64,000 bases of DNA from Epiperipatus broadwayi (Eukaryota > Animalia > Onychophora): contig JAQFVV010000006.1 of NCBI GenBank assembly GCA_028023455.1, positions 20,584,001 through 20,648,000 on the forward strand, in the 5' to 3' direction. How positions within the stretch are numbered: the first letter of the stretch is position 1; each line of letters starts with the position of its first letter. Below the pieces are notes generated by a model. That model did no database searches, had not been told where the DNA came from, and worked only from the letters and a program-made list of their open reading frames with translations. The position numbers and the translations under genes were made by a program. This document shows positions 1-64,000 of this stretch, piece by piece.

Positions 1-191
1 AAACTTTCCCAGTATTTAATCTATAGAAATAGAATCCTATCTGACCAACTTAATTTATTAATAAGTAATTTTATTTAATGTATTTCTTTTGTAAAATCAT
101 TTCCATTTAATTATTTATTTATTTTTGTTCTTTAAGTTTTTATTATGATTTCTGTTTTCATTAAACTAAATTATATAAATGTTAAATTTAA

Positions 192-644
192 GTCGGGCGT
201 GAATGGCTATATAGATTTGTAAAGTTATATTAGGGGAGGGTAATTTTAGATTATTCATTCCGTAGTTGAATTAGGTCAATGGATTGGATATATTGGTGTA
301 ATTAGTAGATGTAATACAAGATTTTCTATGGGCAGAATCGCTTTATACACCACACACTCCCATTTTGCCTATGGAAGGAATTATAAGACGGAGACCGCTG
401 TTCCTTTCTATGGAGTTTTTTTTTCTATTGCTTTTCTCATCAGATAGATGTACTATCCTATCTGGATGAGAGTCAATTTCTTTTTTTAATCTATATTTGT
501 GCTGTCGTATTCGTATTACATTGAATACATCGATATATCAGATGGATTGGCGTTGGTTTAACTGTGAACTTTTGGCCTAAGGTTAAATAAGGGATAAAAT
601 ATTTTCTTTTCAAATGCAATCTATGTAGTCTATTCATACTTGAC
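192..644 (+). ncRNA. Long G·U-rich hairpin RNA cassette A, copy 1 (about 125-bp imperfect rod plus branched apical domain)
   Basis: 5' arm 192-317 (GTCGGGCGTGAATGGCTATATAGAT...) pairs by hand with 3' arm 513-644 (...ATCTATGTAGTCTATTCATACTTGAC). Non-Watson-Crick pairs are mostly G·U on the + strand. Apical hairpins at 324-336/364-376 and 435-471. Confidence 0.75.
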
Positions 645-666
645 ACTCTAAATGCATTAAATTTAA

Positions 667-964
667 GTTGGGTATAGATGCTTGCATGGATTTGTTATCG
701 GTTAATTATGTTTTTGGTTTTCATATTTGATCAAAATATATAGACATTCGGTAAATAATGATACCTTACGGTGAGTATCTAAAATGTATTTATTCGGATG
801 TCTTTTAAGTTGTTGGTGTCAATGCGGCATCTTATGATGAATGCCATTGGGTTTCTTATAAATTTCCCTCTGCTAAATCCATCAATGACTTTATATTTTG
901 ATCGTTTATGTTTATTTTGAAATGTTTTTAACCATGTAATCTATGTAACCGATCTATACTCAAC
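667..964 (+). ncRNA. Long hairpin RNA cassette B, copy 1
   Basis: GTTGGGTATAGATGCTTGCATGGATT pairs with AATCTATGTAACCGATCTATACTCAAC. Perfect 12 bp at 729-740/892-903. Apical branches at 743-802 and 826-845 (loop CTTATGATGA). Confidence 0.75.
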
Positions 965-1135
965 AATATAAAACAAACTTTTATAAATCCATCTGTGTGA
1001 ACTTATAAAAATTAAAATGGAAATTAAAAATCTAAAATCAAAGTTAAAAATGTAAGTTAAATTTTAAAATGTAAAACTGATACTAAAATAATTTTAAATC
1101 TTATATATGTTTAAATAAATGTATGTGTGTAATTA

Positions 1136-1365
1136 CTGGCAGTGGCTTATTTTATTCTTTTTTTTAAAAAAAAAAAACTCTTAGATAAGAATTTATAAAA
1201 TATAAATCTCTGCTGTTCCACTGAGCTAGTGACAATGGGCTAACGATCAAAATCAAAATATATAAAATAGAAACAAAAAAAAATTTTTTTAAAACTTACA
1301 TATCTGCCTACTTTATAAATTTTCTAGGTTCTAAGTAGCCTAGTGGCGCCCTCGTAGTGTAGATA
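1136..1365 (+). other. Conserved downstream module C, copy 1 (possible branch point/3' splice site plus nested stem)
   Basis: Blocks CTGGCAGTGGCTT, CTGAGCTAGTGAC..TGGGCTAACGATC and TATCTGCCTACTTTATAAATTTTCTAG|G...CCTAG.TGGCGCCCT.GTAG are shared with 7542-7737. Confidence 0.55.
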
Positions 1366-1434
1366 GATTAGTCTCCCTTATTCCCTGATCGTTATAATAT
1401 ATATGTATATGAACTAGCTAAAGGAAAAATAAAA

Positions 1435-1587
1435 CATAATAAAAACACAGCATTACTTCGCTATAAAACTGCTTTTATATTTCAACCAGCAAACTGGTTT
1501 TTATCAGAAAGCTTTCTGATGAAAACCAGTCTGCTGGTTGAAATATAAAAGCAGTTTTATAGAGAAGTAATTCTGTGTTTTTATTAT
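1435..1587. mobile_element. Fold-back (head-to-head) PLE pLTR fragment with a hammerhead-like motif in each arm
   Basis: Near-perfect palindrome centred on AGAAAGCTTTCT. + arm reads CTGATGA-A-AACCAG-TCTG-CTGGTT-GAAA-TATAAAA-GCAG-TTTTATA (1512-1567). Position 16.1 is G rather than U, so it is probably inactive. Confidence 0.7.
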
Positions 1588-1608
1588 ATATATATAAACT
1601 TTTCACAG

Positions 1609-2377
1609 CAATTAATATTATATAATAATAGATTAACAACTCAACATTGGTTTGAAATACTCAATCTAAAGTGTAAGATGAAACTTTTGAAAAGGTATGA
1701 ACAGCTAGCTGTCTTATCTCTTTTATCTCAAGGACTTTGGAGGGAAAGTATGAAGATCTTAAATTGATGGCAATACTTCTTAAAGCTATATTTCAGATTG
1801 CTCTATATTATTTTAATTTCATTTGCAAAATTTTCCAATTTACAGCCTACCAAATAAATCAAATAATGAAATATGTAAATATAACTTTTCTCAGTGGTTA
1901 TGGCCCTAAGAAGTAATGTTATCAATTTAAGATTTTCATACTTTCACTCCAAAGTGCTTTAGATTGTCCTATATAAATTAATTTAGGTACAAGAGATAAG
2001 AAGGCAATTCTTATGGTTTTAAAAGTTTTATATTGTGCTTTGAATTGAGAATATTTTATGTGCTCAACAAACCAAAAATTTGAGTTGTTAATCTAATTAT
2101 TATACATATATAAAAAAAATAATGGCTAATGCTAAGTGAAATCTGCATAAAAATACATAAATCACAGATAATATTAAAACCCTGTGAGAAACAAAGTTTA
2201 AATTAATAGTACCATTCAAAAGACTACTAATGTGAATAGGTATAGATTACAACATACACAACAACTCTATGGCTTATAGATAAGAGTGTAATCCTTTTAT
2301 CTATACCATTAATGTAAATTTGATTCTTACAGGAAACACTGCTGGAATGTTTAATGTGGTCACCGATTTATTGGGAA
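1609..2377 (+). CDS. Three candidate phase-compatible exons (1609-1747, 1846-1874, 2333-2377) of an unidentified protein or pseudogene
   Basis: AG/GT-bounded segments join in frame without stops: QLILYNNRLTTQHWFEILNLKCKMKLLKRYEQLAVLSLLSQGLWRE-TYQINQIMKY-ETLLECLMWSPIYWE. No family recognised; could be chance. Confidence 0.25.
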
Positions 2378-3175
2378 GTAATCAAAAATAACACATGGTT
2401 TAACCCAAAAACTACTTCATGTAAATCATATAATCATGAAAACATTAAATATTATATGTATTCCATTTTAAAATTTATAAAATTTAACATGCATTCTGTT
2501 GAGATTGATTAAATTGGCCACACATTATTTGGAATGACAAATACTTTTCCTGAAAATCTTGAAGTTTTTTAATTTTTTTTCTGGACTTTATATTATGAGA
2601 TAAAGATAGAACACCATTAATCTGAAATCCCTGATTTTAGAGCTTTTAAGAATAGAGTTTTTACTCTCTCATTGTAAATTCAAATTCTACTAAGATATTA
2701 TATTTTATAAAAAATGTTTTTACTTAATTTGACCAATAATGCACTAAAAACCAAAAACATTTTCTTATTTAACCACAATTTTGACTTTTACCTATAATTT
2801 GAAATAAAAGCATGGGATATCCATAAATTAATGAATTCAATCATTAGTTAATTAATTCTTCTAATTTATAATTAATAAGGATTATTTTCTTTTGAGAAAA
2901 TCCATTAAACTGTAAATTCAATCTTTTTAGTGTTATCTTTAATCCTACTTTTTTATTTTTATCTGATATCTTATACATTTTCTGAAGCATTGTTTGCAAA
3001 AATAACATCATCCGTATATCCATTTACTATTATTATCTTAGTTTTCTGTTTAATTCACAATAGTTTTTAATATATAGGGTATATGAGCACAGATTTTCAC
3101 ATGACCCACCACTCTCCACACTATCTCATAACACTGATACACTTGAACACATATAGGTTGAAAAGATAAACAGTC

Positions 3176-3219
3176 ACCAATATACATATTTCATGCTAAG
3201 CCAGCTATCATCAGTTGGT
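3176..3219 (-). ncRNA. Minimal type I hammerhead ribozyme motif (family Y)
   Basis: Minus strand: ACCAA-CTGATGA-TAGCTGGCTTAGCAT-GAA-ATATGTAT-A-TTGGT. Stem III looks like a CpG-decayed ATACGTAT palindrome. Confidence 0.7.
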
Positions 3220-3613
3220 CCCGATTATCAACTCTACTTATGTACACAATAAGTATCAGATATATATTAAGATAGCCAATCTTCATACTTTAATGGACAG
3301 GCTTCAATCCACTCCACACTCCAACTCTTTAACCATCCATCTAATTAAAAATCTGATGATGGAATACTCAAAGGCCACTCTGAGGCTGAGTTTCTTATCA
3401 CACCCATCTTAACCTAAGGTTAATCTGACACCTCATGTACAGTACCTAATCCATTTAATACATATACAAGGGATGGTCAGACATCTCTACTATGTAATAA
3501 CTAAAACACACACAGGGTATATGAGCACAGGCTTTCAAACAACCCACCACTCTCCACACTATCTCATAACACTGATACACTTGAACACATATATGTTGAA
3601 AAGATAAATAATC

Positions 3614-3655
3614 ACCAATATGTATTTCATGCTAATCCAGCAATCATCAGTTGGT
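3614..3655 (-). ncRNA. Hammerhead ribozyme motif (family Y, second monomer)
   Basis: Minus strand: ACCAA-CTGATGA-TTGCTGGATTAGCAT-GAA-ATACAT-A-TTGGT. Confidence 0.65.
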
Positions 3656-3949
3656 CCAGATTATCATCTCTACACATATATGCTATAAGTGCTCAGATAT
3701 ATATTAAGATAGCCATACTTTAATGGACAGGCTTCAATCTACTCCACACTACAACTCTTCAACTGTCCATTCAATTGAAAATCTGATGATGGAATGCTCA
3801 AAGGTCATCCTGAGGCCAAGATTCTTGTCACACCCATGTTGACCTAAGGTCAATCTGACCCCTCATGTACAGGACATGTCTGTGCTCATATACCTTATAT
3901 ATTACATATATAAACACAGGTATATAATAAGTCTGTGTGTGTTTATTAA

Positions 3950-5700
3950 AATAGTTTTTGTAAAACTGCTATAAAATGTTTTGTAGATGTGGAATTGTCC
4001 TGTTATTCATCCTTCTCAATGTTAATCTTCTTAGTATCACTGTGTAATCTAATCATTGCAGATGCATTTTGATAAATATTTTTCAGAATATGATATTAGC
4101 TTGGATGTATATCTTGATGATCCAAAGTTTGCTTAGGAAATGATCAAAAAATCAAATACCTTTATTATAATCTACAAATCCAAAGCATAATGGCAACTCA
4201 CATTCATAAAAATTTTCTATAACTTCTCTCAATACTAGGATGCCATCCATTATGTTAAAGCCAATTTTAAATCCAGCCTGTTCTTTCAATTGATTTGAAC
4301 CCAAAGTTTATATGGAGATGAGTTGTACTTATATTGGTAAAGATTTTGAACAGAATTCCCAGAAGATTGATAGATCTGTAATTTCCAATATCTTCCTTAT
4401 CATCTTTCTTAAATATCAATATTACTATTGCCTTCTTCCAATCATCTGATATCTTTATCATTTAGATATTTAGTATATAATTTTGCCATTCTTCACTAGC
4501 TGATTTTAAGATATCAATAATAATTCTATCATATGCTTTGGTTTTTTTTTTTTTTTTTAGATTTAATTGAATATATCACTTCTTCACTTAAAATGCTTAA
4601 CAATTCACAATATGTTATAGTTGTAGTAGGTATTTTTTCTTAATTACTATTTAACTCTTCATAAATATATGAGGACATAGAAAGCCCTCAAAAGGACTTA
4701 TAGCTTTTCATTTTTATTGCATTTCAGTGCACATAAGATATATTGTACACATCTAAGGAAAATCTTGTATCTTTACAATTGTAATATTTCATGATGTATA
4801 CCTTTTTTTAAATAATAGTTGTTGTTTTTTTTTTTGCATAAATAAGTTTTCCACCACTACCAAGATTTTATTTTATTATTTTGGGTCTTTTATCCTCTTC
4901 TATCTTTTCTTGCCAATTGTACAATAACATTTTCTTATATCATTAACTCTTTTTCATATTTTTTTTTGCTTTATATATTCTCATCTCAGTAGAAAATTTA
5001 CTGGTAAATTGATGCTTTTTTATACTATCTTGCAGTTCTTAATAGAATATCACTTTTTTTGACTGATTGCACATCAAAGTAAAAAATTTAAAAGAATTAC
5101 TAAGTTCTAATTAAATTCACTGAAGTGGTTCTGAAGGTTACCATCTCTGAATACTGACTTTTTTAATAGTTTTTTTCTAGTTTGCATTAATACATATCTT
5201 ACATTTCATTAATTGATGACCACTTCCTGAGTTGAATCTATGAAATGTATTTTAATATTGAAATATATAAATTTTGTTTTTCAAAAGTATAATCCTTTTC
5301 TGCTCTATCTTTATTTGGATACTTTTATGATTATTTCCAATTAGTTTTTTTTTAAAAAAAAAATCAATATATTACAGGGTTTGTTTTCTTGTGAATTTCA
5401 CAATTCTGTGTCATCCTTTATTGTTTATCATCATAGTAAATTTACCCACTCATCCTCCAGTCTCTTACGAATTTTAGCATTTAAACTCTCATAGCAGTTT
5501 TAAAGTGTTGTTTGGTGTGATTAAAAATATTATATACTACATCCATATAGAATCCTTTACTGCTTCATCATAATGAAAACTTGTTGGAGCATAAATCTGA
5601 ACTGAAATAATTATTCTTGTCATTGTGTCTGGTATATCATCAATTTCTACTGTATTGTTTTACCACATTTTATTTATAGTATGCTCCAATATTTGTGCCT
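3950..5700 (-). mobile_element. Degenerate RTE-clade LINE fragment (APE endonuclease plus RT N-terminal part)
   Basis: Minus-strand remnants VQIYAPT..DEAV (about 5560-5620), WKKAIVILIFKKDDKEDIGNYRSINLL (ORF 4267-4461) and ILKNIYQNASAMIRLHSDTKKINIEKG. Many stops and frameshifts; ends approximate. Confidence 0.85.
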
Positions 5701-6088
5701 TTGTATTAAATGTAACGATATATAAATATGTCGTTACATTTATTTAAAATAAAAACTTAAAAGTTCGCAAATAAAAGTAAAAAACTAAACGCTAAAATTA
5801 AAATATTGTTAAACGTATATACATTCGCACAGATGCTAAACTTTAAAAATATTTTTTTCATAAACAACAAAAAAAAAGTATTTGAACGTATTTTTTTTAA
5901 TAAAAAAATACAAGATTGAAATATAAAAATATTTTAATAAAAAAATAACGTAAGTTAAAATAAAAACAGGTATTAATTAATTCCTGTAATCTATAAATGG
6001 AAATGATTGTTTATTAATTATCTAAAAGCTGTTTAATTAAAAAGTCAGATGAAAAGTTAGATAAGAGAAGAAAGAGATTTTAGCTTGA

Positions 6089-6204
6089 CCAATGGAAGCA
6101 AATAAAGGCCCGGACCATAACGAAAAAACAGAACAGTGACGTTTTTGTTCATGGAATCCATAGGAGGACTATAAAAAGAAAAAAATATTGAGTTCCAGTC
6201 AGTT
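6089..6204 (+). promoter_or_regulatory. Pol II core promoter: CCAAT, CRE-like TGACGT, TATA box and initiator
   Basis: CCAAT 6089-6093, TGACGT 6137-6142, TATAAAA 6170-6176, TCAGTT 6199-6204 (A+1 = 6201, TATA at -31). CpGs are locally retained. Confidence 0.7.
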
Positions 6205-6221
6205 TTTCCAACTTGATTTTG

Positions 6222-6261
6222 GTGAGTCTAGCGACAAGACGCACTTGTCGTCCTCACTCAC
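6222..6261 (+). other. 5' splice-site motif (G|GTGAGT) embedded in a stem-loop
   Basis: GTGAGT 6222-6227 pairs with ACTCAC 6256-6261. Inner stem CGACAAG 6232-6238 / CTTGTCG 6244-6250. A second donor, C|GTAAGC, lies at 6388. Confidence 0.5.
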
Positions 6262-6620
6262 TTATTTTAAAAATGCAAAGACTGTGATACCAGAACAGAA
6301 CCAGCTAATGCTACCTCCAAAATATCAGACCGGTCTTCCAGGAAAGTCTCCGTGGGAATTGCCAACGGGAACATGGACTCTTCTACCGTAAGCAATAGAA
6401 CTGAACGATTGTTAAAATCATAATATTAATTAAGAACTTTAAAGATTGATAAGTTAATTTAAATTTTATAAAAAGAACTTTTCTCTGACTTATGTGTCAA
6501 CTCAATTGATAATGTGTAATATTATATATGTTTGCGTTTGATAAAAAAAAAAAATCATTTCCATTTATTATTTATTTGTATTAATATTTATTGTTTAAAT
6601 TTTAAATGAGGAAATTTAAG

Positions 6621-6853
6621 GTTGGGTATAGATGTTGCATAGATTCGTTAGTGGTTGATTATGTTGTGGTTTTCACAGTCGATTAGAATATATAAGTCAA
6701 CGATATCACTGTGGTGTCTTATGATGAACACCAAAGGGGTCTCCTGTATTCCCTCAGCAATTGACGTTATCGATTGACTTTGTATTTTGATCGTTTGTGT
6801 TTAATTTTGAATGTTTTTGACTGTGGAATCTGTGCAGCCGATCTATATTCGAC
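6621..6853 (+). ncRNA. Long hairpin RNA cassette B, copy 2
   Basis: GTTGGGTATAGATGTTGCATAGATTC pairs with GAATCTGTGCAGCCGATCTATATTCGAC. Stem GGTGT/ACACC surrounds the invariant loop CTTATGATGA (6713-6732). It lacks the 743-802 branch of copy 1. Confidence 0.75.
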
Positions 6854-6912
6854 ATTATAAAACAAATTGGATAAAAATAATCTGTGCGAACGTATTTAAA
6901 TGTTAAATTTAA

Positions 6913-7389
6913 GTCGGGCGTGAATGGCTATATAGATTTGTAAAGTTATATTAAGGGAGGGTAATCTTAGGTTATTCATTTTGTAGTTGAATTGGTTCAA
7001 TGGATTGGATATATTTGTGTAATTAGTAGATGTAGTATGAGGTTCGCTACGGGCAGGATTATAGATATACGCCACACACCCTCTGTTTGCCTATGGATGG
7101 GTTTGTAAGTCAGCAGAAGACCGCAGTCCATTCCTATGGAGTTTTTTGTTTATTGTTCTACTTGCCAACAGATGTCACATTCCTGTTGGTGGAGAGTCAA
7201 TGTCTTCTCTATTTCTACTTATTGTTCAGATGTACGTTTCCTGACAGTATAGTTTTTTGTGTGATAGTATGAAAGAATGTATCAGATGGATTGGTGCCAG
7301 TTTGGTTGCGAAATTTGTTGCCTAAGGTTAAATCAGGGAAGAATATTTTCTTTTCAAATGCAGATCTATGTAGTCTATTCATACTTGAC
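6913..7389 (+). ncRNA. Long G·U-rich hairpin RNA cassette A, copy 2
   Basis: First 41 nt are identical to copy 1; last 48 nt are identical except one inserted G. TAATCTTAGG/CCTAAGGTTA and GTAGTTGAATTGG/CCAGTTTGGTTGC pair with G·U. Apical stem GCCAACAG/CTGTTGGT at 7164-7190. Confidence 0.75.
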
Positions 7390-7541
7390 CATCTAAATAA
7401 AATATTAAAACTCATTGAAATTTATGTAAATGTACAATTAAAGAGTAATCTAAAAAAAATCTAAAAAAATGTTAAACTTATTCCTCAAAATTTAAATGTT
7501 ATTTTATATGTGCGTAAATAAATATTTTTATGTGTTAATTT

Positions 7542-7737
7542 CTGGCAGTGGCTTTTATTCTCTTATATTTAAGATATAAAATTTATAGATTTTTATCTCT
7601 GCGTCTCCGCTGAGCTAGTGACTTGGGCTAACGATCGGAATATTTAAATAAAGTGGAATCTTAACAGCGCGTATCTGCCTACTTTATAAATTTTTCTAGG
7701 CTCAAATGCCTAGATGGCGCCCTGGTAGTTGCAGATA
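7542..7737 (+). other. Conserved downstream module C, copy 2
   Basis: Homologous to 1136-1365. GGCTAAC at 7626-7632, TTTTTCTAG|G at 7691-7700. Nested stems TATCTGC-CTAC...GTAG-GCAGATA and CTAGG/CCTAG. Confidence 0.55.
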
Positions 7738-7876
7738 TTGTTTTTGCAGTTAGATTCGATCTTCACTTTCATTTCGATCGTTATATAAAATACCTGCCAA
7801 CTTACCAAATCAATTGTCTCTTCAGTTTCTATTTTCATAAAATCCAATAGTTTCCATGTAATATTAGTTTTTTTCA

Positions 7877-8376
7877 NNNNNNNNNNNNNNNNNNNNNNNN
7901 NNNNNNNNNNNNNNNNNNNNNNNNNNNNNNNNNNNNNNNNNNNNNNNNNNNNNNNNNNNNNNNNNNNNNNNNNNNNNNNNNNNNNNNNNNNNNNNNNNNN
8001 NNNNNNNNNNNNNNNNNNNNNNNNNNNNNNNNNNNNNNNNNNNNNNNNNNNNNNNNNNNNNNNNNNNNNNNNNNNNNNNNNNNNNNNNNNNNNNNNNNNN
8101 NNNNNNNNNNNNNNNNNNNNNNNNNNNNNNNNNNNNNNNNNNNNNNNNNNNNNNNNNNNNNNNNNNNNNNNNNNNNNNNNNNNNNNNNNNNNNNNNNNNN
8201 NNNNNNNNNNNNNNNNNNNNNNNNNNNNNNNNNNNNNNNNNNNNNNNNNNNNNNNNNNNNNNNNNNNNNNNNNNNNNNNNNNNNNNNNNNNNNNNNNNNN
8301 NNNNNNNNNNNNNNNNNNNNNNNNNNNNNNNNNNNNNNNNNNNNNNNNNNNNNNNNNNNNNNNNNNNNNNNNNNNN
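7877..8376. other. Assembly gap (500 N)
   Basis: Run of n characters. Confidence 1.
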
Positions 8377-10308
8377 CAATAGTGTCCCATGTTATATTAG
8401 ACAGTTTTTTTCACTTCTTGCAATTTTCCTTCAACTGACAGTGACCTGCAGTTGTAGGTATCTAAATAATGATCTTTATTGAATGGCATCCTGAATATGC
8501 AATTGGTGAATTCTTTGAACCTTCTGTTTTTGTCCATTAACTACTATCTTGGCTTATGACTTTACAGCCTCCTGGCATTAAGTACCATAATTTAGTTTAT
8601 CTGTCATGTTTGTAAATATCTATCAAAAATGAAATAATATACTAGCACAGTCATCCTTCTTTCGTAAAAACAATTGATATTTTATCTAACAATTGTCAAC
8701 TGTTTTTTAAAAAAAAACTGCAATGTTTTTTGATCTTAAAGTCAGAGATAAATTCTAATTAACTCACCAAGCTGGCTGATACAAACTGGTGAAAAGCCGT
8801 TTATGTTCATTTTCTAGATGAATAATCGCATAGCAATAACAGTTGCAACAACAATAACATATGACGTCATCATAATGAATTTACCCTACTGGAAATCTTT
8901 AAGAATTCAAAGAGAAATCAGATGATCTCATTTCAGTTAACAGCAAACTTTATGTAATAATATGCTACACGAAAAATTCTATAGTACGTTATTATATTCT
9001 TAAAAAAAGTTAAATAATATTTATTTACTATATTTTCTACAAATATTGAATGACAAAAGTCATATGGAAAATATGAACACATATGTGAAAATATTGGTCC
9101 AATTGTGAGAAAACATTAATTTTCCGTGATATAAAGATTTCAAAGGAAGAGAATGTTTAATCTGGTGAACGGATTTTTGGGTCATGCGGTCTATGTATGA
9201 AAACTTTATTAATTTTATCTAAAAAGAAGCCGCATTATATCATATTATATTACACATATATATAGCTTAATTTCAAATATATCTTATTGCTTTTTTAAAA
9301 TATATATATATAATTTATTATTATTGACATTTGATGGATTTTATTATTCTTGTCTGTTATTCATAAAAAATTTAGATATATGTATATAAAATAAGAAGAA
9401 ATATACTAATAGACTTTAAAATTAAATTTACTCAGCTTTTAGAATTAAAAAAAAAGTTGAGATGTGAATAAAATTAGCTTTTACTTCAGGGAAATATTTC
9501 TTTGAATCATTCAATCATTTTAAAAATTCATCTATTTTTATTATTTTCAATTTAAAGTACGGCAATGGGCTGAAAAAAAAAATGGTTCAGAAAAAGTGAA
9601 GATAAAAACAGAATTTTATATCAATTGATTTTAATAAAAAATCTATTTTTTTAAGTGTTAGTTTTATTGATTAAAATTAATTAAAACTTATGTCATTTAA
9701 ATATTAAAGTATTTTCAGTTTTAAATATTTTTAAATTTTAATTTTATATAATTTTTCTTTGCAAAAAAAAAAAATGCCTTAAAAATAATTAGTTTTGCTG
9801 GATTTCACCTTTTTTTACAATTTTATTATTTATTTACTCTAATAGCAAAAAAACTGCAAAATCTCGTGTCAACCTACGAGAAATTCATTCATTAACGTTA
9901 TTCACCAGTTTCAGATTAATTTTAGATTAGCTTTCTGACAAAACCATATCGCAAATTGATTTGTGCAATGATAAAATGAGAGAACTAAATGTTTCTGAAT
10001 CAGATTTCAACCTGACCAATTTGTTTCTTGATCGTCATGTAACCCCTCGATTGGTTAACTATTATATTATTTTTAGCCCAGTATTGTTTAGAATAGTAAT
10101 AGAATGATGAACCCAAAACTTAAAAACCCCTGAATTAAAGCTCAAACTGGTTCTTTTACTGATGAAACTACTAATCAGTCCATTTTTCTTGAACTATTGA
10201 CTAATTGCATTTGATAACAGAGTTTGATAATTTAAATCTCAGATTCTACATAATTGCTTTAAATAAGAATAATATTATACATATTTATTATAATATTGAT
10301 GTTTATGA

Positions 10309-10348
<40 letters not shown>

Positions 10349-11842
10349 AATTTATAGAAAAAAACATTCTCCTCTCAGGCTAGGATAAAATAATGTACGT
10401 GACAATGTATCAATGGTAGGTTGGATCCATTTATTCTCCAAGCTTTTGCTATTTATACACTTGCATTTGCTAACATTGATGGAAACTCAAATATCAACCA
10501 GATGAAAACATGGCATTAGTAATTAATGAAGTAATAATCAATTACACAAGGATAAAAATTGAATCTCACTTTGTAATAATTTTGCTTTAATTATTAAACA
10601 GAAGATGTTATTTGTAAACATTAAATTAGCATAATATAAAGTATTTGATCCATTGTCAACAGGGTATTATTTATTCATAGCTTAAGGGGAGAGTGGATTA
10701 TTCCATTTATTATATATACCTTGAGCTACGTTAATTTAATGCTTACAATTATATACATATATTAACTTCAAAATCAAATTAATTGTAATTAAATATTTAA
10801 ATAAAAAAGTCTTTCATTTCTTGGTAGCTAGTCAAGGGTTTTAAGTCTCCAAATTACCTGATGAATAAAAATTTTCTACAAAATGTGTGTAGAGAGAAAA
10901 AGATTGCTCTGAGAAATTTTGTATTAAGAAATAATTCAAGGTTTCTAATAAGTTTTGGAGAAATGCAACCAATTCCAAATTAGCTATTGATTACAGATAT
11001 TTATTAGGTACATTAGTCAGTTTATTATATAGGTTTTTTACTGTGTCATATTTCTGTTACAATGGAATCTGTTAATCCCATTTTTATGAGATATAAATAT
11101 TGATGCATAAATAGGTTAAACACTATATATGTGTATGACTAACTTGTAAAATATTCATGCTACATAATCAAAGGGATTGTAATTAAGACATATAAATAAA
11201 AAGGTCTCGCTATTCTTTCCATGCATGTTCAGATTTTTAAAATCACTATCTCACCTGAGAAATGAAAGTTTCCCATGAAATGGATGAATAGTGAGAAATA
11301 TTGATCTAAGAAATTTTACTAGTGGTAGTCAAGATTTATAATATGCTTTATAGAAATATGACATAAACCTGAACTTTTTTTTTATAAATTACAGATATTT
11401 TTAGTACATTAGTTAATATATGTGGTAAATAGTACATATTGGGGAGATAGAGCCCCTTCCAAATGCTCTATGTATTTGGTCACCAAAATTGTAAAGCAGT
11501 GTGTTGGGCAGATAGGGTCCCTATCCAATGCCCCAGATATTTGGGTGGCAACATTGTAATGGTATAAATGGGATAATTCTGATCTATTATATCCCATAAA
11601 CTGGATAAGCCAAAACTTCAATGATAAAGAATGGGATGAGTTCCAGCTTAATATTTCTAAGTTGTAAATCTCTAACTTTAAAAACTAAATATTAGAAATA
11701 TATTGAGACTCAAATTACTTGCTAAATATAATTCAGAAACATAGGGGCATTTTATTGAATCTGGATTATATTTTGGATAACAAATGAACATAAATAATTT
11801 ATTCTAATATCTTAATCTTTTAATATTCAATAATGTAGTCTT

Positions 11843-11919
11843 GCATTGGTGGTCAAGAGGTCAGCGCAACTGCCTTACGAGCAGTTGCCCAGGTTGCAGG
11901 CTCACATCCTGGCCGATGC
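11843..11919 (+). mobile_element. tRNA-Gly-derived SINE head / tRNA pseudogene
   Basis: GCATTGG...CCGATGC acceptor stem; ACTGC-CTTACGA-GCAGT anticodon arm; insertion in the T arm. The same family occurs at 63894-63988 and shares the ATGACAC 3' extension. Confidence 0.7.
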
Positions 11920-13146
11920 TATGACACTGGAAAAAAAATGTAGTCATTCATTAAAATTCAAACAACCATCAAAATAGTGTCTCAATATTCTTAGGGTACA
12001 GTGACTAAACTGATAAAAATTAAATATTATGATATGACCCACAAATGTAGATAAATGATGTAATCTTAAAGGAAATAAAATGAAGACAATCTTTTAAAAA
12101 CAATTAGTTCATATTTTATGTATATTTAAGAATGGCAATAAATAATTACAATAACAATAATATCATTTCATCACAGAATTTTTCTAGTTAATTTATGGAT
12201 TGTTTATAATAGTTTGTAAACCGTTAAATTTATTATTTCAATTATAATTACATTTTTGTTTTAATTAATGGACATTTTATTTATATTACATATATTTATA
12301 TAACTGAATAAAACGTTGCCTTACAGATTTAGACAATATTTTTAAACTAACATGTAAAAAAAATAATGAAATAACTCTTATTATTATTCTTAAAGTTAGA
12401 GGCCATTTATAATAGGATAAAAATGAGGGTATATATATTAATGCGTCACAGATTTGGGATTCATGTGTGATAAATCAGATATGACAAAGCTATAATAGAT
12501 TAATCTGGTCTAATTATGCCCTCCAAGTTACAGTGCCATTTATAGTAGAATAAATATGTACATATATTAATCTCTGTTATAGACCCAATGATTTCAGTAG
12601 CATTTGTAACAGAAAGAAAATGATCTCCGAAATTGGACATCGTTTGTAAATGAGTAAAATGTAACTCAAAAATAATACTAATTTTATATCATTGAATAAT
12701 ATTATTGTTCATAACAGAATAAATATAATATTCTAAACTAAATGAAAACCAATCAATAAATAATTATTTAGTACTTAATATAATCCTTTGTCTTATTACA
12801 TAACAATACAAAACAGTGATGATAATTTTTTAAATAGCATTCTGGATTTAAACAGCATTGAAATTAAATAGAAATCAAACAACATTATCATTTCAGATAT
12901 CCTAAATACAACCCTTACTTATGATAGATTAAAATGAAGCAATTAAATCAAATATCACTGTCTCAAAACAATGATATAAGCCTAAGATATATTTCACTTA
13001 TAATCGAATGAAATCAATAATAAATCATTAAACAACTAAGTTCAATATATATAAACATTACAAGCATAAAGCTAAACTAGTCAATATAAAATCAAAACTA
13101 CCCAAATCTAAAATTAAACCAGACCAGCATAAAAATAATATTAAAA

Positions 13147-13188
13147 CACAACCTAAGGTTTCACTGCTACAAGCAGACTTCTCAAGTG
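13147..13188 (-). ncRNA. Hammerhead-like motif, U3-A8 core variant (left arm)
   Basis: Reverse complement is identical to 13781-13822. Confidence 0.55.
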
Positions 13189-13780
13189 AAAAGAACTACA
13201 AAAACTACACAATATATATAATATTAAAAACTACCCACAAATCCATTCACTTCCCATCCACCCTTAATATTAAAAGAACTCTTAAATAAGTTAATTGCTT
13301 CAGAATAATAAATTTTCAATAATAAAGACTCTTTAATTCTTCTTTTGATTTCATTTCTCTCAAAGAAGACAATCTTAGCTTCATCAAAATCAATAGTGTG
13401 GCCTGTATCTTTTTCATGGACATACAAAGCAGAACTAAGATATCTATTTTTAACTGTACTTTTATGAACCTTTATTTGAGTTTAAATTAAAGAATAAAGG
13501 TTCATAAAAGTAGAGTTAAAAATAGATATCTTAGTTCTGCTTTGTATGTCCATGAAAAAGATACAGGCCACACTATTGATTTTGATGAAGCTAAGGTTGT
13601 CTTCTTTGAGACAAATGAAATCAAAAGAAGAATTAAAGAGTCTTTATTATTGAAAATTTATTATTCTGAAGCAATTAACTTATTTAAGAGTTCTTTTAAT
13701 ATTAAGGGTGAATGGGAAGTGAATGGATTTGTGGGTAGTTTTTAAAATTATATATATCATGTAGTTTTTGTAGTTCTTTT

Positions 13781-13822
13781 CACTTGAGAAGTCTGCTTGT
13801 AGCAGTGAAACCTTAGGTTGTG
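13781..13822 (+). ncRNA. Hammerhead-like motif, U3-A8 core variant (right arm)
   Basis: CAC-TTGAGAA-GTCTGC-TTGTA-GCAGT-GAA-ACCTTAGGT-T-GTG, located just downstream of the GIY-YIG stop codon. Confidence 0.55.
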
Positions 13823-13999
13823 TTTTAATATTATTTTTATGTTGGTCTGGTTTAATTTTAGATTTGGGATAGTTTTGATTATATATATATATATAATATA
13901 TATAAATCTTCGTTTTAACATATATATATATATATATACACCTAACTAATCAAACATTATTTATAAAAATATAAACTTATACAAAATTTAATGATGATC

Positions 14000-14990
14000 A
14001 TATCTAAATAAAATAATTCATGAATGATTAAGTTAACAGCTTTAGTATATCTTATAAGTTTACGATGTTCATAATATCTAAATAGATATATGACCAATAA
14101 TTAATTTTAAATCTTAGTAATACTACGTTATTCATGCTATATTTTTATATTAATTTACTACTACTAATCACACTATTTATAACAAGATAAAAGATGATAA
14201 AATGATAAATAATAAATTATACTAACTCAGCCATGCTATATTTTTATATTGACTTTACTCTTACTAATTAAACTAATTATAATAAAATAAACTATTCAAT
14301 AAGGATATAATATCAATGAACCTATTAGATAATCTTAAATTTATAATATCTAATCATAATAGTATATAAACCAGTAGATTTCTATTGGATATTCACTTAA
14401 GCACATTTAACTAATATCAATTTATTTTAAATTTCCTGAAACTTAATTATTACAACTGTATATTATAACAATTAAAACATATAAAAATTATTAGCACTTA
14501 TTATAATCAAGTATGAGTATTAGGATTTAATAGTAAATTGGATTTACAATTCACCTCAGCTAAATTTAAATATAATTAAAGCAAATCACTCTGCCTTATA
14601 ATAGAACAAAATATACTATGATCAGCATTATAATTGAATAGGATTAAGATTCTAATAATCAACCATGAACTAATTACAATACTTATACAATCGATAATAA
14701 TTTAGATAAGACAAGCAAATATTTAATTATGATTATCATATAAAGTTTATATCTAGCCAGATAATAACTATAGAACTCAATATAAAAAAATATAGCCATT
14801 CTTACTTCCCAATATTGGGATTTGATTTCAGGATTATAATATAGTTATATTAAATAAATTTTATGATATAGACAGTTTTTCTTGTCATACTCGACTGTCA
14901 TTAAGTAATAAATCAGTTTTCACAATTGGACAATAACTAGAAAAGTTTATTTGATTTAAGTTAAATTCAAATTTATTAATAAATATCAAT
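14000..14990 (+). pseudogene. nad2: Old nuclear mitochondrial insertion (NUMT), nad2-like, possibly with flanking tRNA remnants
   Basis: Collinear degenerate matches to Nad2 motifs in the invertebrate mitochondrial code: INLLLLITLF (about 14150), K..LTQA (14215-14235), xKLLALIM (14480-14510, cf. WQKLAPL), FPMLGF (14805-14825, cf. LPPxLGF). G-poor strand. Confidence 0.55.
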
Positions 14991-17900
14991 TATGATTAAA
15001 AATATACATGTTATCAATAGATCATAAAAAATTGATGTATACACATACAATCTAATTAAATGTATAAATCATTAACTGGCATTAATTCAATATTTACAAA
15101 TTTTATTACATATTAATTTTCAATTGTTTAATAATAAATAAAAGCACATATGTCTGTATATCACAAAATATGTTACAGGATGTTCCTATTTTTCAAAATA
15201 TAAGAATTTAAAATATATCTTTTTTAGACTTCATTATAAAATATAATTAACAAAAAATGTATATAGATAAAAATGAATTTACTTATTAATACAATTAAAA
15301 AGAACAAAGTAAAATAAATACTTATTGAGATGTAATCTTTTGAAATTGTAATATAAATGACGTATTAGAAGATCTTTTTTTTAAATCAATAAGTAAAAAA
15401 AAAATGAATATTTTGAATTAAAATAATAATTACTATACTACAAGATATGAATTTAAATTTCAGAAAAATACAATTATCTTATATTTTAGCATTTGAAAAG
15501 ATTACTATTTAACTTAAAAACTATATATATATATATTAGTTATCAATAAATGATTTTACATTTTTAAATAAAGGTAACAAACACACACATGCACACACAT
15601 ATATATATATAATCATGACAAATATAAATAAACAACTGAAGTCTTTATTCCCAGTATGGCATTACATTTATTATGTCTATACTTCAAACTACAAAACCAA
15701 TGGTATGTCTTTCTTCCAGAGAAGATATAATGCATTCAGGAGAATTTTAAATTAAAAGCATATTTTATTGATTCTGATATTATATATATATTCAAATCAT
15801 TCTTTCAAATAATAATATTTGGTTCATATGATGTTACACACATAAGCACGATTTTACATGTACGATTATATGAAGACACATACATCCTTTCATGTGCAAA
15901 TATTTAAAAATAGCATAAATGAATATATGCTAGCTTTTATCTATGGTGATAGGATGGAAATTAAACTAATTCATATCTCATAAAAATTTGATCAATCAAT
16001 CTATTAAAATCTATACTTTCAGATGTTTGTATTCCATCTTTTAAAATATATGTAACAGCCATTTTAAAGGATAGAATATTTTAATGGTTTCCGTAATGAA
16101 GCAATTTTGGTGATTTTCCTTTTTATAATAAATTTGTCATTTTCTCATGACATTTCATCAATAAGTTGCCCTGGTTTATAGGCAGTCCATGTTAATTCTT
16201 ACTCCTCCATTTTGTTTTTGGAAATTATATACTTTACCGGTAAATTTAAAAGAATCATGTAAAAAAATTTATATGTCTTCAGTTTAAAACAAAGACAAAA
16301 GAGAAAAGTAATGATTTCAAACTTTTCAGTCCTATTTATGAGATTTCTCTTTTAAACAATTTCTGGTAATGTTTCATATATAAATAAAAATCTTATTACA
16401 TAGTAATGATAAAAAAATCATTTTACATTTATTATATAAAATAAAAATTTATGTTTCAAAATACAAATACTAATTTTTATTTCAACAAAAATTAAATAAT
16501 ATACACTGTACATATTTTCAATATATTACACTGAAAATATATTTCAAGTATTAAATATTTATTTGTAGTGTAACCAAATGAAACACATAACAATAATAAT
16601 AATAATTTCATCCAAACCATATACTTTATTATTCACATATTTGTTTTTTAAAAATGAATTTATAATCTTATAATACAATTAATAATAAGATTATTGTTGT
16701 CATAGCAACACAGTTAATGCTTCATAATTTAACATATCCATCATCTCAAATAAGAAAGAAAAAACATATGACTGACAACTTACCACATACTAAAATGCAT
16801 CTGAAATTTCAGTAGGCCCAATATATATAATAGAACAATCATGTCCAATTACATCATTAGGATACATTGCAAGCAGATTCTAAAAAAACATATTTATAAA
16901 TAAACTCAAAAGTACATCTATTCTTTTGTTATATTAATGCTAAACTATTTTGTCAGATAAATAAATTCTTTCTATCTGACCTTGGGTTTAATATATTGTA
17001 AGTAAATCAAAAACCAATACCTGAAAAAACTGTAACATATTATTGGTGATTTTTGTTTTTATATTAATCAATGCTTAAATTTATTTACAATGTATCTAAG
17101 TGAAGGTCAGATAAAATGATCTCATTTTATTGAACAAAGTAAAATGCTATTGATATAATAAAAAGGTAGATATATTACAAGTTTATTTTAAAAAATGATA
17201 CTTTAAAATATGCTTATAATATGTTCTAGTAATGGATTAATATATAACTGTTCTGTTAAATAGATTTATATTCCTAATGTTCCACATTTGATTAGTCATA
17301 AAATCATTTATGAGCAGATTAAAATAATTTATATATATGTATTAACCAGAAGATTTTCTCAGTTTATACATTCAAATATTAAAAATGTAATAGGAATTCT
17401 TCAAGTATTTTTTACAAATAGTTTTATTTATGCTGTAATGAAGCAAAGAACCAATTAAAAACATAGCATGGTGAATGATATCTATCTGAAATATTTAAAT
17501 CTGAAGGTGAATCTGTTTTTAGCTTACTATCATTTATATAAAATTGCATTTTCCAAAGTCACTGCACACTATGAGGAATCCTAATTTTTATGAACCTAAA
17601 CATGAATTGCTGGATAATGAGGACTGTGTCTATAAAATATTATGTGAATATGGAAAGAAACACATATCAATGAAACCAACCATTCTATTGTAATATGATT
17701 AAAAAATATAAAATAATGATTAGAAAAGAAAAGACATATGTATTTAAAATAGCAGATCATTTATGTACCAATATATTTAACTTGGAAAATACAAAAATAT
17801 TTAACAGTAAAAAAAAAAATAATAATAAAAGAAAAACTTTAGAAAGCTACTCACATGACAATGGTAAATAAATATAACTCAGTTTAGCCTGATAATCAAT

Positions 17901-18754
17901 AATGTTTGGAAAATATTTATTAATCTTGTCTTAAAAAAAGAAAAAAAATCAGTAATTCTGAATGTTGCCTTTGACTAATGGCCTTCTTAGTTAGACTTAT
18001 ATCATAAGTTTAGTATTCCAAGAATATAAAAATCACCAGTTTGATTTCTAAAAACTTTCACTGCCAGCAGCAAAAAAAAAAATGTGAATATTACCACTTG
18101 AAATGGTGTATTAAATACTAAACTATAGTCTATTATTAACAATTGGATGTATTTATAAAATTACACATAAAATTTGAATTTTTAAAAAAATATTTAACAA
18201 TTAAATTAGATAATGAAAATAATCCATCATATAATTATAAACCAGTTTTTATCTTGCAAGAGAATGGTGCAAAAGAAAATATTGATGTATGAACATAGAC
18301 ATAGAGATCCAGGTTTTTAATGTCTGTAACTCAGTTGATGAATGAAATCATTCATGAAATGTATGGATAGTAAGAATGGGTAATATATAGTTGTGATATT
18401 GTGACATTTGAGATCACAGGTGTTCTGATACATTTTAAAAATTTGAAAAAAAATTCTGATAATAAAACAAACATTAAGGATTTTAAATTGAAAATACATA
18501 TAAAATAATGAATAAATTATTAATACAATAAAAATTTTTAGAAGCAAAAAAAAAATAACTGACTATTAATTCTCTAATAAAGATAGGCAGTAATTCCCTA
18601 ATATCTAGAGTATATACATCACACAAGTCATATAAAGTTATCAGTAATTAATGCTTCCTAAATAATATTTAACCAATCATGGTAACTGAGACTACTAATG
18701 TCCAATATTTGGATTGATAATTAATAGAAAGAAAATCCACACAGCAATGAGACT

Positions 18755-18890
18755 GTAGTAGAAACTCTCTCTATACTATAGAGCCACCAAATGCAAGACA
18801 CAGTAATCAATGGATGCTAAAAGACTTGTGCGTCAAAATCTATATCTAGTGCCTATTCATCAAATGTTCCAGATTCGTTTCTAAATGGTT
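18755..18890 (-). mobile_element. Degenerate fragment of hammerhead-bearing PLE pLTR family X
   Basis: Similar to 19685-19875 (AGTAATCAATGGATGC...ATCTAGTGCCTA...CCAGA.T.GTTTC). Confidence 0.55.
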
Positions 18891-19684
18891 ATCATACAAT
18901 TTAGTGATTTTATAACAATAAGATTCCATATAACAATAAAATATCACATGGATTTTTTAGATTACATTTTTTTGAGAATAGTTTTTTTTTTACTTTATTT
19001 CAGAGCTTTCTATTGTAAACTTATATCAAACAACATTGAATTGTGATTTCTCCTTCATACCCAAAACAGATTCTGGATTACAGCCTTCATCAATGAAAAA
19101 TTTGAAGTTTTCAAGCTTTTAATAGATGGTTCTGGACAAGGGTAAAAGGAAATGATATTAATCCATATATAATGAAAACTCAGCATTGCTAGGTATGATG
19201 GAGTAAGATTGCAAGGTAATAACAACTAATTAAAATTTTAAAAAAAACCAATCAAAATAAATATGTCAATATAATAATTTGATTTAAACTATTATCAAGA
19301 CAATACATTTTAAAAAATCTATCAACATGTTTGTTGATCAGAGCCATATAGAGTCTGAGTACTGGAAGTGACAAAGCAAATATGGCATTCATGAATCCTA
19401 TGTCTTTAGTCTTTCATTCCAGCCCTACACTAATCCATGCAGAACATCATCAAGATTAAATCCCTACATGGTTTAGATCAGTTTAAAATGATAGGCTTGA
19501 GAACTCAGAGTGACAATTATTAATGGATTATAATGAGTGTACTTGAAAATGCATATTTAGTTTTAAAAAATACATAACAATAATGCAAATGCAACAGTTT
19601 ATGCATCTAAAAACAAGTGTAATATTATTTTTTGAAAAAGCAGATATCAATAGCTTGAATAAGTATAACATTATTATTAAAACA

Positions 19685-20050
19685 GGCAAAACTCTCTATA
19701 CGTATTGCCACTCAGTGCAAGCCAGAGTAATCAATGAATGCCAGAAGGCTTGTGCATAAAATCCCCATCTAGTGCCTACTTATCCAATATCCCCAGACTA
19801 GTTTCTGGCTTGTGGCCTTTATCAGTGAGGAGCCTTGGATCTGAGAGCATTGCATCTAGATCTTAGGGGATCTTATACAACCCTTCAGCAGTCACCTTTT
19901 ATCTCTACTTAACTACAAAACTATGAGACTTAAATTGAAAATACCATAATATTTTAAATCCAAGCTTGTCAGCTGTTTTAATAACAGTTAAGAGCAAGCA
20001 TAAGAAATAGTGATCATGTGATGTTTATAGGCTTATAACATTATTACTGG
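19685..20050. mobile_element. PLE pLTR family X, inverted arrangement, with minus-strand hammerhead at 19790-19831
   Basis: Minus strand: TCCTCA-CTGATAA-AGGC-CACAA-GCCA-GAA-ACTAGT-C-TGGGGA (G8 mutated). 19975-20050 is the family's 3' tail in the opposite orientation. Confidence 0.75.
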
Positions 20051-20914
20051 ATAAACTAATCTATATTGATATCCTAAAGATACAACCAAATTTACAAATA
20101 CTTGATATTTCAAAATGGACAGCATATAGTGTGCCATAGTAGATATATTATGGATTAAAGATTCATATATGGCATTTCATTTTAGAAGCAGTAAAAATGT
20201 CCACAGGACAAATAATTATTTATGAAAGTATTTATCAAGGCATTGCATTTTTTCATTAGTGAAATTTGTATATAATAAATAATAATTACAAAAGCAAGAA
20301 TAAGTGAATATAGAGGACCTATGAAAAAAGGCATAGATCAACAACTGGAAAGACATCTGAGACACTGCTATTTTCCTGAGAAATTTTCCAGAATATGTGA
20401 TCCAGATGAGACAATATAATAGTTCAGGAAAGACACTATTCATCTTCATCAGAATTTTGAGTTTGTCTTCAACCGAATGTTCAATCACCTGAATATTCCT
20501 CCAATCACTGGATCAACATAATGCTTTTGATGGTTGTCCATCAAATGTCTATTTAAAATTATGGGAAAATGTTTTATTTTTCAATTATTAAATATGTATA
20601 CATGTTTAAGTTTTTACCAAAATATATTTTATTATAGTACAAGTACAAATATATTTATTTTTAGATACTTTATATAAACTAAATCACTATTTAATGTTAC
20701 AGAAAAATGATTTATTTTTCAGTTATGAAATACCTAAATGTTTAATTTTTACACCTATTTATGTATTTATTATAAAGTATTTTATAAAAATAAAAAAAAC
20801 TATTTTAATTAAATGCAGATAAATGTTATAGAAATACAAATCTATGTTCTACTATTTGCATATTTAATTATGCATAAATGTAATGTATTCATAATCTTCA
20901 ATTTATCAATTAGT

Positions 20915-21262
20915 TGATGTGATGTGATGCACTGTGACTTCTCCTTATACAAAGTCAGGAATCTCTCAGCAACTATGTCCAGAGAAACCTGTTAACCACT
21001 TTACCTTCCTTTTTCATTTCCTACCCTAAGTTATCCCATAATCTGCTCCATCCCATTTCCACAACATAATCTTTGTCAACTCCATGGCCTTCATATCTAA
21101 ATCACCCTTATCTTTTTCCAAACCCAGCATAAAAACTAATAACCCACTTTCTATATAATCAGTTTGTTTATATTTATTTTTCCATAACTTCATTATTTGT
21201 ATCGGTTCTGCTTTCAAGCATTTACATTGAATAGTTTCACAGTGTGCCTTCAGTGGCTCCAT
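20915..21262 (-). mobile_element. Non-LTR retrotransposon 3' end with (CACAT)n tail
   Basis: Homologous to 61263-61725; encodes a degenerate HxxxxCKCLKAE.IQIMKL tail; GATGTGATGTGATG repeat on the + strand. Confidence 0.75.
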
Positions 21263-23689
21263 ACAGTGAGTGAAATCAGAAACTACAAAAAATATGCATA
21301 GAGTACCTACTATACCAGTATCATATTCTAACTTTCTGACATACCTAAACTTCTCTTTTGATGATCTATTTAAAGTTAAATCTTAGCATACTAACCATAA
21401 GTTTGTTTATCCTAAAATTTACATAGTTAATGTAACATTAATTGATAAATGATAAAGCTGCTTTTTAAATGACCAACTATTGGTCAAATGTTTGTTCAAT
21501 ATTATCACTCTTTTCATAAAAAAAAAACTGAATAAGGCATTACTCATCATACTTGGCAGCTTTCAAATGAGGGGTATTTTAGCTTTTTACCCTCTAGTTT
21601 AAGATTAATTGTATCTATTTATCAACCAGTTTGAATGATTATTTGGATTGTTAATGGATCATCTATCTAAAAAAAAATTCAATCTGTTTAAAATTTGAAA
21701 TAATTCTGGATCAGATTTCAATTGGTGGCAAGTGTCATGACAGAAAAATGTGCTAGTCAATATGTCATGATGTTCTTAAACTTTGGAATTATGGTAATAA
21801 AAAAAAAACAATAAAATTTAAAAACCGCACTGCACGGCAAAAAGCTGTTATGGTTACAACCTTTAGAAAAGCATTGAAAAAGAAAGTACCTACATGTTGG
21901 CCAATTGTTTGGTTGTGGAGTTTTGAAGGTGTTGTACTCTTGTTTCAACTTCTCTAGCTAAGAATAGCTAGATAACCATTTACCAACCAGTATTAAATAG
22001 TTAGCTCTTTGACATTTAACTTGATACGTAAAATAAAATAAATTTTAAGCTTTATTAGAATATTATTGGTTAAGATTCACATCCAGGTTACAGGCATAGA
22101 AAATGTGTTATCGCTATGTCATGAGATCCATCTCAAACATAGCTACAAAGACTTTTTCACTTTTTCTTTTCTGATGATAACTGAATCAGAATATTTCACC
22201 CATAAGCAAGCTATTCAATATATAAACTAATTGCTTATCTTGTTATTGTATTTCTATACAGAAAGATTTATATTTGTCAATGTTTAAATAAGATGGCGAC
22301 CATGAAATGATTTTTATTTTTACCCATAATCCTTTGCAGACATTTAGCTGATATAATCAGAATATATTAATATTCTCAAATGATGACTAATATTTATATT
22401 GCAAAATTTATATATATTTAAAATTTCTCATTTTTGTTCTCTTTTTTTTTTTTTTGTAAATCATTATCAACTAATTATTTTAATGTATTTTTTTTTATTA
22501 AATAAATTATATTTTTCTAACGGAGTTTTTTTATTTTTTATTACCAACTAAAATTGGAATAATAAATTATTTCAGTAGTGATAAACAATACGTAATAAAA
22601 TGTAAAATGTATTTAGCCATTGTGAAATTGAAAAATAAAATGTGAAAATTTAATCATAAAATGAAAGTTACGGCTTCAACCAACGGTCGGATGTGAATTA
22701 TTTATTTTTATGTCTGAGAAATCAAATAGAAAAAGAGGAAAAGACATCATAAACGATTTGAAAATTAAAAATTGATTTATCTTGCATTTTCTATCAGCAA
22801 TCCATCAGAAATATTTTTTTTGCTTCAATAGATTTGAGCTAGTGCGATTTATCAAACTGTAAATTTGTTTTGATATATTACTGATATATAAAAATTTCCA
22901 TAACAAAAAAAAAAAAAAGATGGAAATAAATTTTATTGTTTAAATTTATTTATCAAAGATTGTTTGTATAAAATATTTTTTAAAATCTAATTTATATATA
23001 TATTACGTTTTGCTTTTTATATAATAAAATTATTACTATTTGACACAGATAATAAATAAATGTGAATACATATATAGTTGATGCTATAAAAATAAAAGGG
23101 AAAACCTAAAATCTATACATTTAAAAAATACTTTTGAATTTATATAAAAGCACAACTGCTTTTGTATTAATAAAAATTTCTGAATGAACCTAAAATTGTA
23201 AAATCAGAAAATTAACTGGAAGAAATACAGTTTTGAAAGAAATAAGATTTTTCAAGTTGTGTGTAATGAGTTATATCGTGAGCAATTCAATCCACCTCAA
23301 CCTGGAGAAGAAGATGAGAATAAGTTAAATATAAGGAATATAAGTGGTAAAAATACTGAATATGAATCCAAAAACATTTTGAAATTGGTGGAGACAATTC
23401 CTCAAAAGATGAAACCGAATAAGATGATAAAGATGTGATGTATCATTAATGTAAAAGATAATCATAAATTGAATGTATGAGAAATTATAAATCATGGTGA
23501 AATTTTTTATTAGAAAGTATCCATAAAAGGTGCTTTGATTTATTTTTCCCCACTAATTCTTAGCAGTGTTGGTCTTGCTTATTTATGCTTTAAATAAAAT
23601 TGTGTAAAACCTTTTTTATAATATTAATGCAATATCAATCATTATTTGCCGTCTAACTTTTCTAAATCTACACCATTTCAAAATAAGTG

Positions 23690-23921
23690 ATGTTGGGTTA
23701 GACATATTGCTAGAAGAGATCATAATAGAAGCACAATTGAAATCTTAAACTGGATTCCAAGAGATTGTAAAAGACCCAGAAATAGACCATGTGTGAGATG
23801 GATGGATGAAATAAGAAAGTGTGAGGGGTGATGTGGGGAAGAGAAACTAAAGATTGAAAAAAATGAATTGAACATGGAGAGACCTTCATCCTGCAGTGGA
23901 TTTATAATGATGATGATGATG
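23690..23921 (+). mobile_element. RTE-clade LINE 3' end with (GAT)n tail
   Basis: WVRHIARRDHNRSTIEILNWIPRDCKRPRNRPCVRWMDEIRK...GETFILQWI followed by ATGATGATGATGAT. Confidence 0.85.
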
Positions 23922-24299
23922 ATTTCATATCACACCTGTCACAAGATAATTCTTTATACATTCCTCAGCTCTAAATTCATACTTTTGCCATGAAACCAAA
24001 TCAAATAAAAGGATTTTTAAAAAATTCTAATGGCTACTTTTTCTCAGGAGTTCATAAAAAGTCTGACATGACTTGATAAAATTGGATCAGAAGGTTCCAA
24101 GATCGATTCTGGCACTCAAACTTCTTATGACCTCCTGAGCAACAAACCATATGCCTTTTTTAATTGAAAGGATCATTGTTTAGAATTTCATATGATGTTA
24201 GAACACCAGAAGTGATATGTTGGCTTTAATCCAAAGTCTTTTAGTATTGCACTACTACAGCTTACAATTTTTTCTACTGCTTATTATTATTATTTTTAA

Positions 24300-25030
24300 T
24301 CTCTATTTCTTCTCTGTAGGACAAAGATATTCCCAAATTCAATCCAGTTTCTCAACCTACAAATTGTCTTCTCCATAAAATGTTTATTTCATCCATCCAT
24401 TGCACATATGGTCTTTCTCTAGGTCTTTAATAACATCTTGGGATCAACTTATCAGTCTACTATAATCTTTTCTGTGACACATTTAGCTGAATTTCATTTA
24501 ACTTTCTGCATTTTTAAATGGTGGCTTTGATAATTATTTACATTTTTCACAATTTATTTGGCATTTGATTTTTATTATTATTACTCTCAACATTCCTTTT
24601 CATATTTCAATGTACAATCTGAAGTTTATTTTATTAAGCAGCATTCAAATTTTATACCACTATTAAAATATTAAAAACTTAACTTTTCTTTTTACATAAT
24701 CACATTATCTTTTATTATTAAAGTATCAAAAACACTCCATCTAATATTTTTTATGTGTTGCACTATTTTCATCATCTAACATTATATACTGAATGTCTTC
24801 AGACATTTTTTAAAATTTGAAAGAAAGTTAATTGATTTCCTACTTTAGCCAGTTTTAGATATAATTTTTCATAATATCTAAAGTTTCACATAGTAGCAGA
24901 TTCCTTCTGAATACATAGTATTCATCTGCTGGTTTGGTGATGACATTGTAGTATTTATTGTCTTATTGGACTAAAAAAATTTTTTAAAGACATTTGATAT
25001 TTAATATTAGATATGGAAATAGTCCAATGC
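24300..25030 (-). mobile_element. Degenerate RTE-clade LINE C-terminal fragment
   Basis: Minus-strand remnants such as PRCY*RPRERPYVQWMDEI; ends approximate. Confidence 0.7.
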
Positions 25031-25077
25031 ATAATAAATCCTAAAATGCCATAATCACAAACCTTCAGGCAAATAAT

Positions 25078-25697
25078 CCATTTGGTACTTGTGACTTTTG
25101 ACCCATGTGGATGGGCTTACACACTGTGACCAGCACCACCAAGCAAGTAGCTTTGCTGCCAGCCAGCTGGTGGAATGTTCCTGTGCTTACACATTGTGAA
25201 TAGCACCACCTTTTGGCTGGAATTTGCAATGCTGCATTTGGGACCCCTACTCTAAGTATTTTTGTGGTTGACCCTGACCAGCACCTCTGGTGGCCACATG
25301 GGTCAAAAGTCACAAGTACCATCTATCTAGTTTTTCCATGTGTAACTGTGGAGAAACCGCCATGTAGTGGGCTAGAATCTTGGTAGTCGCTGTTAGCAGA
25401 TGACACATAAGCTAGATGTGTTTATGGCAATCAGCGCCACCTAGGTTCTTGGTATCTGCTGGTAGCAGACGATGTAAGAAAATGGGCTTATGCACTGCTA
25501 CCAGTGCCACCAAGCAAGCAGCTTGGCTGCCAGCCAGCTGGTGGAATGTTCCTGTGCTTACACATTGTGAACAGCACCACCTTTTGGCTGGAATTTGCAA
25601 TTCTGCATTTGGGGCCCCTACTCTAAGTATTTCTGTGGTTGACCCCAACCAGCGCCTCTGGTGGCCACATGGGTCAAAAGTCACAAGTACCAACCAT
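25078..25697 (+). repeat. GC-richer element in partial tandem (about 25130-25322 and 25340-25697) with a 5' inverted copy of its 3' end
   Basis: Two copies of CACCAAGCAAG...GGGTCAAAAGTCACAAGTACCA. Inverted TGGTACTTGTGACTTTTGACCCATGTGG at about 25083-25110. The longer unit has TGTAAC...GTCACA LTR-like ends. No hammerhead found. Confidence 0.75.
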
Positions 25698-27330
25698 CTA
25701 AATTTAATTTAATTTCATCTTATCTATTTGTCTTAACAATTAATCATAGTATTCATAGTTTTTAACTTCTAATGCATTGCTATTCTTTATTTTTCCCTAT
25801 ATAGTTATATAGTTTGATGCAATGGAAGAGGCATATTTCAGAACTGAAGTGTAGATGTTATTTCTGCAGCATATACTTTTTACTTAAACCATTTAATTAA
25901 TTTTAACTCTTCTTGAAAATCTGTTGGCATTTCCTACTTTCTTGCTTTTAATTTTGATCTCTATTTTGTAAAATTGCTGTAAAAAGTTTTGAAGATAGAA
26001 TAACTCTGCTATATACTCATTAATTTCAATATTATTTGTATCATTATATAATGATCATTGCATTTTAATAGATATTCATCAGAATATAGTGTCTGGGGTC
26101 AATGTTTTGATATTCCAAAGCTTTAATCCCCACAGAATCAAAATGACTTTCCATAATTTACAAAACCCAAGCATAGTCTAATTATTGCATTCTTTTGTAA
26201 CTTTCCTAATACTTGTTAATACATTGTACCACAACTATCTCTAAATACAGTTTAATCCTTTTCTTAATCTGGATATAATGATCTCTATAAGCAGATTATA
26301 ATGAACATGTTCATGTATATTTGTATTCATGTATTTGTATTATGTTTGTTATAGTTCTGAAGAAGATTGGGACAATCGAAACTGTCAATAATGGATAAGT
26401 AAAAAAGCATTGTAAAAAGTAATAAAGAATATAGATGATATTAATGTTATAACTGATAGAAGACTTATAGATCTGCAGTTTTTAATGTATTCCTTTTTAT
26501 CTTACTTAAAAACAAAAATATTTATAACTTTCCAATTTCATCAACTATATTTTAATCTTGTGAATAAAAACATCTGAAAAAGATCTTTATTTATATGGTT
26601 AAATATATGTGGTAAAATTTAAGATATTACATGTGGAAAAAAAAAAAGACAAAAGGTATTAAACATCCCATGTGGTTTTTGTTTAATAATAATAGACATA
26701 TTATTTATTTAAAGTTTAAAGTACATTTATCCAGTTAGAAATAGAATAATTTCTAGCTTAATAAACAATTAGTAATAATTATTAAGTGCTTTATATGATA
26801 CAATGGTATATAATTGTGAGGTGAGATAAATTTGGAGCCTTTAGATTTAATTGTAATAAAAACATCACTACATAATATTTCAATCAATTGGAGTATGATT
26901 ATCATTTAAATATTTAGTATATAGGTTTGACAACAATTTGTTTTATTTATAGAAATTAAAACAAGTATGGAAATTCTTATATTTAGGAAATTTTACTATA
27001 TATTTTAAATTATTAAAACATATTAATAATTTAATAAACATAAAAATACAATTACCAAACAAATAAATAATTAATCATATTATTAAATAAATGTAAAATA
27101 ATTTTAATCTATATTGCAAGTTTCAAAAATTCATGAAAATATGTTTTGAATCCAAAAATTATTTCATTAGGTTATTGGTTATTAAATTTTCTGCTGCTTA
27201 TATTAAATTGATTCCATCACTTTTATATATATTTTCAATATAATTTAAAATATATTACACAAATAACACACCCACATATTCATGCTATTTCTTTAGCATA
27301 CGATTATAATCAAAATGTAAATGACTAATG

Positions 27331-27370
27331 AGGCACATTTCAACATGAATCATGTCTCATCAGTAGGCCT
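27331..27370 (-). ncRNA. Isolated hammerhead remnant
   Basis: Minus strand: AGGCCTA-CTGATGA-GACATG-ATT-CATGTT-GAA-ATGT-GCCT. The cleavage site and part of stem I appear deleted. Confidence 0.5.
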
Positions 27371-27539
27371 AAGTCACCACACATTCTCCTAAGTCAATTG
27401 TCAATGCTTTTTATTTAATTAATGATGATTATATTGATTCTATTTTAAGTATTTATTTCCATTTTATCAGCATGCCATTATAGATAACTCCTGTCCTTAA
27501 ATAACATCACTATTCTTAAAATTTATTTTAGTCTAATTT

Positions 27540-27544
<5 letters not shown>

Positions 27545-27593
<49 letters not shown>

Positions 27594-27606
27594 CTCATAG
27601 TTATTC

Positions 27607-27641
<35 letters not shown>

Positions 27642-27655
27642 ACTATGAGTATGAG
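27545..27655. repeat. (TA)n tracts with a small inverted repeat
   Basis: ATACTCATAGTTATT ... AATAACTATGAGTAT flanking (TA)n. Confidence 0.8.
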
Positions 27656-30600
27656 CATGAGAGATCACAATAGAACTAATTAATTATAAGTAACTACAAG
27701 TTCACTAACATTACACAAAAGTAATAATCATTCATCATCATGAATGATCAACAATAAAAATAAATCAACAGTTAAGCTGGTGACTAAATTTGAAATGGGC
27801 CTACTATAGACCAGGATACTTATTTAACCCTTGCCAAACTTAGGGCTGCAATACAACATATAATTTGGATGGATATATTTAAAAGTGCTAATCCATCAGA
27901 ATATAACAAAAAAATTGCTGGGATACTAAAACATGCTGATCATCATCAATGCTCTCTTGCCACTTAATGTAGTGGTCAATTATATACTTAAATTCTAATA
28001 AATACTAAATAAAATATAGTGCATGGACTTTAAGGGATATTCTGTTTACACCATCCAGCATTAGAGAAGTAATGAAATCATCATCAACTGGACATCCATA
28101 AATACTAGACATAAATCTTTTTTATATAACAGACCATTATGTATGAATCTAGTTTAGTGATCAAAATCTCTATAACTGCTAATGTGAGCAAGAGATGTAA
28201 TGCAAACATAATATTCTAAAACTATTTTAGGATTGAGTAAATTCACTGAAATAACTTTAATAATGAAATATAAATTGCTAAATTAAAAACAATAAAATGA
28301 AATTAAGGTCTGCTGAGTATGCTATAAATATAAATTCAGCATTCTGATTTTAATTAATAAAAAACAAGCTTTCACATTATGATTTACAAATCACAGATAT
28401 GCAAGTGTAAAAAAAATGAAGATATTTGAATTGTCATAAACTTAATAAAAACAACTCATTTTAATAATTCATAAAGTATGATCTATGTTAACATATATGT
28501 ATCTACATGACATGCAACTGTATAAGCACAGACATGCTGTTTAATAATATAGAATTAACTTATCAGAATTGTGATAAACTAATAAAATTCAATTCCTTTC
28601 TAGTAATATATAAGTGCACATGTAAATGTATGTATATATAAAATATAGATAATCTGAATTAATGTTATTAATTAGCCTCTTATTTTTTAGGGCAAGTAAA
28701 GTTTTTCTTTAAAAAAACTATTGTTCTTTGAAAAGTTTCATTTAAAATTCAGGTTTTTGTGGCCTCATTTTCAATATTTACAAAAAAGATCCTCAATTTC
28801 CTTTCACTCTTTTTTTGACAATATCAGGAATAAATAATCTTCTAGATGCAAATGTCATTTATTATTTTTCTTTCATTGCTTTATTTTTAGTTGACAAAAG
28901 TTATTTACTTTTAAAATGTGTTATTTAAAAATTTTAACTGACATTTTCAAGAAATTATCTAAAATAATATCCTCAATATATTTAACACACTCTACTCACA
29001 AGCTGTACTTTATATATATATACAACACAGTAGCAAGCTGGTGAAATGTCTGGATAAGAATGATTCTTCTAAACCATAGACTAACTTAATGTCATCTTTG
29101 GGAAAGGTATAATCCAGTAACTGGTGGTATACATAGCTCAATTTAGTCTAGAATTTGATAGACTTCAGAATATCAGCTAGTACACATATACGTGGATTAA
29201 TAAACCACAAAAAAGCTAGTCCTGCCCCCCATGTGAATCAAAACTCCACCAATGTTGCACTAACAGTATCCATATACCTGTCTTGCCTTCAGTTATATCT
29301 TCATAGTAACTTTTCTACTATAAAACTGTCATCTAATCTTTTTTCCAACCTTTTTAGTCTGGATGAAATTTTTTAAAAAATCACAGTAACTAAAAGTAAA
29401 TTTTCTTTATCTTGATTGAAAAAATTAATGACTCTTTACAATTCATGTTAATCTCTTCAAAAACAACTTTGTAGGATTTTGATCAAAATATGTTATACAA
29501 GCTTTAATTTAAAAAATAAAATCTAATCAAAATAGATAGAGGATTTTTTATAATTACCTCGTATATCTACACACACTACTATGTTGTTGTATGGTGTGAG
29601 ACACATAACTGTCTCAATATATATTATTAGAATAAATAATGAAAAATGTAAATAAAAAAATATTTTTTACAACATTATGATTAACAAAAAAATCTGATAT
29701 TATTAACTCATTTCTTTCCCTGCATATAAACTCAAATAGAATATAAAAAATATTAATATTTGTGATGTCATTATATATATATATATATAAGAAGTAACTG
29801 GAATTTCTGATGAGTGGTATAAGTAAATAAACTCTTCATAAAACATACAGTAAATAAGCTCTTTTTAAGACAGACAATCCTATCTGTCTGTTTAGCATTT
29901 GTTCATACATATGCTTAATTTATGTGATTTTAAATAAGGGTGGATCTATTGATTGCATATATTTACAGACTAAATGATAAAAATCACCATTTTAATACTT
30001 GAGGATCAGATCAGAGCTTTAGTTTAAACAAACTCCAAATATAAAATAAAAATTTAGTTTTAGTATTTGTAATTAATAAATGAAATAACTCAGATTATGT
30101 ATAATTGAACAAGAAGTAAGAGATGCTTCCAATGAATTGTGTTTAAGAACAAATGCTAAAAAGATAGATGGTATCATCCACATTTATATACATCTCATCA
30201 AAAGCTTTAGTTTCTTCCCGTTTTATTGTCTATAATCTGAGTTATTATATATAATATTGAAACAATTGCACATATTTTTACTTTCCTTTGCAGCTTAGTC
30301 TTAACAGTGTTCAATTAACTCATTTTTTGAGATATCTGTTCTTAATACTATGTAGATGCAGAATTTTTTTTAAATACAAGTAGTTCAATCTATTGACCAA
30401 AATTATAACTAAAGTTTAAGTTTATAGGATTATATTCATAAGCATTAATTGGTTACAGTAATAACTAGGAAGTCTAATGTATCCTGGCTGCATGTCATGA
30501 GATCCTCAGGTATAACCATTCATAAATGAATGCTGATAAAGAGATAATTAAATCAATATAATTTATTAGATAGCTTGACATTTTCATAAAAATTAAACAA

Positions 30601-31104
30601 AAAATAATGATTGATTGATTGATGGAGAGATCATGTAATATTCAATCATAAAATATGAAAACAAGAAATTATTCCCAAGTAAGATTTCTGATATCTTTAT
30701 CATCATGTTTGATTCTTGTACACATTATATTTACATAATAGATTCCAATTTATTATTGGAGTTGTTTTTAATTTTAAAATGCAACTACCATATTTTTGTA
30801 AAATGACCCCTTGTGACTATTTGAAATTTCAGCATTTTAAATATCTGAAGTAAATGGTATAGAATTAAAGTTTGGAATTTAAGTTCAAGTTAAAATGATA
30901 AGATACTTATATTCGTTTTTTACAATAAGATAAATCTTATAGACTCACTGATAAGCAGAATTATATTTCTACATTTTTATGTCAATGTCTAGACTTAATA
31001 ATGTGTTTATGAACCAATGAAGACCCAAACATCATTTGCCAAATGAATAAGAATGATAATTTTTCATTTAATTCCTCACACAAAACCAGTTTATAAAATG
31101 CTAT

Positions 31105-32110
31105 TTAGTAGTAAATATTATAAACTCATTACAATTGAGTATTAAACTAAAGATCAGCCTTTCAAGCTAACGTACATGCGCTGATCTCTAGTTTATTACA
31201 ATTTATAAACATAGCGCTATATAAAATAAATGCCTCATTTACAATTGAGTATTAAGAAAAGGGAATAGTTAATCTTCAAAACTTTTACATTGCACTAAGA
31301 ATGCTTTTGGCAGATGATTTCCAGAATCAGTGCTGTTTTATTTAGCAGTTGAAAATTATGCCCAAATATGGATGTGACTTATTATGTAAATTAGACATTT
31401 AAATATTCCATATTGGCAAATTCTATACTAAGTTAAATAAAAATAAAAGCAAGACTACACAAAAGTACCAAAGGCATGATAAACCTGCCATACATCCCTA
31501 AAATATCAAAAATACTAAGAAATATATGCATAGACATGTGTAAGGTCAGCTTTAGATTGCCTCCACCATTAAACAATGTGTTGAATAATTTAAAAGATAA
31601 AATACCAAGGAAACATGCCCTTCAAGTGGCTCATGCAGTACCCATTTTGTAATTCTGTATATTATAGAGAATCACATGCAAATAGATCTATGAGAATTGC
31701 CCAGTGTGTGTAATTTTACTGCAGAGTTAAACAAAACAGCAAATGCAAGACAATGTTTTGCTTATCATGAGCTTACAGGTCATACTTTCAGTCCTACTAA
31801 TGTAAGCATGGTTTGTGTTGACAGATATGATAGAAAATAAAATATAAGAAGGCATGGGTTATTGCAAAGAATCCAAAGACAATTAATAGAAAGACATTGT
31901 GTGTCCAATTATGTAAAAAAATGAATTTTTAAATGCCTCATTTACATAATAAATGAAGTCCATATATAAGCATAATTTTCAACTGCTAAATAAAACAACA
32001 CTATGATTTTGGAAGTTTTTTATCAAAAGCATGCTTAGGGCAATATAAAAGTTTTGAATGTTAACTATTACCTTTTCTTAATACTCGATTATAATGAGTT
32101 TATAATAATG
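31105..32110 (+). mobile_element. 5'-truncated Penelope-like element (RT thumb plus GIY-YIG remnants) with an inverted pLTR at its 5' end
   Basis: Frameshifted LPYIPKISKILRNIC...KDKIP / PFCNSVYYRE / HELTGHTFSPTNV / AWVIAKNPKTINRK at 31485-31920. About 31230-31410 is the inverted complement of about 31925-32090. Confidence 0.85.
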
Positions 32111-32254
32111 CAATTTAAAAATAGTGAATTCTTTTCTCTTACCTATGTTTCATTAGGTTGTGTAACAAAAGTAAGAAAAAAAGAATTAGCTATTGAGTAG
32201 CATTTGTAAGCTGATTTGATATAATATTTTGTATCAATCTTGTCCAAAGGATAG

Positions 32255-33000
32255 AGGCACCTATAGTTACTAAAAACTAAGGTATTGTGTAAATAATGGG
32301 TTGGATTTTAGATCTGTATAACAATACATGCATGTTGGCTTTGATTGAAAATGCTAATATGCTTTCAATTTGGTCTAATAGCTTGATAGTAAATTAAAGA
32401 AGTAAAAGATGACTGTTAGAGAAAAGTTGCATTAGGTTTAGAAGACTAGATACACTGTTCCATGATTCAAAGCTTCTCATTGATGTAAATCATAGGCTAG
32501 AAACTATTCTGGAAATGCTGAATAGTAATAAGACTACCAAAGATTGTCTACCAAAGTTTACATTAGATAATGTAACAGTAGTGAAAAAAAAAGAATTTGA
32601 ATAACATTATGTGATCTGGTATCATGCAATGTTTAGTTAGTTCTATATTAAGCCTGATGAAAGGATAGAAATACCTATGGTTGTTAAAAAAACTAACACC
32701 ACCATAATATATAGATATTAAACTGGCTTTAGATCTATATAATTATACAAGCATGTTGGCTTTGAATGAAGAAAAAATTATATATTTTTTCAATTTAGGA
32801 TAGTAGCTTTATAGAAAATAAAGAAGTAAAGAATAACTGCTAAAGGAAAGATCCATTAGATTCAAAGGTTCAACTATGCAAGCCATAAGCTAGAAACTAA
32901 CCTGGGGATATTAAATAGGGGAGCACAGAATAGAGATTTAATGAGTACTATCACTGACATCTATTGATTACCAAGGCTTACATGAGATAAAATAACAATG
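32255..33000. repeat. Old diverged tandem duplication (two units of about 400 nt)
   Basis: Shared blocks TTTAGATCT.TATAA...GCATGTTGGCTTTGA.TGAA, AAAGAAGTAAA and GCTAGAAACTA. Confidence 0.7.
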
Positions 33001-33627
33001 AAGGATTAATTAAAAACTTATTAGCATTATTAATTTACTTTATTACTTCAATGTTATATAACATAAGTGTGAAATAATCAATGGATAAGAAATAGTAGTG
33101 CTATATAGACATTCTTAGACTAGTTTCTGACTATCAGCCACTGTCAGTGAGAGTAAGATTTACACACAGATGTATTTTGACTAAGGATACTCAATATTTA
33201 GAAACTAGTTCTTGATAAGGACATAGCACTAATATTTATTGATTTCTCAAGCTTACAGTAGAGGGTTTTGGAGTAGAGTAAACAGGAAGAATGTAAGGAT
33301 TGAAAATAAGCAGAGAAAGTCATTTAATACTTTATTCCCATAATTTATATTAATTATTAAATTACTTTCTTAATAATATTTTTAATAGCACAAATTATTC
33401 ATGCATGCACTCCATTTTATTTAAGCTGGAGACATGTAATAAGTCATGTGACATTTTATTGCCTCATACCAAATCCTGGCCACAGCTTAGAGTGTCTATG
33501 GTCATTAAAAAACTAAGAATATCGTAATATATAGAAACTGAATTTATTTTATATCTCTATGATAGTACAATAAAATTGGCATAGATTGAAAACATTTATA
33601 TGTTTTTCAATTTGGACTGATCATTTG

Positions 33628-34760
33628 AGGGGGGGGGGGCCAGCGCGGGGCAAAAAGGAAGAACGCGCAAGGAGAAACTCAAAGCGGGGTATGGCCGATA
33701 TAGTTGCTCTCTCTTTTGTACCAAATGTTAAATGTATTTGTGAAAATTTGGATTATGTTCTGTTTTTATCTCCTTCTCCCTCTTCCTCTTGGGTGTTTTC
33801 TCAATCTCTTTTTTTATAATTATCTTGAAATATTCCTCCTATTGCTTGTTTGAAGTAATCTTATGCTGAACAGTGATGGTGTCAATTGTCTTTGTTTATA
33901 AATATAAATTTCATATAATTTCAAGATCGTTTTGATGCGGGTCTCTTTCGTATAGTGCTCTCCGTATATTCCCTTTTGTTTTTTTTTTACTTTTATGAAT
34001 ATTAGGAATTTCTTTCTTTGAGAGTCACCATTTTCTTTTAGTCAACGTTGATATGGGGGCCGAGTTTGAATCTAGTTAAGTATTAATATTTTAGTTTATA
34101 ATTGTTATTGAAATCTCATTAGGAATAGGATTTATAGGGTTGAATTTCTAAAGTGGAATGATAATGTTCTAGTGGTATAAATAAATTTTTTTTATTCTTG
34201 TAAAAAAATTATATATTATATTGATTTATTGATTTTATATTTAAATATTTTTTATTTATTTATTATTTCTATATTGGATTATTTCTATTTCTCATAAATT
34301 TTTTATTAAATAAATATTTTTATTAAATAAATTATTGTATGATTTTATAAAGTATAAATTTAAGATTAAAATATTAATTAGTATGTTTTATAAATGAATT
34401 TTATAAATAAATTATTTTTATATATATAATATTGAATTAGTATTGAAATCTGAATTTAAAATATGATTAATAATTAATAATGTTTTTTATTAAATATAAA
34501 TAAATAATTTAATATATCTGATTAAGTTTTATTATTGATATTATATATATTTTCGATTATATATTTATTAATATTGTTGATTGTTGATGAAAAATGAATT
34601 TATTGAATGAAAGAAGTGTTATATTGATAGAGTATTAGATTGTATTGTGAGATAAATATGTTATGTGGATGATGGGGTGTTGTGTGGGGTGATTTGATAT
34701 GTTAGAAGTGTTGATAGCATAACATTGAAATAAATGATTATAGTTGAAAGGGAAATGCAT
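33628..34760. other. Strongly G/T-skewed segment ending in poly-G and a CpG-rich block; possibly a non-LTR element 3' region on the minus strand
   Basis: Poly-G followed by CCAGCGCGGGGC...CGCGC at 33628-33700. Minus-strand YLTRFKLGPH (about 34050-34085) resembles the LINE C-terminal R.RLG.H motif. Very AT-rich core. Confidence 0.35.
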
Positions 34761-35859
34761 CAATTACTGAAGGTCCGGGTTCATTGTTTCAAAATCCATA
34801 GATCCTCATTGATGAAAGTCATATGCTTGTTTAGTTTGTGGATTTTCAGATAGAACAGCACAGGGTAGGGTTTTTTAAGCACTGGCATCTATAATTATTT
34901 GCCAAAACTTGCATGGAAGTGGCAAAGGAACGATAAAAAAGCAGGCTGCTAAAAATATTTTATTTGTTAATATTAACTAGCATTTAATTTTTTCTCTCTT
35001 TATAAATATTTTCTTTCTCTACTGCATTACTAAAATGATTGAAAATTACAACCACTAAAATATATAGTGATTACTGTAGTGTTATAACTTTATAGCTAGA
35101 TAAGCAAGTTGGTTCGAGTTTAAAACCTTAGGATGATTTTGGTATGAAATGACTATTTGCTTGCTCAATGCAAGAGTGAGAATTCAGTGATTCTCTCTTG
35201 AGAAGATTAGTAGCCAGGAATCAGTAAGGTTAAATAAATATATCAGTTCCATCCAATATGTATTGATTATTTTAGCTTCTAAAAAATGACTTGGAAGTTG
35301 AGTAAAAATATGAAATTACTGCTCTTAACACATTACCTGCATTAGGCAATCATATTGAATTTATCTATATTAATGTAAATTATGTTCTGTAACAGGTGTA
35401 TGTAAAAAAAATGTATAATGTTTATATTTGTTTTGGAAATGCCAATTGAGAGAGAAAGACTCACTTCTTACACATCAACATATAAAGCAGCTATGCGTAT
35501 ACCTATTGCCTACAGATTTTTCAGATATATTGAGGATAAATCAGATTGTGAACATCTTGACACCAACAATATGGTAAGATTGAGTGATAAAATGAAAGCC
35601 AGGAGCCCCTAAGATGCATGGGCCAATATACTTTACATTGTGTTGCTTTCCTATAATTATACGTTTGGTTAAAACTCCTTAAGATTCTTGAATAAAATTA
35701 ACCTCTGATGCTTAAATATCAAATGATTTCTTGAGCAGTCAATCAATCAATCCATTTATATTATTTGTTTTATAATAAGTTATGTGTATAGGGGGCAGGT
35801 TTGACCTAAGCTCATTACATTATTTTGGAAATAATACCCAAAAATACACAAAAAGATTT

Positions 35860-36725
35860 AATTTAACAAATTTATTATTATTTATATAAGGCTATAACCT
35901 TAGTACAAGTGCCTTGTGTGCTTAATTTTATTACAAGAGAGACCTCTACAAATCTCAACACAAGATTCAACATTATAAAGATAACAGTGGCCAATTTTCT
36001 TCAACCTACTTTTCTAATTATATAGGCAAATCTAAAGCATTTTAATTTGGGAGTGTGAAGCTAATAAATTCTTCACTGATTAAGTCCATTATTTCTGTTA
36101 CACATTAATGTTTGTGAAATCTTTTGATTTACAAGTCAATATTCAGATCTTAAATTTTGAAATATTTTGAATCAATTTAAAGTTGTAAATATTAATTCTT
36201 GTTGGCCACTGTTATCTTTATAAAGTCGAAACTTGTGTTAAGATTTGTAGAGGTCTCTCTTGTAATAAAATTAAGCACCCAAGGTGCATGTATGTCCTGA
36301 AATTGAGCTTAACAAGAATTAATATTTACAATTTTAAATTGATTCAAAATATTTTGAAATTTAAGATCTGAATATTGACTCGTAAATCGAAAGATTTCCC
36401 AAATGTTAATGTGTAACAGAAATAGTAGACTTAATCAGTGAAGAATTTATTAGCTTCACGCTCCCAAATCAAAATGCCTTAGATTTGAAGAATTTATTAG
36501 CTTCACGCTCCCAAATCAAAATGCCTTAGATTTTCCTATATAATTAGAAAAATAGGTTGAAGATAAGAGTTAGACACTCTTATTTTTATAAAGTCAAATC
36601 TTGTGTTAAGATTTGTAGAGGTATCTCTTGTGATAAAATTAAGCACACAAGGTGCATGTTCTAAGGTTATAGCCTTATATAAATATTATGTGCTTATATT
36701 GTGCTTAACAAGAAGTAATATTTAT
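35860..36725. repeat. About 350-nt LTR/pLTR-like unit present as one + copy and an inverted, partially tandem multimer
   Basis: 35860-36200 recurs inverted at about 36310-36700, with extra partial copies at 36200-36300 and 36700-36725 and an internal duplication of about 45 nt near 36440-36530. A diverged relative lies at 54230-54450. Confidence 0.8.
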
Positions 36726-38099
36726 GAATTTATTATTCTAAATATATAATATTAGTAGCTTGTTAATCTTTCAACTAGCGATTTGCTGATTGATTATCAT
36801 GAATTCAATCAATCTTAATTATGCACATGCAGTTTTTTTATAGTATTGAACTATAATATTGCATTTCTTATCCAATGATTTATTTACTCTGTTAATTCTT
36901 ATTGATTAACTTTACACAACAGTGATTTCTTCATCATATTTTACTGTTCAAAGACTGCTGTTTTGGAAGACTTTACTGCTGGCATTACACTTAGCACTGA
37001 ACTGCTTTCTGGATGTTCTTATTGTTCTGTGACATTTTATATTGTCCGGTTTTTTTTTCCAAATACAATTTGCATAAACAGTTTCATTATTATCTCCGTG
37101 CAAATTAGCAGATCTAGGTTATTTTGATATTTGCATAAATTATTATGCATTTTACTTATTTCTAGAGTAACTATAACTGTCTTTATATTAACTAGTTTTA
37201 CACGCACATACGTGTAATTTTATTTATATTATTACACATTTTAATCAATATATGGCAATAAGAATATTTTATTGCTTAGACACCTGCACTCTGATTAATA
37301 TTTTGAAAAAGGCTAACCTTCTTTATATAAAGAACAAATATAAATTATATTTTATGACCTCAGAAAATTTTCATCAATTAAAAACAACCTTTTCCCAAAT
37401 AATAATAAAGAAAAAATAACAAATGATTTGCATTAAAGAGATTCATTTTTAATTCGACTTCAAGTAACAGTTGTTTTTTTCTCCCCCCCCCCCCAATAAA
37501 AAACAACAACATACTAACATGTAGATGTTAATATCTAAAGAAATTCGTTTTAATTAGTTATCCCTAAGTGTTTTTTTTTCTATGTGCTATATACAGACTG
37601 TATACCCCCCTTCTACCAGTGACAAGTTCTAGCTTTTAAAAAGGACTATTTTAAAATGCATTTTATTTTGTAAATAAGAAATAGACCCCTTTTTCAATTT
37701 ACATATTAACTAAATAAATGGTTTCATAAATTTAGGTAGCTTTCATTTTCTTTTAGGATTTTCATTAAACTTCTGTTACCTAAGTTTAAAATTTTTAATC
37801 CATAACTGATGAAATATTTCCTATGACATTTTGTGCTATAGAATTAAGTGTTTTAAATTAAGGTTCAAAATAATCTTTCTATATTCAGATTTTCTGGGAA
37901 AGCCTCTTTGACAGCTGTTCATAGATTTTTTTTTAACAGTGAATTAATTTAATGGTATTAAGGCTTTGCATTTCCCAGTCAAGCTTATAGAAATCTTTAC
38001 GCTTAGAACTACTTTTATTAGATTTAAATTATTGGCTTAAATTTTAATCATAAAATAAAGTTATATATTTGTTTAAACTTTTTAATCATTTTTTTTTAT

Positions 38100-38560
38100 T
38101 TTTTTAAAAGTAAATAAAATCTTTTCCACCCTCTTTCACTTTTAAACCGTATAAAGAAATTAATGTTTATAGCATTAAACTCACCAGATGGCGTTTTGAA
38201 TATGCAAATAATGTTTTTTGTTTTTTTAATTTTTAATCCTTGTGGATTGAAAAAAAGTATATGCACGAAAATAATCAAAATTCAATATATATAAGTAGGT
38301 TAAGATTACATTTAAGACAATAACTTTATGCCAACTTTTCAAAACTGTAATAAGGTCCAAACTCAGGTGAGTCAAAAAACACGTAGAAGATAACCGTTTA
38401 AACTCACATTCATAACCAACTATTAAAAAATGACAATTCAATAATTTATCAATGATTATTTCATATTTAAATTTTCCCAATATCCGATTGCTAAACATAA
38501 AACTCAACAACCAACAAAAGATATTAATTAACGATCATATTAAATTATAATAAACGTTTA
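38100..38560. promoter_or_regulatory. CpG-retaining promoter-like island with a CTCF-like motif and splice-donor motifs
   Basis: Local CpG retention; TCACCAGATGGCG at about 38181-38193; CAG|GTGAGT near 38367. Confidence 0.35.
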
Positions 38561-38734
38561 TTTTGGCAATAATATATATATGGATGGGAGATAATTAAGC
38601 AAGTTATTGAAAAATCTTTCACAGAAAAAAATTTGTTTCAGAAAAAAATAGACGGCAGCATTCCATGGTGTTAAATAAATACTGTTAAAGCAGTGTGCTA
38701 AGAAGCCATAATCATTTCAGGGTATAAACAAGGC

Positions 38735-39010
38735 AAACCCTCCAGCAGCCGTTAGATCCTAAAATGTAGATGCAGTGCTATCAGATCCAAGGCTTCTCGC
38801 TGACGAAGGCCACAAGTCAAAAATTAGTCTGGGGATATTGGATGAGTAGACACTAGATAGGGATCTTATGCACAAGCCATCTGGCCTTCATTGATTATTC
38901 TGGTTGGCACAGGGTGGCACTACTGTGTGGAGAGTTTTGCCTTGTTTAATAACAATTATGTACTAGTATAAGAGATGATGATCATGTGATGTTTAGTGAC
39001 TTCAGGGTAT
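38735..39010 (+). mobile_element. PLE pLTR family X with decayed hammerhead (38794-38835)
   Basis: TTCTCG-CTGACGA-AGGC-CACAA-GTC-AAAA-ATTAGT-C-TGGGGA; GAAA is degraded, consistent with CpG decay. Confidence 0.75.
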
Positions 39011-39371
39011 ACTGGTGAATAGTGTTATAAAATCTTTTGTGTATATATAAAATGAGTTTCAATACATGAAAAGATGAGTAAATTAAGATGCAATGAAAAT
39101 TAAAAATTGAAAACATAAAAAAGTTGACATTGATACTTTTTGAATAATATTTTTATATTGCAACAAAGCTCTAATCCTATGTTGCAATTTTTGAATACTT
39201 ATTTATAAAAATTGAGCTTTTTGGCATGAACAACCATTAAAAACCATAAAAGAGACTAAAATCAATAGAGAAAAATAAAAATGCCTTTTGTATTTCACAT
39301 AATTTTTAAAAAGTTTATGGATTGCATAAATTCAAATATGAGACCCTTCTATTACATTAAATATGTCACAG

Positions 39372-39650
39372 AGGCAAAACTCTCCATATAATATCACCAC
39401 TCAGTGCAAGTCAAAATAATCCAGTGGATGCAGGAACGTTTGTACATAAAATATCTATCTAGTACCTACTCATCACATATCCCCAGACTAGTTTCTCACA
39501 GTGAGGAGCCTTGGATTTGAGAGCACTGCACCTAGATCTTAGGATTTTAGGCTTGCAGTGAGTAACACTACTGTATGGAGAATTTTGCCTTTGTGAAAAA
39601 CAGCTTATGTAAGCATAAAGAATGGTGATCATGTGATGTTTGATAATTTA
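39372..39650. mobile_element. PLE pLTR family X, inverted arrangement, hammerhead with stem II deleted
   Basis: CCCCAGACTAGTTTCTCACAGTGAGGAGCC at 39481-39510; inverted tail at 39560-39650. Confidence 0.7.
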
Positions 39651-39699
39651 ACATTAGATATTTATATAGATAATTTTATTATAAATATTTATTTATCAG

Positions 39700-40290
39700 T
39701 TTTATTATTGAATGTAATATAGAGAGCATACCAATAGCTCAAACAAGCTCTTATTTATAAGTGTGGTAAGAGAAAATATTTAAAATATCTATCCAGAATT
39801 CTCTTATCCCCAGACCAATTGGTTTCGAGTTTATGGCTCACGTCAGTGAGGAGCTAGAATATTCAGACACTAGATCTAAAATATCAACTCAAAACCCAGC
39901 ACTTATTTAATATGTAACTATTGAGAAGAAACTGAAATTTTCAGATTTAAAAAGTCTTTAATTTCAGCTATTTAACTCAAATAGCAGGACTGAACCAAAT
40001 TCAGATCTACCATATACTAATAGCCCTAGCATCACCAAAGCCTTAAAAGTATAATTATAATAATCAATAAAGCAAGTCACATTGATTGTGACATTGCTTT
40101 ATAAAAACCCATTGGTCTGGTGATAAGAGTATTCTGGATAGAGATTTTAAATATTTTTTCTTACTGCATTTCTATATAAGAGCTTGTTTGAGCTATTGGT
40201 ACGCCCTCTATATTGCATTTTTGCAAATACAAGCTTTTTATAAAGCAATGTCACCAGCTATATGACTTTCTTTATTGATTATTATTGAAT
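39700..40290. mobile_element. Family X-related pLTR with nested inversions; minus-strand hammerhead at 39807-39852
   Basis: Minus strand: TCCTCA-CTGACG-T-GAGC-CATAA-ACTC-GAA-ACCAATTGGT-C-TGGGGA. 39710-39825 is inverted at about 40100-40220. Confidence 0.7.
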
Positions 40291-40967
40291 ATAATAAAGT
40301 AAAATAATAAGCAGTTCTAACTCCAAGTAAAAAAAGAAAGAAAAGGGGGAAAAATAGTCTAGCAATAAGTTTTATAATGATTATGCAAATTAATATGTGA
40401 ATCGCAATTCCTTCTATATAGAGAACATGTTAATTTGTTCTCTGCTTACTTGATATTTGTTGGTGTTGTCTTTTAATTTCTTCAGCAGAAAACTTTCTTT
40501 CTGAAATATCTCCACACCATGTATAATTCTGGCTCATTCTATTCTATTCTCTACCATATCTTCAAATGAAACCAATTGACAATTCACTTTCTTTTAGAAT
40601 TCCTTATAATATAGTCAGGGTATACATCTTACATGAAAACTACACCCAAGTTCACTAATTTTAGGGATTTCAATGAAGATATGATTTTATAATAATAAAG
40701 TATCACATTGAGCAAGTTTGAAAATATATTAATATAATCTTGCCATTGTGTTTTTCAATTTTTAAAAGCAACCTTAAGTAAATTTCTGTATTGCTTTTAC
40801 ATTGCATATATCGGACATCCAAGACATTTTCATACAATAAATTGAGTAAAATAACAGCTCTATATACAGAGTTGCTATATTTATTTTTCATATGTTATAT
40901 ATTTTAATTCATTAATAAAGCAGCTGTTCATTGAAGTAGGTGTACTTTTTTTTTCTCATATTTCAAA

Positions 40968-41038
40968 TGCATTAACTGGGAAGCAAACCCAGGCCAGCTG
41001 CTTGGAAGGCAGCTTTTCTAACCATTGGACACCAATGC
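40968..41038 (-). pseudogene. tRNA-Gly(UCC) pseudogene / SINE head
   Basis: Minus strand: GCATTGG-TG-TCCAATGGTTAGAAAA-GCTGC-CTTCCAA-GCAGC-TGGC-CTGGG-TTTGCTT-CCCAG-TTAATGC-A. The B box is degraded and CpGs have decayed relative to the arthropod tRNA-Gly(TCC) pattern. Confidence 0.8.
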
Positions 41039-41054
41039 TTGACATAGGTATTGT

Positions 41055-41109
41055 AATGTAGACTTTGATGTTAAAGTAGGTATTGTACTTTAACATCAAA
41101 GTCTACATT
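41055..41109. repeat. Perfect 24-bp inverted repeat with a 7-nt loop
   Basis: AATGTAGACTTTGATGTTAAAGTA-GGTATTG-TACTTTAACATCAAAGTCTACATT. Confidence 0.9.
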
Positions 41110-41149
41110 TCTTCTTTAAAAACTATTAAAATATTTAAACTGGTAAACA

Positions 41150-43030
41150 TTCTTAAGTTGATATCCATGCAATCTAAAAGTTGTTCTAACTTTCTTCTGT
41201 CATTGGCTGATAAAAAAAAACTTTAGTTTTTTCAATATTAATTAATAAATTAGTCTTTACATGTTGCATTCAAACATTAAGATCATTCTATAAATTATCT
41301 TTTGAATTGTCAAAACTATAGCACAACCATCAGCATATTAGTTCTTATTTTCATTTTTAATCAATTCAATATTAAAAAGACTTTATTTATATCTGTATCA
41401 TATCTTTATCCCTGTTTGAGTAAGCTGCCTATAATTAATTTCAAAAACTACTGACAAAAAAATTGAAAACAAAGTCGGACCAAGTATATATATCCTCATT
41501 TAACACCAGTTTTTATTCAAATGTCACAGATTTTCCACGTGTAGTTATAATACTTCCTTCATTTTATTGTGTGGAAGCTATGTAATATTAATAAAGTTTG
41601 GTGGACAAACAATTTATTTGAAGCAATGCCATTAACCTGTTTAATGTCTGTGTTCAATTAAAAAAAAGATATATTTTTAACTGAGGTTCAAAATTATATC
41701 TGGGCTAAAGATAATCTCTAGTTTAATAAATAATCAGTGATATTAATGTATTTATCTACAGTGAATCATGCAGAGTTATGGCTGGTGTAATTTTGATACT
41801 TGTAAATAAAAATGTAAGAATTTACTATGGAGAACTAGTAAAAATCATTATTATGAAGATATATGAGTGATATATTATGAACTGGGCCAAGTGATGAGTG
41901 CTGGTTCAGCATGAAATACATCTTAGAGGTCATTTATCTTTTTAGATATTTTTGTGCATGTTTTAAGAATGTGTGGTAAAATAGGAACCATTTGATTAAC
42001 TAAATCAAATGCCTTGACCAAATCAAACAAAGGAACATATAAATTACTTTTTTGCTTCTCATACTTTTCTTGCATTTACCTGGAAACAAAAATTATGTTT
42101 ATAATCTTTCAGCAATCTATAAAACCATAATGAGTCTCCAGTAACTAACTATTTATCTATGACTGGAATTAACATCCCTTCAATACAATCTTTAAAAGTA
42201 CCTTTGCTGTAGTGAATAATATTAACATAACATGATAATTTCTATAGTCTTGTTTATTCTCTTCATATTTAAAAATTAAAACAATAAATGTATCCTTAAG
42301 ATCTGGGGACACAACTTTATGGGTTCATATATTCCTAAAAAAATTTCAATTTTTTGAGCTAACATAGTACCACATTTTAAAACTTTTTCAGGTTTTGCAT
42401 CAGGATTTGTAGTCTTTCCCTTTTTAAGATTACGAAACTTTACTAAGATGGATATTTTTGTTCAAATCTAAATGAGTTGATAAAATGGATATATCATTGA
42501 AAGTCACCATCTCAAATTCTGGAATCATTTTTCAAAAGATGATCAAAATATTCATTCCATCTGTTCAAAATATTATTGGCGATATACGGCAGAACCATTG
42601 TGATACCATTTCTCATATCCATATATTGCTTTCAATGCATCAAAAGTAATCTAAAATGATGATGATGAGTGAATGTCTGTCTTCCTTGAAGCTTTAATCC
42701 ACCAATCATTTTTCAGCCATATTGTCAAGCATTGAACTTCTGCTTCAGATATTTATATATACTATGAAGTTCCATATTTAGTCTATTATTTTGCCAAATA
42801 GAAAATGTCACCTTTTCTTTTGATAAAATCACTAATAATAAGATAATTGTCAGAAAATCCATTCATGATTCTTCTTTTTAGTGAGATGAAAAGTAAGTTT
42901 ATTTGTATCCATAATACACTTCTTAAAACAATTCCATGCTTCAGTAATATGACAATTCTGTAGATCCAAATCAACAATCTTAGTATTTGATAGCTATTAA
43001 GATGTAGTACGTATAGTAGATTCTTCAATG
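41150..43030 (-). mobile_element. Degenerate RTE/BovB-like LINE RT region
   Basis: Minus-strand remnants DALKAIYG, RWNEYFDHLL, KAFDLVN, TGVK.G..LGPTL and YADGCA (YADD motif). Interrupted by a family Y fragment near 41880-41950. Confidence 0.85.
41887..41926 (+). ncRNA. Family Y hammerhead (C3 to G mutated) inserted in the RTE fragment
   Basis: CCAA-GTGATGA-GTGCTG-GTT-CAGCAT-GAA-ATACAT-C-TTAG. Confidence 0.65.
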
Positions 43031-43607
43031 AATGAGTATTATTTTCTTGTGAATATGACTAGAATAATATCTATTTTTAATGAAACTATCATTTTAATCT
43101 TGAAGTATACTAACAAATGATTGGCCCAACAATTGGCACTTCTTAGTGTTCATGTAATATAGACTTGTGTGATATTAGGACTCCTAACTATAAGGAATTT
43201 TATAAATTGTTAATCAATTTTATCATTATATATACATGTTAAATGAAATTAAGTAGACCAAGTACTCTTTTGATGTGTGTGTGTGTGCCCTAATCATGAT
43301 TGTTCTATTAAGGATCTATGAAACACATTTTTGTTAATTTGAATACTGTAATAAAATTTCTCATTGGTTCATTATATATTCATTTTGGGTGAATATGCTT
43401 CATAGATTCTTAATAGAACAACCATGAGAATGATGGAAACATGTCAAAAGTATACTTAGTTTATTTAATTTCATTTTTAACATATTTAATCTCTTTTGCC
43501 ATATTATTAATAATAATGACAGAGAATAAGAATATTATATATATTTCACTTGATGGTTATTCTGTTTTCAACCATTCTAATAACAATTCAGTAGGAATAT
43601 ATATATA

Positions 43608-43889
43608 TATGTCAACAGATGGCGTTCTACCAAAAACACCGTCAAGCATATGTTTACATAAATGTCAGAGCATGCATTCACTATCTCTAACTTTAATTCC
43701 ACTTTCAGATCATGATTTCAAGCTATTTGCTATCATCAGTGAAATTCCTGTCTTTCACTGATGATAGCAAATAGCTTGAAATCATGATCTGAAAGTGGAA
43801 TTAAAGTTAGAAATAGTGAATGCATGCTCTGACGTTTATGTAAACATACGCTTGACGGTGTTTTTGGTAGAACGCCATCTGTTGACATA
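43608..43889. mobile_element. Young fold-back PLE pLTR (arms of about 135 bp) with a hammerhead in each arm
   Basis: Near-perfect inverted repeat. + motif at 43752-43795: CTTTCA-CTGATGA-T-AGC-AAATA-GCT-T-GAA-ATCATGAT-C-TGAAAG. Mirror copy at 43702-43744. Confidence 0.85.
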
Positions 43890-44882
43890 AATACAAGCGT
43901 TAGCAAGTTTTTAACTTGTTTTTTGTTTTTCATATATATATAATTAATGTTATAAATTACTTAATACTTTTTAATCACTTTTTTATATATAAAATATAGG
44001 AAATTTTATTCTGTAATTTGGTTACAACTCATATGATAAGATTAAAAATAGGATACATTAAATGGTATTCAAAGAAGAAAAAAGTTCAATGATGACATAT
44101 CCTGCATTATATAACCTAAGATGACTACAGTGATCCATAGGATTAATGGCAAGGACCTGGGGTTTGGTATCTTGGAGATAGATGACAAAGCTTTTTAATC
44201 ACTTTACTGATAAAATTATATCGAATTTAAACAAATTAAGATGCATTATAAATTATTTATACAAAATAACAAACCATACAAATACAAAGTATACAAAGAA
44301 GAAGATTTTCTGCAATAAATAAATACCAGAACTGAGGATGCAGCATTATAACAATGTTAAAATCACACTGCACTAAGATATTAACATGCCATGTCTAGAA
44401 TGTTTTTGTGATTCATGGATTGCTGTGTAAAATTATCATGAATAAAATAAAACAAAAATTAACAGTCATGCTTTTACAATATTATATAAGTAATTTTTTT
44501 TTCCAAAATGTTTTAACTTCTTCTCACTTATTCAGAGATGTAGAGAATAAAAATTATACGTATGAATTTCCATCAAATAAGCTTTATGTATAGTGTGAAA
44601 ATTAATACAAGAATACTAACAGAGTGAGAGATATACCTGCAATATGGAGCTACATACCAATAACAAAAGACAAAACGAATTCAAGAAAGTATACACATCT
44701 GTATTGCATGAAATAATTTATTTTGAAATAAAATAGGGAAATAAATAAAAACATACTAATGTATTTATCACTCAGACCAGAAAACTAAATTGACATAATT
44801 TAATATTTTGCAAAATAAACAGATAGTGTCAAAATAAAGAGTCATAGATCACATGACCCTATCTCTTAAGCTTGTAAGTTAT

Positions 44883-45130
44883 AAACAATGAGGATTTCAA
44901 ATTCCTCTACAAGCTTTGTGATAAATGCTTAGCCAGAGCCAGCTTAGCTTTGGGTTGGTATTTTTAGATCTAGTGTCTGAACCTACCCTGACACCTCTCT
45001 GAGGAGTGCCAAAGCATGAAACCATGGTCAGGGGTTTGGGAAGGGGTTCGTGACCGAGATATTTTAAGTTCTGGCTCTGGCTAAGCATTTATCACAAAGC
45101 TTGTAGAGGAATTGGCAATCCTCATTGTTT
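44883..45130 (+). mobile_element. Short element with about 60-bp inverted ends enclosing a complete minimal hammerhead
   Basis: 44883-44942 is inverted at 45071-45130. Internal TTTTAGATCTAGTGTCTGAA is shared with the 39.8-kb element. Confidence 0.8.
44994..45034 (+). ncRNA. Minimal type I hammerhead ribozyme, core intact
   Basis: CCTCT-CTGAGGA-GTGC-CAAA-GCAT-GAA-ACCATGGT-C-AGGGG; palindromic stem III and UC cleavage site. Confidence 0.85.
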
Positions 45131-48100
45131 AAACAGATAGTGTGTTTCATTTATAAAAAACTGAAAAAGAATGAGCAGATTGTTTTTTAGAATTTAATTT
45201 ATAATCTTTTTTCTTTAATTTATATGCAATGATTTGTTATTATTAAATAAAAGCAATTCTATTTTTCATATACTTACTTAATGCAAATAAACAGTAGTAA
45301 AAACAATGTTACCCTGAATAAGGGTATAAGAAAGAGGATATAATTTATTTTACACCTTTATCCTCAGTTAGCACTGGATCTTTATGTAGGGATTTGTCAT
45401 AGTGATCATCATCAATTTGTATCCATTATTTTGAATTACAAATGATTATTTGCTATTATGATCTTTAAAAAAGCTAAAAACTTTTCAAAAAAATATCTGA
45501 CATTTTTTCAAGATGGTGATCAGAAAAAGATGTGTGAATCTGATGTTGCCATAGGATAGTGATTTCACAAAAGCTACATCTTCCAAAAAAAATGGTGGCA
45601 TTCATGCTAAAATTCTACAGCAGAGTTTATTTATTATACAATATATAATGTTGTTTTGATTTAATTTTCATTTAATGACTTTACAAAACAAACATTCAGT
45701 GCATTCATTTAAGACATATTCAAAGTAAAGAAGATTTTCAACTTTAATGGCAACAAAATCATTCAGCATAATAAGTAACATGCCATACTTTGACTATATA
45801 TAACAACAGTGTCTTAATATTTAATTCTAAAATGTGTATATTAGCTAGTGAATATTCATTTAATTAATTTTATGGATTAAATTTACAAACATTATTTTAC
45901 CTTTTGAGAAAAAAAAATTATACACTGTGCAGCTAATAATCAACTTTGTATGATTAAAGGTTACAATAATAGCCATTTTTGTCATCAATATAGATTGGCA
46001 AAAATATAAAAATAAAATTTTATCATTTACAGGCTTCTTGCTGGTTCTGCAGCACCACCTGGTGACTTGTCCAGTGTGACAAAAAAGTACCAATAAAAAT
46101 ACATAGTTTAAAAAAAAATTAACAGCACTGCAAAAGGAAAAAAAAGTTTTATTGGTTAGAAATTATAAAAATAAACAAATTTAATAATTGAATAAAGTGC
46201 ATGAAAAATAAATTTTGAAGTGTACATTGTGTTAAGTTTCTTTATTTTATTTAATTTTAAAATGTATATTTTGGTTAGTCTTTTTTTGTATGTGTGCTTT
46301 ATTTTAATTTAATGAAGTGTGATTCAAAAAATTCCATTCTGCACTTGCATAAAAAGCAAATTGGTGATCAACAATGGAAAAATTAAAATTAAAATTATAG
46401 CTACCTAAATCTTTTTAAATAGTATATTTACCTACAGGTTGGTATTTTTATTAATGATATATTAAATAAAATGTTTACTCATTAATTAACACTTTTTTTA
46501 ATCTAAGCAGTTTTTTTAATCGACTTTTTAATATACATATTTTGAATTTAAAGCAATGAATTAATTTTGTCCCCATAAAAACTCATTCTAATTTGTGTTT
46601 TATATGAGATTTTACTTTATGAGGCAGTTTAAATGACTCATCACCAGTGATAACCAGGATAAGGGTGTATTAGAATTTAATTTTATGTTTTTTTTATATT
46701 ACATAAAAATAATTTATTGAGCAAAGTAACAAAATCCATGTCCATAAATACAGTAAATAAAACCTGGAAATAATATGTCTAGCAATCAAATTATTATAGA
46801 ATTTTTTATATTTTGTGAAAAAATAAAAACATAATTTTATTTAAAGAAAATTGTCAGTAATGTACATTATAGCAGCTTAAAAATAATCTATGGCAGTAAA
46901 TGTAATAAATAAAAATATAATAATAATATATTTAAAAGCTAATGCCAAATAAATATAAATAACATAGTAATTAGCACAACAATACAAAAAGAAAAAGAAA
47001 AAAATTGATGACAATGATTTTCATTTTCTAATAAATGAAATATGATTTTTATTTATTATGCAAAATATAAAACAAGATTTATTTATTCCGAATCGATTAG
47101 TTTAAGTACATTAATTTTATGTTTTAATTTGTAATAATGCCATTGTTTTTATATCTTCATTAAATAATTATTTTCATATAGTATAAATATATACATTTTA
47201 TTTTTTATTGACTAGTTTTTTTTTATCATTAATATGTGGCTCCACATAGTGAGTGGACTGCACACTGCCATTATCAATAGGAATATATAATGTAGATTTG
47301 CATAATGATAAAACAGCAGATTTAAAAACGAAGTATTCATGATTCTTTCTCAACTGAGAAAAATGCTTTAAAAAAATCAACAGTTTACTGAATTGAGTCC
47401 CTTTTTACACTCAACATCATGTGACCTTCTAAGCAACAAACAAAATTATTTGTTAATACAAAAATCAACTGAAGTGCTTGACTTTTTAAATATAATTTTA
47501 GGGGGGAAAAATGAAACCATTGCTTTCAAAAATTATCAATTTAAAAACTCAGAAAGTCTTTAAATACATAGTTAAAATTGCCCCCAAAGACCACTGTTTT
47601 ACATCCTTAAGTCTTCTCTGAATTGTTTTTCCCCCCAGATGCTGCATTTTGAAATCGTATTTCATTGAAAAAGTACTAAAATTTTTCTCTATTTGATGGA
47701 TACAAGGTGCAACAGAACAAGGGAATTTTCGATTTATTTCACAAATTAACTGGAAAAAATGTTGTAATAGCTATGATGTCTTAAAGGAATTGGAACTACC
47801 AAGAAAAGTAGAACATGTTTTTTAAAACTCTCTTTTATATAAATTAATTTCAAAAGCAAACTAAATACAAAAGATAATATTAATTATTATAAAAAAAAAA
47901 GAGAGAGAAAAAACGTATGTATTTGATTTTTTTTCAGTTTTCAGATTACCAATATGTATGTGTGTTTTGTTTTATGTTCAAACCATATTATTCAAAAAAG
48001 CTTAAAAGAGTTTGCTAAGTTTAACAAAAATGGCTAAAATTAGTTAATGCTTAAAAATTTATTTAAATAAGTAATTGTTATTTATTATTAATTCTTATAG

Positions 48101-49269
48101 ATAATCCTGTATAGTTTAGGGTGGCAATCTCTGTAGTTCAAGATCATAGGTTGCAATCCGATTCTGTCACTTCCGGTATTCAATCTTCTTATGGAATGCC
48201 CAAACAGTAAACCATTAAATTATTTTCCATTTATATTTATACATAAGTTACATTTAATGAATAAGAAGTTATATTCAGTGTCCCTGTGTGTATATATATA
48301 ATTATATGAAAAATCAGATAAATCTTTAATATTATTCACGAATTAGTTTTAAAAAGATGAAAATCAACAAAATATTCACTTTCTTATGCTTCTTTAAATA
48401 TATTTAGAAATCTCAGCCATGAAATCAAATTTAATCATTTATAAAAGCCATAACTATTTTAAATGTCATTTTGTGTAATCAAAGGTTATTGGAATTAATG
48501 TATAGATTGAAAATTGAGAATTAGGAAATTGATTTTTGTTTGTTTATAAGGTAAAGAATTTATTTGTTTGTTTGTTTTATTTTAATAATTGACATATGCT
48601 AAGTCAAGAGTTAAACTTCAATTTATAATAAAAACTAAAAATGTTTAAAAATATCAAAAAGTGCGGTTTTAATTTTTTTTTTTATTCAGTTTATTAATTA
48701 TAAGAATCATTCACTAAATACTCGTTGAAAAACAAATAGCACTTAATAAATAAGATTTTTTTTAAAAATTCAGGTAGCACAAATTATCTTGTGGTAGGAC
48801 AGAGAATATATATAAGACAAGAAGTAACGCCAGTTTAGTTACTCCAACTTTAGTTTTCCCAGTCAATTTCAGTTACTAGCTGTCAGTGTTTGAAGATATT
48901 AACTTCTAGAAAACTAGCAGAAGTTTTTTTAAGAAAAAGAATTTAGCATTGAATTTAGTAGAAAAGTAAAACTAGACCAGTGTTAAAAATTAAAGTTATC
49001 ATTATTGTTTTAAAAATTACAAACAGGATCAAATTATTCATCATTGATATGAATTATAGTTGAGTCTTCATGACTTTCTAGAAATATCGCAACTGGGAAA
49101 GAACTGTAAGCATGATATATTTTGTTCTACAAGAGAAAATGTTTTTCTGAACTGTTAGTTTGTTTATCGACCAAACAGTTATAAACAAATAAAAATTGAC
49201 CCATTAGATTAAAATAACAATGGCGTCATGAGAAAATTAAACTTAAAAATAAAATAAAATAAAGATATG

Positions 49270-49510
49270 GAAGAGACTTTCTAACTAGAAAGACTAATTT
49301 GCAAAAAAAAAGATCATTATTCTGAGTACTATTAAAAATGTATATTAAGATTAAACCATATTCAATAAAAGAAATAAAGAATAAAATATTAAATGTAGTG
49401 CGGAGGATTATTAAACAGTGGAATTGGCAAAACCTTCATTTCCATGTTATAATTAACTGAAATATTTCAAGAGGTAACGCTTAATAATAAAAGTAAATTT
49501 AGTTATTACT
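49270..49510 (+). repeat. Dispersed diverged repeat, second copy at about 56550-56790
   Basis: GAAGA.ACTTTCTAACTAGAAA...TAAT.TGCAAAA and AATATTTCAAGA are shared. Confidence 0.65.
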
Positions 49511-51461
49511 GTTGTTATTATTTTGCTTTCATTTTTGAAAATAAAATAAAATTTTCACGTTCATTTAAATGTATATATATATAATGAAATATTAAACAAT
49601 ATAAATGTTTATTTTAGAAAGATATCTATCAAGTGATTATATATAATTAATAAATGGTGTCATGCTTTTTAAAAAATCAAGAGAAGCTAAATAAAGTATT
49701 AAACCCAGCTAAAGATATATGCAAATAGGCACGTTAGGCAGTATGATTCATGCATTTATAGATAGTCCCACCATATAAGGGTGATGTAATGTATTGGTAA
49801 AGAAATAAAACATGATTTGTATATACTTTATATTCCTTTGTTATAATTTATTAATTCATTAAAATGTTATTTTAAAGTTTAATAATAATTGTACCAATTC
49901 TCAACTTGATTGTATAGCATAGTTTGCTTGTGTGTGTAGTTATAGATTATATAAATCATAAGAAAGAATTCACAGACATCTCAAATTGTGCTATAGCGTG
50001 GATAAGATAATATATAACAAGGAGAAATAAGGATAAGCAGGTCATATAACTCTGAATCTATAAATGACTAAAGTACAAAAACATTTTTATCCTTAAAACA
50101 AATAAAGGTGATTTGTGACTAAATTAATCTTGTAGTCAGTCCTGATGAATATAGAATAATTATTATTAAATAAATATAGTCAGTTCACCAATATTACTGT
50201 ATGGAGATCATATTTTGTGACAGTAGATTACATAAATTGATGATGAGGGTTGACTCTGACAATGATGTCTATTGACAACATGATCTAAACTTAGTTGCGA
50301 GCATTTTGGCATTGACATTTTATTTTAGTAATTGGTCATCTGGCATATTATGACTGTTCAATGTGTGGCATAATGATTAAATAATCAACTGAATCATTAG
50401 TATTGGTGCATAATAATTCTTTATATGAACCAATAAAATATTTAGGATGAATTACCCAAAATTCATGAGATTTAGCATTAATGAACAATAAATAAATAAA
50501 TGACTAAATAGACAATCATGTGAATACAATGGGATTGAATAAATGAATGCAAGATTAGGTAGAGATAAAAAATAGAATAATATATTCATAAGCTAAACTG
50601 GAACAGAGAAGAAAGATTAAGCTAAAGCAATGTTTGAAAAACAGAATATGCCTAGTATATCCAAAACAGTAAGCAACAAGTTTGCTTAGAGGTGATGGAT
50701 TAGTCAAATTTTATGATTAGAATATATTCCAGAAAATTAAAAATTAAGATTTTTTTGAAGCTAAATATAAATTAAGTAAATATAAATGATTACATGATCC
50801 AAAGAAAGAACAAAAATTTAATCTTACAAAATATAGTAAAGATGGAAAACCAAGTTCCACAGAGTCTACAAGAAATGAAAAATCAAATTCCAAAAAATCC
50901 ACAAGAGATAAAAACTCAAACTTTTCTAATTCCACAAGAAGTATAAAATCAAGGTACCTAACAATTAGTAATAAATAATAAAATCATGGCAATAGTGATG
51001 AATATGTTTTGGAAATTCAAATAAAAAATAAAAAGATATAAAATATGAAGCAAAAATAAAGGGTGAAATCAATAAAAAGATGGGAGACAACAAAGAATAG
51101 ATAAAAATAATGTGTTAAGAAAGTTAAAAAATTGTCAAAACTAAAAATATTGTAGAAAAAACTACAAGTACTGTAACAGTTTTAGAAAATTTTCAAATTG
51201 AATTAATATTGAGTTAATACTTTACAAAGAGTTTAGAAATTATTGGAGGAATCTAAAAGTGATGAAGATATTGAGTTTTCTTCTAAAAATATCTTTGTTA
51301 TAGAAATATGAATCACAGCAAATAGAGGCTGAAGAGAAACTGAGAGAAAAAAATCACCTATGGCAAATATATATAAAAAATTTAATCAGAAAAATTATCA
51401 CTTAGAAGTATATTCTTATTTTTCTTATTTTACTTTTTTTGCATTTCTTCATATATTAATA

Positions 51462-51741
51462 TATATATTGCTTACAATAACTCCCCTCATATACATCTTA
51501 ATGCAAATTTTTTTTATAGAGATTCTTTTATTTTCCTGACAGTTTCAACTGTCCTGTAGTCTTCATCAGAGCTATCTTAATCTCCACTACCTTCCTCAAT
51601 TTTTTTTATTTTAAAAGTAGAGGAGATTAAGATCACTCTGATGATGATTACAGAATAGTCGAAACTGTCAGGAAAATAAAAAAATCATTAAAAAAATTTT
51701 GAATTAAAGTGTAAGGGGAGTTATTGTAAGCAATATATATG
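51462..51741. mobile_element. Fold-back pLTR with hammerhead-like cores in both arms (family shared with 56.3 kb)
   Basis: CTGATGA-T-GATTA-CAGAA-TAGTC-GAAA-CTGTCAG at 51638-51671; inverted copy at about 51536-51575. Confidence 0.75.
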
Positions 51742-52740
51742 AAAAATTATCACTCTGGGAATTGATCCAAGTGCTATTGGATTTGAAATTGAAGGGCAAA
51801 TTCAGAGGAAAGAAGAAATTATTTCTAGACAGTAATTTTTCATTTTTAATAATCAGTATCTGTAATATGACAAAACCTTATCAAGATATTATAATTATAA
51901 TGAAAGTACTCTGCATTCAAGATTCTATCTTGAGAAGGAATGTAGCTTGAGAAAAATAAAGCTACTAAACTTGGCATCTAATCAAACAAATGTTTAAATT
52001 AATTTCAAGACTGGTAGATCAAAATAGAAAGCTTTAAATATTAAAGCAAATATAAGCTTTGTGATGTTAAATAAAATTTGGTTTTGGCAAAAGAATAAAA
52101 AAATATTAGACATGAATTAAGAAAGAAAAACTCTAAAAAGTACACTACAGTACTAAAAATAAAGTTTATTTTTATACAGAAATTTATGAATATGAATAAT
52201 AGTGTGGACTGAATGTGATAAACACCAGGACAACTGTGATATTATTGATTGTGCTTAAATTCCAATGAAGATAATCATGATATTATCAGTTACCATTCAT
52301 TAGCTAATTCTATGGAAAATGACTACGATATTTCAACATAAAAGTGAGTAATCTTTATGTTAAAATATATATCAGAATAAAGAAGTAGATAAGAAAAGTC
52401 AAATGGGTTGAGATCTTCAACAGTAGGATGCATTGACATAAAAATGAAATATGTAGCACACTGTAAAATAAATTTCACATGCCAGTATATATCCAAAAAG
52501 AGACTATAACATGGAAATATTTTATCTAGTCATTATTAGGCAAAACTATAAAGAAAATTGAAGCATAATTCAGATATCTGCAGAGAGGCTGAAAATGATA
52601 CAGATCAACTTTAAACACCTGCAAGTTTAGAAAAAAAAATTAAAAGAATAAAAAACATTTTTATCTGATCAAACTTATTACATAACTGTACCAAAATAAG
52701 AAATGCAAGAAATTTTCCTATATAAAAAGGCAGATGAATC

Positions 52741-53370
<630 letters not shown>

Positions 53371-54229
53371 TAAATGTATCTATAAAAAAAGTTTTATTAT
53401 TTATGATGTCAGAAGAAGTGAAAGAGGATGAAGTGTATGTGGATTTTTCATTATTGGGAAACAGGATGTTAGGATTTATTGGTGAATGTTTCTAACATGA
53501 ATGATAACTGAAGATGTCAAATCTGTGAATCTAAGTTTGTTATGCAGAAAAAATAATGGATTCTTTCAGAATATATATTGTTTTTGATAATGAAACTAAT
53601 GTAAAAATCCATAATCTTATTTACTTTCATTTTTCAAGCACAAGATGTATGGTTTATGCATATATATCTTCAAGAAAGTAAATTTTTTGTTATGACCTTT
53701 TCTTAGCATTATATGACTAATCCATGACATATAAAATCTGTGTGTTATCATTATACTTATTGCACCTCAGAGAAAGCAGAGCTAATATTTCTAGATACAA
53801 AGCTAGAAAATAATCTCATTGATTGCCAACTGACATAACAAATGGCATTATTTATGATAAAATTTTTGGTGTGAAAATTTGTTGAAATTTTATTAATAGC
53901 AATATAAACAAATACCCTAAAGCTACAATAAGTTGATATAAAATATAAAAAGCAGGAATCAATATTAGTAAAAGAGATAATATTTTAATAAAAAACATAA
54001 TGTGCATAAAACATTGCACATATACTGAAAACCATGAACGCAACTGCACAAGCATATAAAATAAAACTATAAATATGTTGAATTATTAAAATTAAAATTT
54101 GAATTATAAATATTCATGAATGAAGGAAGAAAATATATTAGAAGAATTAAAAACTCTAAATAATTAATATTTAAAAACAAATGGTTTATTATAAAAAAGT
54201 ATAGTTGAGAATTACTAAAACTAGTATAT

Positions 54230-54450
54230 AATATTTACTAAGGCTGTAACCTCAAGAATGTGTACGTAAAAATGCGATAGTAGGGACCTCTACAGGTCTT
54301 AACTACAAGCTTACATTTTGGAAGAAGAGAGGGGAACCCTTCTTTACTTCAACCTACTTTCTATATAAATAGGTGAAGCTGAAGTGGTTAGATCTGAGAG
54401 CAGGAAGCTATTCAATACTTCACTGATTAAGTCCACATTTCTTAGTATAG
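54230..54450 (+). repeat. Diverged copy of the 35.9-kb LTR/pLTR-like unit
   Basis: Shared AAGGCT.TAACCT, GACCTCTACA, CTTCAACCTACTTT, TATA-like segment and CTTCACTGATTAAGTCCA. Confidence 0.65.
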
Positions 54451-55424
54451 TATAATATTAATTAATAATGAATAAAATGTTGAGAGAGATAATAATACAA
54501 ATCTATTTACCATTTTTAAGAAAAGGTGGTATAAGGTCACTGTTATATAAGCTAATAATTAAAGAAATAGTAAATCAATCAAGTCATACAATTTAACTAA
54601 AAGAAAATAACTATGAAAAATAAAATATTTAAAATCCTATATTAAATTAAGCAAAAAATAAAAGATAAAAATTGTTGTGCATATCAGACATCATTGTCGA
54701 TATTGTATAATAACTTAAATCATGAAATATGGTTATTGTAAAAAAGATCTAACCTTAACATGTATATAGTATTTAAAAAGTGTATATATGAAAGAAAAAA
54801 GCGATTCAGATACATTAAGATTTAAAACAAATGTTTTATAACTTGAAAATTTTTTTAAAAAAAATTAAATTATTTGAATCATTTTTAAAGATTTAAATGA
54901 AAATTTCCTGTGATCATTAAAATTAAATAAATATAATTAAAATATTGTCAAATAATATTCATTATAATTTATATTTAGTGTGTTAGGAAGAAAAATAAAT
55001 TAGACACATTGTATGTTGTGGCAAGGTAAAATTATCAGTCATAAAATCTCTCTGTATCATTTTATAAAAGTAATAAGTATTTTAAATGTCATTTTATATT
55101 ATCAAAGATTATTGAAATTGATGTATATATAAAAAAATAAGGAAATGAATTTTTGTTTATTTATAAGATAATTTGTTTTTAAATTTTAATAACTAATATA
55201 TATAAAGCCAATTTTGAGTTTTAAAAAAAATCAATTTTTATAAAAACTAAAAATGTTAATTAAAGATAGAAAAAAGGAGTAATTTTAAATTATTTTTTGA
55301 TATTTAATTTTAATAATTAATATATGTAAAGTTACTTTTGAGTTTTAATATTTGAAATACAGGCACTCTTCACCTGGAGCCTAATTGTAAATATAGGGGA
55401 TTTGAACTCAGACTTTCAAGCACC

Positions 55425-55537
55425 TTTTAACTATCCACACTATCTCATATCACTGATACACATGGTCACACTCATGTAGAAAAGATCAATTATCACCAAT
55501 ATAAATATTTCGTGCTGACCCAGCTCTCATCAGTTTT
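55425..55537 (-). mobile_element. Family Y pLTR fragment with hammerhead (55495-55537)
   Basis: Minus strand: CTGATGA-GAGCTG-GGT-CAGCAC-GAA-ATATTTAT-A-TTGGT; truncated just upstream of the core. Confidence 0.75.
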
Positions 55538-56194
55538 GAGTTTGAAAAAAATCAGTTATAAAAACTAAATATTTTATTGAAAAAAGGTGCAATCTTAAAT
55601 TTTTTTATTTTAATTTATTAATTATGTAAATCATTAACAAAAGTTCAATCAAAAATAAATATATTATCCATATGCAGAAATTTTCATGTGAATAAATACG
55701 AAAAGACAGAGGAAGTATAGATAAGATGAAAAGCAATACCTATAGTAGTTACTTAATCTTTAGTTTTTTTCCTAGTTATATTTGTAACTGAACCACTTAA
55801 AAGTCAAATTCAGTTTCTAGTTACCAGCATCTAATATATGTTTTCCCAAAGGACTAAAGGAATCATATAAAAAAAAAACCCATTTTAGCATCGAATTTCC
55901 TAAAGAAACAAAACTAAACCGGTATTGAAAAACTCTTCAAGTTAGCATTTTTCAGTTGCAATAATGAAAAAATTATTTCTCAATAGTTTGAATTATAAAA
56001 TGATTTACTTATTCCCAAACTTAGTTCAGCGATTAACATCTAGAAATGTAGTTGTTGGTAAATAATGAATATAAGTCTGTAGAAATATCTTACAACTTTT
56101 CTACTGTTGTTGTACAAAATAAAATGTGGTCCTGAGTTGATAGCTTGTTTTCTAGCCAAAAAGCTGTGGAAAAATAAAAATCAGTCAATGAATT

Positions 56195-56445
56195 AAAATG
56201 AAAATGATATTATACCATTTACAACTTTCTTAAACACTTTATCAATACTCTTTATTTATATCAAAACTAACAGTTTCAGCTATCCTGCAATCATCATCAG
56301 AGCTCTTGTTAATTCTATTGTTAAGAGCTCTGATGATGACTGCAGGACAGTTGAAACTGTTAGGTTTGATATAAATAAAGAATATTGATAAAATGTTTAA
56401 GAAAGTTGTAAATGGTATGATATGAAGTAGAAATCAATACATAGG
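56195..56445. mobile_element. Fold-back pLTR with hammerhead-like cores in both arms
   Basis: CTGATGA-T-GACTG-CAGGA-CAGTT-GAAA-CTGTTAG at 56330-56363; inverted copy at about 56268-56312. Confidence 0.75.
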
Positions 56446-57424
56446 AAAAAGAAGAAGATGAAAATGATATTGTGAAGAAAATTAAACTTAAAAGGAAATA
56501 AAATTCAATGAAGCTATTGATTTCAAAGAATAGCTGGGGAAAATTCAAGATGTTGAAGAAACTTTCTAACTAGAAAAGTTAATCTGCAAAAGACATCTTT
56601 ATTTCAATTAGTATTAAAACTTGTATTAATATTAAATTATGACCAATAAAAGAAGTGAAAATAATTGAAATACTAAATACATTATAAAGAGTTACTGAGA
56701 AGACAAATGGGTGAGACCCTAATTTCCATTATATCATCATAAACTCAAATATTTCAAGAATTTGCATTTAATTAATAAGGGATTAATTAATTTGTAAACT
56801 TTTCTAATTATTATTATTATTTTTAAGATTTTATACATTTGTACTTTTATTTATTTATTCTTTTCCCAATTGTAACTCAAAGGCATAGCATACAGTTTAC
56901 TTATGTATATGATTGTATGTCATAATGGAAAGAAAAGAGTTGAATGTGCTCCAAAGATAAATCACAGTTAATTTAGTAAATAACTAATACTTAAAGAATA
57001 ATATGGATAGATAAGTGAGTCTTTTAAATCTAGAGGTGGATTTGAAGGTATAGAATCATTTTTAAAATAAATAAAATTGATTTGTGCTATCCAATATTGT
57101 TTTCATGATCAGACCAGATAAATAATAATGTTTATTTCTAAAGAAATATAATTCTTTCATCAATATAATTTCATTGAGATAATCAGATTGTGTAAATTAT
57201 TGATGTTGAGTGTCTTTAACAATGACTTAGGTCCTGACCAATATTGTGCTGGTCAAATAAATCTCAGTTTGTAAGCATTTTGGTTTTGATATTTTAGCTT
57301 ATCAGTACATATCTGGTATATGAAGATGTCCAACATTTAGCATGCCCATTAGATGGGCAGCTGCATTATCAGTATTGAGGCACTCATAATTTATCCAGTA
57401 CTATATATATAAATATATAGTGCT

Positions 57425-58940
57425 ATACACATGTTGCCATTTATAGTTTTCTTGTAGTGTATAAATAACTAAATAAAGAAACAATTAAAGATTGTATGTT
57501 TAATATAAAAAAAAATTATTGTTTTGAATGAATGTGAAATAAGTGAAATGCTTATTTATTAAATTTTAAAAAATGAAATATTTTGTTTAAATTATTACTG
57601 AATGATAATAATACCTTACTAGAATTAAAAGAAAAAGAATCACATGATCACAAATCAGGGTTTAAAAAAGAGATTGCATTTTGTGTTGCCATAACTACAG
57701 AAACAATTTTAGCAAGAAGACATATACTTTCTTTTGCTCAAAAACTTGTCTTTATTTCACTTTACTTTTATAAATATATTCAGGACATATAGTAAAGAGA
57801 TATGCAGTATAAGACAATTTAGAGAAAGGGGCATGAACTCTTCCTTCATAAAGTGTCTTTATGATTAGAATGAAATAGATATCACAAACACTATACTGAC
57901 TACCACAAAACTAAAATAATTGAATTCACCTTTGATTATAATATCAACAGGAATAATAATTGGATATACTAATGATTCAAATTGATTAAGGATTCCTATG
58001 TTTGTGTTTTTGCTAGCAAAAAGGTACCAAAGAAAATATTGTCAAATAACGAAATATAAGCTAGAGTCATATACATGCAAACTGTAGTAACAGATGCTAA
58101 TAAAAACCTCCTTTCAAATTAATACGGTCAGATACATTTCATTAAAACAAAAGAGATGATTAAAAAAAGCATAATGATAATTTTAATGTATTAAAGTTTT
58201 CTTGTTATTATTTATATGAAAATATACATTTTTTAAATAGTTTATCTTTAACCCTTTTATGACTGTATGCATTAAATATTTAAAATGTATACGACATCTA
58301 TTAATAGCAATCGTAAGAGAAAAGGGAAAGTAAATTATAAAAATATGTAATAGAATATAAGATTACAGTTGGTAAATTATATTTATGATCTTTATTTTTG
58401 CCACCTCAATGAGTTATTGCTTATTTCAATAAACTTATATTATTAAAATAAGTACTTTGCTTTATCCATTGCATCAATCATTATAAAATTATTTTTGATG
58501 CAATTTATTTCACAATTAAGATAATTCATTGTATATCCCATACTATACTTTATTATCAAATAAGTCATCATTTATTTAATTGTATCTCCTTTGCCAAGCA
58601 AGATATTCATTCTCTGGACCATTGGTACCTTACAAAATTCATGAGTCTATTGTAAATATAAATTTAAATTTTCATACAACCAATTATAAATCAATATATT
58701 TATTAATCTATTTCAATTATATATTTTACTTACCTAAGTACAACATTTATGCATTTGTAGGCCAGCTGCCATGTTCAGTTATAACATTTTATTATATTCA
58801 TGCAAACAGTACTTATTTTACCTTTCCATTTTGGAAGTCTTTATTAGTTTTCCTTTACATTTGGTTCATCCAACAAGGAAATATTGTTACTTATGAGACA
58901 ATGTTGTCTCCCTAGCCTTGTTTACTTATAGTTTAGAATA
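57425..58940 (+). repeat. About 1.5-kb diverged segmental duplicate, copy 1
   Basis: Collinear with 61739-63430 from TACACATGTTG to GTTTAGAATAA. Confidence 0.85.
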
Positions 58941-59912
58941 AATATTCCTTTCCATTTTGGCTGCCCAATAAGAACTTGAGTATTTATCCATGACCCATGA
59001 GAGATTTAAAGTTGTATAATATGAGGTAGATAGAAGTAAAATATTTGATTAATGATCACAATTAGTATCAGTTATTTTTGTGTATACTAGTGTTACATTA
59101 AACAGAGTAATGACTGAATAGATAATATTTTTTTTAAATTTATAGTTGAGCTTTGATAAGGGTTTGAATCTAGGGTGGATTGTTGAAATGTTTTTCTGAA
59201 AAATAAAGGTGTAAGAATACATGAGATAGCAAAGTTGTAAAATTTCTTATAAATAAAATGTTTACAGATATGCCAAAAATGGGCATGAGATGACAAAGTA
59301 CCAGATGATCATCCCTGGGCTTGTCATATAATAATAAAATAGAAGAGTTTATGTTTGTGATTTCAAAGCATTAGATATGTGTTATATGTTAGTAAAATGC
59401 CAAAACAATATGGACTCATTACTAATAAATATTGTTAAATTTTCCTCTGAAGCAACTGCAAAACAAATCATGAAAAGTATTTGAAGCTATTTTATTGAAA
59501 GATATAGGACCTTAGTTATATTGGAAAATATGTGGAAACATTAGTTCTCACTGTTCAGATTTGTTGATAAGTGCATAAAGCAAAGTCTTTTGGGCATAGT
59601 CATAAAATTTATGCTATGCAGTACACAACATAAGTTGAATTTTAAAATAAAAAAATTAATTTATACACATTAGTTTGGAATGATAACATTGTGGAGAGGT
59701 AAATCAATCACTATAGAATAGTGATGTTATTGCAGTATTTTATAGTAAAAGAGTATATTATATGAGTTGAAATGAGTGTGAGTAGGGATTTAATTGATTT
59801 GTAGAATTCAGCATATAAAGCAAAGTAGAGAAAAGTCTGAGATATTAAATTAAGGAGGAAGAAAGCCTTTTTTTTTTCTAAAATAAAGTCAAATACAAAT
59901 CTGATATAAATT

Positions 59913-60460
59913 ATGGAAACTGAAAAAGAGTTAGATGTGTTAGGACAGGGAAGAGAAGCTACTAAGGTCTTTGTTACATCAAAAATTAATCAAAGGGAAT
60001 ATATAATGGCAATGCTGCAGAGCTTAATGTTAGAAATTAATCAAAGTCAGGAGAAATCAAAGAATCTAATGAGTAAGATTGATGAAAATCAAGAAAAATG
60101 TGACAAGAATCAAATGGGAATAAAGCAAATTCAAGAAGAACTTAAACTAGAAATGAAACAAGATCAGGAAATGTTAATCATGAAGATAGAAGAGGGTCAA
60201 TATCAGTTAGAGAATAGGTTGAAATAAGAGATCAAGTATATGCATATAGATTTAGTTCATAAAATAAAAATGGAATAAGAGGAAATACACAGCTTGAAAG
60301 TCAAGTTTAATGAACTAGAGAGTAAAATGAAACAGACTCATAATCAAATGCAAATAAAAATTAGTAAGTTGGAAGATAGTATAGAGAAAGGGTGAAATTT
60401 TACTCAAGAGATAGAAATTAAGACAGAAAAGTATAGATAGGAATGCCAAAATAAAGGTAA
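59913..60460 (+). mobile_element. Degenerate coiled-coil ORF, possibly an LTR-retrotransposon gag-like remnant
   Basis: The 104-aa E/K/Q-rich ORF continues in frame past stop codons (EIKYMHIDLVHKIKMEIEEI..LKVKFNELESKMK). No diagnostic motif seen. Confidence 0.4.
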
Positions 60461-61262
60461 AAATCCTAAAAACTGGATTAAATGAGTATCAACAAATTAA
60501 TAATAAAGAGTTTGAGAAGGTACAGAATAGACAGGGTCAAGAGGTTCAAAGTTTGGAAACTCAGATAAAGTGGCATTATGATATTAGTTTGGATATAATG
60601 CCATCCAAAGTAAATGACCAGATTTCATTAAAGGATAATTCAATCACAAGTTTAAATAATGGTGAGAGATGTAAGATTTTGTCAGTAGAGATAAAACATT
60701 TAAAAATCTAAATGGTTTCTAACCATAAAGTATGTAGTCATGAATGCAGTTATATTGACTTGTGACACAAGAATTTGTCTCAATTACAGTGTAATGCCAG
60801 TAATATGTTTTGGATTTGGGAGAATAGTCATTTGGAAAATATAGTTTATTGCAAGGCCATTATTAAATGCATCAATTGTTATGGATATAATAGTAAATAT
60901 CCATTTTGTGATGGCTACATTCATAGTTTTAGCTAATGTAAAGAATCAATATTGATCAGAAATAAAAGGATTGATTTTGTTGATAAAAATTTATGAAACT
61001 TATATAACACTATAGACTTATTTTTCAAATATCCAGTTGGAATAAAATGTAAGGGTGCTAATAAATAAAATTGCTGTAAGAAATTTATCTTGTTAATTGT
61101 AGTATGTTTAAAAAAAGTACAAGACACATAATTGCACATAATCATTGATGTCATTGTTGTGGTTTAATATTAATTAACCATGAATTATTCATACAATGTT
61201 CAGTTGGTCATGATAATCTTGTTAATTGTTTTGGATTGTTTTCATTGTTTTTATTAAGGTGG

Positions 61263-61725
61263 GATGTGATGATGTGATGTGATGTACTGTGGCTTCTCCT
61301 TAAACAAAGTCAAGAATATCTTAGCAATTATGCCAGATAAACCTGTTAGCCACTTTAATTTCCATTCCCCACTCTAAGTTTTCCCATATTCTGCTCCATC
61401 CCATTTCCACAACATAATCTTTGTCAACTCTATGGCCTTTATATCTAAATCCCCCTTATCTTTTCGCAAACCCAGCATAAAAATAACTCACTTTCTGTAT
61501 TGTCACTTTGTTCATACCTATTCTCTCATAACTTCATTATCTGCACCCTTTCTGCTTTCAAGCATTTACATTCAATCAACAGATGCCTAATATTTTCTAT
61601 ACCTTCCTTACACAATTTGCACACTAAATCACCCATAATTTTCCATTTACATGTATATTCTTTTGTTGCTAAAGATCCCGTTTGAACCTTAAACAATAAA
61701 CTGCTTTCCTTACTATTATCATAAA
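61263..61725 (-). mobile_element. Non-LTR retrotransposon 3' end with a CX2CX8HX4C motif and (CACAT)n tail
   Basis: SLLFKVQTGSLATKEY...VCKLCKEGIENIRHLLIECKCLKAER (ORF 61526-61753); GATGTGATGTGATG tail. Confidence 0.85.
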
Positions 61726-61738
61726 TTAATATGTGATG

Positions 61739-63430
61739 TACACATGTTGTCACCTATAGTTTCCTTATAGTGTATAAGTAACTAAATAAATAAAACAATT
61801 AAAGGTCATATGTTTAATAAAAAATATTTATGGTTTTGAAGGAATCTGAAATAAGTGAACTATTTATTTATTAAGCTTTAAAAAATTAAATATTTTGTTT
61901 AAATTATTATTGAGCAATAACAATGCCTTATTAGAATTAGAAAAAAAAAATCCATGATATCAAGTCATTGTTTAAAAAAGAAAAAGACTGCATTTTGTGT
62001 TTTCATAGTTACAAAAACAATTTTAGCAATAAGACACATACTTTCTTTTGCTCAAAAATTTGTGTTTATTTTACCTTACTTTTATAAATATATTCAGAAC
62101 ATATAGTTAAAGAAATATATACTATGGGCAAAAAAATCTAGAGGAGGCATAAACTCTGTTTTCATTTGGTATCTTTATGATTAAAATGAAATGGATATCA
62201 CAAACACTATGCTGACCACCATAGAGCTAAGATAATTGAATTCATCTTGGATTATAATATCAACAGGAATAATAATTGGACATCATCTAAGAATTAAAAT
62301 TGCTTATGGATCCATATGTTTGTGTTTTTGCTAGCAAAAAGATACCAAATAAAATGAATAATGAAATATCAACTGAAGTCATGTACATGCAAATTGTGGT
62401 AACAGATAATAATAAAAACCTTTGAAATTAATACTGTCAGATAAGTTTCATTTAAAAAAAGAAAAGAAATGATTAAAAAAGCATAATGATAATTTTAATG
62501 ATAAACATTTATTAAAGTTATTTTTTATTAATAATTTTTATTAATATAACTTCCTTAGCATTCATTGTCATTTAAACAATATGAGAAATATACATTTTTT
62601 AAAAATAGTAGCAATATTAAAACTTTTATTATTTTGCTTAAATAGTCTATCATTAACCCTTTTATGACTGTATGCTTTATAATTTAAATGCATATCATAT
62701 CTATTAATTGCAATCTAAAAAAAAGAAGAGCTAAATTATAAAACATAGATTAGATTGCAGTTGGTAAATTAAAATTAAAATTTTTATTTTATTCACCTCA
62801 ATGAATTAATACGTATTTCAATAAATTTATATTATTATTATTAACCTAAGTCCTTTGATTTATCTATTGCAACAACAATTCAAAATTATTTTAGTATGCT
62901 ATTTATTTTACAATTAAGATAATTCATTGTACATTCTATGTTATAGTTTATCATTTAATAAGTCATAATTTATTAAATTGTATCTTTTTTTCCAAGCAAA
63001 ATACTCATTCTCTGGGCCATTGCCACCTTACAAAATTTATAAGTCCATTGTAAATATAAATTTAAATACCATACAACCAGTTGTGAATTAACATATTTAT
63101 TCATCTATTTTAGTTATATATTTTAATTGCCTATGTACAATATTTATATAATATATTTTAGAGTGCCCAAATATCCAATATATAAGTGGAGAAACCACTT
63201 GATTTATGATTTAAGTATTACATGTGGTTTCCAAATCTATGAAACACTTATAGGACAGCTAGCCATGATTACCCAAATATATAAGCCATTCAATGAACCA
63301 CATTTATTTTATCTTTAATTTTGGTAGTCTTTATTAGTTTTTCTTTACATTGGGCTCATCCAATGAGAAAATATTATTTATGAGATAATGTTGCCTCATT
63401 AACATTGTTCATATAGGGTTTAGAATAATT
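61739..63430 (+). repeat. Segmental duplicate, copy 2
   Basis: Collinear with 57425-58940, with small insertions. Confidence 0.85.
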
Positions 63431-63893
63431 TTTCTTCACATATAAAGCACATATAGGCATATATAATGTTCAATATTACCTTTCAAATGTCATTATTTTT
63501 CAGAAATGCCCTCTATGAATAAATATGACTTGTGATGTTTGAAGTTCAGAGTTTATATTTATTCATAGAGGGCGTTGCTGAAAAACATGCATGGGAGGGT
63601 GATTTGAACATTTTGTATTTGAATTTTCCGCTAGTGATATGCATAGGTATATTTTCATATATATATATATTAAATCTTCTTGAATTCATTGATTTATCTA
63701 GTAAGGTATATATATTGAATAAAAAAACTTTCACTGATTTCAAGTGATAAAAACTTTAAAAGAATTCTCTTTATATTTATAAATACCTTTCCAGCTAAGA
63801 TATAATGTAACAAAATATCAATTACAGTGATTGCAAACTGTCTGATATATTTTTAAGTCAAAAATAAATTTACTTTTAATTTTTTTTTCTCAT

Positions 63894-63988
63894 GTGTCAT
63901 AGCGTCAGCCGGGAAGCAAACCCACTAACCTGGGACAACTGCTTGTATAGCAGCTGTCTCTGACCTCTCGACCACCAATGCTTGACTA
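63894..63988 (-). mobile_element. tRNA-Gly-derived SINE head
   Basis: Minus strand GTAGTCAAGCATTGGTGGTCGAGAGGTCAG...CCCGGCTGACGCTATGACAC matches 11835-11927. Confidence 0.75.
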
Positions 63989-64000
63989 CTTCTAAATTTT

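Follow-up and report, generated by a model that had tools for sequence, protein, structure and literature searches.

The two hairpin-bearing regions found in the window (the whole stretch of 64,000 nucleotides of Epiperipatus broadwayi DNA that was analyzed) are two copies of one mobile element of ~2.1 kb, which is non-coding and present in many copies (Table 1). Each copy carries two cassettes, A and B, and the folding and pairing data support these cassettes as strand-specific structures at the RNA level, with pairing kept through ~23% sequence divergence. The element is probably the LTR of an LTR retrotransposon, present here as solo LTRs that are read on the + strand, with the hairpins acting in cis in the sense RNA. 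The hairpins are thus most likely the cis-acting RNA structure of a parasite, and not a host small-RNA gene.

Table 1. Features of the repeat unit and of its hairpin cassettes, in window positions.
Feature	Position	Strand	Basis or details
Copy 1 of unit (5' part off window edge)	1–1396	+	
Copy 2 of unit, complete, 2,075 bp	5711–7785	+	Depth edges, contig left-flank breaks, empty-site contigs
Target-site duplication TAAA, left copy	5707–5710	.	Sequence reading and empty-site contigs
Target-site duplication TAAA, right copy	7786–7789	.	Sequence reading and contigs
5' terminal short inverted repeat TGTAACGAT, starts TG	5711–5719	+	Complementary to 7777–7785 bar one base
3' terminal short inverted repeat ATCGTTATA	7777–7785	+	Same end in copy 1 at 1388–1396
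U3-like upstream part, A/T-rich	5711–6150	+	Contig depth by run; CCAAT at 6089–6093
Head segment	6551–6603	+	Common to 93–140 of copy 1
Cassette A, copy 1	172–653 (hairpin 192–644)	+	Fold, arm alignment
Cassette A, copy 2	6893–7398 (hairpin 6913–7389)	+	Basal stem identical to that of copy 1
Cassette B, copy 1	631–1012 (hairpin ~667–966)	+	Apical stem 826–830/841–845, loop 831–840
Cassette B, copy 2	6605–6901 (hairpin ~6621–6853)	+	Apical stem 6713–6717/6728–6732, loop 6718–6727
Tail, copy 1	1005–1396	+	AATAAA at 1113, then GT-rich run
Tail, copy 2	7399–7785	+	Variable AT-rich stretch, AATAAA at 7517 and GT-rich stretch, most conserved part 7592–7783

A bounded, dispersed repeat

The boundaries of the unit were read from contigs of four public runs with two organism labels, which were built from 31-letter words, without direction, the runs being only guessed to be RNA. 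Hundreds of variants of the 2,075-bp unit are found among these contigs. Their summed depth, a mixture of copy number, conservation and expression, is 0 to the left of ~5672 and ~20 beyond 7784, with sharp edges at 5711 and 7785. Contigs that match from 5711 rightwards carry unrelated sequence on their left side, and represent other copies with different left flanks. Empty-site contigs join 5705 to 7807 via ~22 other letters, which is consistent with the insertion of the unit together with 4 further bp; the chance probability of a 4-bp TAAA match in AT-rich DNA is ~1–5%. The termini, TGTAACGAT and ATCGTTATA, are inverted repeats of each other over 9 nt except for one mismatch, with a TG start and, in both copies, a TA end, and the homology between copy 1 and copy 2 ends directly after ATCGTTATA. 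A single contig shows a head-to-tail junction (7782 to 5710). The host sequence of copy 2 is an old, decayed LINE, with a reverse transcriptase (RT) fragment at 4152–4461 on the - strand in the left flank, and the 4.3 kb separating the copies contain a minus-strand LINE and foldback repeats.

The bounded insertion, its target-site duplication, the empty sites and the hundreds of variants thus define a dispersed repeat and not a duplicated host locus. The first-pass annotation had proposed such a locus, with a polycistronic array of ncRNAs and no recognisable transposable element (TE) signature. By contrast, the cassettes are internal modules of the 2,075-bp repeat, and its duplication, termini, empty sites and variants make them part of a TE, an outcome that the annotation itself had listed as contradicting its proposal.

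The two copies (n = 2 full copies compared) align at 77% between 172–653 and 6893–7398, at 74–79% between 631–742 and 819–1012 and the corresponding 6585–6694 and 6706–6901, and at 68% between 1005–1365 and 7397–7737. Two paralogous regions with A and B in each had indeed been recognized, and the alignments (68–79%) agree with this; what had been missed is that the module order is swapped, from head-A-B-tail in copy 1 to head-B-A-tail in copy 2. In addition, one contig omits B exactly (6569 to 6897). No ORF of at least 40 amino acids is common to both copies, in line with the earlier description of cassettes without an intact ORF. The retention of CpG in CpG-depleted DNA is likewise borne out: the observed/expected (O/E) ratio is 0.79 in A1, 1.06 in B1, 1.08 in B2, 0.52 in A2 and 1.05 in the whole unit, that is 0.5–1.1 in the element versus ~0.2 around it (0.20 in the rest of the window, and 0.06 in 1400–5700).

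Hairpin modules that fold on one strand

The cassettes fold strongly on the + strand, with z values of -5.96 (A1), -4.56 (A2), -7.40 (B1) and -4.55 (B2), versus -0.78, +1.32, -3.76 and -2.35, respectively, on the - strand. The long imperfect + strand rods of the first-pass annotation are therefore reproduced (z of -4.6 to -7.4, versus +1.3 to -3.8 on the other strand). The remainder of the unit has z values of -1 to -2.7 that are nearly alike on the two strands. Because strong structure and strand asymmetry occur only in the cassettes, a mutational strand bias across the unit is excluded. The cassettes are rich in G and T on the + strand, and no consistent skew towards G/T is seen in the parts of the unit outside them (GC skew of -0.04 to 0.13, AT skew of -0.09 to +0.23).

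A and B are paralogous modules: both are hairpins with the basal stem in common, and they differ in their apical domains. The basal-stem sequence is common to both (copy 1: z of 5.8 and 4.9), and consists of 28 pairs in A, including six G·U and one C·A, and of 25 pairs in B, with three G·U in copy 1 and five in copy 2, near the hand count of ~26 bp with 3–5 G·U and 0–1 A·C made previously. The rods span 270–490 nt, are broken every few pairs, and contain G·U at 13–24% of their pairs. Cassette A is branched, and the fold of its apical domain differs between the copies. Cassette B of copy 1 has an additional side helix of ~55 nt that is absent from copy 2; the 10-nt apical loop of B, CUUAUGAUGA, is invariant, and the stem of this loop has two compensatory pairs. 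The conserved parts of the cassettes are the basal stem and the apical loop, not a duplex register. On sequence inspection, the cassettes have neither termini nor target-site duplications of their own. A search of the cassettes against Rfam 15, miRNA families included, gave no match, whether at gathering score or with E up to 1, in agreement with the previously noted lack of a known-ncRNA signature, and the ribozyme models (hammerhead, twister, HDV-like and others) had no match at E ≤ 1 in 1–7876.

The minimum free energy structures of the + strand contain 108 G·U pairs and two A·C 1x1 mismatches. When the arms are aligned as DNA in a strand-neutral way, the G·T:A·C counts are 35:4 in B and 33:4 in the basal rods of cassette A (68:8 in total), versus 58:50 in 17 control inverted repeats located elsewhere in the window (Fisher p = 1.4e-7). 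G·U pairs pile up because RNA helices tolerate G·U and do not tolerate A·C. As a consequence of this accumulation, the DNA is barely an inverted repeat any more, to the point that the arms of cassette A are hardly detectable as one, and folding is lost in the antisense RNA.

Differences between copy 1 and copy 2 point in the same direction. Single transitions at Watson-Crick pairs retain pairing in 43 cases and break it in 15, with a ratio of 21:1 for cassette B alone and of 22:14, which is not significant, for cassette A alone; among the double changes, pairing is retained in 21 of 32. Half-compensatory differences in B comprise 11 A/G and 9 C/U changes, so that A-to-I editing alone is not their source. 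Of the window-specific departures from the family majority, 5 of 6 preserve pairing, compared with only 3 of 9 minority variants. Selection can thus be seen acting on the repeat family as a whole, which is the pattern of a TE and not that of a host gene. The earlier idea of structured RNAs under purifying selection thus holds for constraint at the RNA level, and is not supported as regards a host locus. The strand-specific G·U excess, read here with an internal control from the same window, is a reliable mark of RNA-level constraint, and such a signal may belong to a TE instead of a host gene.

Assignment of the element

The LTR-like traits of the unit include the TG start, the 9-nt terminal inverted repeat, the 4-bp duplication, the lack of ORFs and the head-to-tail junction contig. 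A further trait is the upstream part, which is nearly missing from run X5 and present in run X7, under one organism label: depth at 5768–5959 versus 6056–6439 is 2–6 versus 1,400–4,700 in X5 (RNA-labelled), and 560–880 versus 200–785 in X7. In LTR profiles, R and U5 are more conserved than U3, the ends carry short inverted repeats, AATAAA precedes a GT-rich stretch, and long R regions hold stem-loops (PMC3601003); 4-bp duplications are found in animal non-autonomous LTR elements with small-RNA-derived LTR modules (PMC10886601). The tail is the best-conserved part of the unit and has the highest depth (26,000–44,000, in X5 and X6). It is closed by a stem of 9 bp (7629–7637/7776–7784) with one compensatory change, and also contains a conserved small hairpin and an exposed GGCGCC palindrome (7716–7721). 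A TATAAAA at 6170–6176 lies just 3' of the U3-like part; both this motif and AATAAA carry little weight, because they are frequent on both strands of the AT-rich unit, and motifs such as CCAAT are common in this DNA as well.

The fold and its restriction to one strand, the pairing kept from copy to copy, and the boundaries, target-site duplication and high copy number of the element are demonstrated directly. That the element is an LTR, where U3, R and U5 meet, which way it is transcribed and what the hairpins do at the molecular level are inferred. The AT-rich U3-like part would reach up to about 6100–6200, to be followed by a long R-like region of modular hairpins and by a strongly conserved U5-like tail that would end the element, closing on itself via the terminal stem. 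A and B would operate in cis within the sense RNA of the element, plausibly as binding sites for its own Gag or RT, as aids to dimerisation or strand transfer, or as stability or export elements. The number and order of the modules may be altered when the short repeat in front of each of them (TAAATG..TTAAATTTAAG) serves as a site of recombination or template switching. Some observations argue against an LTR: the 3' end is TA, the canonical one being CA; the TATA motif is ~460 nt from the 5' end, which results in an unusually long R-U5 of ~1.6 kb; and the 3'-ward increase in depth is also compatible with 5'-truncated non-LTR copies. Within the window, no full-length element with paired LTRs, primer-binding site (PBS), polypurine tract (PPT) or gag-pol was seen, and a PBS follows neither copy 1 nor copy 2.

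The same hairpin repeat might belong to another class, as a non-autonomous non-LTR or Penelope-like retroposon, or as a satellite-like, partial-tandem unit, with the tail serving as RT recognition site. The 10- to 100-fold climb in depth toward the 3' tail in X5 and X6, the head-to-tail junction, and the small hairpin and closing stem of the tail would suit this assignment, which we nonetheless consider rather unlikely. The unit has no ribozyme match at E ≤ 1 and no poly(A) or simple-repeat tail; its 5' boundary at 5711 is sharp and common to other copies, and its 5' part is roughly as abundant as the middle in X7 and X8. Moreover, the missing upstream part in X5 fits poorly with an element transcribed from its first base, and the TG start, terminal inverted repeat and 4-bp duplication suit an integrase better.

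It is improbable that the cassettes form a host locus of the hpRNA or long pri-miRNA type, or TE-borne hairpins that are mainly processed by Dicer or Drosha to small RNAs. On the + strand they form long, imperfect duplexes that include G·U pairs, as would be anticipated for such precursors, and the family has a high summed depth in RNA-labelled runs, whose RNA status is guessed. Engineered G:U hairpins, furthermore, still trigger RNAi while evading the methylation of a DNA inverted repeat (PMC9263138), which could also explain the retained CpGs. However, this is no host locus: the insertion is bounded, has a target-site duplication and exists in hundreds of variants. In addition, no miRNA family matches the cassettes in Rfam, the rods are interrupted and A is branched, and conservation follows the basal stem and apical loop instead of a duplex register.

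Similarly doubtful is a broader proposal, in which the cassettes would be an undescribed class of modular rod-shaped RNA elements that move as units by template switching at the flanking repeat, possibly between host elements. Additionally or alternatively, they might undergo small-RNA processing or be bound by a dedicated dsRNA-binding protein, the AUGAUGA-containing invariant loop and the fixed G·U of the basal stem acting as a recognition code and the G·U design shielding the DNA from methylation triggered by inverted repeats, which would account for the retained CpGs. The normal CpG content of the element family, compared with the loss in other repeats, raises the question of whether the G·U-disguised hairpins, or the family, escape germ-line methylation. 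Finally, DNA foldback or MITE-type repeats, with a G·T excess due to strand-biased mutation or editing (ADAR or deaminase marks copied into DNA) and no selection on the RNA fold, would fit a window full of foldback repeats and the G/T-rich cassette strand, but are very improbable given the unbiased control repeats, the lack of consistent G/T skew or marked structure in other unit parts, the full compensatory pairs, and cassettes without termini or duplications of their own.

If the LTR assignment is correct, the R-like region of this family is unusually long and is built of tandem hairpin modules that shuffle between copies; the family would then be useful for studying the recognition, dimerisation and protection of retroelement RNA. 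It also presents an annotation hazard, as such modules are prone to be miscalled as hpRNA or miRNA precursors.

Comparison with known systems

Retroviruses have structured R/U5 leaders, such as the TAR and poly(A) hairpins of HIV-1, the Rex-responsive element of HTLV, and packaging or dimerisation stem-loops. If the unit is an LTR, the cassettes resemble these retroviral and LTR leaders in having sense-strand helices within an LTR or leader, compensatory maintenance and, putatively, action in cis, and the residual conservation of long R regions is owed to stem-loops (PMC3601003). By contrast, the rods of this element are far larger (270–490 nt, with the G·U share given above), and occur as two paralogous tandem modules of variable order and number, with no coding partner or PBS seen.

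Cassandra, Helenus and Ajax, which the present unit would resemble, are LTR elements without coding capacity whose LTRs hold a structured-RNA module, and the animal members of this group, known from molluscs and other invertebrates, have 4-bp target-site duplications (PMC10886601). Their LTRs are at most ~320 bp long, compared with 2.1 kb for the present unit, and the modules in them originate from tRNA or 5S rRNA and bear Pol III promoters (PMC10886601), whereas the modules described here match no known RNA family. A further difference is that neither a second LTR nor a PBS or PPT was seen around the unit in the window.

Retrozymes and viroid-like rod RNAs are also rod-like, non-coding and repeat-borne in this size range of 270–490 nt, and differ from the cassettes, which contain no known self-cleaving ribozyme and have no permuted or monomeric tandem copies. 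Drosophila-type hpRNAs come from single host loci, and their long duplexes are near-perfect and related to target genes. With these endo-siRNA loci the cassettes share an extended inverted repeat whose fold forms in RNA; in contrast to them, they reside in a multi-copy mobile element and form interrupted rods.

Fold and pairing of the hairpin cassettes

Hairpin cassettes A and B occur in both copies of a repeat, namely copy 1, which ends at 1396, and the complete copy 2. Each cassette was folded on both strands and scored against dinucleotide shuffles, and the + strand has the lower z-score in all four (A1, A2, B1 and B2; table), in line with the strand specificity proposed in the first-pass annotation. 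The minimum-energy structures of the + strand contain 108 G·U pairs versus 2 A·C single mismatches. Because the folding program is biased towards G·U, the arms were also compared with strand-neutral scoring, the 5′ arm being aligned to the reverse complement of the 3′ arm. In B the resulting G·T:A·C ratio is 35:4, and the basal rods of A have 33:4. Seventeen further inverted repeats in the window, counted in the same way as a control for neutral decay, give 58:50 with a strong skew in none; the cassettes differ from them significantly (Fisher p 1.4e-7; single copies alone, 2e-4 and 1e-5). The claimed excess of G·U over A·C, unlike the neutral decay of inverted repeats, is borne out, and the hairpin observation as a whole holds with an internal control. 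The remainder of the repeat unit has z-scores of −1 to −2.7, without strong structure or strand asymmetry, and a unit-wide mutational strand bias therefore fails as an explanation.

The structure predicted on one copy was scored on the other. Single transitions at Watson–Crick pairs stay paired as G·U at 43 positions and are broken as A·C at 15 (p 3e-4), and double changes keep a canonical pair in 21/32 cases, versus 6/16 by chance (p 0.001). B gives a very clear signal (kept:broken 21:1), A only a weak one (22:14). In A, the apical domain does not fold alike in the two copies; the basal stem of 28 pairs is the same in both, six G·U positions included. In the 5-bp apical stem of B, two pairs are changed on both sides below an invariant 10-nt loop, CUUAUGAUGA, which bears out a companion note to the annotation. 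Half-compensatory differences in B comprise 11 A/G and 9 C/U changes; since the two types are about equally frequent, A-to-I editing by ADAR is insufficient as the only source of the G·U pairs and was ruled out as such.

The apical loop of B (6718–6727; 831–840 in copy 1) includes AUGAUGA, the consensus of the snoRNA C box. The loop is not accompanied by an evident D box or terminal C/D stem, and the likeness may be a coincidence.

A bounded mobile unit with two copies in the window

Contigs of four public runs, which carry two organism labels, were placed on 5000–7876, where 347–869 short contigs per run match at 95–100% identity. Their summed depth is hundreds to 59,000 within 5711–7783, 0 to the left of ~5672 and ~20 to the right of 7784. 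In some contigs the match begins at 5711 and extends to the right, the sequence on the left being unrelated, and several others join 5705 straight to 7807 with ~22 other letters. The latter contigs equal the flanks minus the unit and one TAAA, and hence represent empty sites. Copy 2 is flanked by a decayed LINE on the minus strand, which has a reverse-transcriptase fragment at 4152–4461. A single contig joins 7782 to 5710, a rare head-to-tail junction. The homology between the two copies stops precisely at the 3′ motif ATCGTTATA. Copy 1 may be 5′-truncated at 93; it continues past the left edge of the window, and weak similarity to copy 2 is found upstream of 93 as far as that edge.

The two regions are paralogous as claimed, with four matched segments (68–79% identity where given). 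The interpretation as a duplicated host locus does not stand, since the unit is a repeat flanked by a target-site duplication (TSD), with empty sites and high depth. Both regions are copies of a mobile element, and the cassettes lie inside it, not in a host locus for hairpin or other non-coding RNA. A reading of the copies as the paired LTRs (5′ and 3′) of a single element was rejected because other LINE copies have the two flanks of copy 2 joined without a break and the interval between the copies contains the minus-strand LINE.

No ORF of at least 40 aa is common to both copies, and a comparison of two spurious ORFs across cassette A with the protein collection gave no candidates. Rfam, hammerhead included, returned nothing on the unit at E≤1; at a relaxed threshold it gave weak miRNA-like matches only, all within an unrelated palindrome at 1436–1587. 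Exact pattern searches with conserved 22- and 23-mers found no further copies in metagenome or viral contigs.

The order of the modules differs, being head-A-B-tail in copy 1 and head-B-A-tail in copy 2. The basal-stem sequence of A recurs in B, in the 5′ as well as the 3′ arm; copy 1 gives alignment z-scores of 5.8 and 4.9, and the similarity is weaker in copy 2. The same short repeat precedes each of them. One contig skips B precisely (6569 to 6897), which is the copy-1 arrangement. A and B are paralogous modules that underwent duplication and reshuffling. The reshuffling could have proceeded by recombination or by reverse-transcriptase template switching at the flanking repeat.

Among the other features of the window, the palindrome at 1436–1587 has CTGATGA...GAAA-like motifs at its centre. 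Its Rfam matches are weak and miRNA-like, on both strands, with no hammerhead at E≤1, and it is probably a foldback repeat. The mismatches G·T and A·C are balanced in the palindrome at 13101–13868 and in the other long inverted repeats, unlike in the cassettes.

Coordinates of the repeat unit, its modules and other features of the window
Feature	Position	Matching position	Strand	Details
Repeat unit (copy 2)	5711–7785			2,075 bp; 4-bp TSD TAAA; termini TGTAACGAT...ATCGTTATA
Short head match	93–140	6551–6603		
Cassette A match	172–653	6893–7398		77% identity
Cassette B match	631–742 + 819–1012	6585–6694 + 6706–6901		74–79%
Tail match	1005–1365	7397–7737		68%
A1 (cassette A, copy 1)	192–644			fold z: + strand −5.96, − strand −0.78
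A2 (cassette A, copy 2)	6913–7389			fold z: + strand −4.56, − strand +1.32
B1 (cassette B, copy 1)	~667–966			fold z: + strand −7.40, − strand −3.76
B2 (cassette B, copy 2)	~6621–6853			fold z: + strand −4.55, − strand −2.35
Near-perfect palindrome	1436–1587			76-nt arms, 95% complementary, no spacer
Foldback-type element	3068–3904			26-nt terminal inverted repeats, 96% complementary; two tandem ~435-bp internal segment copies, 84–93% identical
Decayed LINE reverse-transcriptase/zf-RVT-like fragment	4152–4461		−	part of the LINE copy hosting copy 2
Assembly gap	7877–8376			500 N; 91 bp past the end of copy 2; right-hand context of the host LINE absent
tRNA-Val(UAC) call	11843–11920		+	ARAGORN only
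Large young palindrome	13101–13868			376-nt arms, 98% complementary, 16-nt spacer
Decayed LINE reverse-transcriptase/zf-RVT-like fragment	21026–21262		−	
Locally GC-richer stretch	25065–25712			34% GC; two tandem ORF-like stretches (~85% similar) on − strand; overlapping + strand ORF
Long inverted repeats	35876–36688, 43604–43893, 56188–56442			
tRNA-Gly(UCC) gene	40968–41038		−	Rfam 42 bits
Decayed LINE reverse-transcriptase/zf-RVT-like fragment	61526–61753		−	closest protein-atlas clusters mainly molluscan

Constraint and CpG content

Where the window copy differs from the contig majority, pairing is kept at 5 of 6 paired sites, and minority contig variants keep it in 3 of 9, both being small numbers. 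The pattern agrees with active lineages under constraint whose inserted copies afterwards decay neutrally, that is, selection at the level of the family and not of the locus.

The window is eukaryotic DNA of 26% GC, with a CpG O/E of 0.24 overall and 0.06 in 1400–5700. Within the unit the value is 0.5–1.1 versus ~0.2 outside, which confirms that CpGs are retained in a CpG-depleted genome. The copies have 8 CpGs in common, and a further 17 are turned over, reading TG or CA in one copy, with TG exceeding CA on the + strand. The high O/E combined with this turnover implies that the family is either young at each insertion site or poorly methylated. In plants, engineered G:U hairpins avoid the methylation of a DNA inverted repeat (PMC9263138), to which the retained CpGs compare by analogy only.

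Class of the element

Judged by its sequence organization, the unit is most likely an LTR. A unit that starts with TG, has a short terminal inverted repeat and a 4-bp TSD and codes for no protein fits this class best, and so does its internal layout. Library types were guessed and contigs are directionless in all runs. In X5, taken as RNA, depth is 2–6 at 5768–5959 and 1,400–4,700 from 6056 on. In X7, whose organism label is that of X5, the upstream part is no less abundant than the remainder (560–880 vs 200–785), and the contrast between the two runs suggests that X5 molecules start inside the unit. CCAAT is found at 6089 and TATAAAA at 6170. Promoter and poly(A) motifs abound in DNA as AT-rich as this; those of the TATA and poly(A) type are too common on both strands and were dismissed as evidence of orientation. 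The tail is the best-conserved part of the unit and has, in both copies, AATAAA followed by a GT-rich run. A 9-bp stem, in which one change is compensatory, closes its final ~150 nt. The 3′ end of the unit is TA, not CA, and an R-U5 of ~1.6 kb, as implied here, would be unusually long. The LTR assignment has a serious rival in a retroposon of the non-LTR or Penelope type, or in a satellite-like repeat.

The motif TGGCGCCC (7715–7722; 1352–1359 in copy 1) was considered as a tRNA-Lys primer-binding site (PBS) and rejected: only 8–9 nt fit, it lies 63 nt inside the element end, and it is present in both copies. It was taken as belonging to the tail, where an absorbed PBS is one possible identity and an exposed GGCGCC palindrome another. 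This palindromic hexamer is unpaired in the conserved tail (7716–7721; 1353–1358), with a small hairpin on one side and the closing stem on the other, and is similar to palindromes of the dimerisation type or to the first bases of a tRNA-Lys-type PBS. On its minus strand the tail has a tRNA-like A-box (~1221–1233), which was discarded because A-box and CCA-like end are in the wrong order for a tRNA and ARAGORN makes no call there.

Overall, the cassettes are predicted to act in cis as hairpin modules on the sense strand of a mobile element, which is most likely an LTR. Among animals, there are non-coding LTR elements that make 4-bp duplications and whose LTRs contain structured-RNA modules (PMC10886601). 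Profiles of LTRs show short inverted repeats, TATA, AATAAA with a GT-rich stretch, stronger conservation of R and U5 than of U3, and long R regions that contain stem-loops (PMC3601003). Counterparts of the inverted repeats, TATA, AATAAA with a GT-rich run and conserved end of these published profiles also occur in the unit, the two motifs being frequent in its AT-rich DNA.
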